Source: a virus. Taken from it: 64,000 bases of DNA. How positions within the stretch are numbered: position 1 is the stretch's first letter; each line of letters starts with the position of its first letter. Shown piece after piece: positions 1 through 64,000 of this stretch. The DNA lies in the IMG/VR virus record IMGVR_UViG_3300050821_010487, positions 1 to 64,000 of that record; one strand, written 5' to 3'. The notes under the pieces were generated by a model that had not been told where the DNA came from, made no database searches, and worked only from the letters and a program-made list of their open reading frames with translations. Both the position numbers and the translations under genes were made by a program.

Positions 1-1739
1 TCCTTGAAGCCGCCGGCCGTCATGATGCCATCAAAGTCGGCGGTGTCCACTTCCACCAGGCGCGTCCCGCCGCTGCCGACGGGCACCGGGCGGTTCAGCA
101 GCCGGCCGGCCCGGCTCCACCGCTCGGCGTAGTCGTCGCCCAGCGCGGTCGCGGTCAGCCGGTCGAGCGGCGGCCGGACGGTCGCGGTGTCCATCGCGAC
201 GCGGTAGATCGGGCATGTAGGCACGCATCCGCTGTCGCAGAGCGTCTCGTCGGTCTCGCTGCCCGGCTTCTTCGGGTGGTCGAGGAAGAAGAACTTGGTG
301 GCCAGCGAACTCTGCTTGCTCATGGTGATGGTGCCCGCACCCTGGATGCCGGCCAGCGCCGCGGAGCGCTTCTGCGCTTCCCGGTTGTCGGGGTTGACGT
401 AGCGGGCTTCGGCTTCGGTGGCGGTGCCGAGCATGATCCTCTGCTTGCAGTTGGCCTTCATGTCGCCCGAGCCGGCCATGGAGTTGGTGCCCCGCTGGGA
501 CGCCCACACCGAGGTGCATGCCAGCGCGCGGCCCTTCTGGGTGATGTCCTCGCCCATCCTGATGAACTCGGTGTTGGTGGTGGCGTCGTCGCCAACCTCC
601 TTGCGGGTGCCCCGCATCTGGCCGAACAGGTCGGCCATCTCGTCGGTGATCAGGATGATCTGCGGCATCGAGGCCGACGGGGTGATCTTGGAGCCGTGGG
701 CGGAGTTCATCCGGGCGTCCACTGCCTTGACGAAGCAGTGCATCATCAGGGCGGCCTCGCCCCTGGTGGTCGCGACCCAGTCGATCGCGGGCACGCTGGT
801 CTTACCGTCGGCGAAGGGGCGCAGCCAGGGCCTGGCGACCATGCCGCCCTTCATGTCGATGACCCAGATGACGGTGTCGGTCATGCCGCAGAGCTGCGCC
901 AGGATGACGTTGATCAGGTTGCTCTTCCCGGCGTCGGTCAGGCCGATGATCATTGTGTGCAGGCCCTTGAGGGTGATCATCGCGACCGAGCCGTCCTCCT
1001 GGATGCCGATGGCGAACATCTTGTTGATGGTGTGCGCGCGGTGCTCGGGCTGGAACGGGATGGTCTGGCCCAGGAAGTCCTTCTCCCGCAGCCGCATGGT
1101 GACTTCGGCCGAGTGAGCGCCCTCGGCGAACTCGATCTTGCCGCCTTTCAGGTGCAGGATGACCTCGATCCGCTTGGCGGCCTGGCTGAGGTCATCGATG
1201 GTGACCTTGCCCGAGCGGGGGAGCTGCAACTGAACGATCCGGCCGCCCAGCTCGCGGTCCAGGCCGGTCACCTGGACGCCCTCGAATCCCAGCGCCGTGA
1301 ACATGTGCTCGAACTTCTCCACCTGCTCGGCCAGCTCGGCGTCGGGGCCCGGCTTGGCCGCTGCGGCCTTCTTCTCCTCTTCCGGCATGTCCCGCGCGTG
1401 CGCCGCGGTGAGCGCCATGAGGGGGATGAAGGTGGTCACGCTGGCCATCCAGGCGAGGAGCACCACCGGGTGCCACAGCCGGGCGGCCTGTGCCCACGCG
1501 GCCCAGCCGGCCATGGTGGCCCCCATCGCCAGGGCGGAGACGGAGAACCGGGCGCTGCCGGTCAGGCACCAGATGACAAAGGCGGTGATGGCCCCGCCGG
1601 CGGCGCAGACCGAGGGGATCACCCAGGCGTGGATGTGGGTGTGGGGCAGCACCGCGACCGCGGCGAGAGCACCGACCTCCAGGAGCAGCACCGTCTCGGT
1701 GGCGTGTTCCCAGATCTTGCTGCCCGGCGCGCTCCTCAC
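1..1739 (-). CDS. traB: TraB-like FtsK/SpoIIIE DNA translocase (runs off the window edge, so absent from the ORF track)
   Basis: Manual - strand translation from GTG at 1739 (RBS AGGAGGA at 1744-1750): hydrophobic N-terminal segments, Walker A IIGLTDAGKSNLIN, IDMKGG, Walker B IILITDEMA. This is the layout of actinomycete plasmid/AICE TraB. Confidence 0.85.
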   Translation of the reverse strand, partial: MRSAPGSKIWEHATETVLLLEVGALAAVAVLPHTHIHAWVIPSVCAAGGAITAFVIWCLTGSARFSVSALAMGATMAGWAAWAQAARLWHPVVLLAWMASVTTFIPLMALTAAHARDMPEEEKKAAAAKPGPDAELAEQVEKFEHMFTALGFEGVQVTGLDRELGGRIVQLQLPRSGKVTIDDLSQAAKRIEVILHLKGGKIEFAEGAHSAEVTMRLREKDFLGQTIPFQPEHRAHTINKMFAIGIQEDGSVAMITLKGLHTMIIGLTDAGKSNLINVILAQLCGMTDTVIWVIDMKGGMVARPWLRPFADGKTSVPAIDWVATTRGEAALMMHCFVKAVDARMNSAHGSKITPSASMPQIILITDEMADLFGQMRGTRKEVGDDATTNTEFIRMGEDITQKGRALACTSVWASQRGTNSMAGSGDMKANCKQRIMLGTATEAEARYVNPDNREAQKRSAALAGIQGAGTITMSKQSSLATKFFFLDHPKKPGSETDETLCDSGCVPTCPIYRVAMDTATVRPPLDRLTATALGDDYAERWSRAGRLLNRPVPVGSGGTRLVEVDTADFDGIMTAGGFK

Positions 1740-1764
1740 GGTGTCCTCCTGACTATCGCGGGCC

Positions 1765-1974
1765 GTCACAGTTGCATGGCACAACACTGAAGTTAGCAGG
1801 TTCCTTACCAACGGACGAGGGCCAGGTGTGACGCGGGAACACGAAATGCCGGTTTTGCGCTGTGACCTGTACTGTGACTGTGACGATTCGTTAGCTGGAA
1901 AGGCGTCAGGGCTTAGTCACACTGCAATCGGTCACACTTGCGAATAATCGCAGGTCAGCGCGCTGCAGTGTGAC
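1765..1974. repeat. Cluster of 8 TGTGAC/GTCACA hexamers in the divergent traB-spd intergenic region
   Basis: Copies at 1765, 1827, 1861, 1873, 1879, 1916, 1931 and 1969. Confidence 0.7.
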
Positions 1975-2023
1975 CCCGGGCCTGCCGGAGGGGCCAAAAT
2001 GGGCCATCCTGGAGGTGTGATCG

Positions 2024-2052
2024 TGGACGATTACAGGGTTTCTTGATAACGT
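2024..2052 (+). promoter_or_regulatory. Promoter with 19-bp box in the spacer
   Basis: TGGACG-N17-TAACGT; box TTACAGGGTTTCTTGATAA at 2031-2049. Confidence 0.65.
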
Positions 2053-2097
2053 GAGAACCCTGCCGAAGCTCTGCGAACCGCCCCAAAGGAGGCGAAG

Positions 2098-3192
2098 ATG
2101 ACGGCCACCGATACCGCTGAGAAGCCGTCTGGCTGGGACCGTGCCACTGCCGTGGCCAGCTCTCCCGCCACCCAGCGCGTCACCCGTGCCATCGGCCTCG
2201 CTGTGCCAGTCCTGCTGGTCAACACCGTGGCATTCTTTGGCCAGTTCGGGTACCTCAAGGACCACCTGCCGTGGCCCGTGGCCGGCGTGGCCATGGCCGC
2301 GGTGGCACTGGAGTCCATCGCTATCTACCTGCAGTGGCACGCTCACCTGGCCCAGATGGCCAACGACAGCGCGCTGCGCCTGCGCCTGGCCAGCTACGCC
2401 CTGGCGCTGGTGATCGGCGCGATGAACTACTCCCACTACGCCGGGCCGCACTGGGCGCCGACGGTCCCGGCCGTGATGCTCGGCCTGATGTCGGCGATCT
2501 CCCCGTGGCTGTGGGGCATCCACTCCCGGCGCGTCTCCCGTGACGAGCTGATGCGCCGTGGCCTGGTCGAGGAGCACGCGCTCCGGCTCGGTGCCACCCG
2601 CTGGATGTGGCACGCGCTGCGCTCGTTCCGGGTGATGCACCGTGCCACCTGGACCGGCGAGACCGACCCGGCACGTGCCATCGAGCCGTTCGCGGGCCAG
2701 TACGAGCGGCCCGTGCCACCGCGCCGGAACAACGGCACGCCGGAACAGCCCGAGCTGGCACAGCGTGCCAGCGTGCCAGCGGCCGATCGTGCCATCGCTC
2801 CCTGGCACAGCGAGCCGGAACGCATCGCCCTCGGTGTCGCGCCGGCCGCGCCAGCGGTCCACGCGGCCAGAGCCACCCTGACTGCCTCCCCCAGGCTGCC
2901 GAAGGGCGTTCCTGAGGAGAGGGTCACCGAGGTCGAATTGAAGCTGGCCGGAATGACGCTGGACCAGCTCCATGGCACGTCAGCCCGGGAAGTTTCCCGG
3001 ATGCTCGACCCCGATAGGCCGAACAACCAGCGTCGGCTGGGTGCAAACCTTCTCACCGCTGCTATTGGCGCCAAGACCCAGGAGCCGTCCAATCCGCCGT
3101 CGTCCGTGAATGGCGTGCAACGTGCAGCGCAAGTTTCATCACTAATCCCGATCCCCGTCGGGCACAAGCCCGGAGGTGTTGCCAGTGGCTGA
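2098..3192 (+). CDS. SpdB2/DUF2637-like multi-pass membrane protein with possible C-terminal HTH
   Basis: RBS AAGGAGG; about 4 hydrophobic helices, a Pro/Ala-rich linker and an HTH-like SAREVSRML segment; divergent from traB. Confidence 0.65.
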   Translation: MTATDTAEKPSGWDRATAVASSPATQRVTRAIGLAVPVLLVNTVAFFGQFGYLKDHLPWPVAGVAMAAVALESIAIYLQWHAHLAQMANDSALRLRLASYALALVIGAMNYSHYAGPHWAPTVPAVMLGLMSAISPWLWGIHSRRVSRDELMRRGLVEEHALRLGATRWMWHALRSFRVMHRATWTGETDPARAIEPFAGQYERPVPPRRNNGTPEQPELAQRASVPAADRAIAPWHSEPERIALGVAPAAPAVHAARATLTASPRLPKGVPEERVTEVELKLAGMTLDQLHGTSAREVSRMLDPDRPNNQRRLGANLLTAAIGAKTQEPSNPPSSVNGVQRAAQVSSLIPIPVGHKPGGVASG

Positions 3193-4918
3193 TACCGAAA
3201 CCGTCGCGGCGCCCGAGAGGTCCCGGGCGTCCAGGCCCCGGCGTGCGGGAATCGGGGTGCTGCTCCTGGTCGTGGCCGGGGCCGCGGTCGCCCAGGTCGC
3301 CGGCGCCGGGATCTTCATCGTGATCCTGATCGGGCTGGGGGTGATCGCCGGGCTGTGGGTCCTCTCCCGCGTCCTCCCGGCGCTCGCCTCCATGGCTGGC
3401 CACTGGCGGAGCCTCCGGGGCTCACGCAGCCCGCGTTCCTCCAGGCAGGGCCTGAAACGCCCCCCGGGCGGCCCCAGGCGGCGTAAGCCGTTCGGCCGCG
3501 GTGGCGGCAGCCCTCTCGGCCGCAAGAGCGGAGGGGGCCGCAAGGGGCTCGGGCTCGGCCGTGGCGGCTCCGGCCGGAAGGGCTCGGGCCTGAGCCGGAA
3601 GGGGAAGTCCTCCAGGCCGGCCGGTGGCCAGCGCTCCGGTCTCCTGGGCCGCAAGGGTGGCCCCAAAGGTTCCGCCCGGACTGGTACCGGCAAGAGTTCC
3701 CGCCGGCACAAGGGCCCTGGTGCCAAGCCACCGTCGGGCCGCAAGGGAATCCTCGGCCGTGGCCGTGCCGGTGGCACGGGACGCAAGCGTGGCACGGGCG
3801 GTGCCGGTGGCACAGGTCGCAGGCGTGGCATTCTGGGCCGGCACCGCAGCGGCCGGGGAGGCCGTGGCACGCCGCATGGGCCGGCACACCGCCGCCGTGG
3901 TACTGGCACGGCACGCAGGCGCCGGTTCCTCCGGTTCCGCCGGCACGCCCCTGGCACACCCCCGCGCGGCGGGAACACCCGTGGGCGCCCCCAGGGGCAG
4001 CGCCGTGGCCGCCAGCAGCCTCAGGGCCAGCCACAGGCCAGGCGCCGGCGCTTCCGCATCTTCCGCCGCCGTCGCGGGCCACAGCCGCAGGGCCAGCAGC
4101 AGCCTCAGGGCCGCCCCCCGCCGCCGAGGAGCCGGGCCCGCCGCTGGCTGCGCCGGAACACCCCCCGGGCCCGTGCCCGGCGCCGTGCCGCCCGCCGGCG
4201 TCACCGCCTTGGGCTTCCGCCGAGGGCCCCGCTGCCGCCGCGGTGGCGCCCGAGCCTGCGCCGCACGATGCGCTGGCTCACTCCCCAGGGCCGCAGGGCC
4301 CGGAGGGCCAGGAGAGCGGTCCGGCTGCGTGTCCCGCCGAGGGCCCGGCTGGCGGCTTTCTTGCTAACATGGTGGCAGCGCATGCGCCCGGATGGATACA
4401 GCGGCGAGGACGCACAGCTCCCGCTTCCCCGCCCCGCCCGGTGGGTGCAGCCCCCGCGCCAGGACCCGCATGACGCGGAGATGCCGTCGGCGTCTCCGGC
4501 GCAGCCCGCCAGGACCCTGGTCCCGGCAGGCAACCTCAATGATCCACCCCAAGGAGACAGGATGACTGACGCAGCAACGACCACCCCGATCCAGAGCGCG
4601 ACCGAGGCCATGCGTGAGGTGCTCGGCGGCTACGACCCCCAGAATCTGATGTCGGCGCTCCAGGTCTTCCCCGACCTGGCCGAGCACTACGACGGGATGG
4701 CCGAGAACCTGACCGCCCTGGCGGCCCGGCTCGATGAGAGCCCGGTGCACGAGACTCTTCGGGAAAGCCTCCGCGAGCAGGCGGGGGTCTTCGGTGGCCT
4801 GGCCGACCAGGCCCGGGAGGCTCACGCCCAGGCGCAGAGCCTGCACGAGGACGACATCCGGCGCATCAACGAACCGCGTACCGGCGAGAACATGGCGGAC
4901 TTCGAGGCTCACCAGTAG
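3185..4918 (+). CDS. Membrane protein with Gly/Arg-rich low-complexity region and C-terminal helical domain (Spd/TraA-like)
   Basis: GGAGG 8 nt before GTG 3185; two TM segments, a long G/R/K-rich tract and an acidic helical C-terminus. Confidence 0.6.
   Translation: MADTETVAAPERSRASRPRRAGIGVLLLVVAGAAVAQVAGAGIFIVILIGLGVIAGLWVLSRVLPALASMAGHWRSLRGSRSPRSSRQGLKRPPGGPRRRKPFGRGGGSPLGRKSGGGRKGLGLGRGGSGRKGSGLSRKGKSSRPAGGQRSGLLGRKGGPKGSARTGTGKSSRRHKGPGAKPPSGRKGILGRGRAGGTGRKRGTGGAGGTGRRRGILGRHRSGRGGRGTPHGPAHRRRGTGTARRRRFLRFRRHAPGTPPRGGNTRGRPQGQRRGRQQPQGQPQARRRRFRIFRRRRGPQPQGQQQPQGRPPPPRSRARRWLRRNTPRARARRRAARRRHRLGLPPRAPLPPRWRPSLRRTMRWLTPQGRRARRARRAVRLRVPPRARLAAFLLTWWQRMRPDGYSGEDAQLPLPRPARWVQPPRQDPHDAEMPSASPAQPARTLVPAGNLNDPPQGDRMTDAATTTPIQSATEAMREVLGGYDPQNLMSALQVFPDLAEHYDGMAENLTALAARLDESPVHETLRESLREQAGVFGGLADQAREAHAQAQSLHEDDIRRINEPRTGENMADFEAHQ
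4562..4918 (+). CDS. In-frame internal gene, 118-aa acidic helical protein (MTDAATTTPIQ...)
   Basis: AAGGAG RBS at 4551-4556 before ATG 4562; abrupt composition change; partial box plus -10 TAACAT at 4354-4370 upstream. Confidence 0.6.
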   Translation: MTDAATTTPIQSATEAMREVLGGYDPQNLMSALQVFPDLAEHYDGMAENLTALAARLDESPVHETLRESLREQAGVFGGLADQAREAHAQAQSLHEDDIRRINEPRTGENMADFEAHQ

Positions 4919-4930
4919 GTAGCCTCCACC

Positions 4931-4983
4931 GCAGGAGGGCCTGACCGCGGAAGACCCGGCGCCGGTCAGGCCCTCCTGCTTTT
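4931..4983 (+). terminator. Intrinsic terminator
   Basis: 17-bp perfect stem GCAGGAGGGCCTGACCG / CGGTCAGGCCCTCCTGC followed by TTTT. Confidence 0.85.
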
Positions 4984-5061
4984 GGCCAAGATCAGGCCGG
5001 TGTTCCGGTGGCACGCTGGGCAGACTGTCCGAACCTGGCGTCAGGCTTCCCTCATGAAACC

Positions 5062-5091
5062 TTGTGTGATTACAGCTTTTCTTGCTAAGAT
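5062..5091 (+). promoter_or_regulatory. Promoter with 19-bp box; probably a leaderless mRNA
   Basis: TTGTGT-N18-TAAGAT; box at 5070-5088; ATG 6 nt after the -10 and no RBS. Confidence 0.75.
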
Positions 5092-5097
5092 GGTCCC

Positions 5098-5970
5098 ATG
5101 ACAAGGAGCCGGAACGCAGAAGAGCAGAACCTGATCGACACGCTGGCCGCGGGCGTCGCCCGGCTCGCCAGCACCGACGAGTGGCAGGCCTACCTGGACG
5201 TGCAGGCCAAGTTCCCCGCCTACAGCTTCGCGAACACGATGCTGATCTTCCGCCAGGCCCCCTGGGCCACGCGCGTGATGGCCGAGGGCGCAGCGGACGG
5301 CAAGAACGGCTGGAAGTCACTCGGCCGCACCCTCAAGCCCGGCGAGAAGCAGAACCCGATCGCGATCTGGGCCCCCTCGTTCCGCACCGTGAAGGCCGAG
5401 GACTCCCCCGACGGCGAGGACCACCGCTGGACCAACTTCCGCCCGGTGCCGGTGTACGACGTCAGCCAGACCGAGGGCGCGGACCTGCCCGAGCCGGTCA
5501 AGCTGCTCGGCGGCGAGGCCCCCGAGGGCGCGCTGGACCAGGCCGTCGCTTTCATCAGGTCACTGGGCTACACGGTCGGCTTCGTGGACGAGATCCCGGG
5601 CGGCGCCAACGGTCACGTCATCTGGGCGGACCGGCTGGTCGAGATCGCCACCTCCGGCCGCTCCACCCGGCAGCAGTTCAAGACCGCGCTGCACGAGGCG
5701 GGCCACATCCTGATGGGCCACGAGGAGCTGGAGCGCATGGACCGTGGCCGCAAGGAACTGGAGGCCGAGTCGGTCGCCTACGTTGCCGCCGCGAGCCTCG
5801 GCGTCGAGACCGATGACTACAGCTTCGGCTACGTCCTGCACTGGCAGGGCAGCGACCCGGCGAGGGCTGCCAGGGCCCTGAAGTCCAGCGGCAAGCGCAT
5901 CCAGCAGGCCGCCCAGAAGATCGTGGCCGGCTTCGAGGCCGTCCCCCAGGAGCAGCAGGAGGCAGCGTGA
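5098..5970 (+). CDS. ArdC-like protein (ArdC-N ssDNA-binding domain + zincin-like metallopeptidase)
   Basis: W..YL..QAKFPAYSFANTMLI..Q.P.ATRV, W...GR..KPGEK, F.PV.VYDVSQT.G; HEAGH and ELEAESVAY motifs. Confidence 0.85.
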   Translation: MTRSRNAEEQNLIDTLAAGVARLASTDEWQAYLDVQAKFPAYSFANTMLIFRQAPWATRVMAEGAADGKNGWKSLGRTLKPGEKQNPIAIWAPSFRTVKAEDSPDGEDHRWTNFRPVPVYDVSQTEGADLPEPVKLLGGEAPEGALDQAVAFIRSLGYTVGFVDEIPGGANGHVIWADRLVEIATSGRSTRQQFKTALHEAGHILMGHEELERMDRGRKELEAESVAYVAAASLGVETDDYSFGYVLHWQGSDPARAARALKSSGKRIQQAAQKIVAGFEAVPQEQQEAA

Positions 5971-6407
5971 ACCTCACGCTGGTGACCGCGCGGGACGAGC
6001 CCATCTCGATCCTGCGCGGCCTGGACCCCGCCGATGTCGAGGCTCTCGGCCGCGACGTCGTGTACCTGATCCACCTGGAGATCCCGTTCATCCTCGGCCG
6101 GTACGCCTTCCGGCACTACATCGGCACCGCGCACGCGGGCAAGTTCACGAACCGGATGGTCCAGCACCGCACCGGCCAGGGCTCGAAGTTCCTCCGGATG
6201 GCCATGCGTGCGCGCATCACCTGGCACATATCCCGGGTGTGGGCCGTTCCCGCGGGCCAGACCCTGAACGGTGAGGAACGCCGGATCAAGAACATGGGCG
6301 GGGCCAGCCGGTCGTGCCCGAGCTGCGGCATCGTTCCCCTGGCCGAGCGCCAGAAGTACCGGGGCACTGACGGCCGCTACGTCACGATCCCGAGGAGGAC
6401 AGCGTGA
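5967..6407 (+). CDS. GIY-YIG-like nuclease
   Basis: VYLIH...HYIG...R..QHR.G.GS...E..IK and a C-terminal CxxC. Confidence 0.65.
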   Translation: MNLTLVTARDEPISILRGLDPADVEALGRDVVYLIHLEIPFILGRYAFRHYIGTAHAGKFTNRMVQHRTGQGSKFLRMAMRARITWHISRVWAVPAGQTLNGEERRIKNMGGASRSCPSCGIVPLAERQKYRGTDGRYVTIPRRTA

Positions 6408-6670
6408 GCAGTTTGACGGTAAGAGGCCACACCGCCCGGCAGGACGGCCAGACGGTGGCCTTCCTGACCTACAGCGGCCGGGTGGTCACGGTCAAGGCGC
6501 CTGGCGGCAAGGTGGCCGGGCGCCTGCTCCGGCAGAACGACACCCAGCCCTACTCCTACGACGCCTGGACGGCGCTGCACGAGGGCGCAATGACCCCCAG
6601 CGACCGCCTGCTGGCCGAGGGCCAGCCCATCGAGGCCGCCGTCGAGCGCGTCCTCCAGGAGGTGGCGTGA
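6404..6670 (+). CDS. Hypothetical protein
   Basis: GTGA coupling and RBS GAGGAGG. Confidence 0.7.
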   Translation: MSSLTVRGHTARQDGQTVAFLTYSGRVVTVKAPGGKVAGRLLRQNDTQPYSYDAWTALHEGAMTPSDRLLAEGQPIEAAVERVLQEVA

Positions 6671-6951
6671 TGACCAGCCGTAAGCCGGTCAGGCCCCTGG
6701 AGGACATGCCGGACGGTGAGCGCGAGGAGTGGATCAGGAAGGCGCCGGTCCCCGTCCGGGACTACATCAAGCACCTGGAGGCCGAGCTGGCCGGCCAGGA
6801 CGAGGAGCTGGCGGACGTCCAGAAAGCCGAGGACTTCGGCCAGGCGATCATCAGCCTGTGGACGGTAACCGCCATGCGCCGTCACAAGGCGGGCGACCAG
6901 GCGGGCTCTGACCGGGCTTTCCGGGCCGCGCGGCTTCTCCGGGTTGACTGA
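6670..6951 (+). CDS. Hypothetical protein (MTSRKPV...)
   Basis: TGATG coupling with the upstream stop; RBS AGGAGG. Confidence 0.65.
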   Translation: MTSRKPVRPLEDMPDGEREEWIRKAPVPVRDYIKHLEAELAGQDEELADVQKAEDFGQAIISLWTVTAMRRHKAGDQAGSDRAFRAARLLRVD

Positions 6952-6973
6952 CTACAGCTTTTCTTGCTAACCT
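6944..6973 (+). promoter_or_regulatory. Promoter with 19-bp box
   Basis: TTGACT-N18-TAACCT; box CTACAGCTTTTCTTGCTAA at 6952-6970. Confidence 0.8.
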
Positions 6974-7013
6974 CGTGCCAAGCACGAACCACCCAGCGAA
7001 AGGGAGACCAAGA

Positions 7014-7811
7014 ATGACCGCCACCGCCGAGACCACGGGCACGACCGCCAAGCTGGCGCCGGTAGCCCCTGGCATCCTCGCACAGGCCCAGCCCGGCAAG
7101 TCCTGGACCGTTGCTTCGCTCGCCGGCCTGCTCGCAGGCCCGGCGCCGGAGCTGCCAGAGACCGCGCCGTTCCCTGAGCCTCCTGCGGCCGTTACCTTCA
7201 CCCCGGCCCTGCGGAAGTCGCTCAGCGCGCTGCCCAGCATCGTCGGCCAGGTGAACCCCACCGCCCGCCGGCTTCTGACGGCCGGCGAGCTGGCCCAGGT
7301 CACTGATGAGCGCAACGCGATCAACGCCGTGGCCGAGCCGCTGGCCAAGCGGGTCAAGGTCATCAGCGAGTACGTCCGGACCCACCAGGACCTCCAGGCC
7401 GAGGCGGCCCGGCAGGCCACCCCTACCGCGGTGGTCCGCGGCGGGCGTGTCATCACTCTGGCCACCGAGCGTGTCGCCGACGGCGCCGCGAAGGGCCACT
7501 ACCTGCTGGCGATGCCCGAGGCTCCGTACGAGACCCCCGTCGAGGGTTACGACGACGCCTGGCAGCAGCGCTACGTCAGCGGCCCGGTGAGCCAGTCCCT
7601 GGGCGCGCTCGAAGCGCTCCTGGCCGACGGCGCCATCGACCGCAAGGAGTACCTGGCGATGACCCGGGAGACCCGGGCCCTCGACCAGGGCAAGATCACA
7701 GCGTTCATCGCGAAGAACCCGGCCCGCGGGCTGGAGATCCTCGCGGCGATCACCAAGCGCGGCGCCCCCAGCGCTTCCCTGTACGCCCCGAAGAAGAAGT
7801 CTGAGGGGTAA
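7014..7811 (+). CDS. Hypothetical phage protein
   Basis: RBS AAGGGAG before ATG 7014; typical codon usage. Confidence 0.75.
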   Translation: MTATAETTGTTAKLAPVAPGILAQAQPGKSWTVASLAGLLAGPAPELPETAPFPEPPAAVTFTPALRKSLSALPSIVGQVNPTARRLLTAGELAQVTDERNAINAVAEPLAKRVKVISEYVRTHQDLQAEAARQATPTAVVRGGRVITLATERVADGAAKGHYLLAMPEAPYETPVEGYDDAWQQRYVSGPVSQSLGALEALLADGAIDRKEYLAMTRETRALDQGKITAFIAKNPARGLEILAAITKRGAPSASLYAPKKKSEG

Positions 7812-7885
7812 GCCAACGATCGCGGCGGGACCCCCGGATGACCCGGGGGTCCCGCCGCACGAACACGAAAGGCAAGGCGGAGGAC

Positions 7886-8293
7886 ATGGCACCCCCCAGG
7901 CAAGAGGTGGCCTACGTGGTCACGGACGCGATGATTTTGAGCCGCAACTGGAACCGGAAAGCGGCGCCGTTCTACAGCGTGCACCTGGTCGCGCAGGTGT
8001 TCTTCGCCATGTCCAGCTCGTGGCTGAGGCTCAAACTGAACTCCGAGCCCGGCCGCCCGAATACCTCGTTTGTCGGCGAGGACGGCAAGCGCATGGAGAT
8101 CCGCCGGCGCAACCCCAGCAAGTCCGACTCGGCCCGGGTGTTCACGCTGGCCGACGTTGAGAGGATGGCCCGGTCCCTGGCCGGCTTCGGCGACATCTCC
8201 CAGGCCCGGCTGGCGCAGATCCTGCGCCTGGTCGAGGCCGAAGCCACCCTGTACGGGCTGTTCGATGAAGCGCCCGAGGAGGCCGCTTCCTGA
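7886..8293 (+). CDS. MerR-like HTH DNA-binding protein
   Basis: YSVHLVAQVFFAMSSSWLR HTH and RVFTLADVERMA wing motif; RBS GGAGG. Confidence 0.65.
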   Translation: MAPPRQEVAYVVTDAMILSRNWNRKAAPFYSVHLVAQVFFAMSSSWLRLKLNSEPGRPNTSFVGEDGKRMEIRRRNPSKSDSARVFTLADVERMARSLAGFGDISQARLAQILRLVEAEATLYGLFDEAPEEAAS

Positions 8294-9303
8294 TGACTGC
8301 ACGCGCGGGTCTCTCCGGCCCTCAGCGGCCCCGGGCGGTGACGGGACAGCCTGACACCGTCCCGCTGCTCCCGGCCGCTACAGGGCCACCAGAGGCACGC
8401 GCGGAGCCGATTCTCGCGATAGACGGCACGGGGCTGCTGGTCCGGTGCAGCCGCGCGGCACGGCATGCGGGACTCCACGGTCCTGCCGGTGAGCCCACGG
8501 GCGCGCTGATGATGTTCATCAGCTCCCTGTCCAGGAAGATCAGGCTGGTCCAGCCCAGCCACGTCGTGGTCGCCTGGGACGGCCCGGACGCCACGCTCTG
8601 GCGCCGCGGGCAGTGGCTGCCCTACAAGGCGGGGACGCCCGACGTCCACCGGCTGGGCGGCGAGCTGGACAACGCCATGGAGTTCTGCGGCGCGGCCGGG
8701 ATCTACCAGCTCTGCTTCCACGGGTTCGAGGCCGACGACGTCCTGGCCGCGATCAGCCGGGCGGCGATGAACATGCCGGAGCACCCGCTGCTGATCGCCT
8801 CCGACGACCAGGACCTCCACCAGCTCGCCGATGAGTATCCCCATCACAGCGTGGTGATCACCGGGCTCACCAAGGACCACCTCATCACCGAAGACGACGT
8901 CCGGCAGCAGTGGGGCACGTCCGGTTGGGCTCTTCCCCGGCTCCGTGCGCTCGCGGGAGACGCCAGCGACAACATCCCGGGGCTGCCGGGAGTGGGCCCG
9001 GCCAAGGCACTCAAGATGATGACGCGGGCGCACTGGAGCTGGCCGCCGTGCGAAGTGGTCATAAAAGATCCAGAACAGCGCAGATTGGCTGTAATCTGGC
9101 GGAACGTCATGGACCTTGTCATTCCTGTCAGGCCCCTGGAGGAGACTACTGGGGCGGAGATGTTCCGGCCGTTCCGGGAGCTGTCCCGATGGGACCCAGA
9201 TTCCGGGCAGAACGCCCTGGAGCTGCTGGACAGGTACGGAATGACACAGATCGCTCAGCTACTGCGGAAGGGAGGCCTCTGGAAGCCGGCGGAAGGTGCT
9301 TGA
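8293..9303 (+). CDS. 5'-3' exonuclease (FEN1/PolI N-terminal family)
   Basis: AIDGTGLL.R, VVAWDG, FEADDVLA, SDDQDL.QL and LAGDASDNIPGLPGVG. Confidence 0.92.
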   Translation: MTARAGLSGPQRPRAVTGQPDTVPLLPAATGPPEARAEPILAIDGTGLLVRCSRAARHAGLHGPAGEPTGALMMFISSLSRKIRLVQPSHVVVAWDGPDATLWRRGQWLPYKAGTPDVHRLGGELDNAMEFCGAAGIYQLCFHGFEADDVLAAISRAAMNMPEHPLLIASDDQDLHQLADEYPHHSVVITGLTKDHLITEDDVRQQWGTSGWALPRLRALAGDASDNIPGLPGVGPAKALKMMTRAHWSWPPCEVVIKDPEQRRLAVIWRNVMDLVIPVRPLEETTGAEMFRPFRELSRWDPDSGQNALELLDRYGMTQIAQLLRKGGLWKPAEGA

Positions 9304-9760
9304 CCGCTGGCATCCCCTGGATTTAGCCTCTGAGTCCCGAGCTGTTCCCCGGGCCATCGGCGCAGCTCAGACCTCAGGTCACGTCACTACGATCCTCAAC
9401 TCGGAAGGTGGCCACATCGTGGTTTTGTCAACCCTTCTTCCACCCGCCGCACCTGTCACGGATTCCGGCTCCAGCGAGCCCCCTGTCACCCGGGAATCGC
9501 TCGGTAACTACGTCCTGGAGTCAATCCGGAAGTGCAACGGGCCTCAGCTCCCGTGCTTTAACGAGCCTCAGATCCTCGACGGATTCTGGATGCGTTTCGG
9601 CGAATCCGGAATGGAGATCGCCAGGCAGGCATTCGGGGTGCACCGCGGAATGTGGTGTGGTGCTCCTGTCACTATCCAGCGCTTCCAGGCGCACCACGAC
9701 GACTTCTTCGCCACCCCGCTGCTGGACGAGGTCAGGGGTGCCCGGGGCAACAGCGAGTAG
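9296..9760 (+). CDS. Hypothetical protein (start uncertain)
   Basis: Fills the gap between the exonuclease and primase genes in the same operon. Confidence 0.55.
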   Translation: MLDRWHPLDLASESRAVPRAIGAAQTSGHVTTILNSEGGHIVVLSTLLPPAAPVTDSGSSEPPVTRESLGNYVLESIRKCNGPQLPCFNEPQILDGFWMRFGESGMEIARQAFGVHRGMWCGAPVTIQRFQAHHDDFFATPLLDEVRGARGNSE

Positions 9761-9768
9761 GGGGGAAC

Positions 9769-12252
9769 ATGGCTGAAAATGACGAGTCCCCCTCGCCTGC
9801 CGCCGAGAGGGACCCTGACACCGCTAATAGCTCTGGCTCCGAGGTTACCGGGCCGTTCCCGGGGGTGCAAGAACTCCCGAGCCTCCCCGCCAACCTGCTC
9901 AACTCCGAGGAGGACGCCCGGCGCTCGGAGCTGTGCGCGGCGGCCGTCGGCTACGCCGCGCACGGCTGGCACGTGGTCCCGGTCCGCTGGATCGACCAGG
10001 ACGGCCACTGCTCGTGCGAGAACGGAGCGGAATGCGCGTCGCCGGGTAAGCACCCGGTTTACAAGGACTGGCCGCATGTCGCTTCCTGCGACCGTGAAGA
10101 GGTTGCTTCGTGGTGGCGCCCGGAACCCGAGGGCCTTGCCACCAACTGGTTCCCGTTCGCCAACATCGGCATTGTCACCGGCCGCAGCTCGGGGATCTTC
10201 GTCGTAGACGTGGACACCTACAACGGCGGCGACCAGACCATGGGTGGCTACGAGCGCCGCCACTCGGCGATCCCCGAGACCCGGGTGCATTACACCTCGC
10301 GCGGAGGGAAGCACTTCTTCTTCAAGCACCCGGGGTTCGACATCCGCAACTCGGCGGCGAAAGTCCTCGGCACGGGCCTGGATATCCGGGGCGAGAACGG
10401 CTTCGTGGTCGCGCCGCCGTCGATCGGCACGGGCGGCCCGTACACGCTGAACCCGGCCCACGACATCGCGCCGGCCGACGCGCCCGCGTGGCTGATCGAC
10501 CTGCTCCGCTCCTACGACAGGGACCAGGCCGGGGCTACGACCGCCGCCACCGAGCCCACCAAGGTGACCGGCGCCGCGCGCAAGTACGCCGAGGCGGCCC
10601 TGGCGTCCGAGGCCCAGGCGATGCGCGACGCTGAACCGGGCACCCGCAACGACACGCTGAACCGGTGCGCCTACACCCTGGGCACCCTCGCCGGCGCCGG
10701 GCTGCTGACCGAGGACGCCGCCTGGGAGGCGCTGCATGCTGCCGCCCTGGCGGCCGGGCTGTCTGAGATCGAGATCCGCGGCACGTTCCTGTCCGGCTGG
10801 CGCTCAGGCCTGCAGAACCCCCGGTCCGTTCAGTGGCAGGTGATGGCCACCGACTGGCCTATCCGGCCGCGGACCGAGTTCGGCCTGGCGGACCGCCTCG
10901 CCGACCACTTTTCCGACCAGGTCCGGTACTGCCCGGAGCGGGACACCTGGCTGGTCTACCGCAACGGCGTCTGGATCGAGGGCAGCAAGAGAGCCGGGCA
11001 GTGGTTCGCGCAGGCGATGATCCGCAGCCTGGAGTTCACCGAGGCCGAGGCCTACGACGATGATCAGATCGTCCTGCCCAGCGGCGACGTCACCGACAGC
11101 TCGCCGCGGAAGGAGTTCATCGAGTGGGCCGCCAAGCAGCAGACCTCGAAAGCGGTCAACGCTGCCGCGAACCTGGCGATGGGCCTGCAGATCATGCAGA
11201 TGCCCCTGCAAAGCTTCGACGCCGACCCGCTGATGCTCAACTGCCGCAACGGCGTGGTGAATCTGTCCACCGGGGAGCTGATGCCCCACGACCCCGAGCA
11301 GAGGATGACACTGCAGTGCGCGGCGAGCTACTACCCCGGCGAGCCGGCGCCGAAGTTCCAGGAGTTCCTGCACCGGGTCCAGCCGGACCCGGAGATGCGG
11401 GCGTACCTGCAGCGGATGTCGGGCTACGACCTCACCGGCCTGACCGGCGAGCAGGTGTTCTTCCTGCACCAGGGCAAGGGCGCCAACGGCAAGAGCGTCT
11501 TCGAGGGGGTGCTCGGGCACGTGCTCGGGACCTACGCCCAGACGATGCCGGTGGAGACTCTGACCGCTTCCTCGGTGGATGGCCGCATCCCCAACGACGT
11601 GGCCAGGATGGCGGGCAAGCGGTACCTGTCGGCCAGCGAGACCAAGGCCGGCAAGGCGCTGGACGAGCAGAAGCTGAAGCAGCTCACCGGGGGCGACAGC
11701 GTCACTGCCCGGTACATGCGCGGTGAGTGGTTCGAGTTCCGCCCGGTCGGCAAGCTGCACCTGACGACCAACCACCTGCCCCGGATGAGTGACGACGCCG
11801 CCACCTGGCGCCGCATCCACCTGGTGCCCTGGAGCGTGGTCATTCCCGAGGAGGAGCGGGACGGGTACCTGCAAGACACCCTGATCCGCGACGAGTCCGA
11901 CGGCATCCTGGCCTGGATGATCGAGGGCGCCATCGCCTGGCGTGCCGAGGGCCTCAGCCCGCCCCAGGCGGTCAAGGCCGCGCTCGCGCAGTACCGCGAG
12001 GAGGAGGACGTCGTCGCCCAGTTCGTCAGCGACTGCCTGCAAGAGGTGCCCCCGGAGAACAAGGCGATCGGCCGCGAGACGGTGGCGATCTACCACGCCT
12101 ACCGCGCCTGGGCCGCGCAGGAGGGCCACCCGGTGAACACCCAGAAGTGGCTGACCACCAGGCTCAAGAAAACCTACGAGTACGCCAACGTCGGCGGCTG
12201 GCGTGGTTTCCCGGGGCTCCAGACGAACATGCCGGGCACAGGAGGCTCCTGA
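9769..12252 (+). CDS. Bifunctional primase-polymerase fused to D5/P4-type SF3 helicase
   Basis: Prim-Pol motifs GKHP, NIGIVTG..SGIFVVDVD, T..GG.H.FF, GLDIRG..GFVVAPPS; D5_N; GKGANGKS Walker A; LKQLTGGD...AR. RBS GGGGG before ATG 9769. Confidence 0.93.
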   Translation: MAENDESPSPAAERDPDTANSSGSEVTGPFPGVQELPSLPANLLNSEEDARRSELCAAAVGYAAHGWHVVPVRWIDQDGHCSCENGAECASPGKHPVYKDWPHVASCDREEVASWWRPEPEGLATNWFPFANIGIVTGRSSGIFVVDVDTYNGGDQTMGGYERRHSAIPETRVHYTSRGGKHFFFKHPGFDIRNSAAKVLGTGLDIRGENGFVVAPPSIGTGGPYTLNPAHDIAPADAPAWLIDLLRSYDRDQAGATTAATEPTKVTGAARKYAEAALASEAQAMRDAEPGTRNDTLNRCAYTLGTLAGAGLLTEDAAWEALHAAALAAGLSEIEIRGTFLSGWRSGLQNPRSVQWQVMATDWPIRPRTEFGLADRLADHFSDQVRYCPERDTWLVYRNGVWIEGSKRAGQWFAQAMIRSLEFTEAEAYDDDQIVLPSGDVTDSSPRKEFIEWAAKQQTSKAVNAAANLAMGLQIMQMPLQSFDADPLMLNCRNGVVNLSTGELMPHDPEQRMTLQCAASYYPGEPAPKFQEFLHRVQPDPEMRAYLQRMSGYDLTGLTGEQVFFLHQGKGANGKSVFEGVLGHVLGTYAQTMPVETLTASSVDGRIPNDVARMAGKRYLSASETKAGKALDEQKLKQLTGGDSVTARYMRGEWFEFRPVGKLHLTTNHLPRMSDDAATWRRIHLVPWSVVIPEEERDGYLQDTLIRDESDGILAWMIEGAIAWRAEGLSPPQAVKAALAQYREEEDVVAQFVSDCLQEVPPENKAIGRETVAIYHAYRAWAAQEGHPVNTQKWLTTRLKKTYEYANVGGWRGFPGLQTNMPGTGGS

Positions 12253-12262
12253 ACAGCCGTTC

Positions 12263-12363
12263 AGTGCGCATCTTGAGGGCCAGTGCGCATCGAGTGCGGA
12301 TTAAAGTGCGGAAGATATTTTCGGTTTTCACCGGATGAGCAGCCGATAGTGCGCAAGTGCGCA
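12263..12363 (+). repeat. Six 8-bp direct repeats AGTGCG[C/G]A around an AT-rich core; candidate replication origin
   Basis: Copies at 12263, 12282, 12293, 12305, 12348 and 12356; core AGATATTTTCGGTTTTCA; immediately after the primase-helicase gene. Confidence 0.65.
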
Positions 12364-12404
12364 TCGAGCTGCTCTCCGGGCTGTTCTGGATTTTTGGAGG
12401 CAGG

Positions 12405-12644
12405 ATGACCGCCGCGGAGCCCCAGCCGTTCGATCCGGAGCACCTATGCCCGAAATGCGGTGCGGAAGGCGGTCACCCGGTCCATCATGAACGGCCTGTC
12501 CTGCTGGTGTTCGGCGGCGATCAGTGGCCGTGTTCCTTCCGGGATGACGCGCTAGGTGAGCATTTGTGCGTCATGTGCGGAGGGTGCGGCTTCCGGTGGA
12601 TTGAGACCGTTTCGCCGGGAATAGGCGGCCTTCTGGGAACCTGA
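12405..12644 (+). CDS. Small Zn-ribbon protein
   Basis: GGAGG RBS; CPKC...C..CGF.W. Confidence 0.65.
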   Translation: MTAAEPQPFDPEHLCPKCGAEGGHPVHHERPVLLVFGGDQWPCSFRDDALGEHLCVMCGGCGFRWIETVSPGIGGLLGT

Positions 12645-12692
12645 CCGCCCAGAATGTACGATTAGCAAGAAACCCGACTCTAGGAGGACGGC

Positions 12693-12848
12693 GTGGGCAT
12701 CCGCAAATACGGCACCGCCGACGGCGACGTGACCGGCGTCGAGCAGGACGGCATCACCCGGGAGGCGGCCAAGCCCGCCTGGGGCGAGGATGACGACCTT
12801 GAGCTGGCCGCCGAGAACGAGGCTGACAGGCTCCGGGGCGATGCCTGA
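12693..12848 (+). CDS. 51-aa acidic hypothetical protein (not in ORF track)
   Basis: AGGAGG RBS, GTG start, MGIRKYGTADGDVTGVEQ...; its stop overlaps the next ATG (ATGCCTGA). Confidence 0.7.
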   Translation: MGIRKYGTADGDVTGVEQDGITREAAKPAWGEDDDLELAAENEADRLRGDA

Positions 12849-13920
12849 AGAGCCGTTCAAGTACCGCAACCCCGACGGGTCGCTGGACCTGGACGCCGCG
12901 CTCGGCGAGGATCACGTCAAGCACTACACGACGATGCTGGAGGCCTCCCCGCGCGAGTTCACGGCCATGCAGCTCGCCGCGGGCGTGGTCCCGGACGGCG
13001 ATACCGCGTACTCCTGGCGGGAGCCAGCCACCACGGTGTTCCCGCCGTCGTGGGCTCTGGTGGACGGCTACGAGCTGGACACCCTCGGCTCCGGCCCGGA
13101 GTCCTGCTCCTCGTCGGTGTTCCTGGTGCTGCTGCCCGAGATCATCTGGGACGTCTGCGGCTACTACCGCACGCTGGGCTTCCACTGGACCGAGTTCCGG
13201 CAGGCCACGGCCCGCGACATCCGGCTGCACTACCTGACGGTGGACCCCCGCCAGGAGGACACCGAGGCGTTCTACGCCTGCCAGCAGCTCCTCGACCCGG
13301 ACATCCGCTACACCTACGACCGGCAGCCCCTGGGCGGCCTGTTCTTCGGCGACCGCAACGTCCGGCTGATGCTGGAGCGCATGGCGGCCCGGGAGGCGTC
13401 CCGGATCAACGCCGAGGCCCACGCCGAAGGCTGCTACGAGGACGAGCCGGTCACCCAGCAGGACGTCCTGGACAAGTGGGGGCTTGACAAGTCGGGAGTG
13501 GGCGCGGCCGAGGCCAAGGAGCGGCTGCGCCGGCAGCGCTCGGCGCCTGAGCCTGGCGACGGCCCCAGCTCGGTCCTGGGAGCCTCCCTGAGCCGCTGGG
13601 ACCGGCGCTGGATTCACTACCGCCTGACGGCCCCCGGCAGCTCCTACTGGGCCAGGGAGACGCCGTCAGCGGCTGTCCTGGAGACCTGGCAGGCGCTGCT
13701 CTGCGCCGTTTTGTCAGACCGTGGCGTTACCGTTCAGTTCGCGGTCGGGATCTGGCCCGGCCCGGGACCCAAGGTGTGGCGCGATAGCAATAATTCCTGT
13801 ATCTTCTTCGTAGTCAACAGTGGGCAACCTACCCGACAGATGGCATATGAGGCCGTAGAGGGGTTCCTGGCCCAGAAGCGACAACCGGAAGGAAACATCG
13901 TTCATGCCAAACTGGAGTGA
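12841..13920 (+). CDS. DnaJ-like (J-domain-like) protein
   Basis: YYRTLG...AT..DIR..YL...QLLDPDIR..YDR J-domain ends; the HPD motif is absent. Confidence 0.6.
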   Translation: MPEEPFKYRNPDGSLDLDAALGEDHVKHYTTMLEASPREFTAMQLAAGVVPDGDTAYSWREPATTVFPPSWALVDGYELDTLGSGPESCSSSVFLVLLPEIIWDVCGYYRTLGFHWTEFRQATARDIRLHYLTVDPRQEDTEAFYACQQLLDPDIRYTYDRQPLGGLFFGDRNVRLMLERMAAREASRINAEAHAEGCYEDEPVTQQDVLDKWGLDKSGVGAAEAKERLRRQRSAPEPGDGPSSVLGASLSRWDRRWIHYRLTAPGSSYWARETPSAAVLETWQALLCAVLSDRGVTVQFAVGIWPGPGPKVWRDSNNSCIFFVVNSGQPTRQMAYEAVEGFLAQKRQPEGNIVHAKLE

Positions 13921-14926
13921 AGGCGACGAGGCAGCAGAAGTCCTAGCGGAGGAGGCCGCCAAGCGGCGGGGCTCGGGCCGGTTCAGGGTCCAGACGCTCT
14001 CGATCGCGAAGGGTGCCGACTTCGTCTTCCGCCCCTACACCGACCGGAAGGGCCGCATCGTGGTCCCCGCCGGCGACGGGGCCCCCGCAGTCACCCACCC
14101 CGGCTGGATCTCGGTGGATGCCCATCAGTTCATCCCGACCAAGGACCAGCCGGCGGAGTACACCGGGGACAAGTGGCCGCAGAAGATGTGGGCCATCTGC
14201 CCCAACGACCGGATGTTCCGGGTGCGCGAGGGCGATGAGCTGACCGACAGCTACGAGCCCGGCTACGGCAACTGCTACCTCCACACCGCACTAGCGGGCC
14301 AGAAGGACGCCCGCTACGGCTATGACCTCAGCATCCCCAGCGCGCAGGTGATCGGCCTGGCGGTGCTGCGGGAGGCAGTACACGGGGACTCCGCCAACCC
14401 GAAGAAGGTCACTGCGTTCACGGACAAGACCGTCGAGTGGTACGACAGCGAAGGCAACATGACTAAGATCCCGCACTTCGTGATCTTCAGTCAGCGGTAC
14501 GACAAGTTCTGGGCCGCAATCGCTGCTGCCGGGTACATGGACCAGACGGCCTGCAACAAGGACTTCTGGGTCCGGCGCGGTCCCGACGACAAGTCGAAGA
14601 TCGAAGTCAGCTCGATCAACATGGACCCGTCGTTCGTGCCCGGGACCGACCGGTGGAAGGCCATGTACGACGAGACCCTGAAGCTGATCGGTTTCGACCT
14701 CCGGGAGTGGGTGCTGGATCACGCCAGGCTGGACCACTACAAGCGGTGGTTCATCCCCGGGGCGGTTCCCGAGGGCGGCTACGACCGGCGCGACAAGGAC
14801 GGTACCGCCGCCACCGAGGGCAGCGATTCGGGCGGTGTCCCCGCCAACGGGACCCCGGTCGCTTCCGGCATCGACCAGGACAAGATGAACGAGTTCGCCG
14901 CTTCCCTGGCAACCCGCGGCAGCTAA
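13904..14926 (+). CDS. Probable phage ssDNA-binding protein
   Basis: Position before dnaE, size and low-complexity polar C-terminal tail; inferred from context. Confidence 0.45.
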   Translation: MPNWSEGDEAAEVLAEEAAKRRGSGRFRVQTLSIAKGADFVFRPYTDRKGRIVVPAGDGAPAVTHPGWISVDAHQFIPTKDQPAEYTGDKWPQKMWAICPNDRMFRVREGDELTDSYEPGYGNCYLHTALAGQKDARYGYDLSIPSAQVIGLAVLREAVHGDSANPKKVTAFTDKTVEWYDSEGNMTKIPHFVIFSQRYDKFWAAIAAAGYMDQTACNKDFWVRRGPDDKSKIEVSSINMDPSFVPGTDRWKAMYDETLKLIGFDLREWVLDHARLDHYKRWFIPGAVPEGGYDRRDKDGTAATEGSDSGGVPANGTPVASGIDQDKMNEFAASLATRGS

Positions 14927-15031
14927 GCCCCGCCCGCCGCTCTGAGACCGTCGGGCCGCGCCCCGGGTGAGAACCCCGGGGCCGGCCCGGCTCCCAAAAC
15001 CACCTCGTGATCCTCAAGGGGCTTACCCACC

Positions 15032-18000
15032 GTGGGCGGATTCGTACACCTGCACAACCACACCGAGTACTCAGCGCTGGACGGCCTGTCCACGTGCGCC
15101 GAGGCGGTGGAGCAGGCTGCCGCGGACGGGCACCCGGCGCTGGCGATCACCGACCACGGGGTGTGCTCAGGCCACCCGGAACACCAGCGCGCCTGCCTGG
15201 CCGCTGGCCTCAATCCCATCTTCGGCATCGAGGCTTACTGGCGGCCCAACCGGCTGATCCGGCCCGGGGACCCCGGCGTCACCGCAACCCGGGCCGACCT
15301 GGAGCGTGGCAAGCACCTGATCCTGCTGGCCAAGAACGACAAGGGCCTGCACGACCTGTGGGCAGCCTCCACCGAAGCGAACGCTACCGGCTTCTACGGC
15401 AGGCCCCGGTTCGACTGGGAGCTGCTCGAACGCTACGGAAGCGACCTGATCGCCACCTCCTCCTGCCTCGGCGGGGTCATCTCCGGCCGGCTGCGCGAGG
15501 GGTTCCGGTCCCGGCAGCTTGACGGTGTCCTCGCTGACATCGACCGGTTCAAGGCGACCTTCCCGGGACGGTTCTACCTGGAGATCCAGGCCAACGACCT
15601 CCCCGACCAGATCCAGCTCAACCTGCTGCTGGAGCAGGTCTCCAAGGCGCTCAAGATCCCGCTGGTGGCAGCCGCCGACGCGCATTACCCCAGCGAGGAC
15701 CAGGAGGCGCTGCACAAGATCTGGATGCGCTGCCAGTCCGGCAAGGGCAAGGACGACTACTGGCACTTCTCGGCGATGCTCACCGGGGCCCGGGTGCGGG
15801 AGATCCTGCTCGGCCACGGCCTGGAGCCGGCCAGCGTCGATGCCGCGATCCGGAACACGAGCCTGATCGCTGAGCAGTGCACCGCCCGGATCAGCGGCTA
15901 CGCCGCGCCGCCCGTGTTCACCCCGGGAGGCCGGGCTTCCGACGACGCCCGCCATCTCATGGACCTGTGCAGGCAGAACTGGCACAAGGTGCCCGACACC
16001 CAGGTCTACCGCGACCGGCTGGAGCGTGAGTTCGGGCTGGTGTCCGACAAGCGCCTGGCCGGCTGCTACCTGATCGTCGCCGACATCGTGAACTGGGTCC
16101 TCGCGCAGAACATCCTGGTCGGCCCGGGGCGGGGTTCCGCTGCCGGGTCGCTGATGAGCTACCTCACCGGCATCACCTCAATCGACCCGATCCCGGCCGG
16201 GCTGCTGTTCGAGCGGTTCCTGACCCCCGGCCGCGAAGCGCTCCCGGACTTCGACCTGGACTTCCCCAGCTCGAAGCGGGAGATGATCCAGGGTCGCGTG
16301 ATCGGCAAGTACGGCGCCGACAGCGTGGTCCGGGTTGGCACCCACATGCGTTACGGCGCCCGGGGCATCCTCAACAAGCTGTTCTCCGTCCTCGAAGACG
16401 CGCTGCCCGCTGAGGCGCAGGGCGACGCCGTCCAGATCTCCCACCTGATCGAGGAGGCCGAGGCGGGCACGGCCGGCCTGGGCCTGCCCTGGGATGAGAT
16501 CGTCGCCGACCAGGCCATCACCGAGTACGTGGAGAGGTACGGCTCAATCTTCCGGCTGGCCGCGAAGCTGCAGGGCCGCCTGTATAGCTACGGGAAGCAC
16601 CCGGCCGGCCTGATCATCTCCCCCGGCCAGTCACTGCGGGGCACGATGCCGATGAAGGTGTCGGACACCAGCAACAAGGACCTGCTGGTCAGCGAGTTCG
16701 ACTACCGCGCGGCTGAGGAGCGCGGCCTGCTGAAACTGGACCTGCTGACGGTGCGCACCCTGGACACCGCGCAGTTGGCCTGCGAGCTGATCGCGAAGCG
16801 GACCGGGACGATGCCCGACCCGCGCTCCTGGAACGTCGAGCACGGCGACCCGCAGGTGTACGAGGCGATCGGCAAGGGCGCCACGCTCGGCATGTTCCAG
16901 TTCGAGACGAGCCTGTGCACGAGCTACGCGCGGCAGATCAGCCCCCGCACCCTCAGCGAACTCTCTGACCTGACCACGATCATCCGGCCGGGCCCGAGCA
17001 ACTCCGGCGCGGCCGACGCTTACGTGCGCCGGGGCCAAGGGACCGAGGACCCGGAACCACCGCACCCGGCCCTGGCTGAGCACCTGAAGCGCTCCCGCGG
17101 GCTGCTGCTCTACCAGGAGGACATCCTGATGGCCTGCCGGGTCCTGGCTGGCTACAACGACCTGGAGGCTGACGGCGTCCGGAAGATCCTCGGCAAGAAA
17201 CTGCTCGACAAGATCGCGGCGGCCGGTGAGGAGTTCACCCGGCGCTGCGTCGAGCGCGGCCACGACCGGGAGCAGATCGAGGCCCTGTGGGACAAGATGG
17301 CCGAGTTCGGCAAGTACGCCTTCAACCGGGCCCACGGCTACTCGTACGGGACCCTGTCGTACTGGACCGCCTGGCTGAAGGTGCACTACCCGGTGGAGTT
17401 CCTCACCGCGGTACTGAGCACGCTGACCGACAAGGACCGGATGGCGGACTTCGCGATGGAGGCGCGGCGGCTGGGCATCCAGGTGCTCCCTCCCGACGTC
17501 CGGACGGCGGGCGGCGAGTTCACCTACGAGGGCCTGACGATCCGGTACGGGCTCAAGTCGGTCAAGCACGTCGGCGTGGCGGCCATCTTCAAGATCGTCG
17601 CCAGCCAGCCCTACACGACCCTGGACGACTTCCGGGCGCGGTCGGGGGTGGACATCGGGATTCTGAATCACCTGGCGCGAGCGGGCGCCCTGGACGGTCT
17701 GGTGGTGTCCCGGAGGGGGCTGCTCCAGGTGGTTGGCGCCCAGCGCGACGGCTCGGCGGTCCGGTGCATCCACAAGGCCGAGCCGGGCACCGGGCCGGGC
17801 GGCCTGCCGTGCTCGTTCGCCTGGTCCGCCGAGCCGCTGCCGCCGCCGCGATTCCACAAGACCACCCGCCGGCCACTCAAGGTCATCCCGCTGGCGGTTC
17901 CGGCGCGGTGCACGGTCTCCTGCCGGCACTACACCCCACCCGAGATGGTGGACATGGACCAGGTGCCCGAGTACACCCCCGCCGAGCTGTTCAGGATGGA

Positions 18001-18397
18001 CGACGACACCTACGGCTGCTGGATGGCTCAGGCGCCGTTCGAGCAGCTCAACAAGCTCGGCCCGGGGATGCGCGGGCAGGCCCGGGAAATGGCGCTGATG
18101 GTGCTCGGCGCCCCGGCCGGCACCTACCCGATGGCGGCCGTCTACGGCGGCTACCGCAAGGCCTACACCAGGACTGGCAACGCGATGTGGCGGGTCCGGC
18201 TGGTCACCGAGGTGTCGTCGCTGAGCATGGCGTGCTTCACCCCACGGCGTGACGACGAGCCCGACGTGCCGCTGATCCTGCCCACGCTGCGGATCGGCAC
18301 CCTGGTCTCAGCTCAGGTGATCAAGCGGTCCTACACGGTCCCCGGCCGTGGCCCCCGGATGGGCTGGAACATTCACGACCTCTGGGCGGTGCGATGA
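15032..18397 (+). CDS. dnaE: DNA polymerase III alpha subunit
   Basis: PHP motifs HLHNHTEYS.LDG and AITDHG; GPGRGSAAGSL, LLFERFL, PDFDLDF, KHPAG, Y.FNRAH..SY. Confidence 0.97.
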   Translation: MGGFVHLHNHTEYSALDGLSTCAEAVEQAAADGHPALAITDHGVCSGHPEHQRACLAAGLNPIFGIEAYWRPNRLIRPGDPGVTATRADLERGKHLILLAKNDKGLHDLWAASTEANATGFYGRPRFDWELLERYGSDLIATSSCLGGVISGRLREGFRSRQLDGVLADIDRFKATFPGRFYLEIQANDLPDQIQLNLLLEQVSKALKIPLVAAADAHYPSEDQEALHKIWMRCQSGKGKDDYWHFSAMLTGARVREILLGHGLEPASVDAAIRNTSLIAEQCTARISGYAAPPVFTPGGRASDDARHLMDLCRQNWHKVPDTQVYRDRLEREFGLVSDKRLAGCYLIVADIVNWVLAQNILVGPGRGSAAGSLMSYLTGITSIDPIPAGLLFERFLTPGREALPDFDLDFPSSKREMIQGRVIGKYGADSVVRVGTHMRYGARGILNKLFSVLEDALPAEAQGDAVQISHLIEEAEAGTAGLGLPWDEIVADQAITEYVERYGSIFRLAAKLQGRLYSYGKHPAGLIISPGQSLRGTMPMKVSDTSNKDLLVSEFDYRAAEERGLLKLDLLTVRTLDTAQLACELIAKRTGTMPDPRSWNVEHGDPQVYEAIGKGATLGMFQFETSLCTSYARQISPRTLSELSDLTTIIRPGPSNSGAADAYVRRGQGTEDPEPPHPALAEHLKRSRGLLLYQEDILMACRVLAGYNDLEADGVRKILGKKLLDKIAAAGEEFTRRCVERGHDREQIEALWDKMAEFGKYAFNRAHGYSYGTLSYWTAWLKVHYPVEFLTAVLSTLTDKDRMADFAMEARRLGIQVLPPDVRTAGGEFTYEGLTIRYGLKSVKHVGVAAIFKIVASQPYTTLDDFRARSGVDIGILNHLARAGALDGLVVSRRGLLQVVGAQRDGSAVRCIHKAEPGTGPGGLPCSFAWSAEPLPPPRFHKTTRRPLKVIPLAVPARCTVSCRHYTPPEMVDMDQVPEYTPAELFRMDDDTYGCWMAQAPFEQLNKLGPGMRGQAREMALMVLGAPAGTYPMAAVYGGYRKAYTRTGNAMWRVRLVTEVSSLSMACFTPRRDDEPDVPLILPTLRIGTLVSAQVIKRSYTVPGRGPRMGWNIHDLWAVR

Positions 18398-18630
18398 CTC
18401 AGTACTGCGACTTTTCCGACCTGCCGGTGGCGTCATGCGCCCACTGCAAGGCAGGCGGCAGGGTCCTTCCCGCGGAAATCGAGATGACCGAGGCCGGCCC
18501 CGCCAGGGGGCCGTGGATCACCGCCCAGTACTCCGGCCGGTGCGTGCTCAACCGGGGCCATCAGATCAAGCCCGGCGACCAGATCCGCTCCGACGGCGAG
18601 GGGGCGTGGCTGTGCGCTTCGTGTGGATGA
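18394..18630 (+). CDS. Small Cys-rich (Zn-binding) protein
   Basis: ATGA coupling; C...CAHC...GRC...CASC. Confidence 0.65.
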   Translation: MTQYCDFSDLPVASCAHCKAGGRVLPAEIEMTEAGPARGPWITAQYSGRCVLNRGHQIKPGDQIRSDGEGAWLCASCG

Positions 18631-19723
18631 ACCTCAAAGGACGGTGGTAGCAGTGGCAAACCCCAAGCTGGCCGCGTTCGCGGCCAAGATGGTGACTGAT
18701 TACGGCGCGGCGAAGGTCTCGAACGAGCCTCCCCCGGTGATCGTGCCGACAGGCATCACAAGCATGGACTGGGCGCTGGCGATCGGCGGCTGGCAGCTCG
18801 GCCGGATCTACGAGATCGTCGGGCCGAAAGACGCCGGGAAGACCCTGGTAGTCATCTACGCGCTGCGCGAGCACCGGAAGAAGTTCCCCGACCGGGGCGT
18901 GGTCTACGTCAACATCGAGAAGACCTTCTCGGGCAAGTGGGCACGGCTCCACGGACTTGACTGTTCCGACGACGCCCGCAGTGCCGGGACGTGGCTGCCG
19001 CTGCAGGCCAGCACCAGCGAGGAAGCCAGCAACATGGCCCGTGATGCCATCGGCAGCGGCCTGTACTCCTGCCTTGCGATCGACTCCGTCGGCGCTATGG
19101 AGAGCGCCAAGGTCCTGGACCTGGAAGCCGGCAAGGACACGATGGGCAAGAACGCCCAGGTGATCACCAAGCTGGTCAAGGCCCTGGCCGGCCTCGGCGC
19201 TGAGCACCAGTGCACGGTCCTGCTGGTCAACCAGCCGCGCGCCAACTTCTCGATGTTCGGCGGCGACATCTCGGCCGGCCCGAAGGCGCTGACACACTCG
19301 ACCACGGCCCAGATCAAGATGAGCAGCCTGAGCGGCGTGAAAGACGTCAGGAAGCTGCGGCTGCTCGGCGACGACGCGGCAGAACTCACGACCATCGGCG
19401 CCCGGTCGGTCGCGCGGGTGCCGAGGATGAAGAACGGCACCCCCGGCCGTAAGGCCGACTGGTTCATCATGAAGCAGGCTTCGGCTGAGTTCGGGCCGGC
19501 GGGGGTGGACCTCGCCGACGACGCCCTGTCTCTCGGCATCAGGCTCCAGGTGATCGAGCGGTCCGGCAACAGCCACTACATCCTGCCTGGCGGCAAGAAG
19601 TTCAACGGCCGCGATGCCGTCGGCGCCTACCTCCGTAAGAACCCTGAGGCCATGGCGGAGATCCGCGCCGCGATCCCCTTCGAAGACCCGATCCTCGATC
19701 CGACGGAAGAGGCGACTGCCTGA
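18623..19723 (+). CDS. recA: RecA/UvsX-like recombinase (true start may be a few codons downstream)
   Basis: PTG..SMDWALAIGG...GRIYEIVGPKDAGKT, AIDSV, LVNQ.R, G.KAL. Confidence 0.93.
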   Translation: MDEPQRTVVAVANPKLAAFAAKMVTDYGAAKVSNEPPPVIVPTGITSMDWALAIGGWQLGRIYEIVGPKDAGKTLVVIYALREHRKKFPDRGVVYVNIEKTFSGKWARLHGLDCSDDARSAGTWLPLQASTSEEASNMARDAIGSGLYSCLAIDSVGAMESAKVLDLEAGKDTMGKNAQVITKLVKALAGLGAEHQCTVLLVNQPRANFSMFGGDISAGPKALTHSTTAQIKMSSLSGVKDVRKLRLLGDDAAELTTIGARSVARVPRMKNGTPGRKADWFIMKQASAEFGPAGVDLADDALSLGIRLQVIERSGNSHYILPGGKKFNGRDAVGAYLRKNPEAMAEIRAAIPFEDPILDPTEEATA

Positions 19724-20595
19724 TGCCACCCACTCCGACCACCGCCGAGATGGGCGAGCGCCACGTGCGCCACGTCGCTGAGGTCCTGGGCGCTCACACG
19801 ACCAAGGCCAGCGGCGCCACGGCCACCGACAAGGCTGACGGAGCCCACCACCACGACCTGCCATTCGCCTTCCGGTTCGACGGCAAGTCCACCAAGGGCC
19901 AGCAGATCGCCGTCACCCTGGCCATGGTCGAAAAGATCTGCGAGCAGGCTGGCGGCGAGCGCCCGGCCCTGCCGCTGCGCTGGTACGGCAACGGGATGCT
20001 GACCCAGGTCCTGGCCGACTGGATCGCGGTGCAGCTCGTGGACTTCGCCGAGGTTTTGGCTTCGGCCCGCGCCTGGGCGGAGGTAGTACGCCGGCTGAAC
20101 GATCCCCTCGCCGACCCGGGTGACGTTGCCGAGCGGGCCATGTCCGTACGGGACAAAGATGCTGCCCTGCAGCGCATAGCGGAATCTAACGAGAGCCAGG
20201 GCGACATCATCGGGGCGCTGGCGGAGGAGAATGATCAGCTCCGGGAGCGCCTGGAGGCAGCGAACGCCTGGAAGGTGACCCAGGCGCAGATCCAGCCTGA
20301 CCCCCGCGTCCTGGGCGGGCCCGCCATCCCCGGCTATATCCCGGTACTGCCCTGGACCGTTATCCACCAGGTTCATACCGCTGGCACCGTCAAGAACGGC
20401 GGGGTTCATTACGACGAGCGCGGCTACCAGAGCACGTTCAGTGCCGGCGAGGTCCGGGTGGAGCGGTCACCGGGCAGCACGAACCGGCCGAGGCTGATGG
20501 TCAACAACGTCAGGGTGCCCAAGGGGGCCATGTACGTGGACGGGGTGCTGCGCGTCCTGGTCTGCGACAGCAACCGGGAGATCGAGGTCGGCTGA
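19723..20595 (+). CDS. PD-(D/E)XK Holliday-junction-resolvase-like domain with coiled-coil extension
   Basis: E..VA..LG....ASGA....KADG.......FDGKST pattern. Confidence 0.6.
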   Translation: MPPTPTTAEMGERHVRHVAEVLGAHTTKASGATATDKADGAHHHDLPFAFRFDGKSTKGQQIAVTLAMVEKICEQAGGERPALPLRWYGNGMLTQVLADWIAVQLVDFAEVLASARAWAEVVRRLNDPLADPGDVAERAMSVRDKDAALQRIAESNESQGDIIGALAEENDQLRERLEAANAWKVTQAQIQPDPRVLGGPAIPGYIPVLPWTVIHQVHTAGTVKNGGVHYDERGYQSTFSAGEVRVERSPGSTNRPRLMVNNVRVPKGAMYVDGVLRVLVCDSNREIEVG

Positions 20596-20597
20596 CC

Positions 20598-21359
20598 ATG
20601 CCCACGTTCTCCGACACCAGCCACTGGGCGGCCGACGGCTGCCTGATCAAGCCCCTGTTCTTCCGGTTCTTCAACGACCCCGACGTGCCGTTCGAGTTCA
20701 ACTTGCGGGTGTCGCGGCCGGTGCGGCGCAAGCCCGACGGGTGGTTCCACGCCAGCACCCACCCGCTGGCCGACGAGCAGCAGCTCTGCCTCTACATGTC
20801 CGACCCGGAGAAGTACGCCCGCGAGCCCCTGGACTACATCGGGGCGATGTCGGTGATGTTCGGGTCCCTCGGGCATGCGGTGATCGAGGCGTTCCTGGAC
20901 AAGATCGGCGTGGCTGTGCCGCTGCCCGAGGGCCCGTGCCCGGCCTGTGGCCGCCCCCGGAGGCCGCTGCGGGCCCATCCGGACCCGGGCAAGTACTGCA
21001 CCGAGCACGGCGCGGCCGACCTGGCGACGCGCTCCCGCTGCCACCTGGACTCGATCGTTGACTTCAGGCAGGCCGGGGTGTTCGGCTTCGATTTCAAGTC
21101 GATCAACCAGTTCGGGCTGAGCAAGGTCCCCGACATGGACGAGCTGGCGTTCCGGGCGAAGTGGCCCGGCTACTGGGCGCAGATGCAGGAGTGCATGCGG
21201 CTGACCGGGCTGCGCCGCTACATCGTCTTCTTCCTGACCATGGGCCTGCCGTGGGAGACCAGGGAGTTTCACTTCGACTACGACCCGGCGTTCGCCGCGC
21301 AGACCGAGGCCAAGTACAGGCGGGTCATCCAGCGGGCCGGCCTGGAGGTGCCGGCATGA
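20598..21359 (+). CDS. Cas4/RecB-like PD-(D/E)XK exonuclease
   Basis: FHAS.HP, G...H, HLDSIV...FDFKS, Y.AQMQ..M. Confidence 0.75.
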   Translation: MPTFSDTSHWAADGCLIKPLFFRFFNDPDVPFEFNLRVSRPVRRKPDGWFHASTHPLADEQQLCLYMSDPEKYAREPLDYIGAMSVMFGSLGHAVIEAFLDKIGVAVPLPEGPCPACGRPRRPLRAHPDPGKYCTEHGAADLATRSRCHLDSIVDFRQAGVFGFDFKSINQFGLSKVPDMDELAFRAKWPGYWAQMQECMRLTGLRRYIVFFLTMGLPWETREFHFDYDPAFAAQTEAKYRRVIQRAGLEVPA

Positions 21360-21988
21360 CCATCGCCCCCGGGGAGCTGCGCGGCCGTCTCCGCGAGCGC
21401 AGGAAGCCTGCCCCGCCGCCGTGGAAGCCGCCGCCGCTGCTGGCGTTCCGCGGCTTCCTGCGGCTCCTGGCGTGGGATGCCACCTTGTCCCATTGCGGGT
21501 ACGTGCTGCTGGAGCGCACCCACCACCTGGTGGTGATCCACGACCGTGGCACCATCCACCCGAAAACTGACCTGACCGGCTACCTGTCCACGTGGGAGAA
21601 GGGCCGGCTGCTGCAGGCCGAGATCCGCGGCGTCCAGGCTGACCACAAGGGCGTGACCCAGGTGGTCGAGAGCCCGTCCGTGGCTGGCAGCCGCCTGGAG
21701 TCGTCACTGGTCGCCGGGCTGCTGGTCTGGCTGGAAACCGTGGGCCCTGCCGGGACGGGCTGCGCCCAGGTCTCCGCCACCCACGTTTCGTCGGTGCTGC
21801 TCGGCAACCCCCGGATCAAGAGCGCCGAGCGGAAGAAGATGATCAAAGAGGCCGTGGCCCGGTACGTCCCCGGGAGCGAGGCCAGGCCCTGGAACGAGCA
21901 CGAGCGTGACGCGCTCGCTGTCGGCCTCACCCATCTGTACGACCTGAACCAGCGGCTGGGCACCTTCACGATGCCCAGCTTCACCTGA
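21356..21988 (+). CDS. RuvC-like resolvase
   Basis: LLAWDATLSHCGY, VVESP and ERDALAVG acidic motifs; ATGA coupling. Confidence 0.75.
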   Translation: MTIAPGELRGRLRERRKPAPPPWKPPPLLAFRGFLRLLAWDATLSHCGYVLLERTHHLVVIHDRGTIHPKTDLTGYLSTWEKGRLLQAEIRGVQADHKGVTQVVESPSVAGSRLESSLVAGLLVWLETVGPAGTGCAQVSATHVSSVLLGNPRIKSAERKKMIKEAVARYVPGSEARPWNEHERDALAVGLTHLYDLNQRLGTFTMPSFT

Positions 21989-21998
21989 GGAGATCCCC

Positions 21999-22691
21999 AT
22001 GAGCGACGCAAGAGATCAGGCGGACCGGGTACTGGCGGCGATCGACCGGCCGGAAGACCCGGCCGGCGAGAGCCCGATGGACCCGGCGATCCCCCCGGAC
22101 CGCACCCGGCAGTTCAACGGCACCCAGCTATCCCGGATGAAGCGGAGCTGGGCCGGCGACGAGGCCATCGCGATGGGCGACATCAACTACGCCGCGGAGC
22201 AGGCCATCGAGGGCCTGTTCGGCCGCGCGATCCGGCTGATCGACCGGCTCCGGTCCATCGCCCAGACCCCCATCGAGATCAACGGCGAGATCCAGTACCA
22301 CCTGAACGGGAAGCCGAAGGTCCGGGTGGACGAGTACGGCGACCCGATCGAGGACTGGTCCCGGCTGGGTCCCGAGCAGGCGAAGAACTTCCTCTTCGTC
22401 ATCAACACCAGCCTGTTCGAGTGGGAAGCCGTCAAGGTGCGGCTGTGGGGCGAGGCGATGTTCGCCAAGGGCCTGTGGGAGCAGGCATTCTCGTACGGTT
22501 TCCGCGTAAGGGGCGGAGAAGCCATTTCAGGCAAGCCCACCATTGATGACAAGACCCAGATGGGTCATCTCAATTCCGCCCAAGACCGGTTCTTCGGTAT
22601 CTTCTGCGCAGTCCTCAGCCGGAGGGCAGACGTCCTGGTCATGCGCCTGGACCGCATCCAGTGGATGCTGGAGAAGACCCTGGATAGCTGA
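21999..22691 (+). CDS. Hypothetical phage protein
   Basis: RBS GAGGAG; typical codon usage. Confidence 0.75.
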   Translation: MSDARDQADRVLAAIDRPEDPAGESPMDPAIPPDRTRQFNGTQLSRMKRSWAGDEAIAMGDINYAAEQAIEGLFGRAIRLIDRLRSIAQTPIEINGEIQYHLNGKPKVRVDEYGDPIEDWSRLGPEQAKNFLFVINTSLFEWEAVKVRLWGEAMFAKGLWEQAFSYGFRVRGGEAISGKPTIDDKTQMGHLNSAQDRFFGIFCAVLSRRADVLVMRLDRIQWMLEKTLDS

Positions 22692-22703
22692 AACAGCTTT
22701 CCT

Positions 22704-22739
22704 TGACACGCCCGGGGAAGTGATTCCGCGGGCGTGTCA
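22704..22739. terminator. Strong inverted repeat (terminator or operator) after the replication operon
   Basis: TGACACGCCCG..GGA / TCC..CGGGCGTGTCA; overlaps a partial box ACAGCTTTCCTTG at 22693-22705. Confidence 0.55.
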
Positions 22740-22824
22740 GGCATTCCCTCCCTTCCATGCTTTACAATCCCGCCAGGACACTGGATGCCCTGGAGTTTTT
22801 TGGGGTGGAGCTGGGAGGTGCGCA

Positions 22825-23244
22825 GTAGACCACCGCGTGCTGAGAGAACTATTCCGGCATCTCCAGGCATTTGAGGCCCTATTCGAAACTGAGGGCAAAG
22901 ATGCCATAACTGGACCGGACGGGACGACCTACTCACTCCACGATCTGCGCCGCCTCTACGACATGAGGCACCGGGTGCTCCCCCCGCAGCGGGCCAGGGC
23001 CATCGAGTTCTTCCTCTACCGCGACATGCGTGAGCAGGACGCGGCGGTCGCGATGGGCCTGTCCGTGGCAACCCCGGTTGCCATCTACGCCACCCAGGGG
23101 CTCAGGCAGCTAGCGGACGAGTGGAACGCGACGTGCCAGGACGAGGAGGGCCGCGGGGATGACAGCCAGCACGATGAGGCTGCGGCACGGCGTCTGCCGG
23201 GAGCTGGAGTCGCAGGCAGACGAGCTGATACGGCAGTCGCTTAA
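22825..23244 (+). CDS. Sigma-70 region-4-like HTH protein (start uncertain)
   Basis: LPPQRARAIEFFLY.DM.EQDAAVAMGLS...V...A..GLRQL pattern. Confidence 0.6.
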   Translation, partial: VDHRVLRELFRHLQAFEALFETEGKDAITGPDGTTYSLHDLRRLYDMRHRVLPPQRARAIEFFLYRDMREQDAAVAMGLSVATPVAIYATQGLRQLADEWNATCQDEEGRGDDSQHDEAAARRLPGAGVAGRRADTAVA

Positions 23245-23491
23245 AGGGGTCACCAGCCGCGAGGCGAAGTCGGACATCCTCACCGAGTGGAAGCAGCAGG
23301 ACCGGCTCGACCACGAGGTCTACACGGCCGCGGGCGTCGCCGACCCGGCTGTCCGCCAGGGCATGTTCACCAGGGCGTGGAACTCGAAGTACCCGCACCT
23401 GAACAGCCGCGACGGCCACTACCCGGTGCGGCGGGCGCAGGACGGCCTGGACACCCATACCGGCGACGAGATCCACGACCTTGGCGAGTAA
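23159..23491 (+). CDS. Hypothetical protein
   Basis: ORF with typical codon usage within the operon. Confidence 0.6.
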   Translation: MTASTMRLRHGVCRELESQADELIRQSLKGVTSREAKSDILTEWKQQDRLDHEVYTAAGVADPAVRQGMFTRAWNSKYPHLNSRDGHYPVRRAQDGLDTHTGDEIHDLGE

Positions 23492-24089
23492 ACAGCTCAC
23501 CCGCCGCGTCGTCATCGGCGGCCAGAGCTACGACAAGCCCTGGGACCCTTCCTGCGGCGCCTGCCGGTCGCCGTGGCTGCAGCAGATCGACGTGATGCTG
23601 GCCGAGGGCTACGCGCTGCTGCAGATCCGCAAGCACCTGTCCGGGCTCAAGCCGGCCTGCCCGAACGCCGAGATCCTCCGCGCCCACATCCCGCACCTGG
23701 CCGGCCCGCACCGCAAGGCCCGGATGGCGTTCGAGGCCGAGGCAGAGGCCCGGGGCGACAACACCGACTCGGCGGGGGCGCAACTGACCGATGCGCTCCA
23801 GGCGATAGTCCGGGCGGGCAGCGAGCGGCTGGCGCTCGGCGACCTGGACATCCAGGCGAAGGACTCCCTCAAGGCCATCCAGCTTCTGCTGCAGCTACAG
23901 CGCTCCCAGGCTGCGGAAGGGGTGGAGGCGTCTGCGTGGCAGGCGGCCTTCATGGAGTTCTTCGAGATCGTCCGCAAGCACCTGACCCCGTCCCAGTGGA
24001 GGGCGTTCGTGACTGACGTCTATGACTCCCCGGCGATCCGGGCGGTGCTCACCGGGCAGTCCCCAGCGATCCCCGGAGGGGCACCGTGA
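23481..24089 (+). CDS. Hypothetical protein with CxxC/HTH-like N-terminus (terminase small subunit candidate)
   Basis: CGAC.SP, helical body, located upstream of terL; function inferred. Confidence 0.55.
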   Translation: MASKQLTRRVVIGGQSYDKPWDPSCGACRSPWLQQIDVMLAEGYALLQIRKHLSGLKPACPNAEILRAHIPHLAGPHRKARMAFEAEAEARGDNTDSAGAQLTDALQAIVRAGSERLALGDLDIQAKDSLKAIQLLLQLQRSQAAEGVEASAWQAAFMEFFEIVRKHLTPSQWRAFVTDVYDSPAIRAVLTGQSPAIPGGAP

Positions 24090-24487
24090 CCACTGACATC
24101 CTGAACGTCCTCGACAGCGAGGTCCTGGCGATCGAGCGTGTGCACCTGGCGCTGCAGGACCGCGCCCGGGGCCGGAAGCTGAACTACGGCAACTTCGAGC
24201 GCGAGGCCACGGAGCGGTTCGCGGAGATCGGGTTCACGATCGCGGTCAACTGGTACCGGTTCTCGGTGGACGGCGCCGAGCAGAAGGACGCCGCGATGCC
24301 GGAGATCACGATCAACGGCCGCACCGAGGCGAAAGCCTGGGACCCCGACCGGCAGGTCCACGAGGCCGTCCACAACATCCTGGAGCTGCCCGGCCAGGAG
24401 GGCTGGATCAAGACCGACCCGGATACCCTCAAGCGGTTCCTCGGCGACCAGGGAGGGCATGGACATGGCCACAAGCACCAGCACTGA
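24086..24487 (+). CDS. Hypothetical protein with His-rich tail
   Basis: GTGA coupling; RBS GGAGGGG. Confidence 0.7.
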   Translation: MTTDILNVLDSEVLAIERVHLALQDRARGRKLNYGNFEREATERFAEIGFTIAVNWYRFSVDGAEQKDAAMPEITINGRTEAKAWDPDRQVHEAVHNILELPGQEGWIKTDPDTLKRFLGDQGGHGHGHKHQH

Positions 24488-24740
24488 CCGGGGTGTCCCT
24501 GAGCCGCCCCGGCTGGCGGCGGCGGCTCATGCGATCCATGCGATCTGGCAGCCACCAGCGGGCGACGGTGACGCCGTGGACGCTTACACGCTTGCGCGGG
24601 CCGCTCTTTCAGCTCAGCCCGACGGCCCCCTCGTCCAGGTCCTCGCTGAGGTCCGCGACGAGCTGCGCGCCCTGCGCGAGCTGATCCACGACGCCGTGGT
24701 GGGCGAGCTGGTGGACACTTCAGGCCCAGAAGGTATGTGA
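24459..24740 (+). CDS. Hypothetical protein
   Basis: RBS GGGAGGG; coupled to the next gene. Confidence 0.55.
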   Translation: MDMATSTSTDRGVPEPPRLAAAAHAIHAIWQPPAGDGDAVDAYTLARAALSAQPDGPLVQVLAEVRDELRALRELIHDAVVGELVDTSGPEGM

Positions 24741-25066
24741 CCACCTGGCCAGCTCGCCGCGTAGCGGACATGGACGCACTGGAGCGGCCCGGGGATTACT
24801 GCGGCCCGTTCCCCATCATCTACGGCCCGGGTGACGAGCGAAAGGTCGTGTGGTTCCTGCTGCCCCTGCACGAAGGTGCCGGCAGGTTCGACCGGCCCAC
24901 CCCGGGAAGCGGACTGCACGGCGTCTACGAGCCGCCGTGGACGTTCCGGGAGTGTGGGGGCGGCTCCCTGGAGATCCGGGCGTCGATCGCCTGCGGGCGC
25001 GGCTCCCCGGACGGCGAGTACTTCCATGGCTACCTCGATGAGGGCAACATCTGGCGGTCGGCCTGA
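24737..25066 (+). CDS. Hypothetical protein
   Basis: GTGA and TGATG coupling on either side. Confidence 0.6.
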   Translation: MTTWPARRVADMDALERPGDYCGPFPIIYGPGDERKVVWFLLPLHEGAGRFDRPTPGSGLHGVYEPPWTFRECGGGSLEIRASIACGRGSPDGEYFHGYLDEGNIWRSA

Positions 25067-27192
25067 TGGCGATCAGCCGCTGGCAGGCGCCGGATACCCA
25101 GGCGGCCGGGCCGCTGGACGTCCTGTCGTGGTTCGATGGGCCCCCGGTGCCGGACCCGGTCACTTTCGTCATCGGTGAGGAGTGGCTGGGGAAGCCGAAC
25201 CTGTATCCCCGCCAGGTGACGCTGCTGAAGCTCATCTTCCTGCGCGACGACCTGTTCACCGACTACGACCGGGCGGTCATTGACGAGTGGTGCCAGCGGT
25301 TCGCCGACACCAACCCTGACGCCGAGGACAACAAGTTCTCCGCCCGGACCAAGGGCCTCCAGCCGGACATCTACGAGCGGATCGCCTACCTGAAGCGGCG
25401 CGGCTACAAGTGGTTCCCCGAGGTGATCCTTGCGATCGGCCGGCGCGGCTCGAAGGGGTACCTGTCGGCGCTGTGCATGGCGTACGTGCTGTGGAACTAC
25501 ATCGCCAAGGGCAACCCGCAGGAGTTCTACGGCATCGACCAGGAGAAGCCGCTGGCGGTCGCGATCTTCGCCGGCAAGAAGGAGCAGGCGAAGGAGAACC
25601 TGTGGGGTGACCTGTACTCGGTGCTGACCACCGCGCCGTGCTACACGTCCTACATCTCCGAGCCGCAGGCCGAGAGCCTGACGATCTACGCGCCGTACGA
25701 CTTCGTCCGGATGCACAAGATGGCCCAGCGGGGCATCTCCACGACCAAGGACGCGGCCAGCTTCCGGGTGGTTCCCCGGGAGTCCACGCCGCTGGCCCCC
25801 CGTGGCCCGGCCGGGTGCATCCTCGGCTTTGACGAGGCCGCGCACGTGAAAAACGCCGGCGTCACCCGGGAGTTCGGCATCGTCTACGGCGCGGCTAAGC
25901 CGTCCCTCGACCAGTTCGGCACCGACGGCTTCATCGTGCTGCCGTCCTCCACCTGGGAGATGATCGGCAAGTTCTACGAGCTGTGGAACCTGTCGCTGCA
26001 GCGCGAGCCGGGCCCCGAGCCCGGCGAGTACTTCCCGGCCTACCCCACCAAGTTCATGGTCCAGCTCGAATCGTGGGCGCCGTACGAGGACTGGGAGCGG
26101 GCCCCGCTGATCCCGCTGTTCCCGGCCGGTTACCGCGGCGACCTTGGCGAGTACGAGCCGGACGCGCTGCCGACCCTCCAGCCGCTCAAGGGCGCTATCC
26201 AGGCCTACGACGAGGAGATGGCGAGGGAGGAGAAGGCCAACCCCGACACATTTGCCGTAGAGAGAAGATCAGACTGGGCTACGGCGATGGACGCCTACCT
26301 GAACACCGCCAAGATCGATGCGATGTTCTCCCCATGGGAGGGGCGGCTGCCGGACTACGGCCGGCCCGAGCTGATGATGCAGGTGTCCGGCCCGATGTCG
26401 ATCGACTACTCCGCGCACGGCGACCCGGCCTCGGTCAACTGCCGCTTCGGTTTCGCGGTCGCGCACACCGAGCCGGGCCGCGACGGCCTGGACCACGCGG
26501 TGTTCGACCTGATCCACTTCTGGGACCCGGCCGACTTCGAGGGCCACATCATCGACTACGACGAGGTCATCGGGTGGATCTACGACAACGTCGTGATGCG
26601 GTTCATGCCGGGGGAGCTGACCTTCGACCAGTTCAACTCGGTCGCCTCGGTCCAGGCGCTGCAGAAGAAGGTCCGCGCATCCCGGCTGCCGAAGAACGTC
26701 CTGGTGTACGAGCGGACCGCGACGGCGCCGCTGAACTGGTCCACCTGGGAGACGTTCAAGGCGGCGCTCAACATGGGGTTCGTGCACGCGCCGCTGCACG
26801 GCGAGGCCAAGGACGAGCTGAAGTTCGTGCAGAAGCCCGAGGGGGTCCAGAAGGTGGTCCCGGCCGACTCCGGGCCGGTGCAAACGAAGGACATTGCCGA
26901 CTGCATCGCGATCGTGTCGGCGCGGCTGCTCGGCGAGCAGATGAAGGCCTACCTGGCCAAGGACCTGAAGAACCAGCGGCCTCACGTGGCGATGCAGGGC
27001 TACGACGCGATGGACCGGTTCTCCCCCGATGCCGGCAACCCGTATTCGGCGGCCCTGGGCGGTCTCGGCGGCCGTGGTGCGCTGTCGCGGGGGATGCGCC
27101 CGGGGATGCCGGGGGCGGCCGGGAGGATGGGCAGAGTCCCGGCTGGCCGGCTGGGCAACGGGCCCGCGGGGATGCGCCGGCATAGATCCTGA
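25066..27192 (+). CDS. terL: Terminase large subunit
   Basis: LYPRQ, Walker A AIGRRGSKG, Walker B LGFDEAAH, RNase H-like motifs AHGDPA, TFDQFNS and KDIADC. Confidence 0.9.
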   Translation: MAISRWQAPDTQAAGPLDVLSWFDGPPVPDPVTFVIGEEWLGKPNLYPRQVTLLKLIFLRDDLFTDYDRAVIDEWCQRFADTNPDAEDNKFSARTKGLQPDIYERIAYLKRRGYKWFPEVILAIGRRGSKGYLSALCMAYVLWNYIAKGNPQEFYGIDQEKPLAVAIFAGKKEQAKENLWGDLYSVLTTAPCYTSYISEPQAESLTIYAPYDFVRMHKMAQRGISTTKDAASFRVVPRESTPLAPRGPAGCILGFDEAAHVKNAGVTREFGIVYGAAKPSLDQFGTDGFIVLPSSTWEMIGKFYELWNLSLQREPGPEPGEYFPAYPTKFMVQLESWAPYEDWERAPLIPLFPAGYRGDLGEYEPDALPTLQPLKGAIQAYDEEMAREEKANPDTFAVERRSDWATAMDAYLNTAKIDAMFSPWEGRLPDYGRPELMMQVSGPMSIDYSAHGDPASVNCRFGFAVAHTEPGRDGLDHAVFDLIHFWDPADFEGHIIDYDEVIGWIYDNVVMRFMPGELTFDQFNSVASVQALQKKVRASRLPKNVLVYERTATAPLNWSTWETFKAALNMGFVHAPLHGEAKDELKFVQKPEGVQKVVPADSGPVQTKDIADCIAIVSARLLGEQMKAYLAKDLKNQRPHVAMQGYDAMDRFSPDAGNPYSAALGGLGGRGALSRGMRPGMPGAAGRMGRVPAGRLGNGPAGMRRHRS

Positions 27193-27259
27193 CTGCGATC
27201 GGTTGTCATGATCGGCTTACCATGGCAAGGAATGTGAACCTCCACGAACCGGGAGAATC

Positions 27260-27478
27260 ATGGCAACGACCGGTGGCACCGAGACGGCCAGCAAGATCGG
27301 CGGCCGGCCCACCGCGGCGGTGAGGTCGGGCTGCGGCGGGTGCGGGCACCCCCACGCCCTGCACAGCAACGGCAGAACCGCCTGCAAGGCCTGGGCTTGC
27401 AGGACTGGCCCCAACGGCAAGCCTTGCCAGGGCTTCGAGCCTGCCAGGGTGCATCAGGCGGCGTTAGTTACGGTCTGA
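27260..27478 (+). CDS. Small Cys/His-rich protein
   Basis: RBS GGGAGA; CGGCGH.H.LH...C...C...C..F. Confidence 0.6.
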   Translation: MATTGGTETASKIGGRPTAAVRSGCGGCGHPHALHSNGRTACKAWACRTGPNGKPCQGFEPARVHQAALVTV

Positions 27479-27544
27479 CGCCGGGGGAGAGAGGCCGCTC
27501 CCCTGGCTTCGTGCTGCCCCCAGAAGGTCCAGGAGGGCACCCCC

Positions 27545-30500
27545 ATGGACCTGCTAGACCACTTCTCGCGTGATACAGGCTTTCTTGCTATCGTAGAAGC
27601 CATGGGCACGTCCTACCGGCTGTGGCGCGGCGAGGGGCCGCACGATCAGAAGCCGCTGTCGGACGAGCATGCGGGCCGGTGGTTCACCCCAGACCGGCTG
27701 ACGGCCGAGGACTACGCCTACAAGAGCGGCGGTCACCTGCTCCATCTCGACGTCACCGAAGCGGACAAGGAGCACATCACCAAGCCGGACAGCACCTGGC
27801 CTTCGGTGGTCAACGGTGACGCTTCGACCATTCACGTGAGCCCGGAGCTGGCTGCCCGCAGCGAGCACCACCCCGGGGGCTGCCCGTCCTGCGACCCGGG
27901 CCATGACGAAACCCACCGGCACCAGCGGGAGTGGCTGAAGTCCCAGGCCGCCGCCGAGCCCGCGCGCTACTTCCACATCACTTCACCGGGCAACCGGGCT
28001 GGCATCCAGCACCGCGGCCTGGTCCCAGCCGAAGACCTGCACGAGGATGAGCCCGGGGAGTCCGGGGGCGGAGACGCCAGCTCCACCTGGTTCCACGTTC
28101 TGCACAAGGCGCCTGAGCATCCCCGGCGCGACGTCTGGGAGCTGACGCACCCGCACCTGTACGACCTGGACGAGGACTCAAACTTCGAGAACGGCGCCAG
28201 CAACCCCTTCGTCCGCACTACGCGGGTGGACCCGGATCATCTGCGCCTGGTGCACGAGGGCGCCGTTTCACGTGGAACATCGCTGGAGGCTGCTGCCCGC
28301 CCCGGCCGGGGCGAGAAGGTCTGCCCCTGCTGCCAGGGTGAGGGCGAGCACGGCGACGGCTCCGAATGCGACCCGTGCGACGGCCAGGGCATCGTCCACT
28401 CCAATGAGCCGGACCGTTACTGCCCCGGCCAGCCACAGCCCCGCCGCCGCCACTGGAGGGAGGGAGCGGCCGTGGATGACGAGAAGAGCCCGGATCTCCT
28501 GGAGCACTTCCAGGTCGCGGCGATGGCATGGGAGAACCAGAGCCCCCGGGACAAGACCCAGTACACCCCCATCAGTGTCCGCCACGCCGGGTTCGCTGGC
28601 CTAGTCGGCGACAGCGAGTATGACCGGGAACTGCGGGAGGATACCGGCGAGGAGCGCGCCGAGGACGGCCATTTTGATGAGGACCTCTACGACGACACGT
28701 CGCCCGAGCCGACTCACGAGGAGAAGGCCCACTACGACGAGCACGACGAGTGGCCCGACAGTTTCTACGAGCGCCACGACCAGGCCTACGAGCAGGCGGT
28801 CAGCCAGCGCAAGAAGGCGGCCGAGGAGGAGGACACCCCCGACCACGAGGACGAGGGGCTGATGCACTTCGTCCGCGAGCACGGCGGCAACACCGATCTG
28901 TGGAAGAAGCACGGCGAGTTCGGCCCGGTGGACATCAAGCACCAGCCGGTCTACGCCACCCAGTCGCATGTCGCCAAGGAGCACATCGAGCGCTACCAGG
29001 GCGACCGCCAGGCCCCGAGCCACGCGGAGAGCCTGCACGGCGACCGGTCCCATGTGGGGTACCTCGGCGATAAGCACCCGCTGTTCGTCACTCACGAGGG
29101 CCGGGTGCACACGATCGAGGGCCACCACCGGGTTGCGACCGACATGGCGATGGGGCGGCACGAGACGCTCGGCTGGCATTTCAACCTGGACAAGCACCCG
29201 CGCCTGGCCGACCGCTGGGAGGAGGACCCGGAGGACTGGGAAGGCAAGATCGCCGAGCATCACCAGCATCTGCAGGCCCAGGGCGGCTTCGAGCATCCAC
29301 TGGCACCAGGTCACCTGGGCGAGCAGGGTTACCGGGTGCACGACGAGAACCGGGGCTTCTACGCCGAGCGCGACAACTGGTCCGGGCACCAGCCGCAGCA
29401 GACCTGGGGCACGCTGCACCTGCACCACCCGGATGGGACCGCTGTGGCTCATCTCGACTACGCCCAGGTCGGCAAGGACGAGGACCCCCATCACGAGATG
29501 CATGTCGAGGACCTGCGGTCTGGTGAGGGCGGCAAGGGCTATGCCTCGGCGCTGATGGACCACGTCTACGCCACCCACCCAGAGCCTGCCGAGGTCTCTC
29601 ACTCGCTGCGCACCGACGAGGGCGGCGGCTGGTGGGAGCACTACATCGCCAAGCGGCCCGAGATCGCCGAGCGCGAGCGGCGCCAGGAAGAAGGCGGCGA
29701 AGGGCATGAGGTGGTCGCCCACTTCGAGGAAGAAGCAGCTCCAGCAGCCGGGCCGCGCCCCGCTGCCCTACCTTCCGAGGACTGGGAGGAGCATCTCCGG
29801 AAGCTGCGCTACCGCAAGCGCAACGAGCCCCTGATGCACCGGGGCATGGCGATCGAGCTGCCGCCCGAGGTGCACGACTTCGTTCATGACCAGTGCCAGA
29901 CCCGGGACAGGCAGGCTCAGGCGATCCTCGACCACCTGAAGAGCCAGCCTCTCGGCATGCACTGGTCCACTGACGAGCGAGTTCCCCGGTTCTTCGCGGG
30001 CAAGGAGCGAAAGAACAACCTGCCGGGGTCCACGAAGGTCATCCTGCACGCGAAGCTGCCCGGGGCCAGCGACATCGAGACCGACCCGCAGAAGCTGCAG
30101 GAGGAGGCGGTCTTCCGGCACGACAACTGGATGGGCGGCGAGCACGAGATCCCGATGAAGGCCGGCGCCCCCGTCCACGTCACGGGGGTGACCTGGTACG
30201 GCTACGGCAACCGCAAGCGCACCGGTCATGTCTGGGGCGAGCAGCATCTCGCTGTCCGGGGCGGGGAACCGGAGCCCGAGATTGAGGTGGTTGCCCACTT
30301 CGAGGCCGAGGCGGCTCATCAAGGCCCCCTCACCATGGAATACGCCCACAACACCGAAAAGGCTCCCGACATGGGCGAGATTTTCGGCCAGCACGTTGAG
30401 CCGCACGGCCGGTACATGGTGCAGCGGGAGCCGGGCGACTCCTACGGCCAGGACCCGAGGTGGGTGACCGGAACAGTCACCTTTCACAACCCGCTGCACG

Positions 30501-33500
30501 TTCCTTACGGCGGCCTGGCCAGCGAGCCCACCAACTGGAAGCACCAGCTCAGTGAGCAGTTCGGAGGCAAGCGCGGCAAGGCCTTGTCCCGGGCGGTTAC
30601 CAAGGCCGGTCACGATGCGATCGTCACGCATGACGAGGACGGATCGACCCGCGAGATCGTTGACCTGACGGGCTTCCACCGGCAGGGGACGGCCGAGCCG
30701 GACCCTGAGCCCGTGGCGGTGGTCGCCCATTTCGAGGAAGGGGGACATCGCCCCGTCGGCTTTCCGATCTACCGGGGGCTTATTGTCGGCCCCGAGCACC
30801 GGGACAACCCACTAGCTGGTGTCCGCACGAACGGGATAGGCGAACACTGGACCGATGATGAAGAGGAGGCCCGCAACTGGGCTACGCCTGGTCACGACAT
30901 CGGCAACCCGTTGCACGAACACGGCATCGGTGTGGTGCTGCACGCTGATCATCCCGGCGAAGAGCATGAGATGCCTGACTGGAGGAAAGCTGCCACGGGG
31001 GTGTATGACGAGGCCGAGGATGATGATGACGGCTGGGGAACCGAGCGCGAGATAGCCCTGGACGATGGTGCTCCGATCCATGTTCACCACGTGTCTTACG
31101 GTCCTGATTTCGAGACCGAACACCCGGTACACCTGCACGCCGAGGCTGCTGCTGGCGGTAATCCGGCGCGGCTTTGCGCCCACTTCGAGGCCACCGCCAC
31201 CGAGCACACCGGGATGACTCACGACGAGCTGGACCAGCACCTGGAGACCTGGTTCCGCCCGCAGCGCCTGGATGCCGAACGGACTACGCATCCCCGCAGC
31301 GGCTACCAGGTCGAGACGGGCACTCAGCTCCGGCTGCACCAGCCGTCCCGCGACGACGAGGGCCCCGGCGAGGACGGCGTCGAAGGCCCGGTTCACTTCG
31401 AGGTCTGGGACCACGGCGACCCGCACACCCAGACCGGGCTGCAGGGGCTGCAGTACCCGAAGAAGACCGGTGAGACCCGGCCGGTCGAGCACGTCTACCG
31501 GGGGGTGTCCGCAGACGAGTGGCGGCAGGCCCAGCAGCGCGGCCACGTCCAGTCCGACGGCCGGGGCACGATCGGCTCCTGGGAGGGCACCAACGCCGAC
31601 GTGGACCCGAAAGCGGCGGTGTCCTACCTGCCCCGCAACGCCACCGGCCACATCCTCAAGATCCGGGTGCACCCAGACGACGGCTGGTTCACCCACAGCG
31701 CAGACAGCTATGTCCGCACCCGCCACCCGGTCCCGCTGGACCGGGTGGAGGCGGTCTCCCCGGAGATCACCAAGGGCGGCAAGTACGGCGGCGAGATCAC
31801 CGTCGGCAAGACCGCTTCGCTGCAGGCGACGGCCGCGCTGGAGAACCCCTACACCGGTCATGGTGTCTGGTACCACGGCACCCAGGCCGACCCGGAGGAC
31901 ATCAGGCAGCACGGCCTGTCGAACGCGGGCGAGCATGCCACCGGCCGGTACCAGGTCCCGGAGAGCGAGTCCGACGATTCCGGCCACTGGAACGCGATGG
32001 TTGGCAGTCACTTCACCGCCGACCATGCCATCGCGGGGGAGTTCGCCAAAGGTGAGCACGAAGGCAGCGACAACGAGGGCTACTGGGGCGAGGACGAGCC
32101 TGAGCACCACGGGATCATCCACGCCTACGTGCACCTGAAGAACCCGAAGGTCTATTCCTCCGAGCACGACATGGACCACGAGGCCTACGAGCACGAGTTC
32201 GCCGCGGGCAATCACCCCTCGAACCATCATCCAGGCCTCGGCCGGGAAGGTGACGCCGACGAGCTGGCCGACGCCGAGGAGATGTGGCCGCACGCGCACC
32301 GGATCGCCCGGGATTACGGGCACAGCGAGATCCCCCGGAGCGTCTACGGCCATCACATGTCACCGTTCGAGCAGCACCCGATGCGGACCGCCTGGCTGAA
32401 CACACACCCGGACAAGGTGGGGATCGCCGACCGGTTCAAGCAGCGGCTGATGGACGCCGGCCACGACGGCATCGTCTACGGCAACGAGTACGAGCGCAGC
32501 AACCGCGGTGCCGCCGCCAATTCCTCAGTCGTCGCCTTCCATCCGCATCAGGTCGAGATCACTCAGCACCACCACGTCGATGAGCCCCACGACCCGGACC
32601 CTGAGCCCAGCGGGCACCTGGCGGCCCTGGCCTCGCTGCCGGACGCCCCGGAGCAGAAGCCCGCGGTGGTGCAGCACTTCGGGGTGCAGGACGATCACGA
32701 GGAGTGGGAGCGCCGGGTGACGCCGCCGTACACCGGCCAGCCGCTGTTCCACGGCACCCGCTCGATCCTGGAGCCTGATGAGGAGCTGACCCACGAGCAG
32801 GCGGCGGAGCACGCGAACAACACCGACATCCATGCCGAGCCTTACGTGCACGCGACCAGCAGCGGCGCCGAGGCGCACGACTGGGGCAAGCGTGCCGATT
32901 CCTCTCAGGCCGCCTGGCGGATGGAGGAGCTGGGCCGCGCCCGCGATCTGCGGCCGGGCGAGAACGAGGATCAGGCCTATCCCTCGCGGGTCTACCAGGT
33001 GCATCCTCTCGGCGATGTCGAGCCCGACCCGCACAAGGAAGGCGCTTCCTACCGCTCGGCCAGCCCAATGCGGGTGATCAAGGAGGTGCGCCCGTTGTCC
33101 TGCTACGCCGAGGAGTGCGACAACGCCGAGCACTGGCCGGATCACCCGCACTACGAGCACCTGGCCCGGGACGAGGATGACGAGGACATGAATCACTACG
33201 CGGCGGCCCAGCCGGGTCAGTACATCGCTCAGCCTCCCCGCACCGCGGCCGTGGTCGCCCACTTCGACGCCGGGGCCCTGAGCGCCTCTGAGAGCCCCGG
33301 GTTCGCCCGGGGGGTCCTGGAGGGCATGCCGGCTCTCCACCACGCCGTGGCGGGCAGCCTGGAGGCCCTGGCGGGGAGTTTTGCGGAGTCCCCGGTGCAC
33401 CCGCACCTGGTGGACCAGCTCATCGACATGGCGAGCGCGGCCCGCTCCGCGGAGAGCCACGCCAGGGACCTGGTGGCCCAGTTGCCGGCCGCAGAAGGTG

Positions 33501-33526
33501 TGTGCGAGCCAGCCCCAAAAGCGTGA
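27545..33526 (+). CDS. Polyvalent protein 1 (1993 aa): about 8 ART-like domains including one Arr-like, DnaJ-type Zn finger, ParB-like, GNAT, C-terminal helical domain
   Basis: RBS AGGAGGG. Repeated YHGT/HRG...HW[S/T]...ExE and NP...GHDGIV...VAF.P.Q ART signatures; CxxCxGxG twice; EGHHR; GKGYASALM. Confidence 0.85.
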   Translation: MDLLDHFSRDTGFLAIVEAMGTSYRLWRGEGPHDQKPLSDEHAGRWFTPDRLTAEDYAYKSGGHLLHLDVTEADKEHITKPDSTWPSVVNGDASTIHVSPELAARSEHHPGGCPSCDPGHDETHRHQREWLKSQAAAEPARYFHITSPGNRAGIQHRGLVPAEDLHEDEPGESGGGDASSTWFHVLHKAPEHPRRDVWELTHPHLYDLDEDSNFENGASNPFVRTTRVDPDHLRLVHEGAVSRGTSLEAAARPGRGEKVCPCCQGEGEHGDGSECDPCDGQGIVHSNEPDRYCPGQPQPRRRHWREGAAVDDEKSPDLLEHFQVAAMAWENQSPRDKTQYTPISVRHAGFAGLVGDSEYDRELREDTGEERAEDGHFDEDLYDDTSPEPTHEEKAHYDEHDEWPDSFYERHDQAYEQAVSQRKKAAEEEDTPDHEDEGLMHFVREHGGNTDLWKKHGEFGPVDIKHQPVYATQSHVAKEHIERYQGDRQAPSHAESLHGDRSHVGYLGDKHPLFVTHEGRVHTIEGHHRVATDMAMGRHETLGWHFNLDKHPRLADRWEEDPEDWEGKIAEHHQHLQAQGGFEHPLAPGHLGEQGYRVHDENRGFYAERDNWSGHQPQQTWGTLHLHHPDGTAVAHLDYAQVGKDEDPHHEMHVEDLRSGEGGKGYASALMDHVYATHPEPAEVSHSLRTDEGGGWWEHYIAKRPEIAERERRQEEGGEGHEVVAHFEEEAAPAAGPRPAALPSEDWEEHLRKLRYRKRNEPLMHRGMAIELPPEVHDFVHDQCQTRDRQAQAILDHLKSQPLGMHWSTDERVPRFFAGKERKNNLPGSTKVILHAKLPGASDIETDPQKLQEEAVFRHDNWMGGEHEIPMKAGAPVHVTGVTWYGYGNRKRTGHVWGEQHLAVRGGEPEPEIEVVAHFEAEAAHQGPLTMEYAHNTEKAPDMGEIFGQHVEPHGRYMVQREPGDSYGQDPRWVTGTVTFHNPLHVPYGGLASEPTNWKHQLSEQFGGKRGKALSRAVTKAGHDAIVTHDEDGSTREIVDLTGFHRQGTAEPDPEPVAVVAHFEEGGHRPVGFPIYRGLIVGPEHRDNPLAGVRTNGIGEHWTDDEEEARNWATPGHDIGNPLHEHGIGVVLHADHPGEEHEMPDWRKAATGVYDEAEDDDDGWGTEREIALDDGAPIHVHHVSYGPDFETEHPVHLHAEAAAGGNPARLCAHFEATATEHTGMTHDELDQHLETWFRPQRLDAERTTHPRSGYQVETGTQLRLHQPSRDDEGPGEDGVEGPVHFEVWDHGDPHTQTGLQGLQYPKKTGETRPVEHVYRGVSADEWRQAQQRGHVQSDGRGTIGSWEGTNADVDPKAAVSYLPRNATGHILKIRVHPDDGWFTHSADSYVRTRHPVPLDRVEAVSPEITKGGKYGGEITVGKTASLQATAALENPYTGHGVWYHGTQADPEDIRQHGLSNAGEHATGRYQVPESESDDSGHWNAMVGSHFTADHAIAGEFAKGEHEGSDNEGYWGEDEPEHHGIIHAYVHLKNPKVYSSEHDMDHEAYEHEFAAGNHPSNHHPGLGREGDADELADAEEMWPHAHRIARDYGHSEIPRSVYGHHMSPFEQHPMRTAWLNTHPDKVGIADRFKQRLMDAGHDGIVYGNEYERSNRGAAANSSVVAFHPHQVEITQHHHVDEPHDPDPEPSGHLAALASLPDAPEQKPAVVQHFGVQDDHEEWERRVTPPYTGQPLFHGTRSILEPDEELTHEQAAEHANNTDIHAEPYVHATSSGAEAHDWGKRADSSQAAWRMEELGRARDLRPGENEDQAYPSRVYQVHPLGDVEPDPHKEGASYRSASPMRVIKEVRPLSCYAEECDNAEHWPDHPHYEHLARDEDDEDMNHYAAAQPGQYIAQPPRTAAVVAHFDAGALSASESPGFARGVLEGMPALHHAVAGSLEALAGSFAESPVHPHLVDQLIDMASAARSAESHARDLVAQLPAAEGVCEPAPKA
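27566..27594 (+). promoter_or_regulatory. Intragenic promoter with 19-bp box before in-frame ATG 27602
   Basis: TCGCGT-N17-TATCGT; box ATACAGGCTTTCTTGCTAT at 27573-27591. Confidence 0.55.
28265..28279. promoter_or_regulatory. parS-like site
   Basis: GTTTCACGTGGAACA. The reverse complement of 28264-28279 is TGTTCCACGTGAAACG, 15/16 to the bacterial parS consensus TGTTNCACGTGAAACA. It lies in an inter-domain linker. Confidence 0.55.
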
Positions 33527-36500
33527 GCCGCCAGGCCGAGGCGGCGGTCACTGAACCTGTTTATGGCGGCTACGCGCACCAGTGGGACGACTACGAAGAT
33601 CCTGAGGACAACGAGGACGAGTACGACACCTGCTACCACTGCCAGCGCAACCACAACCCGCACGAGCACGCGGGAGATCAGACGTTCAGCCCCGACTGGC
33701 ACGAGGAGCTGCCAAAGATCCCCTCGATCCACCGGTCGGTCGGTGTCGTCCTGCCTGACGAGCTGGACAAGAAGGTCCACGACCCGGCGACCCCGCCGCA
33801 CGAGGCCGCCTCGGCGCTGATGCACCACCTGACGACCGCCTACCCCTACCAGGGCCACACCCACTGGTCGGCCCATCAGGGGCTGGAGCACGCCGAGAAG
33901 ACCTTCGGCCATGCCCACCCGGAGGGCTACCACGGCCCATCGAGCAAGATCACCCGGGTGATGATGCACGCCAAGACCCCCCGCCCGGACGACATCGAGT
34001 ACGACAACGACTCGCTGATCGAGGACGAGATCAGTCCCTACCGGCACCCTGAGTACGAGGTCCCGCTGCACCCGAATGCCCCCGTGCATCTCACGGGAGT
34101 GAGCTGGAGCCGCCCGCAGACCGGCCGCTGGAACGAGGGGGGCAGCAAGTGGCACAGTGACCCGGCGCCGGCCGTGCACCATCACATGTTCGGGAAGCCT
34201 TTCGAGCTGACTGCCGCCCTGGATAGGGCTGCGGCTCTCAAGCGTGCCACCGCCGCGATCGAGCACGAGCCCACCGGTGACGGCGCACACTGGTTCGAGC
34301 ACTTCGATTCTGAGGGCAACTCCGCTGGCCACGCCATCGTCCATGAGCGCCCCGATCACACCTGGGTCCAGTCGATGACGGTCAACCCGGGCGAGCGCGG
34401 CAAGGGCATCGGCGCCGGGCTGCTCGACCACGTCCAGAACCACTTCGGCAAGCCGCTGCGGCTCAAGCCCTACCCGATCGGGGAGCGCGAGGACGACCCG
34501 GGCGAGGAACAGCTCCGCGACTGGTACGGGCGCCGGGGCTTCACCGACTACGAGCGCCGCGAGGGCGACGACCTGGACGCGCACGACTGGATGGAGCGTC
34601 ACGCGGCCGGCGAGATCCTCCGCAACCCGCACACTCAAGGCCGTGAGTGGTACCACGGCACCAAGGCCAGCAGCGAGCAGCTAGCGGGCGGCTTCCGCAT
34701 CGCGGACAGCGACCCGGACCCCGACTGGCCGGCGCACTGGTCCACCGGGGTGGGCGTGCACTTCGCCGCGCATCACTCAATGGCCAGCAAGTTCGCCGAC
34801 CCGAACATTGGGGTCGGCGGCAAGGGCGGCGCGGCCGACCCGTGGCACAGCACCACTCCCTCGGTGGTGCATGCGCGGCTGCACATCACCAACCCGAAGG
34901 TGTATCCCAACGAAGACAGGATGGCCGACGACGTCTTCGAGCACGAGTACGACCACCGGAAGAACTACATCAGCAGGTACCTCGACGGGGGCGATAAGGA
35001 GGGCGATAAGGAGGCCCCCTACGCGGCCAGCGACTACTTCTCCTACGACCACCACCCTTCGGAACGGCCCTCCCGGGGCGAGGACGAGCACTTCGATGAC
35101 TGGGAAGACCACAGTGAATGGGGCGAGGAGCAGCCGGAGCCGGTCTACCGCCGCGAGCAGTGGCTGAACCTGCACCCGGACCAGGCGGGCATCGCCAAGC
35201 GGTACCGGGAGCGGCTCCAGTCCGAGGGCCACGACGGCATCGTCTACGGCAACAGCGCGCCGGACGAACGAGTACGCTCCTCCAAGCCTGAGTCCAACAT
35301 GGCGGCCATCGCTTTCCACCCGCACCAGATCGAGATCACCAAGCACCACGTCCACGGCGACGAGCACAAGACCGCCGCCCGCTGGGAACCTAGCTCGGGC
35401 GTGTTCGGCCCGACGACCGGCCACGACCCCCGGCTGTTCGAGAACCACGAGCTGCGCCCGGAGGTCCGCCGCGACCTGATGGAGCGCCTCGACCGGGCGC
35501 TGCGGGTGGACACCGGCCTGGTGGGCAGCGACTGGCAGGACTGGACCCGGATCTACCTGGTCGGCGGGTCAGCGTCGGAGTGGGCTGGAGCGCGGCCGAA
35601 CGACGCCGCCCAGGACCTGGACGTCGTCATCGGGGTGAACTTCTTCGAGGCACGGCGCCACCAGAGCCAGTCCGATGCCTTCCAGAACATGGACTCCGAT
35701 CAGATCGCCACCGCGTTCAACTCGGCGCTGCGGGCGGCGTTCAACGACCCGGACTGGCACCCGGGCTTCGGGGGCACCTGGCAGCTCACCGCCTACGTCA
35801 ACCCGCTGGCGTGGGACATCACCGCGATCAAGCCGTACGCGGCCTACGACGTCAGCGACATGAAGTGGGCGGTGCACCCGCCGCACCTGCCCGAGCACTC
35901 GGTGGCCGACTTCCACCCGGCGATCCTGGCGATAGCCCGCGCGGTGGCGACCGAGGTCCGCGCGGTCCTGCGGCTGCCCGAGCCCGCCCGCACCCGCGAG
36001 GCCCGCGCGCTGTGGGAGCGCATCCACTCCGACCGGAGCCGGGCGTTCTCCGGGGAGGGCGAGGGCTGGGAAGATCCTGGGAACCTGATCGAGAAGTACC
36101 TCGCTTACGCTCCCGGCAACATCCTCGGCCAGATCAAGGACCTGGTCTGGGCCCAGACGAAGACGGCCGACCTCCAGCAGCAGGTCAAGACGGCGGTGGC
36201 CACGGGCGTCTGGTACCACGGCACCCCCGACGACCGGAACTGGGAGCACGGCGCTGCCAACGGTTTGCATATCGGAACCGAGGAGGCGGCCCGCCAGGCA
36301 CTGAACGCCCGGATCGGCAAGCCTCACGAGGGCGAGTGGGACGGCACCCGGCCGTACGGCAGGACGCTGCTGAGTCCTGCCCAGACCACGGGTGTCGAGC
36401 GGAACCTGACCATGCCCCGCTATCCGAGCGGCAGGGCGACCTATTCCGACGGCAAGCAGGTCCCGGCCGACGCCCGGCCGAACATCTTCCCGGTGCGGGT

Positions 36501-38901
36501 CAAAGGCGAGATGGCTAACACCCCGCACGATCCGGTGCACGACGACTACGCCAACAGCCGGATGCGTGGGCAGATCACCCGGGGACAGGCGCGTCGCGGC
36601 TACTACTACACCAACATCGGCGAGGACGCGGGGTCGCTGTCGGCGGTGGTCCCGTCGGCGGAACACCTGGAGCGGATCGAGCACGAGCCGAAGACGGCTT
36701 CGGCTGAGCCCCAGCTCGAAGCGCACGACTACGAGGGCACCGCCGGCGACCCGGCCCACATCACCCGGAACGAGAGCGGTCTGCTGCCGGTGGATTCGGT
36801 CCGGGACCTGCACGGCGTCAACGGCGAGCAGCCCGGCCACTCGGACTGGCACCGCACCGGGCAGGAGTGGGAGGACTTCAAGGGCGCGGTCGCCCGCGGC
36901 GAGGGCGGCGCCGGGGAGCCCATCTTCATCACGGTGGACCACGGCCAGGAGCCGAAGATCAGCGAGGGCAACCAGCGCCGCGACGCTTACGTGGAGAACG
37001 GCGCGTCTCACGTGCCGGTGGAGGTCCGCTACTTCGGGCATGCCGAGCAGCAGGGCACCGTCCACGAGCGCGCGATGCGCCGGACCGCTGCCGTGGAGCC
37101 GTTCGATGAAGAGACCGGAGAGCCCCGGCCGTGGCATAAGCGCTGGGAAGGCGAAAGCGATCGGGAGACGTCCGACCGCCGCGAGCGGTATGTCCATCAG
37201 GTCGCTGAGCGTCACGGAGTAGGAGCCGAGGTAGCCAGGCACGCGATCACCCGGGTGGCGCAGGACGTCCGCACAGGCGAGCCTTTTACCGGTGTCCGTG
37301 GCTACGGCTACACCCGAAGCCCCGGCGACATGAACGACAGCTTCTACACCGAGCGCCGGATCAAGGCCCTCAACGATCCGGAGACGTGGCGCGGCCGGAA
37401 GGTTCAGCACGTCTCTACCGATGAGGTTCATGCCTCCCAGCCATGGCTGAACCCGCCCAAACTCGCCCACAACCTGTTCCACCCTGGCAAGGACCTCCCG
37501 GCAATGGAGGGGGAGACCGGTCACCCGGACATCGACCCGGATGAATCCTGGGAGGATGCCGGAGAGGAACGCCGCCACCAAGACTCGCTAGGCGCTACCA
37601 CCCGGTTCGTGCGCCGCTCCGACGGCCGCCTCCAGGTCGGCGACGGGCACCACAGGGCCGCGATCGACATGCTGCTCGGCAAGGAGACTACCCCGGGGCT
37701 GGTGATCAACGAGCACGAGCTGGATTCACCCCCGGTACGGCTGCACGGCGAGGAGATGACCGCTCCGGAGCTGCACGCCCACATGCTGGAGCACCACGAC
37801 CGCACCCGGTCCGAGCTGCCCGAGCCCAGGGATGCCAATCACCTGGACCTGGTGGACGAGCACGACCACAGCCACGAGTTCGATGACCCGAGCCACGTCC
37901 ACGCTGTCCGCAAGACCGCTTCAGGCTCCGACGGTGATGACTACTTCACCTGCGCGAAGGGCCACGAGCACTGGGGCGAGCACGGCGCCGCTGGCCTGCT
38001 GATCCGGCACCGGGACGACGACGGCCTCTACCGGTACCTGCTGCAGAAGCGGGGCCCGGACGGCACGGGCAAGGGCCAGGTTGACCACGGCGGGAAGTGG
38101 TCGATCCCGTCGGGGGCGATCGGCGAGGGCGAGGAGCCCCTGGATGGCGCCAAGCGGGAGTACCGCGAGGAGATGGGCTCGCTGCCCCAGGGCGTCACCC
38201 ACCACCACTCGGTGACCTCGACAAATTGCGGGGACTGGCGGTTCACCACCCACGTGATGGACGCCCCGGAGCGGTTCATGCCGCGCGGCCGGGGCGAGAC
38301 CGAGGACGAGGTGGCCGGGGCCGCCTGGCACACCGCCAAAGAGGTCCAGGGCCTCAAGGACCGCGGCGAGCTGCACCCGGCGTTCGCCAAGTCCTGGGAC
38401 GAGGTCCGGCGCTCGCGCGGCCAGAAGGAAGCCGTCAAGGGCTACGACCCGGAGCCCCGCACCGGCATGATCTACCTGGACGTCCCGCCTGAGCTGATCC
38501 ACCAGGTGCCAGGCGGGGTGAACGATTCCCACATCACACTGGTGTACCTCGGCAAGGGGCTGAGCGACGAGCAGTTCGGGGAGGCGTGCCGCCGCGCGGC
38601 CAAGGCAGCGGCCGGCGCCCAGCCCATGGAGGGCGTGCTGCGGGGCGTCGAGACCTTCCCGCCGAGCGACGGCAAGACCCCGGCGTTCGTCCCGGCCTAC
38701 ATCCCCGGGATCGGGGAACTGCGCCGCGGCCTGGAGGACCTGTCGGCGAGCGAGCACAAGGACTACCGTCCGCACCTCACGCTTGGATATCTGGAGCCCG
38801 GCGACGAGATGCCGCCGCCGCACCCGCCCGTCCACCTGCGGTTCACCCACCTGCACGTGAAGCGCGGCGACCAGGTGGTAGCTTTCCCCCTGGGTGGTTA
38901 G
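33523..38901 (+). CDS. Polyvalent protein 2 (~1792 aa): ART x3, GNAT, Pol-beta-type nucleotidyltransferase, ParB-like x2, NUDIX, 2H phosphoesterase
   Basis: GTGA coupling. Motifs: RGKGIG..LL...WY.RRGF; VGGSAS...DLDV; EGNQR and DGHHR; G.....E....A.RE..EE.G; HITL...HLTL. Confidence 0.87.
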   Translation: MSRQAEAAVTEPVYGGYAHQWDDYEDPEDNEDEYDTCYHCQRNHNPHEHAGDQTFSPDWHEELPKIPSIHRSVGVVLPDELDKKVHDPATPPHEAASALMHHLTTAYPYQGHTHWSAHQGLEHAEKTFGHAHPEGYHGPSSKITRVMMHAKTPRPDDIEYDNDSLIEDEISPYRHPEYEVPLHPNAPVHLTGVSWSRPQTGRWNEGGSKWHSDPAPAVHHHMFGKPFELTAALDRAAALKRATAAIEHEPTGDGAHWFEHFDSEGNSAGHAIVHERPDHTWVQSMTVNPGERGKGIGAGLLDHVQNHFGKPLRLKPYPIGEREDDPGEEQLRDWYGRRGFTDYERREGDDLDAHDWMERHAAGEILRNPHTQGREWYHGTKASSEQLAGGFRIADSDPDPDWPAHWSTGVGVHFAAHHSMASKFADPNIGVGGKGGAADPWHSTTPSVVHARLHITNPKVYPNEDRMADDVFEHEYDHRKNYISRYLDGGDKEGDKEAPYAASDYFSYDHHPSERPSRGEDEHFDDWEDHSEWGEEQPEPVYRREQWLNLHPDQAGIAKRYRERLQSEGHDGIVYGNSAPDERVRSSKPESNMAAIAFHPHQIEITKHHVHGDEHKTAARWEPSSGVFGPTTGHDPRLFENHELRPEVRRDLMERLDRALRVDTGLVGSDWQDWTRIYLVGGSASEWAGARPNDAAQDLDVVIGVNFFEARRHQSQSDAFQNMDSDQIATAFNSALRAAFNDPDWHPGFGGTWQLTAYVNPLAWDITAIKPYAAYDVSDMKWAVHPPHLPEHSVADFHPAILAIARAVATEVRAVLRLPEPARTREARALWERIHSDRSRAFSGEGEGWEDPGNLIEKYLAYAPGNILGQIKDLVWAQTKTADLQQQVKTAVATGVWYHGTPDDRNWEHGAANGLHIGTEEAARQALNARIGKPHEGEWDGTRPYGRTLLSPAQTTGVERNLTMPRYPSGRATYSDGKQVPADARPNIFPVRVKGEMANTPHDPVHDDYANSRMRGQITRGQARRGYYYTNIGEDAGSLSAVVPSAEHLERIEHEPKTASAEPQLEAHDYEGTAGDPAHITRNESGLLPVDSVRDLHGVNGEQPGHSDWHRTGQEWEDFKGAVARGEGGAGEPIFITVDHGQEPKISEGNQRRDAYVENGASHVPVEVRYFGHAEQQGTVHERAMRRTAAVEPFDEETGEPRPWHKRWEGESDRETSDRRERYVHQVAERHGVGAEVARHAITRVAQDVRTGEPFTGVRGYGYTRSPGDMNDSFYTERRIKALNDPETWRGRKVQHVSTDEVHASQPWLNPPKLAHNLFHPGKDLPAMEGETGHPDIDPDESWEDAGEERRHQDSLGATTRFVRRSDGRLQVGDGHHRAAIDMLLGKETTPGLVINEHELDSPPVRLHGEEMTAPELHAHMLEHHDRTRSELPEPRDANHLDLVDEHDHSHEFDDPSHVHAVRKTASGSDGDDYFTCAKGHEHWGEHGAAGLLIRHRDDDGLYRYLLQKRGPDGTGKGQVDHGGKWSIPSGAIGEGEEPLDGAKREYREEMGSLPQGVTHHHSVTSTNCGDWRFTTHVMDAPERFMPRGRGETEDEVAGAAWHTAKEVQGLKDRGELHPAFAKSWDEVRRSRGQKEAVKGYDPEPRTGMIYLDVPPELIHQVPGGVNDSHITLVYLGKGLSDEQFGEACRRAAKAAAGAQPMEGVLRGVETFPPSDGKTPAFVPAYIPGIGELRRGLEDLSASEHKDYRPHLTLGYLEPGDEMPPPHPPVHLRFTHLHVKRGDQVVAFPLGG

Positions 38902-39169
38902 CAAGCAAGGCTGTATCCAGGAGGAATGGGTGGAAAAGGCCGAATACCCCCAGCGGCAGTGCCGGCAGCCGGTCACTGAGGACGGCCTGATCGACCACTT
39001 CTGCGACGGCCCCGACCTGCACCCCGGGCCCTGCGCCCCGTCCACCTCGGAGGCCGCACTGAAGCGCCGTCAGGCCTGGGAGGACGCCCATCCGGGATGG
39101 GAGAAGCTGATGAGGCCCGCCGACCCGTTCGCCGAGATAGGCGCCACCGTCCCCGAGGAGCGCAAGTGA
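38894..39169 (+). CDS. Hypothetical Cys/His protein (true start probably GTG 38930)
   Basis: AGGAGG at ~38919; coupled to the next gene. Confidence 0.6.
   Translation: MVSKQGCIQEEWVEKAEYPQRQCRQPVTEDGLIDHFCDGPDLHPGPCAPSTSEAALKRRQAWEDAHPGWEKLMRPADPFAEIGATVPEERK
38898..38916 (-). promoter_or_regulatory. 19-bp box overlapping the stop codon of polyvalent protein 2
   Basis: TTAGCAAGCAAGGCTGTAT. Confidence 0.5.
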
Positions 39170-39450
39170 CGCAGCCCAGCGAAGTGATGATCAGCCGCCT
39201 GGCCCCCGAGCCGGGCGCCCCTGCCCCCGCCGCGAGCGCGCCATCGCGCGGGCCGGAGTTCCTGATCGAGATCCTGGCCCCGTCCGACGGCGCACCGCTG
39301 CTGCGCATGTTCGAGCGCGGCGGCAGGCTGGCCGTCGAGTACGACGACAGCCGGCTGGAGGAGGGTGCCAGGGCGTTCGTCCACGAGATGATGCGCTGGT
39401 CCGGCCTGGCTGGCATCGACTGGAAGAACGAGGCTAAGGCGGCCGGGTGA
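39166..39450 (+). CDS. Hypothetical protein
   Basis: GTGA coupling; RBS GAGGAG. Confidence 0.6.
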   Translation: MTQPSEVMISRLAPEPGAPAPAASAPSRGPEFLIEILAPSDGAPLLRMFERGGRLAVEYDDSRLEEGARAFVHEMMRWSGLAGIDWKNEAKAAG

Positions 39451-39830
39451 GCGAGCCCGTCTTCGTCTGCCCGCGGTGCGCGCATTTCAGCCAGCACCCG
39501 CTGGAGGTCTACTTCCAGTGGTGCGCGGCCTGCAAGACCGTAACAGGCATCCCGCGGAAGTGTGTGCACGAGACCGAGCCTCAGCCCACGACCCCCTGGC
39601 GGGTCATCCGCGACAACCAGGACGACTGCCTGCTGGCGATCGAGCGCCGCAACCCGCTGCCGGTCAAGGCGCTCAAAGCGCTGCCGCCGTGGCGCGCGGT
39701 CATGATGGCCACGGTCGCCAACCGTGCCTGCATCTGCTTGGAGCGGGGGACCCTCGCCCAGATCCACGCCGAAGCCGCCGCGGTGGGTGGCACCGGCAAG
39801 CTCGGCGACTGGTGGGAGAGACCAGAATGA
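39447..39830 (+). CDS. Hypothetical Zn-finger protein
   Basis: CPRC...CAAC; coupled on both sides. Confidence 0.6.
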   Translation: MSEPVFVCPRCAHFSQHPLEVYFQWCAACKTVTGIPRKCVHETEPQPTTPWRVIRDNQDDCLLAIERRNPLPVKALKALPPWRAVMMATVANRACICLERGTLAQIHAEAAAVGGTGKLGDWWERPE

Positions 39831-40549
39831 AGATCGGTGTGCAGAACCTGTCCACGCTCGTCAGCGGCGAAGACGCTTACATCATGGCGATGCTGGTGGA
39901 CAAGCAGCTCCGCGAGCACGCCGCGCCTGCCTGGGGGCTGCTGCCGCCGGCGGTCGCCTATCTCGGCACCGGCATCCGGGGCACGCCCTACCAGAACGCG
40001 ATCATCGGCATTCTGGACGACGCCGACCAGGCGGGCGACCTCGGCTGGCACACCGAGGGGCCCGACGCCGACGTCTACGGCCGGGTGTTCGCCCGGCCGG
40101 TGCTCGGCAACGGCGGCAGCGCACTCGGCCCGGTGGGCCTGACGGTGTGCTCGGTGCTGAGCCACGAGTGCCTGGAGACGTTGCTCGACCCGGCGTGTGA
40201 CTTGTGGGCCCAGGCTGCCGACGGCACGCTGTACGCCCGGGAGCTGGGTGACCCGGTGGAGTCCGACTCCTACTTGATCGAGATCACGGCGTCGGATACC
40301 AGCTCGGTCATGAGCACAGTCTCGGATTTCGTGCTGCCGTCATGGTTCGACCCGGACGCCGCGTCCGGGCAGACCGACTACATGGGCCTGACCACGGCCC
40401 CGTTCGAGGTCCGGTCCACCGGATACGTGATCGTGATGCAGGACGGCGTGATCAGCTCGCAATGGGGTGACGAGTATCCCGAGTGGCGCAAGGCCACCAA
40501 GCTGACTCCCGCCGCCCGCACCGCCCGCCGCCTACAGAGAGGAAGCTAG
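39827..40549 (+). CDS. Zincin-like metallopeptidase-fold protein
   Basis: LGWH...SHECLETLLDP...ELGDPVE...VSDFVLPSWF; ATGA coupling. Confidence 0.55.
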   Translation: MKIGVQNLSTLVSGEDAYIMAMLVDKQLREHAAPAWGLLPPAVAYLGTGIRGTPYQNAIIGILDDADQAGDLGWHTEGPDADVYGRVFARPVLGNGGSALGPVGLTVCSVLSHECLETLLDPACDLWAQAADGTLYARELGDPVESDSYLIEITASDTSSVMSTVSDFVLPSWFDPDAASGQTDYMGLTTAPFEVRSTGYVIVMQDGVISSQWGDEYPEWRKATKLTPAARTARRLQRGS

Positions 40550-40551
40550 TT

Positions 40552-40659
40552 ATGCATCTCTTCGAGCAATGTGCCGGAATCTTCGCGGGGCTAGTTGTCG
40601 GCAGCGTCCTGGTCCTGTGGCTTCGCCACTTCTCCTGGTGGCCGAAGCCCCGAGGTTGA
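40552..40659 (+). CDS. 35-aa single-TM peptide (not in ORF track)
   Basis: RBS GAGAGGA; MHLFEQCAGIFAGLVVGSVLVLWLRHFSWWPKPRG. Confidence 0.55.
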   Translation: MHLFEQCAGIFAGLVVGSVLVLWLRHFSWWPKPRG

Positions 40660-40684
40660 CTAGCAAGGAAAGCTGTATTACCCT
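40656..40684 (+). promoter_or_regulatory. Promoter with 19-bp box
   Basis: TTGACT-N17-TACCCT; box CTAGCAAGGAAAGCTGTAT at 40660-40678. Confidence 0.7.
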
Positions 40685-40689
40685 TGCTC

Positions 40690-40807
40690 GTGGTGAGATT
40701 GGTCTGCGAGAGCCTCCGGCTCACCGGTTCCTTGCAAGCAGTGGCCCCGATGGTCCCTGCCGCGCCGGGTGCACCCGAGCCACAACGGGTGCACCCGGTT
40801 CGTCGTT
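40690..40807 (+). ncRNA. Predicted small RNA antisense to early-gene leaders
   Basis: Lies between a promoter and a terminator hairpin; contains GCCTCCGGCTCACCGGTTCCTTGCAAG, complementary to six - strand leaders. Confidence 0.5.
40765..40807 (+). terminator. Terminator-like hairpin
   Basis: 13-bp stem CCGGGTGCACCCG-N8-CGGGTGCACCCGG followed by TTCGTCGTT. Confidence 0.65.
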
Positions 40808-40821
40808 GAGAGGGGAGAGCG

Positions 40822-41448
40822 GTGGACAGCAAAGAAGCCAGGCTCCAGGACTTGTACCAGGGCTACGCGGAAACCGAGATCCTGCAGCAGGTCAGGCACC
40901 GGGACGGCAAGCCCAAGACCCTGGTCATGCCCAAGGGCCCTCTCGACTCCCCGCTGGCCATCGTCGGCGAGGCACCGGGCCGCGACGAGGAGCAGACCGG
41001 TGAGCCGTTCACCGGCAACGCCGGCCGGCTGCTGCAGGAGCTGTTCGCGGAGGCCATGATCCCGTGGCAGTTCTGTTACCGGGCCAACGTGCTCCCGTGG
41101 CGCCCGTCGCTCGCCAACCGCACCCCCTACCCGTTTGAGATCGACGCCTCCGTGCTCCGTGTCCAGGCTGAGATCGCGCTCGTAGGCCCGCAGATCGTGA
41201 TCGCGGCCGGGGCGGTCGCCTGGCAGGGGATCACCGCCCGGCAGATCATGCATTTCGCGGCTGCCCGCGGCCGGTGGGTCCGGAACTGGTCCCCCGGCTG
41301 GTACGCCCACTTCCAGTGTGACCTGCTCGCGATCTACCACCCGGCCGCCCTGCTGCACGCCCCGGCGACCAGGCGCAGCGAGATGCGGGCCGAGACCGTG
41401 GCCGCCCTGCGCAGCGTCCTGGCAGGCGAGCGTGTCGCAGCCGCCTGA
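40822..41448 (+). CDS. Uracil-DNA glycosylase, family-4-like
   Basis: IVGEAPG..E...GEPF.G.AG.LL, N...RP..NRTP, YHPAALL. Confidence 0.88.
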   Translation: MDSKEARLQDLYQGYAETEILQQVRHRDGKPKTLVMPKGPLDSPLAIVGEAPGRDEEQTGEPFTGNAGRLLQELFAEAMIPWQFCYRANVLPWRPSLANRTPYPFEIDASVLRVQAEIALVGPQIVIAAGAVAWQGITARQIMHFAAARGRWVRNWSPGWYAHFQCDLLAIYHPAALLHAPATRRSEMRAETVAALRSVLAGERVAAA

Positions 41449-41767
41449 GGAGGCCGGGGCCCCCGAGGTGGAGGGCCCCGACTTCAGCGACCTGCCTGAC
41501 TCGCACGCGGAGCTGTGGAAGGTGGTGCTCGACATCGAGCACCACGAGCGGCTGACGGCAGCGCTGAAAGGCCACGCGCCGGGGGAGCCGGCCCACTCCG
41601 AGGCGCTGAAGTTCATGCAGCAGCAGGGCGCGCACCTGCGGGTGCTGCTGGCGGTGATGCTTCTGGACGCCTACGGCATCGAGGCGCCCGATACCGAAGC
41701 GTCACCGTACGGGCATGCGGGGAAGGCCCGCGCTTTCGGCAGTGACCTCAAGCCCCCGCCCGCGTAA
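41432..41767 (+). CDS. Hypothetical protein
   Basis: GTG start overlapping the end of UDG; typical codon usage. Confidence 0.55.
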   Translation: MSQPPEEAGAPEVEGPDFSDLPDSHAELWKVVLDIEHHERLTAALKGHAPGEPAHSEALKFMQQQGAHLRVLLAVMLLDAYGIEAPDTEASPYGHAGKARAFGSDLKPPPA

Positions 41768-41825
41768 CGTTTGACCCGCTGGGGACCCACCGGCTCGCCC
41801 TCCCTGCCTTCTGCCACCGGAAGGT

Positions 41826-42332
41826 ATGGAGGGCGAGTCTTTGTCTACGACCACTGTCTGGGAATCTGGCCTGACGTGCGATGGCTCCGAGTGCGGGCGG
41901 GAGTTCGTGCTCGGCGAGGAGTTCATCTTCTGGTACGGGCAGAAGCTCTGCCAGCCCTGCGCCGCCAAGGACGCCGCCGGCCGCCGCGTGGCCGCCTGCG
42001 AGAGCGAGGACGTCCTGGACGTGGCCCGCCGTCACCTGGACGCCGGAGGCCGCGTGATCCTCACCAGGCGCCAGCTCCGCGAGCTGATCGCCCTGGCGTG
42101 CGCCGGCCCCTCCTTCACTCCGGTGCGCAAGCCCGACGCCGGCCATGGCCGCAAGCAGTGGTACGGCCGGCTGGCCGGGTGGGATGCGCGGCGGGTCGCC
42201 GCGGGCCTGTCCGCCGAAGAGGTGGCAGGCCTGTGGTCCGACTTCCTGGACGTCGGGCGCATGCCCCCGATCCGGCATTCCGACGTCGCGAGCCTTGTCA
42301 CGGCGATCGGTGCTCCCGCCGCCGCCGCGTAA
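41826..42332 (+). CDS. Hypothetical protein with N-terminal Zn finger
   Basis: CDGSEC...LCQPC. Confidence 0.6.
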   Translation: MEGESLSTTTVWESGLTCDGSECGREFVLGEEFIFWYGQKLCQPCAAKDAAGRRVAACESEDVLDVARRHLDAGGRVILTRRQLRELIALACAGPSFTPVRKPDAGHGRKQWYGRLAGWDARRVAAGLSAEEVAGLWSDFLDVGRMPPIRHSDVASLVTAIGAPAAAA

Positions 42333-42429
42333 CCGAGCTGTGTTCGTGACCGTCCCGTGACCGCCTGGCTTTTGCGACCTGTGACCGGGCCGCAGAAGAA
42401 ATGAGACCAGCGACACGGAGGACGGCCCG

Positions 42430-45400
42430 ATGACTGACCGCAGCGACCTGGTGCGCGCGATCCACGCAGCCAAGACCGGCCGGGATATCTCCCGGGCCGT
42501 CGCGGCGCTCGACGCCCACGACCGGGCGGCCGTCCGCACGGCTGCCGCAGACAGAGAGCTGGACCTCGGCCACCGGATGGCCGCGAGCCGGCTGGACCCG
42601 GTCCCGGTGCACGAGCTGCACACCGCCGCGACCGACTGGCTGGCCGACTTCCAGGAACCCCAGGGTGACGGCAACTTCCGGACCGCGATGATCGCCGAGG
42701 CATCCACCTGGTACTCCCGCCTCGACCCCGCGGTGCGCGAGGATGGCCAGGAGCTGACCGAGCAGGCACGCGGGCGCGCGCGCAGCCTCGCCTCCGCCTA
42801 CGGCTCCCAGGCCCGTGCGGCCGAGCGCGAGTTCCTGCAGACCGTCGGCTACCTGCAGAGCCAGGCTGCCAGCGGCCTGCCACAGATCGACCAGACGATC
42901 GACCCGAACAACCAGCCGTCCGCGACGCCTTACCCCGCCGAGGTGTTCCCGACTTTCGGGGAGGAGCAGGACCAGTTCAACGGCGTCGAGACCAACAACC
43001 ACGGCTCCGGCGCCGCCAGCACGGGGGCGCCGATGCTGCAGCAGCTCCAGCAGCAGCAGAACTCGGGCTCGGGCTTCGGCTCAGGACCTGAGAAGCCCGA
43101 CGAGCACGGCACCGCGTTCGACACTTCGAACAGCTACGCCGAGGTCCCGCTGGGCACCCCCGGACAGATCCCGACGGCGGCTCCGGGCCAGGGCCCCACG
43201 CAGCCGTCGAGCGCCCCGACCCCGATGGAGGGCCAGCCGCAGGACGAGGGTGCCGACCGGCGCCAGGCGGTGGCCGCGGTGCAGGGCTACAGCTTCCCGG
43301 ACGCTTTCGGCTACCGGTGGGTGATGACCAGCGAGGTCATGCACCCGTTCCACGAGAAGTGCGCCGCCGCCCACTGGCCGGAGGAGGGATGCGGCGACCG
43401 GTCCCACACCGCTTCGGTGGCGATCGGCTACCAGATGGACCTGGACAAGGCCCGCCTGCTGGCCGGGGCCGAGCGCCTGGGCGTCCAGGAGGGCCTGCGG
43501 GCCTTCCACGGGTCGAAGACCCTCGCCGACCTGGTCGTGGCCCACAACCGGTTCACGAGCGCCTGGGGCGAGAGCGACCGGTCGGATGCGGACAGCGCGG
43601 TGCTGCACGGCTTCATGGCCGTGGTGCGGCCGGTGATGGCGGAGATGCTCCCGAACCACGCCTACCGCGGCGACGAGGAGCTGATGCGCCGTCACGCGGC
43701 TGGTGGCCTGGCGGCCGGCGGGGTTACCGAGCAGGAGCGCGCGGATGCCACGCACCACCTGCCGGGCACCGACAAGTTTCCGATCGACTCGGCGGCTGAC
43801 GTCCGCAACGCCCTGCACGACGTGGGCCGCACCAACGAGCCCCACGCCAAGGTCATGCATTACCTCCACGACATGGAGAACGAGTACCACGTCGGGGGCC
43901 TTCAGAGGATCGCCGCTAGCGGCGGGTGTGCCAACTGCCAGCACGGTGACCACGAGGGGTGCCGGACCGGGCAGTGCGACTGCGCCAAGGCAGGGCACAA
44001 GGCCCACCAGGGGAGCCGCCTGGATTTTAGGGGAGGGGCCGCTGGGCCCCGCCAGGGCGCATCCAGCCTCACCCAGGTCCAGCAGATCACCGACCCGGAC
44101 AACCAGCCCACCCCCCAGGATGACAGCCTGCCCGAGGGCGTGGCGTTCCCGCTGAACGAGGAGTACTCGGCGCAGTGGGTGACCGGCCCTGGCGGCGCCG
44201 CGCCTAAGGGCGCCACGCCCCAGGCCGAGGCCGGGGGGATGAAGGGCCTGCCCCAGAGCGCCGCCCAGATGTTCGGGCACATGGACGCGGTCGAGGGCAA
44301 GGAGCCGCACCACAAGGACCACTACCCGTACACGTCCCGGGCCCACGGCAGCTACCTGCGCGGCTGGAACAACACCAATGCCGTGATGACCGCGTACAAC
44401 GGCACCGACCCGATCAACCGCGAGGCCTACAGCGGCCTGACCGGCCGGCCGGACCTGCACGCCCACTGGCGCGACGCCTACGACACCGCGGTGCGCAACT
44501 ACTCGACCAACCAGGGGCACTCCAACGAGGCCAGCCTCCGCACCGCCGCCGACAGCGGCTCGGGCGTATCCTCCAGCACCGACCGGTGTGCCGACTGCGG
44601 GCACGAGCGCAGCCAGACCAGCGGGGGCTGTGTGCAGCACTGCCCGGGGTGCGCCTGCGATCCCAGTGCGCCGCCGAGGAAGCACGTCCCGCTGCGGCCC
44701 CGCCAGGCCGACGCCTGGAGCCAGCCGCGCCAGACCACCGACGACTTCGCCCCGCCGTTCAGCCAGCCGGCCACCAACGCGCCGATGACCCAGAACCAGG
44801 GTGACTACGAGGCCGGGGCGGCTGCCGCGAAGGCGGACAAGGCCTCCGGGCAGCGCCCGGCGTTCGCCGACAACTCCTCGGCGGTCTCGCCTTATGTGAA
44901 GGGGTACGCCGAGACCTGGGGCGCCTCCAGCGAGCCCCAGGGCGCCCAGGACGTCCCGTACTCGATGGGCGGGGACTCCGGGCAGGCGATGAACGCCCAG
45001 GAGGCGCAGAGAGGCTTCCAGGCATCTCCGCTGTCGGAGATCTCGGCCGCGTTCGTGCCCGCGGAGCTGCGCGGCAACCCGGACTTCTCGAAGGCCTACC
45101 GGTACGCCCAGATCTGGGGCCCTGGCACGCCGCTGGTGAAGCGGGGCTCGGCCGCGTTCGAGGCCGGCCTGTACGCGGGGGTGACCGACCGGCCGCAGAT
45201 CCAGCAGGTGTTCCTGGCCGAGCACGCGCTGCACGCCAAGGACCATCCTGACCTGGCTCAGCGGATCGCGCTGCACCGGTCGTTCAGCGTCAAGACCGCG
45301 GGCAAGACCCGTGGCCTGCGCACCGAGGGCGCGTACCTGGTGCGCAAGGCGGGCACGACCACCGACCTGATCACCGACGGGCCGGGGACCTCCCCGGACC

Positions 45401-45774
45401 CGATGGGTGCTACCCCGCTGAACGGTCCCGGCACGCCGCCGCCGATGGGCGGGCTCAGCGAGCCGGCCGCCCCGGGCGGTGCCCCGCCGTACCAGGGGGC
45501 GCCGCCGCTGTCAGGCGGCCCGGTGGTCCCGGACGACGTGATGGGGCACTCCCAGCAGGAGCCGCAGCCCGACGGGCCGTTCACCAGCACGTTCAGTGGT
45601 GACCACCCGGAGAACACCACCCTGGCGCCGGTCGCGCCGAACAGCGCTGACGAGCCGGGCTACTCGAACAAGGACGCCTACCAGGGCGGCCGTGGCCCCG
45701 ACCGGGTGGCCATGAAGGAAGCGTTCCGCCGGCGGGTCCAGGCCGGACTGGCCCAGATGAGGGAGGCACAGTGA
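42430..45774 (+). CDS. Large probable virion/head-associated protein with [R/K]xA-delimited modules
   Basis: RBS GGAGG; 1114 aa with P/Q/G-rich segments; RTAA, RQA, RHAA, RIAA, KTA and RKA linkers. Confidence 0.7.
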   Translation: MTDRSDLVRAIHAAKTGRDISRAVAALDAHDRAAVRTAAADRELDLGHRMAASRLDPVPVHELHTAATDWLADFQEPQGDGNFRTAMIAEASTWYSRLDPAVREDGQELTEQARGRARSLASAYGSQARAAEREFLQTVGYLQSQAASGLPQIDQTIDPNNQPSATPYPAEVFPTFGEEQDQFNGVETNNHGSGAASTGAPMLQQLQQQQNSGSGFGSGPEKPDEHGTAFDTSNSYAEVPLGTPGQIPTAAPGQGPTQPSSAPTPMEGQPQDEGADRRQAVAAVQGYSFPDAFGYRWVMTSEVMHPFHEKCAAAHWPEEGCGDRSHTASVAIGYQMDLDKARLLAGAERLGVQEGLRAFHGSKTLADLVVAHNRFTSAWGESDRSDADSAVLHGFMAVVRPVMAEMLPNHAYRGDEELMRRHAAGGLAAGGVTEQERADATHHLPGTDKFPIDSAADVRNALHDVGRTNEPHAKVMHYLHDMENEYHVGGLQRIAASGGCANCQHGDHEGCRTGQCDCAKAGHKAHQGSRLDFRGGAAGPRQGASSLTQVQQITDPDNQPTPQDDSLPEGVAFPLNEEYSAQWVTGPGGAAPKGATPQAEAGGMKGLPQSAAQMFGHMDAVEGKEPHHKDHYPYTSRAHGSYLRGWNNTNAVMTAYNGTDPINREAYSGLTGRPDLHAHWRDAYDTAVRNYSTNQGHSNEASLRTAADSGSGVSSSTDRCADCGHERSQTSGGCVQHCPGCACDPSAPPRKHVPLRPRQADAWSQPRQTTDDFAPPFSQPATNAPMTQNQGDYEAGAAAAKADKASGQRPAFADNSSAVSPYVKGYAETWGASSEPQGAQDVPYSMGGDSGQAMNAQEAQRGFQASPLSEISAAFVPAELRGNPDFSKAYRYAQIWGPGTPLVKRGSAAFEAGLYAGVTDRPQIQQVFLAEHALHAKDHPDLAQRIALHRSFSVKTAGKTRGLRTEGAYLVRKAGTTTDLITDGPGTSPDPMGATPLNGPGTPPPMGGLSEPAAPGGAPPYQGAPPLSGGPVVPDDVMGHSQQEPQPDGPFTSTFSGDHPENTTLAPVAPNSADEPGYSNKDAYQGGRGPDRVAMKEAFRRRVQAGLAQMREAQ

Positions 45775-46766
45775 GCGACGAGCTGTGGATCGAGGCGTCA
45801 GCCGACCACGAGGGCCTGGTCAGGGAGGCAGCGTTCGCGCGGGCCGACGCCGAGCTTGAGCCGGTGATGTCGTTCCTGCTCGGTGCCCGCTCCCCCCAGG
45901 AGTTCGCGCACCGCAGCGCGCTCGCCCAGGAGTCTGTGCGCTCTGTCGCCTCCCTCTGCGGCGTGGGCGAGGACGAGCTGATGGCCACGGCCCGGCGCCG
46001 CTTCGAGCTGTACCGGCAGGCTCTTGCCGAGGGCGTGGACCCGCTGCAGGAGGTCGTGGACTGCTCCCACGCCTCCGGTGGCCCGGAGAAGCCTGACGAG
46101 CATTCGACGGGCCCGGCGCCGGACGCCTACTCCGAGGTCCCCCCCGCCCCCCCGAGGGGCCCGGCCCCGCAGGTGACCCAGGTCCGGCCGCCGCAGATGG
46201 GCCCGGTGCAAGAGGCCACCGGCTCGCTGCGCCGGCGGGCCGACACGGGGGGCGCCGCGGACATGACGCCGTTCTACACCCCGCCGATGCCCCCGGACAC
46301 CGGCACGGGGATGGGCTCGACTGACACCAGCGTCCCGGGTGCGAACACCAACGACATGACGCCGTCGCTGCCGAACAGCGGGCCGGCGGGCGCCAACGCC
46401 CCGATGCCTGAGATCGGCCAGGTGACGTCCTCGAAGGACCCGGTCCGGCGCCAGGTTCTGGCGACCGCGGCGCTGATCAGGCAGGCGAACCGGCACCTGC
46501 CCCCGGCCGAGTGCGAGCGCGTTGCCCGCCAGGTGGTCGGCCGTTACCTGACCGCCGACCTGGCGGGCTCGGTGATGGACGATGACCCCGGCAGCGGAGG
46601 CGGTGATGGCGGCGGCAGCCACGACAGCGGCACCGGCCCGTTCGGCCACATGCTTGAGTGGAAGGGACTCAACTCCATGATGCCGGGCGGCGGTGGCGGT
46701 GCTGCCGGCGAGGCTGCCGGAGCCGGTGAGGGGCTCGGGGAGCTGGCAGGACTCGCCGCGCTCTAG
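45771..46766 (+). CDS. Probable virion-associated protein
   Basis: GTGA coupling; shares the GPEKPDEH...Y.EVP motif with the upstream protein; Gly/Ala tail. Confidence 0.7.
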   Translation: MSDELWIEASADHEGLVREAAFARADAELEPVMSFLLGARSPQEFAHRSALAQESVRSVASLCGVGEDELMATARRRFELYRQALAEGVDPLQEVVDCSHASGGPEKPDEHSTGPAPDAYSEVPPAPPRGPAPQVTQVRPPQMGPVQEATGSLRRRADTGGAADMTPFYTPPMPPDTGTGMGSTDTSVPGANTNDMTPSLPNSGPAGANAPMPEIGQVTSSKDPVRRQVLATAALIRQANRHLPPAECERVARQVVGRYLTADLAGSVMDDDPGSGGGDGGGSHDSGTGPFGHMLEWKGLNSMMPGGGGGAAGEAAGAGEGLGELAGLAAL

Positions 46767-47269
46767 CTGAACTGCAGCGCACCAAGGTGCAAGTCGCTAC
46801 CTGGCATGACTACCTTGTGGACTTCGTAGGGTGGCCCGATCGGCTTCCCGTGGACGTCCCGTAGCTGCACGGTGTGGACAGTGCAGGAGGGCAGCCCCTT
46901 GAGGACAAGACCGCCCTCCCGGCTCCATTCTGAGATGTAGCTCACCCCGGGCGGTTCAGAGGTTATGTCGGCGGTGTACGGCGGCTCAAATCCGAGGTCG
47001 CTGAGGCTGATCTTCCCCTCATCCTCAGCAGCTTCTGGCGAAGTGTCTCCGTTTGCGCAGCCGTAGAAGTATCCGGACCAGAAGTGGGCGAACGCCTTGT
47101 CCTGCTCATCAAGAGTGGGATCGTCGTGGATGACCTTCTGCGCCCTGGCGGCAGCGTTGGCATCTCCCGGGTCAAAACGAACGATCTCGCGCTCGGTGCC
47201 GTCCTCGAACAGGATGACCTCACCGCCGATCTGCTGGATGAGGAACAGTTCACTGGGCAGCCGTGCCAT
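46763..47269 (-). CDS. Hypothetical protein (MARLPSELF...)
   Basis: GGAGG RBS; converges on and overlaps the stop of the + strand gene. Confidence 0.65.
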   Translation of the reverse strand: MARLPSELFLIQQIGGEVILFEDGTEREIVRFDPGDANAAARAQKVIHDDPTLDEQDKAFAHFWSGYFYGCANGDTSPEAAEDEGKISLSDLGFEPPYTADITSEPPGVSYISEWSREGGLVLKGLPSCTVHTVQLRDVHGKPIGPPYEVHKVVMPGSDLHLGALQFS

Positions 47270-47270
47270 G

Positions 47271-47537
47271 TCAGCCTCCGGGGGGTTGATCTTTGGGGAA
47301 CCGGAACCCGCCCCAGCATGAGCAGCCGACGGACGGGTCAGAACAGTCGTGGGCATTGCGCAGCCAGCCGGCGAAGTTGGCCAGGTTCACCCGGGGCGAG
47401 TAATGCCGGCTCACGCCAGGGCCCGAAGGAGAGCGCCACGGCTTGCGCCAGAAGAGGTCGAGCACAGGCCCGTGCCAGCGGCGCATCCGCCGCTGCATCA
47501 CGTGGATCACTTCGTCGTTACGGGTTTTGTACGGCAT
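47271..47537 (-). CDS. Hypothetical protein
   Basis: AAGGAG RBS before MPYKTR. Confidence 0.5.
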   Translation of the reverse strand: MPYKTRNDEVIHVMQRRMRRWHGPVLDLFWRKPWRSPSGPGVSRHYSPRVNLANFAGWLRNAHDCSDPSVGCSCWGGFRFPKDQPPGG

Positions 47538-48483
47538 GTCCCGGGTCTCCTTCCAGTGCATGCTTGATCTCGCGGCCGAAAGCCCGTGCGACGGGCGGCG
47601 GGAAGGCGTTGCCGATCTGCCGGTAGGCGGCCGTCTTGGTGCCTGAGAACCACCAGTCATCGGGGAAGCCCTGCAGCCGCGCGACCATGCGGAGCGTCAG
47701 CCGGGGGAGGTGGTCAGCGGGCTCGTCCGGGCCGGGGGCCAGCTCGGCGATCGAGCCGCCGTTGACGTGCAGCTCCCGCCATGCCGCCCTGGCCCGGGTC
47801 GGGCCGAGGTCGGGGCCGCCGTGCTTCTTGCTGCCGCCCACGATGGTGGGTGCGACTTTGTTGCAGAGTAGCGACCAGTGATGCGCCCACGGCCATCCGT
47901 TCTCTGCCATCAGGTCGTACAGCGCTTCCCCCGCGGTGGCGCCGGGGACGATGGTGTAGGGCCAGTGGAACCGTTGGCACCACGGTGCGCGCAGCGCCAC
48001 CAGGACCAGGCGCGGCCGGAGCTGGGGAACGCCGAAGGTGCAGGCGTTGATGCCCTGCCACCAGCTCTGGGCGTAACCCAGTTTCCAGAGCCGCTCCGCC
48101 ACCTGCCAGCGGTAGCCGGCGAACTTCTTCTGGCCGAGGCCCATGACGTTCTCCAGCAGCACCGCGCGGGGCTGGGCTTCCTCGATGATCCGCAGCGCCT
48201 CAGGGAACAGGTCGCGCTCGTCGGCGTGCCCGAGCTGCTTGCTGCCGACGGAGAACGGCTGGCACGGGACACCCCCGGCGACCAGGTCCACGCCGCGGAA
48301 CTGGCGGCCGTCGAGGTTGCGGATGTCGTCCTCGATGATTTTCGTGCCGCAGAGGTTGGTGCGCAGTGTGATGCAGGCGTCGGAGTCGATCTCGGCTAGC
48401 GCCACGTGCCGGAACCCGGCCTGGTCGAGTCCGAGCGCCTGGCCGCCGCCTCCCGCGCAGATCTCCACGGCTGTGAGGCTCAT
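47518..48483 (-). CDS. DNA (cytosine-5) methyltransferase, NaeI/NgoMIV-like
   Basis: EICAGGGG, GGVPCQPFS, ENV, PQ.RPR, TRD TIVGGSKKHGGPDLGPTRA, RQIGNA. Confidence 0.93.
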   Translation of the reverse strand: MSLTAVEICAGGGGQALGLDQAGFRHVALAEIDSDACITLRTNLCGTKIIEDDIRNLDGRQFRGVDLVAGGVPCQPFSVGSKQLGHADERDLFPEALRIIEEAQPRAVLLENVMGLGQKKFAGYRWQVAERLWKLGYAQSWWQGINACTFGVPQLRPRLVLVALRAPWCQRFHWPYTIVPGATAGEALYDLMAENGWPWAHHWSLLCNKVAPTIVGGSKKHGGPDLGPTRARAAWRELHVNGGSIAELAPGPDEPADHLPRLTLRMVARLQGFPDDWWFSGTKTAAYRQIGNAFPPPVARAFGREIKHALEGDPGHAVQNP

Positions 48484-49181
48484 ACGGACGTGACCTCCTC
48501 TGGGGTGGGTGCCCGCCAGGCCCATGCCTGCGACCGCTCAGCGCGCCTCTCGTGCAGCGCGCGGAGAGAGTAGTAGCGGCTCTGGATGTCAGCCTTGATG
48601 CCGTCCCGGACCCCGAGGTCGATCGTCGCCAGGGCGGCCTGGTAGGCCTTGTAGGAGCAGCGTGGCCGCAGACCCAGGGCAGCCTTCAAACGGCGCGTGT
48701 AGACCTCCTGGGCGCGCTCCATGAGGGTCCTGGTGTAGGCGCTGTACTTCGCCCGCAGAGGGTGCCCGTAGTAGCGACCGTGGCAGGCCTCGCAGTAGTG
48801 CCGGTACCTGCCTCCGCCGACCGAGGTGCCCCAGCCCTGGACCCCAGAGCCCTTGCAGCCAGGGCAATCGAGGTAGCCGGTGAAGTGCTCCCGGTCGCGG
48901 CGCCAGCTCGGGCAGTGCGGCGGGTAGTTCACGCTGCGGGCGCCGTCGAGAACCGCGATCTTCTCGACGTAGGGCCCGGCCGCGGTGCAGGCGTAGCACA
49001 GGCCGTTGCACGCTCCGGCGTGGACTTCAGCGGGGTGGTTGCCGTCGGCGTTCAGCAGCTTGTTACAGCGCAGGCAGTGCAGCTCGACCTGGAATAGGCC
49101 GTCGCTGCCCATCTGCAGATCCTTGAGCTGCTGCTGCCAGCGTTCTACCACTGCTGCGGCGGGGCCGCGTTCGCTGGTCAT
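48480..49181 (-). CDS. Hypothetical Cys-rich protein
   Basis: Several CxxC motifs; ATGA coupling. Confidence 0.65.
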   Translation of the reverse strand: MTSERGPAAAVVERWQQQLKDLQMGSDGLFQVELHCLRCNKLLNADGNHPAEVHAGACNGLCYACTAAGPYVEKIAVLDGARSVNYPPHCPSWRRDREHFTGYLDCPGCKGSGVQGWGTSVGGGRYRHYCEACHGRYYGHPLRAKYSAYTRTLMERAQEVYTRRLKAALGLRPRCSYKAYQAALATIDLGVRDGIKADIQSRYYSLRALHERRAERSQAWAWRAPTPEEVTSV

Positions 49182-49570
49182 ATCCGGCCACCCCTCCAGT
49201 TGACGGGCCCGTGGACAGCCATCCGGGCACAGAAGACGAGCACCCCAGCGCGCTTGATCACAAGCTGATAGGCCTCGCTGTCAAACGGCACCTTGGCCAT
49301 GTCGAGCGCGACGTCGGTGAGCAGCCAGGCATAACCACCCGGGGTGAGGATGTAGCGGGGGACCTCGCTGTCGTCCGGGTCCTTGACCGAGAGGAAGCCG
49401 CGGTGCACCAGGCTCTCGCAGATCTTCGAGGTGTCGTAGAGCGACCCCGCCAGGGGCGCCAGCGCCCGGGACCAGAATCCGGTGTCAGCGACGGCGCGCA
49501 GCACCTGCCGCTGCCGCCGGCCCATGCCGGAGCCGAGGTCGCGCTCGGTCATGACGACGATCCTGCTCAT
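49178..49570 (-). CDS. Winged-helix-like hypothetical protein
   Basis: RQRQVL...CESLVHRGFL...YILTPGG. Confidence 0.55.
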   Translation of the reverse strand: MSRIVVMTERDLGSGMGRRQRQVLRAVADTGFWSRALAPLAGSLYDTSKICESLVHRGFLSVKDPDDSEVPRYILTPGGYAWLLTDVALDMAKVPFDSEAYQLVIKRAGVLVFCARMAVHGPVNWRGGRI

Positions 49571-49571
49571 G

Positions 49572-49964
49572 TCAGGCCTTCTCTGCGTAGATGGTGCTGC
49601 CGAAGCCACCGCCGAGGCGGAAGTAGCCGACGATGGGGCAGGAGCCGCGGAGGACCATGGCCACCGGGCTGTCCTTGACAGGAGCCCGGTAGATGAAGAT
49701 CCCCGGCAGCTCCCTGCTGACGATCCCGGCGTCGAGCAGGTTCTTGTCGGGGGTGCTGAGGTCTCCCTCCCGCCGCAGCTTGATCTCCCGCGCCAGGTGC
49801 CAGGCAAGCGAAGAGCTGGCACGGTCGGCGATCATGCGCCCGGCCGCTGCCTTGTCGGGAGCCACCACCAGGACGTGGACCTGGTGGTGGCTGCCGGTCA
49901 TCCCCAGGGCCCGGCACCAGTCGGTCGGCACCATGGCCACGGAGTTAGACGTGAAGATCTTCAT
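49572..49964 (-). CDS. Hypothetical protein
   Basis: Operon context. Confidence 0.6.
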   Translation of the reverse strand: MKIFTSNSVAMVPTDWCRALGMTGSHHQVHVLVVAPDKAAAGRMIADRASSSLAWHLAREIKLRREGDLSTPDKNLLDAGIVSRELPGIFIYRAPVKDSPVAMVLRGSCPIVGYFRLGGGFGSTIYAEKA

Positions 49965-50625
49965 GCGGTGCCGCCAGGGGGGAGGAGGTGAAGTGGGTCA
50001 GAACGGTGCGCCGGCTGTAGGACTCGGCGCAGGAGGTGCACACCAGGGCGGTCTCCTGGGGGTCCTGGTTGCGGTAGTTGTAGCTGATCTTGCGGGTGGC
50101 CGGGGTGTGGCTGTGGCCGACGGTGTCGCACCGCTTCTGCTGCGGCAGCCGCATGCTCTTGAGCAGCGCGGCCATGGTGAACTCGGCCGGGCCGATGTGG
50201 AGGCCGCTGTCGAGGTCCGGGTCGGATGAGGTGAACGCGACGTCGGTGACGCCCTGCTTCGACAGCTTGCGGATGTTCGACCAGCCGCCGTGCAGCTTGA
50301 CGTCCACCCAGCCGCGGCCGGTGATGAACACCTGGGCGATGCGGACCTTGTGGTGACCGAAGTATTCGCGTACGGCCGGGGCGGTCGCCTCGTAGATGGG
50401 AACCGCGGTCACGTCCTGGGCGCCGTATCCCCAGCGGTTGGCGTAGGTGATGGCGCGGGAGCGGACCGAGTCGTAGGAGTTGCCGTGCGCCAGCTCGGCC
50501 CACTGGCCCTTGCTGTTGCGCGCGATCCCGGCCACGCCCCACTTGTTCGGCGGGGAGGTGTAGGTGATCTCGGTGCCGTCGGGGGCGTACGCCGCTCCCC
50601 TGACCGTCTTGGTGGTGCTGGCCAT
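49945..50625 (-). CDS. Hypothetical early protein (MASTTK...)
   Basis: First gene after a cassette promoter; RBS AGGAGG. Confidence 0.7.
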   Translation of the reverse strand: MASTTKTVRGAAYAPDGTEITYTSPPNKWGVAGIARNSKGQWAELAHGNSYDSVRSRAITYANRWGYGAQDVTAVPIYEATAPAVREYFGHHKVRIAQVFITGRGWVDVKLHGGWSNIRKLSKQGVTDVAFTSSDPDLDSGLHIGPAEFTMAALLKSMRLPQQKRCDTVGHSHTPATRKISYNYRNQDPQETALVCTSCAESYSRRTVLTHFTSSPLAAPHEDLHV

Positions 50626-50629
50626 CTGG

Positions 50630-50691
50630 TCCTCCTGGCTGCCGGTTTCCTTGCTAAGAGGAACATTACAGCTTTTCTTGCTAACGCGCAA
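50630..50691 (-). promoter_or_regulatory. Promoter-box-leader-RBS repeat unit
   Basis: TTGCGC-N17-TAATGT; box at 50666-50684; leader TTAGCAAGGAAACCGG...AGGAGG. Confidence 0.85.
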
Positions 50692-50697
50692 CCCCGG

Positions 50698-51327
50698 TCA
50701 GGCAGCCAGGTCCCATCCGGCCCGGACCCAGCGGGCGGGGCTCAGCCGGTGCCATCGTTCGCACCGCAGGATCTCCGCGGCCACGGGCAGGTTCGGGGAG
50801 TTCAGTCCTGGCCTGTAGTGGACGTAGCCGTCGCGGTCGCGCCAGTAGTTGCATTTGAGGATGTTGCACTCCGAGCACAGCGTCATCAGGTTCCAGATTG
50901 CGGTCAGGCCGCCACCAGCCCACGGGCGGATGTGGTCGGCGTGCAGATCGCCTTTCACCACGCCGCCACCGCCGCACCAGACACACCGGTACCGGTCGGC
51001 CCGCATCACGGCCCGGTGCACCCGGGCGGGGATGTCCTGCGAGTTCTGCTGCAGGCGCGGAACGGGATCGCGCCACCTGGTTCCGTTGATCAGCCTGGCC
51101 CGGTGGCGGGCCCGTGTCTTAGGCGGGATCAGCAGCATCGGCACCTTGTTCAGCGACACCAGGAAGGCGGGCATCATGATGCCGGCGAGCGCGCCCAGGG
51201 AGAGCAGCACCAGCAGGCCCTTCCCCTCGAAAGGCTCGTGAAGGTACCCCCAGCCCGCCACGGCGGCCGTGGGCGGCACGAGAGAGGCCGCGGGGAATCC
51301 GCGGGCACGGCGGCGCCTCCTAGCCAT
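50698..51327 (-). CDS. HNH endonuclease with hydrophobic N-terminus
   Basis: D.YRCVWCG...DHIRP...GG.....NL.TLC..CN..K. Confidence 0.85.
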   Translation of the reverse strand: MARRRRRARGFPAASLVPPTAAVAGWGYLHEPFEGKGLLVLLSLGALAGIMMPAFLVSLNKVPMLLIPPKTRARHRARLINGTRWRDPVPRLQQNSQDIPARVHRAVMRADRYRCVWCGGGGVVKGDLHADHIRPWAGGGLTAIWNLMTLCSECNILKCNYWRDRDGYVHYRPGLNSPNLPVAAEILRCERWHRLSPARWVRAGWDLAA

Positions 51328-51592
51328 GGCGGCGCTCCTGGGGGCCCGCTTGCTGCACCCGGGCAGCCAGCTCAGCGAATTGCTCCTGCAGCGTTCTGAT
51401 GTCTCCCTCCAGCTCGGCCACCCGGTTTTCCAGGGTGCGGACGAGCTGGAGGGTAGGCACCCCGCCTAGATCCCTGGCGGTGTGGGTGTGATCCTCGCGG
51501 GCAGCCCTGCTCACGTCCAGGATGTCGTGCTCGTGCCGGTCGGGTGCGGCACCGACGTCGCGGGCATCGTGGGTGTGGCCGTCGCAGCTCAC
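51320..51592 (-). CDS. Hypothetical protein (H.H.ARD repeats and coiled coil)
   Basis: HTHDARDV / HEHDILDV / HTHTARDL. Confidence 0.6.
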   Translation of the reverse strand: MSCDGHTHDARDVGAAPDRHEHDILDVSRAAREDHTHTARDLGGVPTLQLVRTLENRVAELEGDIRTLQEQFAELAARVQQAGPQERRHG

Positions 51593-51873
51593 AGCACACC
51601 GTCCCGGTACCGCGCCTCGTGCAGCGCCCCGGCCCGCCAGAGGTCCCCCAGCGCGCTCAGGAGGGTGTGCAGCGAGACCTGGCCGGTGAGCCTGTTGTCG
51701 GGGAGTAGCTCGCGGGCCCGCGCCTCGATCACGGCGACAGCCGCGTCCGGCAGCTCGTTGCGCTGCCCCTCGCGGGTCATCGCCACCAGCTTGAGGCGTG
51801 CGTCGGCCTCCGCGACCATCGCGTCCCGCAAGCGCTCTGTCTGGTCTACCAGGTCGGTCAGGGAGTAGGTCAT
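51589..51873 (-). CDS. Hypothetical protein
   Basis: RBS AGGAGG; coupled. Confidence 0.65.
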   Translation of the reverse strand: MTYSLTDLVDQTERLRDAMVAEADARLKLVAMTREGQRNELPDAAVAVIEARARELLPDNRLTGQVSLHTLLSALGDLWRAGALHEARYRDGVL

Positions 51874-52355
51874 GGCTTCCTCCTGCGGACGCTCGGGCAG
51901 TTCTCGGGCTTGCGGTGCTTGACCTTCTTCGCCTGGCTCAGCCACAGCCCCCATTGCGTCGAGCGGCCCCAGCACTCCACACAGAAGCCGTGCTTTCTGG
52001 CTTCGGCCGTGAACGCTTCCACGGCCTCGTGGCGGGCCTCTTCCCGGCTGGCGGCCTGCTGCTCGTTGAAGCGGTGCAGCCATGCTCGCTGGGAGGATGC
52101 CTCTTCGGCCTGCTGCCGTGCCAGGCGGATCTGCGCCACGCGCTCGGCGGTGCCGGCGCCGCCGACGATGCACGCCGGGCTGGCGCACGGGCCGGGCCAG
52201 GAGCGCAGCTTGTAGTACTGGCCGCTGGGGTCGCAGACGCCGCCGCAGAACGGGCAGTCCCACGAGCCATCCGGCCACGTGGTGGTGACGGGCCGGGTCT
52301 CCCCGTCGATCGTGGTGACCGACGGGGGCGGCAGGGTGACGACCGGAGTGGTCAC
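51870..52355 (-). CDS. Hypothetical Cys-rich protein
   Basis: RBS AAGGAG before GTG 52355. Confidence 0.65.
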   Translation of the reverse strand: MTTPVVTLPPPSVTTIDGETRPVTTTWPDGSWDCPFCGGVCDPSGQYYKLRSWPGPCASPACIVGGAGTAERVAQIRLARQQAEEASSQRAWLHRFNEQQAASREEARHEAVEAFTAEARKHGFCVECWGRSTQWGLWLSQAKKVKHRKPENCPSVRRRKP

Positions 52356-52365
52356 GTACGGCTCC

Positions 52366-53229
52366 TTACTTGAAGTAGGCGAGCTGCTTGCGCTCGGCGT
52401 TGCGCTGGATCTTGTCGATCTCTGCCTGGGTGGCTCCGGTGCCGGGGTTGGCGGCCTCACGGGCCAGCAGGACGGCCTTGGCCTGCTCGGCTGCCACAAG
52501 GGTGGTCTCGTACCAGCAGTGGTGGTCGTTGGGGCCGCTGTAGTGCTTGAACTCCATCGCCTCGCGGAGGACCTCCTTGCAGCGGTACACGGTCTCGACC
52601 CAGTCGCCCCGGCCCCCGCGGCCGATGCGGCCGTCGGTGAAGCGCTGCTCGGGGGTGAGGGTCTTGGCGGCCTTCTTGGCGTCGCGCTCGGCCTTGGCAG
52701 CGTCACGTGCGCCCTTGGTCTTGTCGCGCTCGACCTGGCCGAGAGTCTTGCTGCGGTGCTCGACCGGGGCGCTGGGGAAGCAGACGCTGCACAGCGCCGG
52801 GCCCAGCTCGGCGACCGCGTCCTCGGCGGTCTTGCCGGACAGGTTCGGGTACCAACCCATCGGGGTGGTGGCGTAGACGGTGGAGCAGCCGCGCAGCGAG
52901 CTGTGGATGTGCCCGTCGGCATTGCGGCAGGGGAAGAAGCGGGTCCAGCGCTGCTCGCGGTAGATCTCCTCCATGGCGCCGATCTGCTCGCCGATGCGCT
53001 TGAAGGCGCGCTTGGCCTGGTCGTACTCGACTCGGGCAATCGGGCTGGACTTCTCGTAGGCCACGCTGGGCGCCATCCCCCAGGGGTGGTTGCGCTGGCA
53101 GTAGTCGCGCTTGTCGCCGGCGTCGTGGTGGACCTGGTCGGCTTTGTAGCGGAGAGTCCGCTCGGCCTTGGCCAGCTCATCGAACAGAGCGGCTTCGGCT
53201 TCGTCGTGGGCCTTGGGGCTGATGGTCAC
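52366..53229 (-). CDS. Hypothetical early phage protein
   Basis: First gene of a cassette; WTRFF...GHIHSS..GCST...LCSVCFPSAP. Confidence 0.75.
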   Translation of the reverse strand: MTISPKAHDEAEAALFDELAKAERTLRYKADQVHHDAGDKRDYCQRNHPWGMAPSVAYEKSSPIARVEYDQAKRAFKRIGEQIGAMEEIYREQRWTRFFPCRNADGHIHSSLRGCSTVYATTPMGWYPNLSGKTAEDAVAELGPALCSVCFPSAPVEHRSKTLGQVERDKTKGARDAAKAERDAKKAAKTLTPEQRFTDGRIGRGGRGDWVETVYRCKEVLREAMEFKHYSGPNDHHCWYETTLVAAEQAKAVLLAREAANPGTGATQAEIDKIQRNAERKQLAYFK

Positions 53230-53232
53230 TGT

Positions 53233-53291
53233 GCCTCCCTGGTTCGGTTCCTTGCAGAACCAACATTACAGGGTTTCTTGCTAACGGTCAA
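53233..53291 (-). promoter_or_regulatory. Promoter-box-leader-RBS repeat unit
   Basis: TTGACC-N17-TAATGT; box at 53266-53284; leader TGCAAGGAACCGAACCAGGGAGGC. Confidence 0.88.
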
Positions 53292-54103
53292 TCCATCCAG
53301 CCCAGCTTCGCCAGCATTCCCTCGCGCCAGAGAAGAGCAAAGCCGAGGCAGTTGTTGCAGTGCTGGTGGGTGTGCCCCGGCAGCGGCAGCTCCCGGCACG
53401 CCGTCAAGGACCAGGACGTCGAGTCCGAGCTGACCAGGCAGTCGCCGAACAGCTCCAGGCCGGTGGTCTTCACGCCGAAGCCGTGCAGCCGGATGCCGTG
53501 GCTGGCGAGGTCGCTGGCGATGATCCCGGCCATCGTCGTGCTCTGCCGCCGGCAGAAGGTGCCGAGCCCCACCGTCTTGAAGCTGGCCAGGTCCACGCCC
53601 GCGTCCTCGTACATCTCCCGGCATCGCAGGTAGTCGAACCGGCGCTTGCCCTGGAGCGTGGGGATGACCGGGCACGGCCCGTCGCCCCCGGACGGCCACA
53701 GCTCCACCAGGCGCAGGTAGTTGTCCACGGTGCGGCGCAGGTGGTCGTGGACCTGCAGCCCGGTCGCGGCGAGGATCTCGTCCTCATTCATGAAATCCAT
53801 GCCCGCGGCCCACTGCAGGCTGCCGATCTCCGCCTGGTAGCGCGCGACGTTCGCGAGGTACTGCTGCTCGGTGAACTGCCAGCGGCCGGTGTGCTTGAGC
53901 TGCATGTAGCCGCCCGAGTCCAGCGCCCAGGGGCCGATCGCCCGGGGAAGGGTCTTGCGGTCGCGCAGGTGCTGGTCGGCGACGAACAGCGGGACGTCTG
54001 TCTGCTCCAGCCATGCGGGCTTGTGGGTACCGAGGTAGAACACAGGGGCCTGAGAGGCCACCGGCCCGGTGGTTAGCCGGGCCGGTGTGGTCGTGGTGGT
54101 CAT
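53288..54103 (-). CDS. DpdA/TGT-like (deazaguanine transglycosylase-fold) protein
   Basis: FYLG, WALDSGGY, D.M.E, IPTLQG, VGLG..CRRQ, LHGFGVK, SSDS.SWS, C.NC. Confidence 0.7.
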   Translation of the reverse strand: MTTTTTPARLTTGPVASQAPVFYLGTHKPAWLEQTDVPLFVADQHLRDRKTLPRAIGPWALDSGGYMQLKHTGRWQFTEQQYLANVARYQAEIGSLQWAAGMDFMNEDEILAATGLQVHDHLRRTVDNYLRLVELWPSGGDGPCPVIPTLQGKRRFDYLRCREMYEDAGVDLASFKTVGLGTFCRRQSTTMAGIIASDLASHGIRLHGFGVKTTGLELFGDCLVSSDSTSWSLTACRELPLPGHTHQHCNNCLGFALLWREGMLAKLGWMD

Positions 54104-54495
54104 CAGATGTCCATCGGGTAGTGCTGCGGGCCCGCGCACAGTTCGAGCGCCATCTGGTGCTCGCACAGCTTGCCGCTGAACTCCATGGCGCCGATCCCGC
54201 CGTCCCAGGTGCCGCCCGAGGCGACCACCGCGGCGTAGCGCCCGGCGTCCTCGGGGCTGCCGCCGCCGGCGACCCAGGACATGACCCCTTCGGCGTAGAT
54301 CTCGTCGGCCTGCTGAGAGGCCAGCTCCTCGCTCACCTCGTAGCAGGCGCGGACCGCGGCGGGGTTCTCGTGCCGGACGCGGACTTCGAACCGCGGGTGG
54401 TTGCCGCACAGGATGCCGTGCGGGGCGGTGTCCTCGGGGAGCCCGAAGCTGCCGGAGTTGTAGCCCTCTGCCTCGCGGACCAGGTCTTGTGTCAT
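54103..54495 (-). CDS. Hypothetical protein
   Basis: First gene of a cassette; C-terminal CEH.M..ELC.GP.HYP. Confidence 0.7.
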   Translation of the reverse strand: MTQDLVREAEGYNSGSFGLPEDTAPHGILCGNHPRFEVRVRHENPAAVRACYEVSEELASQQADEIYAEGVMSWVAGGGSPEDAGRYAAVVASGGTWDGGIGAMEFSGKLCEHQMALELCAGPQHYPMDI

Positions 54496-54502
54496 GTTCG
54501 CT

Positions 54503-54562
54503 GCCTCCCTGTAGCCGTCCCTTGCAAGACAGAACATTACAGGGTTTCTTGCTAATGCGCAA
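54503..54562 (-). promoter_or_regulatory. Promoter-box-leader-RBS repeat unit
   Basis: TTGCGC-N17-TAATGT; box at 54537-54555; leader CTTGCAAGGGACGG...GGGAGGC. Confidence 0.88.
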
Positions 54563-56970
54563 CCTGGACGTTATGCGGGTGGGCGTTGAGGTAGGCTCCG
54601 GCTTCCTTCTGCCAGTAGGGGTGCACCAGCACCGACGGGCCCAGGAGTGAGCCGAAGGCGGGCAGGCCGCAGACGCAGCGCTGGCCGCCCCACCAGCCGT
54701 TCTCCGCCAGCGCCTCAGCCGGCGCAGGTGTGATCTCGTTTGCAGGTGCGGTCTCGTTCATTGCCTGGTTCTCTCCTGGGCGGTGATCGTGAGCAAGTTG
54801 ACGGCGTGCTGGAGCTGCCCGGCAAGTGTCTGCGCTGCCCTCTCGTTCCCGGTGCAGGCGCGGGCGACTGCGAGCAGCAGGGGGAAGCAGTCGGTCTCCG
54901 CGTTCGCTGCCGCCAGGATGGCCGACTTCATTATCGAGATCTTCCGGTCGGTGAAGCCGCCGAGCTGCCAGTGGGCGAGGACCTCGTCGTGGAGGATTTC
55001 GTCCAGGGTGGCCGGTGCGGTCATTGCCGGCACTTCCCCTCGTGGCCCTCGGCCAACGCACGGCCCGGCTTGCACGTGACGCACCGGTTGTAGAGCGGGA
55101 TGCCGGCGGTGTCCTCGTGCTGGTCCAGGTTGGTGGCGGCGGCTTTCCACTCGTCGTCCAGGGCCTGCAACTGCTGTCGTAGTTCTGCCCGCCTCACCGC
55201 GTAGGTGGAGGAGATGGCGTTGTAGCGGTCGCAGGCCTTCTCGTAAGCCTCTTCGCTGGTCGCGGCGATCTGCGCGCGGCGCGTCTCAGTCATGCCGACG
55301 GCCCCCGCTGCGCGAGCAGTTCTTCGGTGACCTTCTGCGCGAGGATGTGCGAGTCGAACGCCGCGAACACGGCGACACGCACCTCGGGCGGCGCGTCCAT
55401 GTCGCCGCCGAACCGCTGCCAGAACGACAGCGCCAGGCGGATCAGCTCGTCAAGCTGGTCGCTGCCGTAGGGGACCGCGAACCGGATGAACCGCTTGGTC
55501 TCGTAGGTCACCTCGATCGAGCGCTTGCGGTAGACCAGGCCGCGCTTTCCCGCTACCAGGTTGTTCACCCGCAGCCCGCTGGCCTTGGCCCACGGGTCCC
55601 AGGCGTTGCGGCGGACGCCCTCATCGAGCTGGTGGAAGCCGAACCTGATGGTGATCATGGCGTGTCCTCGGGAGTGAGGTAGTAGCGGACGGCGCCAACA
55701 CGGGTGTCGGCCTGGATGTAGCCCTCGGTGCGCAGCATTGCTGCCCACGCCTGGGTGTCGTTGGAGTTGGCCGGCAAGCCGTGGTCAGTGAGATACCAGG
55801 CCAGGTCTGCCAGCCCTATGGCGCCGCCTGGGGCGTTGTTGTTGACCGGCAGAAGCGCCTGGATGATGAGCGCCTGGCCATCCCGGGCCCTGTCCACGTG
55901 GCGCTGGTCGTACGGGGTCATGACGCCTCCTGAGCGGGCAGGTAGCGCTTGGCGGCGGCGCCGAGCAGATCCGCGACCGCGTCGGTGCGGCGCCTGCGGC
56001 TCCTGGTCCGGTGCCCGGTGATGGGCCCTGCTGACCAGCTCTGGCACGAGGGGAGGCTGCCGAACCGCTCCACGGTGCCGATGTAGTGCCACGTGCCGCC
56101 CGTCTGGGTCTGTACCTCGACGCGGTAGCTGCGCCGGGTCGTGCCACGGCCGTTCGGGATGACGCGGTGGTTGACGATCTCGGTGTTCATCTCGTGGCCT
56201 CCCTGATCGCCTGGCGCTTGCGGTTGGCGCGGCCGGTGCGGCCAGGCCGCACGTCGGGCCGGCGGGCACGGGCCCGGAGCGCCATGATCTCGGCGCCCCG
56301 CTTGCCCTTGCTCCTCTTCACGGTGCTCACTCCCCCAGCGCTGATGCGATGGCGTCCATGGCGGTCTCGGCGCTGACCAGGCCGCGCCGGTAGTTGCCGG
56401 CCAGCTCACGCACCAGGGCGGTGTAGCTGCCGGCCAGGAACTCGTCCCGCAGCCGCATGGCCTCGTCGTAGTGGTCCTGCTCGCTGTACCGGACGTGACT
56501 GCCGGCTCGCGCATCCCGTACGAGCACGGCCAGCTCCGCGGTCGCTTGGTCGATCTGGTGGTTGCCGGTGACCTTGACCCCGCGGGTACCCATCTGGTCT
56601 GTCATCGTGCTCACTCCCCGAACGGTCCGTTTTCGAAGCAGGATGCGCGGTAGGCGACTTCGCCCAGGTTCTCGGCGTAGACGCCGGTCACCTCGCCGTG
56701 CAGGTAGGCCCGGAAGCCCTTGATCCGGATGCGGCGGACGGTGTACTCGTCGTTCCACTGCAGGTCGATCGTGACCTTGTAGCCGTGGCCGACGGGAAGG
56801 ATGACGCCGTGGTCGTTGTAGAACATCCGGCCGCCCGAGATCGCCAGGAAGTTCATCCGGCCGAGCTGCTGCATGAGCAGGCCGATGTCGCAGCGGTCAC
56901 TGAACCGGCGCTTGTCCTCGGCGAGGAATGACTCGTCCATCTCGCGGGGCGTGGTCTGCGTGATGGTCAT
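54552..56970 (-). other. Operon of nine small coupled hypothetical genes: 56611-56970, 56327-56614, 56187-56330, 55918-56190, 55655-55921, 55290-55658, 55021-55293, 54758-55024, 54552-54761
   Basis: Chain of ATGA/GTGA start-stop overlaps. 56187-56330 is a 47-aa Arg-rich ORF missing from the track. Confidence 0.7.
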
Positions 56971-56975
56971 CTGGT

Positions 56976-57033
56976 GCCTCCCTGGCTCGGTTCCTTGCGA
57001 GTCCTACGTTACAGGGTTTCTTGCTAATGTCAA
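56976..57033 (-). promoter_or_regulatory. Promoter-box-leader-RBS repeat unit
   Basis: TTGACA-N16-TAACGT; box at 57009-57027; leader GCAAGGAACCGAGCCAGGGAGGC. Confidence 0.88.
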
Positions 57034-57056
57034 TCTAGCAAGAGGCACCGACAGAA

Positions 57057-59041
57057 CTACTCCGTGGTGAGGTCCAGGAGCGGGACTTCGCGGGGAGGCC
57101 GCTTGGCCACGCCGTCGTCACAGCGCAAGATCCGCAGCCCCTCAGGCAGCAGCGGCTGGCCTCTCCGCAGCAGGTGCAGCCATGTGACCAGCTCGTGCTT
57201 GACGGTGAAGGCCGCGGGGTCCTCGCCTGGCCTGGTCACGATGAAGATGGTCCGGGCGCGTGCCATCAGAGCCGCTCCTGCAGCGGCACCCCGGCAGCGG
57301 CCTGGAGTACCGAGTAGGCCAGGTGGCGCTGCCACTCCTCGACGGTGCTGCCCTCGAACCTGCGGCACGAGCAAGCGACAAAGTCGCCCAGCACACCTGG
57401 AACGCCGAGCACGCCACGCGGCCTGTGGTGGCTCACCTCGTCGGCTGCACGCCTGAGGCCGTCGTCGCCGAGGATCTCCCCCGAGCGGTCCTCCCGGCCG
57501 CCCTCGTAGGCACGCCGGAGCGCCTGGAGGGCATCCTCGGGCGAGTCCAGCTTGTACCCGGGGCCCAGCCACAGCACGGGCGTGGGCGGGGCGTCAGGCG
57601 CGGTCCGCTCGCGGATCTCGTAGCCGAGCTGCCCGCGGGGCAGCATGGCGAGTTTGTAGGTGCGCTGGGTCATCGCCATTCACTCCAGCCCTGCCGCCTT
57701 GTAGACCTGCTCGATGATGTCCCGTGCGTCGTCACGCTCCACGCTGATGCTGATGCCTGCTTTGAACACCAGCGACTCGATGTCCTCCAGCAGGTCGGCG
57801 CGGATGTTCTCATCCAGCGAGTCGAACGCCTTCAGCAGCTTCACCCGGCGTGCTGCGGATGCCTCCCGGTTGTTCGGGTTCATGGCCAGGCACGAGGGGC
57901 GCCCGGCGTCCCTGGATGGCTTCATCATGTTTGCTCTCCCGTTTCCATCGCGCTGTCGTAGATCAGTTTGTCCAGGGCGTCCAGCAGGCCGCGCAGGCTG
58001 CCGCGCTGCTCAGGCGTGAACAGCCCCCAGGCGGCCGGTGTGGCCTCGTCGCGCAGGATCTTGAGCATGTCCAGGGACTCGCCCCGGTGGGTGTCTATGA
58101 CCAGTTGGTAGCGCTTGACGTAAGCCCGGTCGTAGCCATGGCGCAGCGCCGGGTGGATCTCATGGACTGATCCACCCGGCTGCTCGGCTGGCTGGCTGGT
58201 CACTAGATTTCGTCCATGTCAGTGTTCCTCGTCTTCTACCAGCGTCAGGCTGTAAACCTTGTAGGCCGGGACCTTGAGGCCCTCGTTGCGCCTGGCCGCG
58301 AACGCCTTAGCTCCCTCGACGGTGAATGCCAGGCCGTCCTCGGCATTACGGAAGACATAGCCGCAGGAAGTGTCTACGGCTACCGCGTCAGGCACCGCGA
58401 CGAGGCGGCGGGTCGCGGGGTCGGGTTCGGGGATGACGAACGTCTTGCGCGGGTACTGGGCCAGGGTCCTCCAGGCGCGCACCGTGAGTCCGCGGGCGGT
58501 CTTCTCGCGGTCGATGCGGCGGCCGTGCTCGTCCAGGACGTGGACCTGGCCGCGGGCGATCAGGAGGACGCCGTAGTCCCGCCAGCCGTGGCAGATGCGG
58601 GCGCCGTTGCTGCGGTACAGCCAGCCGCCCGCGCGGCCGGTCACGCCGTGCGCCTTGCCGAAAGCCTTGGCGGCTGCTTCGAGGTTCTTGTACGTGGCCA
58701 TGTCAGGCACCCTTCCTCGTGAGCGTGGCGACCGCGGCGGCGAAGTGGGAGACGATCTCGGGGCGCTTGGTGACGGCCCAGGTGGGGCGGCCGATCGTGA
58801 TGCTGTCGGCGCCCTCGGTGGTGACGGTCCAGCCGTACCACTTGCCCATCCGGCCGTACTTGTCGCGGACGTCCACGCAGCCGAGGAACTCACCGGCAGC
58901 GTCGCGCACCTGGTAGGCGATCGAGTAGGTGTCCGGCCCGCCACTGAGGACCTGGCCGCGGGGGTTGGTGCTGACCTTGACGTTGAATCCCGCCGCCTTG
59001 AGTTCTTCCGCGAGTCGGCCCCAGCCTGCCTCTGATGCCAT
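57057..59041 (-). other. Operon of six small hypothetical genes: 58703-59041, 58219-58701, 57925-58203, 57680-57928, 57266-57679, 57057-57266
   Basis: Abutting or coupled ORFs downstream of the 59.1-kb promoter. Confidence 0.7.
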
Positions 59042-59047
59042 TCCCGT

Positions 59048-59107
59048 GCCTCCTGTCGTCCGGTCCCTTGCAAGACCAACATTACAGGGTTTCTTGCTAA
59101 CGCACAA
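59048..59107 (-). promoter_or_regulatory. Promoter-box-leader-RBS repeat unit
   Basis: TTGTGC-N17-TAATGT; box at 59082-59100; leader CTTGCAAGGGACCGG...AGGAGGC. Confidence 0.88.
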
Positions 59108-59142
59108 CCCCAGGGAGGTGCTTTCGCTTCCTCCCTAGGGTT
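59106..59142 (-). terminator. Hairpin between cassettes
   Basis: AACCC.AGGGAGG / CCTCCCT.GGGTT just after the stop at 59150. Confidence 0.6.
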
Positions 59143-59149
59143 GCCTGGA

Positions 59150-59872
59150 TCAGGCGGCCGGGACGACCTCGAAGTCCATTTCGCGCCAGTCACGGATGTT
59201 GTAGCGGCCGTAGCCTGGCACCCCGAACGTGTTGCCCTTGATGAAGTCGAACTCGGCCCACTTGGTGCCGTCGGTGAACTCGATCGCCCGGGGGAACTTC
59301 ACCGTGGTGCCCGGGGTCACCGTACGGGCCAGTGCCACGCGCTCCAGCCGCTGGCGGCAGGCGGTGCGCCACTCGCGCGCCGACTCGTTCGAGCAGTAGC
59401 CGTGGCCGCCTGGCACGTGGAACGGTGCGCTGCCGTCGGCCTGGCGGGCGCTCTCGGGGAAGTGGTAGCAGTGCGGGCCGGTGCACTCGCTGCGCACCTT
59501 CCCGGGGTCAGCTTCGTACACCCACTGGCCATCGCGCACGGTCAGCTCCTGGTTGCAGAGCTGGCAGTAGGTCTCGTCGTGGTGGCACTCGGGGATCGGC
59601 GAGAGCAGGTCCAGGACCTGAGCCGAGGCGCCGAAGTCACCGGGGCCGCACTCTTCGCTGCACGCCTTGTAGGTGAAGTTGAAGTACCCCCGGCTGCGCC
59701 AGGTCAGCGTGACAAGCGCTTCCACGTTGCCGGTGCGGTTGTCGCGTACCGCGGCGTAGTGGGTGGTGCCGGTCATGTTGCTGGCGATGATCGTGTAGTG
59801 CTCGTCCAGCTCGCCCTGCATGACCTGGGTGGTCGTCTGGCCGGGCTCCCGGTGGAAACTCGTTGCGCCCAC
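59150..59872 (-). CDS. Hypothetical protein (DUF6927-like, found in mobile elements)
   Basis: YAAVR...ALV.L......F.YK...E..GP......VLDLLSP...AREWR..C. Confidence 0.65.
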   Translation of the reverse strand: MGATSFHREPGQTTTQVMQGELDEHYTIIASNMTGTTHYAAVRDNRTGNVEALVTLTWRSRGYFNFTYKACSEECGPGDFGASAQVLDLLSPIPECHHDETYCQLCNQELTVRDGQWVYEADPGKVRSECTGPHCYHFPESARQADGSAPFHVPGGHGYCSNESAREWRTACRQRLERVALARTVTPGTTVKFPRAIEFTDGTKWAEFDFIKGNTFGVPGYGRYNIRDWREMDFEVVPAA

Positions 59873-59877
59873 TGTCT

Positions 59878-59920
59878 GCCTCCTCTGTGGTTCGGTCCCT
59901 TAGCAAGAAACATTGTAACA
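59878..59920 (-). promoter_or_regulatory. Variant unit: extended -10 with box in the opposite orientation
   Basis: TG-T-TACAAT on the - strand; box TTAGCAAGAAACATTGTAA at 59900-59918; leader AAGGGACCGAACC...GGAGGC. Confidence 0.7.
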
Positions 59921-59944
59921 GAGGGGGTCCGACAGTTTGGAGGG

Positions 59945-60343
59945 TCAGGCCGGCAAACTGCCCTCAGCCTCCAGGTTTGCCTCGGCGGAGCGCACCCGCG
60001 GCGGGATCGTGCCGTCGGCCACGAGCTGCGCGTGGCGCTCCAGCAGCGAGGAGCTGGCGGCCATATGGCGCTCGGTCCACCGGGCGCGGTAGTCGCAGAT
60101 CCGGCACAGGTCCAGCCACACCATGAGTCCACCGGTCAGGGGCGACGGCTCGACCAGGTGGGAGACGAAGATGCGCCGCCTGGTGCACAGGGAACACTTG
60201 CGGTCGTCGCGGTTGAGCATCGCGGCGCGGGCGTCTGCGACGTCGCACCACTGGCCGTAGAAGGCGGCCCAGTCGGGGTCGAACTCGGGCGCTGTGGCCA
60301 GGACCACAATCAGCCGGTCCACGTGCCTGGGGCTGACGTTCAT
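59945..60343 (-). CDS. Hypothetical protein with CxxC pairs
   Basis: RBS GGAGGAGGG downstream of a box promoter. Confidence 0.65.
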   Translation of the reverse strand: MNVSPRHVDRLIVVLATAPEFDPDWAAFYGQWCDVADARAAMLNRDDRKCSLCTRRRIFVSHLVEPSPLTGGLMVWLDLCRICDYRARWTERHMAASSSLLERHAQLVADGTIPPRVRSAEANLEAEGSLPA

Positions 60344-60388
60344 GTCAGGATGCCCTCCTCCGTCTGCGGCTGTTCCTCTGCGAAGGGC

Positions 60389-60418
60389 AGCTTAGCAAGG
60401 AAAGCTGTATGCATGCAA
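60389..60418 (-). promoter_or_regulatory. Promoter with 19-bp box
   Basis: TTGCAT-N18-TAAGCT; box at 60392-60410. Confidence 0.75.
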
Positions 60419-60468
60419 CGCAGCCGGTTATACGCATATACGCATACTTGATGATCTTGCCAGGCGTC

Positions 60469-60674
60469 TGGCACTCAGCCGGAACGCTGTGCCGCCTCTC
60501 CTGGCACAGGCTGTGCCAGGAGCTGGCTCACGAACATCAGGCACTGGCACCCCGGCACCTGGCACGGCCCCAGCCTGCCGGAACGCCCCTTGTGCCAGAC
60601 CTTGGCGTGCCAGCACGTGAACGGCACGCTGGCACAGGCCGAGCCGTGGGCTGGCACGCTCTCGCCGCGTGCCA
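60469..60674. repeat. Dense TGGCAC/GTGCCA cluster
   Basis: 10 exact hexamers and 14 GGCAC/GTGCC pentamers in ~205 bp (counted by eye). Confidence 0.75.
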
Positions 60675-63600
60675 GCCTGTCCACCAGGACGCCCTCGTCA
60701 GGCGTCATCGGGTGCGCGCCACGGCCGCCGCGGAACGCGCGCCAGAACCTGGTGGCCTCAGGGTGCAGCCGGCACTCCTCGCTGCCGGGGTAGCCGGCCT
60801 GGTGCAGCTCGGCGCAGCGGGGGCAGACAGGCTTGGTCATCGCGCGGCCTGGTCCACCATGCGGGCGTTGTCGAGGACCTGCTGGCGGTTGGCCTGCTTG
60901 GTGGCGGCCTCCAGCTCCCGGCTCAGCCTGCTGATGATCGCGCGCTGGCTCTCGATGTGATCGGCCAGGAGCATGACCCGGCCTCCGGTGTAGGCCAGCT
61001 TGCAGGTCTTCCTGCGGCCGTCGATGGTGTAGAGCTTCGTGCCGTCGGGACCGACGAGCACCCAGTGGGTCAGCGTCCAGTGCAGCCGCCGCCTCCTCGC
61101 CGGCGGGTGAACAAGCCTCATGACAGGAACTACCTTCTTCTCTTGATCTCTCCGTGGATGAACATGAACACGGTGCCCGCGGCGATGAACCAGGGCCCGA
61201 CAATGTCCGCGCCGCCTCCGGGCCAAAACCAGCTCATGACCCAGATCGTGGCCCCCAGGGCGATGAGCGCGGTGCCCAGGAGACTCGCCATGCTGTCGCG
61301 GTGCGGCCGGGTGCTCAGGAGCCTCAGGACGTCCCGGGCCCGCACCCGTCCCCGGTACACCAGCTCCCGCTTGCGGAGCGCTGTCCGGGCCTCCTGGAGC
61401 GCCTTGGGCAGGTTCCTGGGCATGGGTCTCCAAAGCGGTATCCGGGGGATGAGTCAATGGTGTCAGTCCGGGGGCGGTGCTGTGTAGGTGACGCCCTGGT
61501 ACTTGATGGTTTCTTCACCTGTCAGGTTCCGGTGCGCCTGCACGATCAGGCCGGTGATCTGCTGGGCGAGCTGGACGGCGAGCCTCAGCCGCACCGCGAT
61601 GTCATCCCGGCCTTCCCGCGAGCCCAGTGCGCCCTGGAGCGCGCTCTTCAGGTCCGAGGCCTTGATGATCGATTCGATGAGCGGCTTGCCGTCGGGCAGG
61701 GGCGCTTCCTCCGGCCTGGGACTGGCCTCGCTCTCACTGTTGCGTGCTACAACTTTGGCCGGCCACTTGTTGCCCGGGAACACGTTCGACAGCGGCCCAC
61801 CGGTCGTCACCCGGAAGCACCTGCCGGGCTTGCACACCCCGCTGCCTACCTCCAGGTTGCTGCCGTGGCAGTAGCCGCCGTCGGGGCAGCGGCCAGCTCG
61901 GGCCCTGCGGGCATCCGGGCAGGCGGGGCACGGCACGACAGGCTCGCCGTGCATCTCGGTGGCGTCCTCCATGCGCAGGCAGACCCGGCAGCGCCGCGAG
62001 CATGCCATGGTGCTGCAGTGGTTGCGGCATTCCTGGCCGTCGTGGCAGTGGCCAGCTAGCCGGTGGTTCTCGGGCCCCCGGTCGGCCTCCGGAAGGTTCC
62101 GGTCGTGCCCGAACGGCAGCACGCAGCCGGGGCTCTCTTCGCAGTATCCGGGTGTGTGCTCGTCAGCGTGGGTGTGGTCGTCATCCAGGACGCCTTCGGT
62201 GGCTTTTGCGAACTGGTGCCAGGGGTGCTCGCAACCGGTCTTCGGCAGCCAGGGCGAGCGGCACTCCGGGCACGAGCGTGCCTTGGCGTCGAACACGTAC
62301 AGCTCTTCATCGCTGGAGACGCTGAATCCTTCTGCGGGGGTCATCTGGGCTCCTCGTGTTTGGGTGGCTTGCGGCGGCTGCTGATCGTGGCGTCGCCCAT
62401 GAAATGCAGGAGCCGGAATGCCGTGACGATGAACAGCAGCGCCCCCACCGCGGTGGCTATCAGCCCGTAGCGGGTGGGGAGGAACGATCCGGTGATGAAG
62501 GCTCCCGCGGTGCACAAGGCAAAGACCGCTACCTCGATCGGCGGCCGGGGACCGGGGTGCTCGGGCTCTGTCATCGCTGCCGCCCCCGTTTGGCGGTGGC
62601 GGCTGCGTAGTGCATGGTCGCTTCTCCCGCGAACGCGGCCATCCGGTCCCACTTCTGCCTGCGTTTACAGAACGGGATCATTGCCGCCGCCTCGTCTCCG
62701 GCCGCGATGTGTTCGTCCGGGGTCATGCTCCCGAGGCCGGGAGGTTCATCGAATTGGTGCTCCGGGAGGTCGTGGTACTCCTGCGCCGCTTCCTCGGCGG
62801 TCATGGGGAGCCGGGCGTCTTCCGCATCCTGGCTGCCGCCTCCCGTCGTGGCGTACGTCTCGCCATCGTCTCGCCGCGCGCCCATCCACCGGCCGCTCAC
62901 AGCTTGGTCCCGGGGGCGTGTGCCCGCAGCATCTGGTGGCAGCGGTGGTTCTCGGGGATGCCGTCGGGCGCGGGAGCGTGGTACCACCAGGTGGGCGACG
63001 GCTCCCATATGACTCGGCGGCGGTGCGCGATGCACCAGCTCACATGGATGGTGCTGTCGAGCGTCATGGCCTCCTGCCGGGGCGCGGCTTCCCTCTGGCG
63101 GTTTATGGCTTCGGTGAACGCGAGATGGGCGGGGAAGGCCTGGAGGTAGTCGGCGAGGACCTGGGCGGTGGCTTCGTCGGCAGCGATCAGGGTCCCGAGT
63201 GCTAGCCCGTTGGTGCCTGGTTCCGGTGAGACGTAAACGGCCCACCGGCCGATTTCGGAGGCGGGACGTTCTACGGCCACGGCCCGCAGGCCCGGCTCGC
63301 TCATCATGTGGGCTCCCCGGGCACGCAGACCAGCTCGAAGATCGCCTGCGGGATGACGAAGAATCCCCCGGGGAAGGTGCGGATGACCCAGTCGCCTGGC
63401 TTGGCGGTCTGCTCGCCCGCGGCGGTCTGTATGGCCAGGGTGGTCTCGTCTCCCATGCCGCCCGGGTGGTGGAAGTCTGCCGCGTTGACCATCAGCCACC
63501 CGGCCATTCCCCCGGCCTGGATCAGGTCGCCGGGGAGCCACTGCATCGCTTCAACCCCGGGGACCTTGAGGCGGTACAGCGCGGGCATCCCGTATCCGGG

Positions 63601-63869
63601 GCGGAGGAGCGGGAGCCCCTTGCCCTGTCTCCTGCCTGCTGCTCTCGTCACTGCGCATCCTCCTTGGTGTGGTTGTCCTGCTGTTTCCGGCCGGTGTAGA
63701 CGAGCACGTGGGCGTAGATGACGGCCCCGGTGGCACCGGTCAGGGCGCGGGCCCACGTGGGGAGCGGGGTCAGGTGCGGGAAGGTGCTCAGCGTCATCAT
63801 GGCGATGGACACCAGGCCGGACCAGAAGAGGAGTTCCTTCTTCCAGCGCGGCCGGTGGTCTGCTGCCAT
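60475..63869 (-). other. Run of small hypothetical genes: 63648-63869 (2 TM), 63304-63651, 62897-63307, 62571-62900, 62341-62574 (2 TM), 61463-62344 (Cys/His-rich), 61130-61423 (2 TM), 60837-61121, 60475-60840
   Basis: Coupled start/stop codons and RBS-like purine runs; 63304-63651 carries the common phage motif A.PGDWVI....G.F......F. Confidence 0.65.
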
Positions 63870-64000
63870 CACGTCTCCTCCAGCCTCATGTAGCGCACGG
63901 TCACTTCGTCCGTGCCGTGCTGGGGGCAGCGGTAGGACGGCTCCACGATGCCGCCACGGATCTGGCGGCGGAAGGTGTGCCCGCACGCGAGTTCGACCCG

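Follow-up and report, generated by a model that had tools for sequence, protein, structure and literature searches.

A predicted phage RNA complementary to the standard leader of several transcription units in large high-GC phages

The locus and its phage family

The window, meaning the whole stretch of 64,000 nt under analysis, corresponds to bases 1-64000 of an 82,335-bp IMG/VR viral contig of 68% GC, which CheckV rates as about half complete. Between about 2 and 46.8 kb the genes are on the + strand, among them a UDG gene, two giant ORFs and the genes for a primase/D5 helicase and a Pol III alpha subunit, and gene direction switches to the - strand from 47.5 kb onward. The UDG gene, of the family-4 type (40822-41448, + strand; Pfam PF03167, 4.4e-26), begins with a GTG at 40822, 14 nt past the tail of a hairpin, and is devoid of a promoter of its own. 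Ahead of it lies a predicted RNA of about 115 nt encoded on the + strand (40691-40808), here called the anti-leader RNA, whose 5' end was placed at about 40690-40693 from the position of the -10 element and whose 3' end was placed at about 40803-40808 from the hairpin tail.

The promoter of this RNA (40656-40684, + strand) consists of a -35 element TTGACT at 40656-40661 and a -10 element TACCCT at 40679-40684, separated by a 17-nt spacer that is filled by a box, TAGCAAGGAAAGCTGTA, at 40661-40677, as an earlier, sequence-only reading of this DNA had described it. The 17-bp box, TAGCAAGRAANNCTGTA, is found in 15 exact copies in the contig versus 0 for a reversed-pattern control, and occupies promoter spacers in both orientations. 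Since it fits into spacers in either orientation, the box is a DNA-level operator. A simple scan with the E. coli consensus calls neither the promoter nor the terminator of the RNA, and TACCCT as a -10 element fits only the actinobacterial TAnnnT rule; the host lineage is probably actinobacterial. Compared with the promoters of the leader cassettes described below, the -35 element of the RNA promoter sits 3 nt nearer to the box, and in the G005 lineage the RNA promoter retains a box variant unlike most other boxes of that genome. Consequently, the RNA promoter may answer the box-binding factor differently.

Near-identity and protein searches of deposited phages and viral contigs did not find a close relative, and relatives came to light solely when viral and metagenome contigs were scanned with the box and with the promoter pattern of the locus. 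They form a high-GC phage family in which three genomes are complete (162-165 kb, with terminal repeats) and in which the UDG is 48-53% identical to that of the window. In total, 14 homologues of the locus were obtained, one per genome, as 13 distinct copies followed by a 14th from a promoter-free pattern. The promoter arrangement TTG(A/T)C-TAGCAAG..CTGTATTAnnCT was found in 13 homologues, with the terminal CT of the -10 element invariant even though it is outside the search pattern. A loose promoter-independent pattern gave more than 117 stretches, and none of the 80 fetched loci fitted the covariance model; a tighter one returned the further true homologue, which likewise has the box promoter. 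Two scans of isolate and MAG genomes gave 0 matches and then nine chance matches in unrelated low-GC genomes.

The gene 3' of the RNA is usually the UDG gene, is different in three homologues (L079, L081 and L083) and is separated from the RNA by an extra gene in G001. As the following gene varies among homologues, the RNA is a module of its own. The family is one of ~160-kb high-GC soil phages carrying a single copy of a conserved, structured RNA element of ~115 nt.

Structure and conservation of the RNA element

The predicted minimum free energy (MFE) of the RNA is -59.5 kcal/mol (z = -3.0), and the homologues have a common architecture in which the promoter is followed by stem-loop 1 (SL1), a seed, stem-loop 2 (SL2) and stem-loop 3 (SL3) and then, 10-20 nt on, by the ribosome-binding site of a co-directional gene. 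SL1 (40691-40726, GGUGAG...CUCACC) holds an anti-Shine-Dalgarno (anti-SD) sequence, GCCUCC, at 40712-40717 as well as a lineage-specific extension, CACCGG. A hairpin is present at the SL1 position in the MFE fold of 13 out of 13 homologues despite unrelated sequences. The seed, UUCCUUGCA (40728-40736), is single-stranded, with an unpaired probability of 0.86 here and of 0.57-0.96 in the homologues (n = 13) compared with about 0.3 for the remaining RNA. Across 13 aligned sequences, five of the nine seed bases never vary and four are conserved to at least 90%, the mean column identity of the alignment being 59%. The seed variants are one U inserted in G003 and a U to A change in L081, giving the consensus (U/A)UCCUU(U)GCA.

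SL2 (40738-40760) carries a conserved loop, C(C/A)GAUG, in which G65, A66 and G68 are invariant, on a helix with 90% of cells paired and two of four pairs changed on both sides. SL3 (40761-40807) is made of a perfect, GC-rich 13-bp stem (40765-40777 with 40786-40798), an 8-nt loop and the tail UUCGUCGUU. Across homologues it remains a GC hairpin of 13-17 bp with strong covariation, 12 of 16 pairs being changed on both sides and 92.7% of cells being paired. Taken together, SL2 and SL3 have 92% of cells paired; shuffled alignments give 79% and controls with slid partners 33-50%. Both partners have changed in 14 of the 20 pairs, as against 7.5 +/- 1.5 in the shuffles, and none of 500 shuffles reached the observed values. 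The consensus structure contains about 27 G-U cells versus 4 A-C cells, an excess which marks the + strand as the folded strand.

The 13-bp hairpin with a T-rich tail described in the earlier reading is present as far as its stem is concerned; the tail that follows it, TTCGTCGTT, is an imperfect U tail, and it is because of this weak tail that the E. coli-type terminator scan misses SL3. SL3 is probably a leaky intrinsic terminator. As the hairpin stands directly before a promoterless co-directional gene, the RNA may also, or even mainly, serve as the 5' leader of that gene.

The view that this interval holds no convincing gene was borne out, no reading frame or peptide being conserved among the homologues, which measure 108-136 nt, differ by indels of lengths not divisible by three and do not share their frame stops. 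A leader peptide starting from the ATG of the SL2 loop was considered and rejected, since this ATG opens different frames encoding unrelated peptides and is replaced by ACG in G003. In each of six genomes, a covariance model (R1) built without the promoter gave a single strong match. A second, paralogous RNA in the same genomes was also rejected, the candidates being only weak matches at sites where a box and a terminator coincide. Neither the window nor six homologous loci contained a match to any Rfam family above threshold. On the strength of the covariation data, and as a judgement of ours rather than a computed figure, there is little doubt that the locus is at least a functional, conserved RNA element of the + strand.

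Leader cassettes and their complementarity to the RNA

The exposed seed is complementary to the first 8-9 nt (GCAAGGRA) of the predicted mRNAs of a set of leader cassettes. On the - strand these have a standard layout, in which a -35 element, the box and a -10 element (TAATGT) are followed by 7-8 nt, GCAAGGRA, about 10 nt, GGAGG, 4-8 nt and the start codon. Each genome has 5-9 cassettes with a leader starting with GCAAGGRA, whose distance to the -10 element is fixed, at 6-10 nt, whatever the orientation of the box. The arrangement exceeds chance: in the 82 kb of the contig GCAAGGRA occurs 18 times, eight of these being located 6-10 nt past a cassette -10 element and one being the antisense copy in the RNA gene.

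Six cassettes are found on the - strand of the window, where the sequence-only reading had located them. The best predicted target is the cassette at 56968-57034 (leader GCAAGGAACCGAGCCAGGGAGGC; -35 element, box, -10 TAACGT, ATG at 56970), with a cofold ddG of -26.5 kcal/mol and rank 1 of 79 translation-initiation regions (TIRs). It is followed by the cassettes at 50623-50691 (leader GCAAGGAAACCGGCAGCCAGGAGG, ATG at 50625; ddG -20.6, rank 2 of 79) and at 59039-59107 (leader GCAAGGGACCGGACGACAGGAGGC, ATG at 59041; ddG -16.6, rank 5 of 79). The latter forms 15 contiguous pairs with the seed region, and the pairing proposed for 59060-59074, one G-U pair included, proved to be correct. The cassettes at 53227-53291 (leader GCAAGGAACCGAACCAGGGAGGC, GTG at 53229) and at 54493-54562 (leader GCAAGGGACGGCTACAGGGAGGC, ATG at 54495) are among the lower cofold ranks, the former being at 18, 21 or 48 of 79. 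The sixth, at 59870-59920 (leader-like GCTAAGGGACCGAACCACAGAGGAGGC at 59878, GTG at 59872; ddG -14.9, rank 8 of 79), is atypical because its leader overlaps a reversed box. Three further cassettes lie on the + strand outside the window, at contig positions 65866, 71610 and 75736. The leader motif is retained on orthologous genes at 40-65% amino acid identity, as in the orthologues of the 56968-57034 cassette in G002 and G003, which keep the leader at 56-65%. Searches of PHROGs and Pfam gave no function for the cassette genes.

The complementarity to the TIRs of these unlinked genes exceeds chance and is not confined to the seed. The anti-leader stretch GCCTCC-GGCTCA-CCGGTTCCTTGCAAG is present at 40712-40738, with CCGGTTCCTTGCAAG at 40724-40738, as the earlier reading had it, and the 5' half of the RNA can be aligned along the full length of the reverse-complemented leader, to within a few nt of the start codon, the 3' arm of SL1 and the anti-SD being part of this alignment. 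Several RNAs also match the bases just ahead of the start codon; in G005, 17 contiguous pairs are followed by the Shine-Dalgarno (SD) sequence and then by CCUGA adjoining the AUG. The pairing potential is 92-100% at the predicted mRNA positions +1 to +6, versus 0.2-0.76 upstream of +1 (ungapped register). The complementarity thus runs from +1 to near the start codon and is bounded by RNA landmarks, i.e. the 5' end of the mRNA and the start codon. The proposal that the RNA is antisense to the common leader and ribosome-binding site therefore holds for the seed and for the 5' UTR as a whole; the conserved core, however, is the seed and not the anti-SD, which varies by lineage (CCUCC in G000, G003 and L220; CUUCC, forming one G-U pair, in the G005 group; missing from G001) and is mostly buried in SL1 in this window.

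The middle segment of the leader is lineage-specific, and the RNA follows it (CCGR in G000, UCGACAGCC in G001, ACGACG in G003 and CGAGCGCU in G005). Over the 14 nt located 5' of the seed, the RNAs form a mean of 5.4 pairs with the leaders of their own lineage versus 3.0 with foreign ones (Mann-Whitney p = 6e-12), so that the co-variation of RNA and leaders expected among related phages was indeed found, and the true assignment of RNAs to leader lineages is rank 1 of 24 permutations. In the alignments of RNAs with leaders, G-U and A-C mismatches number 34 and 20 respectively, a modest bias in counts that are not independent.

The leaders had also been expected to rank first among the 5' UTRs as targets. 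By cofold ddG, in which the self-structure of the RNA is included, the leaders in this contig take ranks 1, 2, 5, 6 and 10 of 79 TIRs, but three of the eight fall lower, at 18, 21 and 48. The ranks are 1, 2, 3, 5 and 8 of 159 in G001 and 1, 3 and 6 of 154 in G003, and leaders stand at or near the top of the predicted targets in four genomes, in a ranking that is partly circular because the leaders were defined by the complement of the seed. Plain energies are noisy at 68% GC: a duplex scan of the contig with the whole RNA was dominated by GC-rich noise and self-matches, and in whole-genome duplex scans the cassettes scored high, not clearly separated from background. Duplex scans with short queries were moderately discriminating, and cofolding with self-structure was used in their place.

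Proposed function, alternatives and comparison with known systems

That an exposed stretch mirrors the leader of 5-9 genes of the same phage makes control by base pairing probable. The locus is best read, with somewhat more confidence than an even chance, as a small RNA gene for a trans-acting antisense "anti-leader" RNA, and the earlier interpretation is partly supported. Its core, a discrete + strand RNA gene antisense to the cassette leaders, gained strong comparative support from the 14 homologues, the covarying stems, the accessible seed, the extension of the complementarity over the whole 5' UTR, the co-variation with the leaders by lineage and the ranks of the leaders as targets. Transcription would start near 40691 from the box promoter, the seed would pair with the extreme 5' end of the cassette mRNAs (GCAAGGRA at +1), and pairing would then spread into SL1 and through the lineage-specific middle of the leader to the SD sequence. 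The most likely outcome would be that ribosome binding is blocked, or the duplex cleaved, simultaneously on 5-9 transcription units, while SL3 would end part of the transcripts and let the remainder read through into the next gene, here that for UDG. Pairing at the extreme 5' end could instead stabilise the mRNAs rather than repress them. To call the cassette genes "early", and to see in the RNA a timer or an immunity factor, is a conjecture.

Three other explanations have to be weighed against the trans-acting RNA. According to the first, the locus would act in cis as the 5' leader of the operon behind it, in the manner of a nut/put-like antitermination site or an attenuator; the conserved single-stranded box and loop would load a factor, RNA polymerase would pass SL3 into UDG and later genes, and the complementarity to the cassette leaders would be secondary. 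The layout is that expected, as in all homologues a promoter, an element and a strong hairpin precede a promoterless co-directional gene within 10-20 nt; it recalls lambda pR-nutR-tR1 and, like lambda nut and HK022 put, places a promoter-proximal RNA site before a terminator to be read through. Such a role would moreover leave a task for the conserved SL2 loop C(C/A)GAUG, which is otherwise unexplained. It would not explain, on the other hand, some 25-30 nt of complementarity to a whole 5' UTR, the boundary at +1 or the co-variation by lineage, nor is the gene that follows the RNA conserved. Neither arm of SL3 is complementary to the seed, which leaves no visible antiterminator structure; in the MFE and ensemble folds of 13 homologues SL3 is formed and the seed is unpaired, with no sign of terminator and antiterminator pairings that exclude each other. 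No Rfam cis-regulatory family matches the locus. A cis-acting leader is considered rather unlikely. Cis and trans roles are compatible, and the terminated product may act as a small RNA while the read-through transcripts carry the same sequence as their 5' UTR.

The second explanation is a protein site at the DNA level, in which a phage regulator binds double-stranded GCAAGGRA and its flank at the +1 of the cassettes, as a roadblock or second operator, and in which one inverted copy happens to lie in this intergenic region, whose hairpins are an ordinary terminator and a stabiliser. The position is one where repressors often bind, and there is a likeness between the motif (TTGCAAGGRA) and the left half of the box (TAGCAAGRAA). 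Copies of a site read by a co-evolving protein would, moreover, also co-vary by lineage. Co-variation among the copies of a motif within one genome would likewise be expected of such a site. However, in one lineage the box became TATCAAG and the motif did not change. The motif was for this reason rejected as a box half-site, the change of the G005 box to TATCAAG having left both the leader motif and the seed as they were. Some copies contain the palindrome CTTGCAAG, which had been named as a possible shared DNA-level unit; it is not the conserved one, since the conserved unit is asymmetric and the RNA gene keeps TTCC and not the AAG that would complete the palindrome. The homology of the leaders also takes in the SD sequence and the bases adjacent to the start codon and stops at +1, which are landmarks of an RNA, and the inverted copy is the one unpaired stretch between covarying stems in 14 of 14 homologues. 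A DNA-level protein site is considered unlikely.

The third, a functionless, decayed and inverted remnant of a seventh cassette, would account for a full leader layout in reverse that is followed on the - strand, as the sequence-only reading had observed, by neither a start codon after GGAGGC nor an upstream box, and is very improbable and was rejected, because the element is kept in 14 homologues whose flanking UDG is only ~50% identical, with a nine-base core invariant or nearly so and a mean column identity that argues against recent horizontal copies, because the reversed box and -10 element expected of a remnant are missing in all homologues and covarying hairpins stand in their place, and because the segment has stayed matched to the leaders of its own lineage and has not drifted.

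Among known phage RNAs, the trans-acting anti-leader RNA is best compared with c4, which is transcribed in the same direction as the downstream genes of the operon at whose head it lies, has a single target within its own transcript and differs between P1 and P7 in a manner that co-varies with this target. The latter property resembles the lineage-specific matching of the anti-leader RNA. In the immI operon of P1 and P7, c4 is a structured phage RNA of 77 nt that blocks the synthesis of a phage protein through pairing of its exposed bases around a ribosome-binding site (PMC12197685). The anti-leader RNA differs in having 5-9 unlinked predicted target units on both strands and no downstream sense copy in the same operon, a sense leader motif not having been found at any gene start downstream on the + strand. 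In G003, a sense copy of the leader motif is located upstream, inside the RNA itself. The anti-leader RNA further differs from c4 by the absence of any sequence or structure match in Rfam, which may or may not hold a c4 model, and by a host lineage that is high-GC and probably actinobacterial.

The CI RNA of P4 is likewise a small and stable phage regulator that pairs with repeated complementary sequences in early transcripts, and the anti-leader RNA is proposed to resemble it in this respect. CI is processed from the very transcript on which it acts and causes premature transcription termination in one operon. Unlike this, the complementarity of the anti-leader RNA spans +1 to the SD sequence of many leaders, suggesting control of translation or stability. 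As for sar, OOP and aQ, they are transcribed opposite a single target and their complementarity is consequently automatic, whereas the anti-leader RNA gene lies 10-35 kb from its targets, so that complementarity has to be maintained by selection. Sar of P22, and OOP and aQ of lambda, are short RNAs encoded by phages, which use base pairing to repress phage genes (PMC12197685). Relative to c4, CI, sar and OOP, the system described here is distinguished by the matching of many unlinked units through a standardised leader, by an unrelated sequence and by its occurrence in large high-GC phages. In functional terms, the protein endoribonuclease RegB of T4 is an analogue, since it recognises GGAG and shuts down many early mRNAs at once by way of a feature that their TIRs have in common; the agent proposed here would differ in being an RNA, and in recognising a leader of about 25 nt.

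The phage regulatory RNAs known so far come mostly from enterobacterial phages, usually act on one gene and are often encoded on the opposite strand. In a 2025 review of small RNAs from phages, none of those listed comes from Streptomyces-type hosts, and the phrase "early gene" is absent from it (PMC12197685). If the reading as a trans-acting RNA is true, a single RNA would be matched to the modular leader of many phage transcription units and would co-evolve with it across large uncultured soil phages, which would provide a concrete and testable reason for phages to standardise their 5' UTRs. The 14 natural variants and their matching leaders would then constitute ready-made sets of compensatory mutations. 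A broader reading, which we hold as tentative and doubtful, joins these elements: the anti-leader RNA would determine the specificity of an RNA-based switch for immunity or timing, exerting post-transcriptional control over all standard-leader units of a ~160-kb phage (possibly a phage-plasmid), with a lineage-specific extension that sets heteroimmunity groups, as for c4 but regulon-wide, and the same logic, in which many sense leaders face one antisense copy exposed in an RNA loop, may explain the SAS of Cluster K1 mycobacteriophages.

In Cluster K mycobacteriophages, a standard unit of promoter and leader/ribosome-binding site (SAS/ESAS) stands before 13-19 non-structural genes, and its role is called unknown (PMC3203893, PMC11373665). 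It differs from the leaders described here in that the SAS lies at the ribosome-binding site, the motif complementary to the seed being at the predicted +1. The two are also unrelated in sequence. The 13-bp SAS, GGGATAGGAGCCC, placed 3-9 bp before start codons in Cluster K, has no such placement in the window, where its sole match within 2 mismatches (38127-38139) lies inside a giant ORF, versus 2.9 matches expected by chance. Co-variation of the Cluster K loop with the SAS was not found, the other K subclusters changing the loop and not the SAS; for this reason the Cluster K case is weaker and is considered as a lead only. Cluster K1 members nonetheless each carry one reversed SAS, which in Adephagia makes up the 10-nt loop at the tip of a strong hairpin (z = -6.6), itself located in a non-coding gap that is conserved. 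A similar explanation is suggested for the SAS/ESAS, whose role is still called unknown (PMC11373665), in phages for which culture and RNA-seq exist.

Conservation and variants of the predicted anti-leader RNA

In the predicted anti-leader RNA, the loop of stem-loop 2 (window 40745-40752; columns 77-84 of A1, the alignment of 13 RNA homologues) reads C(C/A)GAUG and is kept across the 13 homologues, with CAGACG as the variant in the phage genome G003. This loop sequence is similar to positions -3 to +3 around the start codons of the cassettes, and no conserved ORF starting in it was found among the aligned homologues.

The G003 copy of the RNA (L073:5798-5926, - strand, at about 47,500-47,640 of G003) carries a sense leader start, CUUGCAAGGAACC, directly 3' of its promoter, besides the antisense seed, which has one additional U. 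Since both elements lie in one RNA, the G003 transcript could self-pair. The lowest unpaired probability of the seed, 0.57, was also found in this copy.

In the lineage of G005 (L045-L053), which includes G006 and G007, the general operator box is TATCAAGAAAAGCTGTA, whereas the promoter of the anti-leader RNA still contains TAGCAAG. Because this motif was kept there while the general box changed, regulation of the RNA promoter in this lineage may differ from that of most other box promoters.

A reversed SAS in Adephagia

The start-associated sequence (SAS) is the standard RBS-region unit of Cluster K mycobacteriophages. Mycobacterium phage Adephagia (JF704105, Cluster K1) has one reversed SAS, reading CCUCCUAUCC on the + strand, in a region (L222:33560-33760, about 58,560-58,760 of JF704105) that folds with a z of -6.6 and is kept in 182 Cluster K records. 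A long hairpin inside a 430-nt non-coding gap carries the reversed SAS as its apical loop, and an invariant TAGACT lies upstream. In Phrank, Shandong1 and Amgine, the corresponding hairpin loop is CUCCCUUCCCC-like, yet their SAS is unchanged, and Pixie has no such loop. This hairpin region may represent an 'anti-SAS' RNA.

Neighbouring genes, best predicted target and other box copies

A 35-codon + strand ORF with a good RBS (window 40552-40659) encodes a hydrophobic peptide, MHLFEQCAGIFAGLVVGSVLVLWLRHFSWWPKPRG, and its TGA stop falls within the -35 hexamer of the anti-leader RNA promoter. The best predicted target gene (56611-56970, - strand) encodes a 119-aa protein with a LAISGGR motif, for which Pfam and PHROGs gave no function; G002 and G003 have orthologues of 56-65% identity, in which the leader is kept as well.

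At 12662-12695 (+ strand), a partial box, TAGCAAGAAACCC, directly followed by CTAGGAGGACGGCGTG, forms the leader of a + strand gene instead of a promoter spacer. The copy TAGCAAGCAAGGCTGTA (38899-38915, + strand), which has no recognisable -35, lies at the extreme end of a 1799-aa ORF, 2 nt upstream of the RBS of the next gene, a stoperator-like placement.
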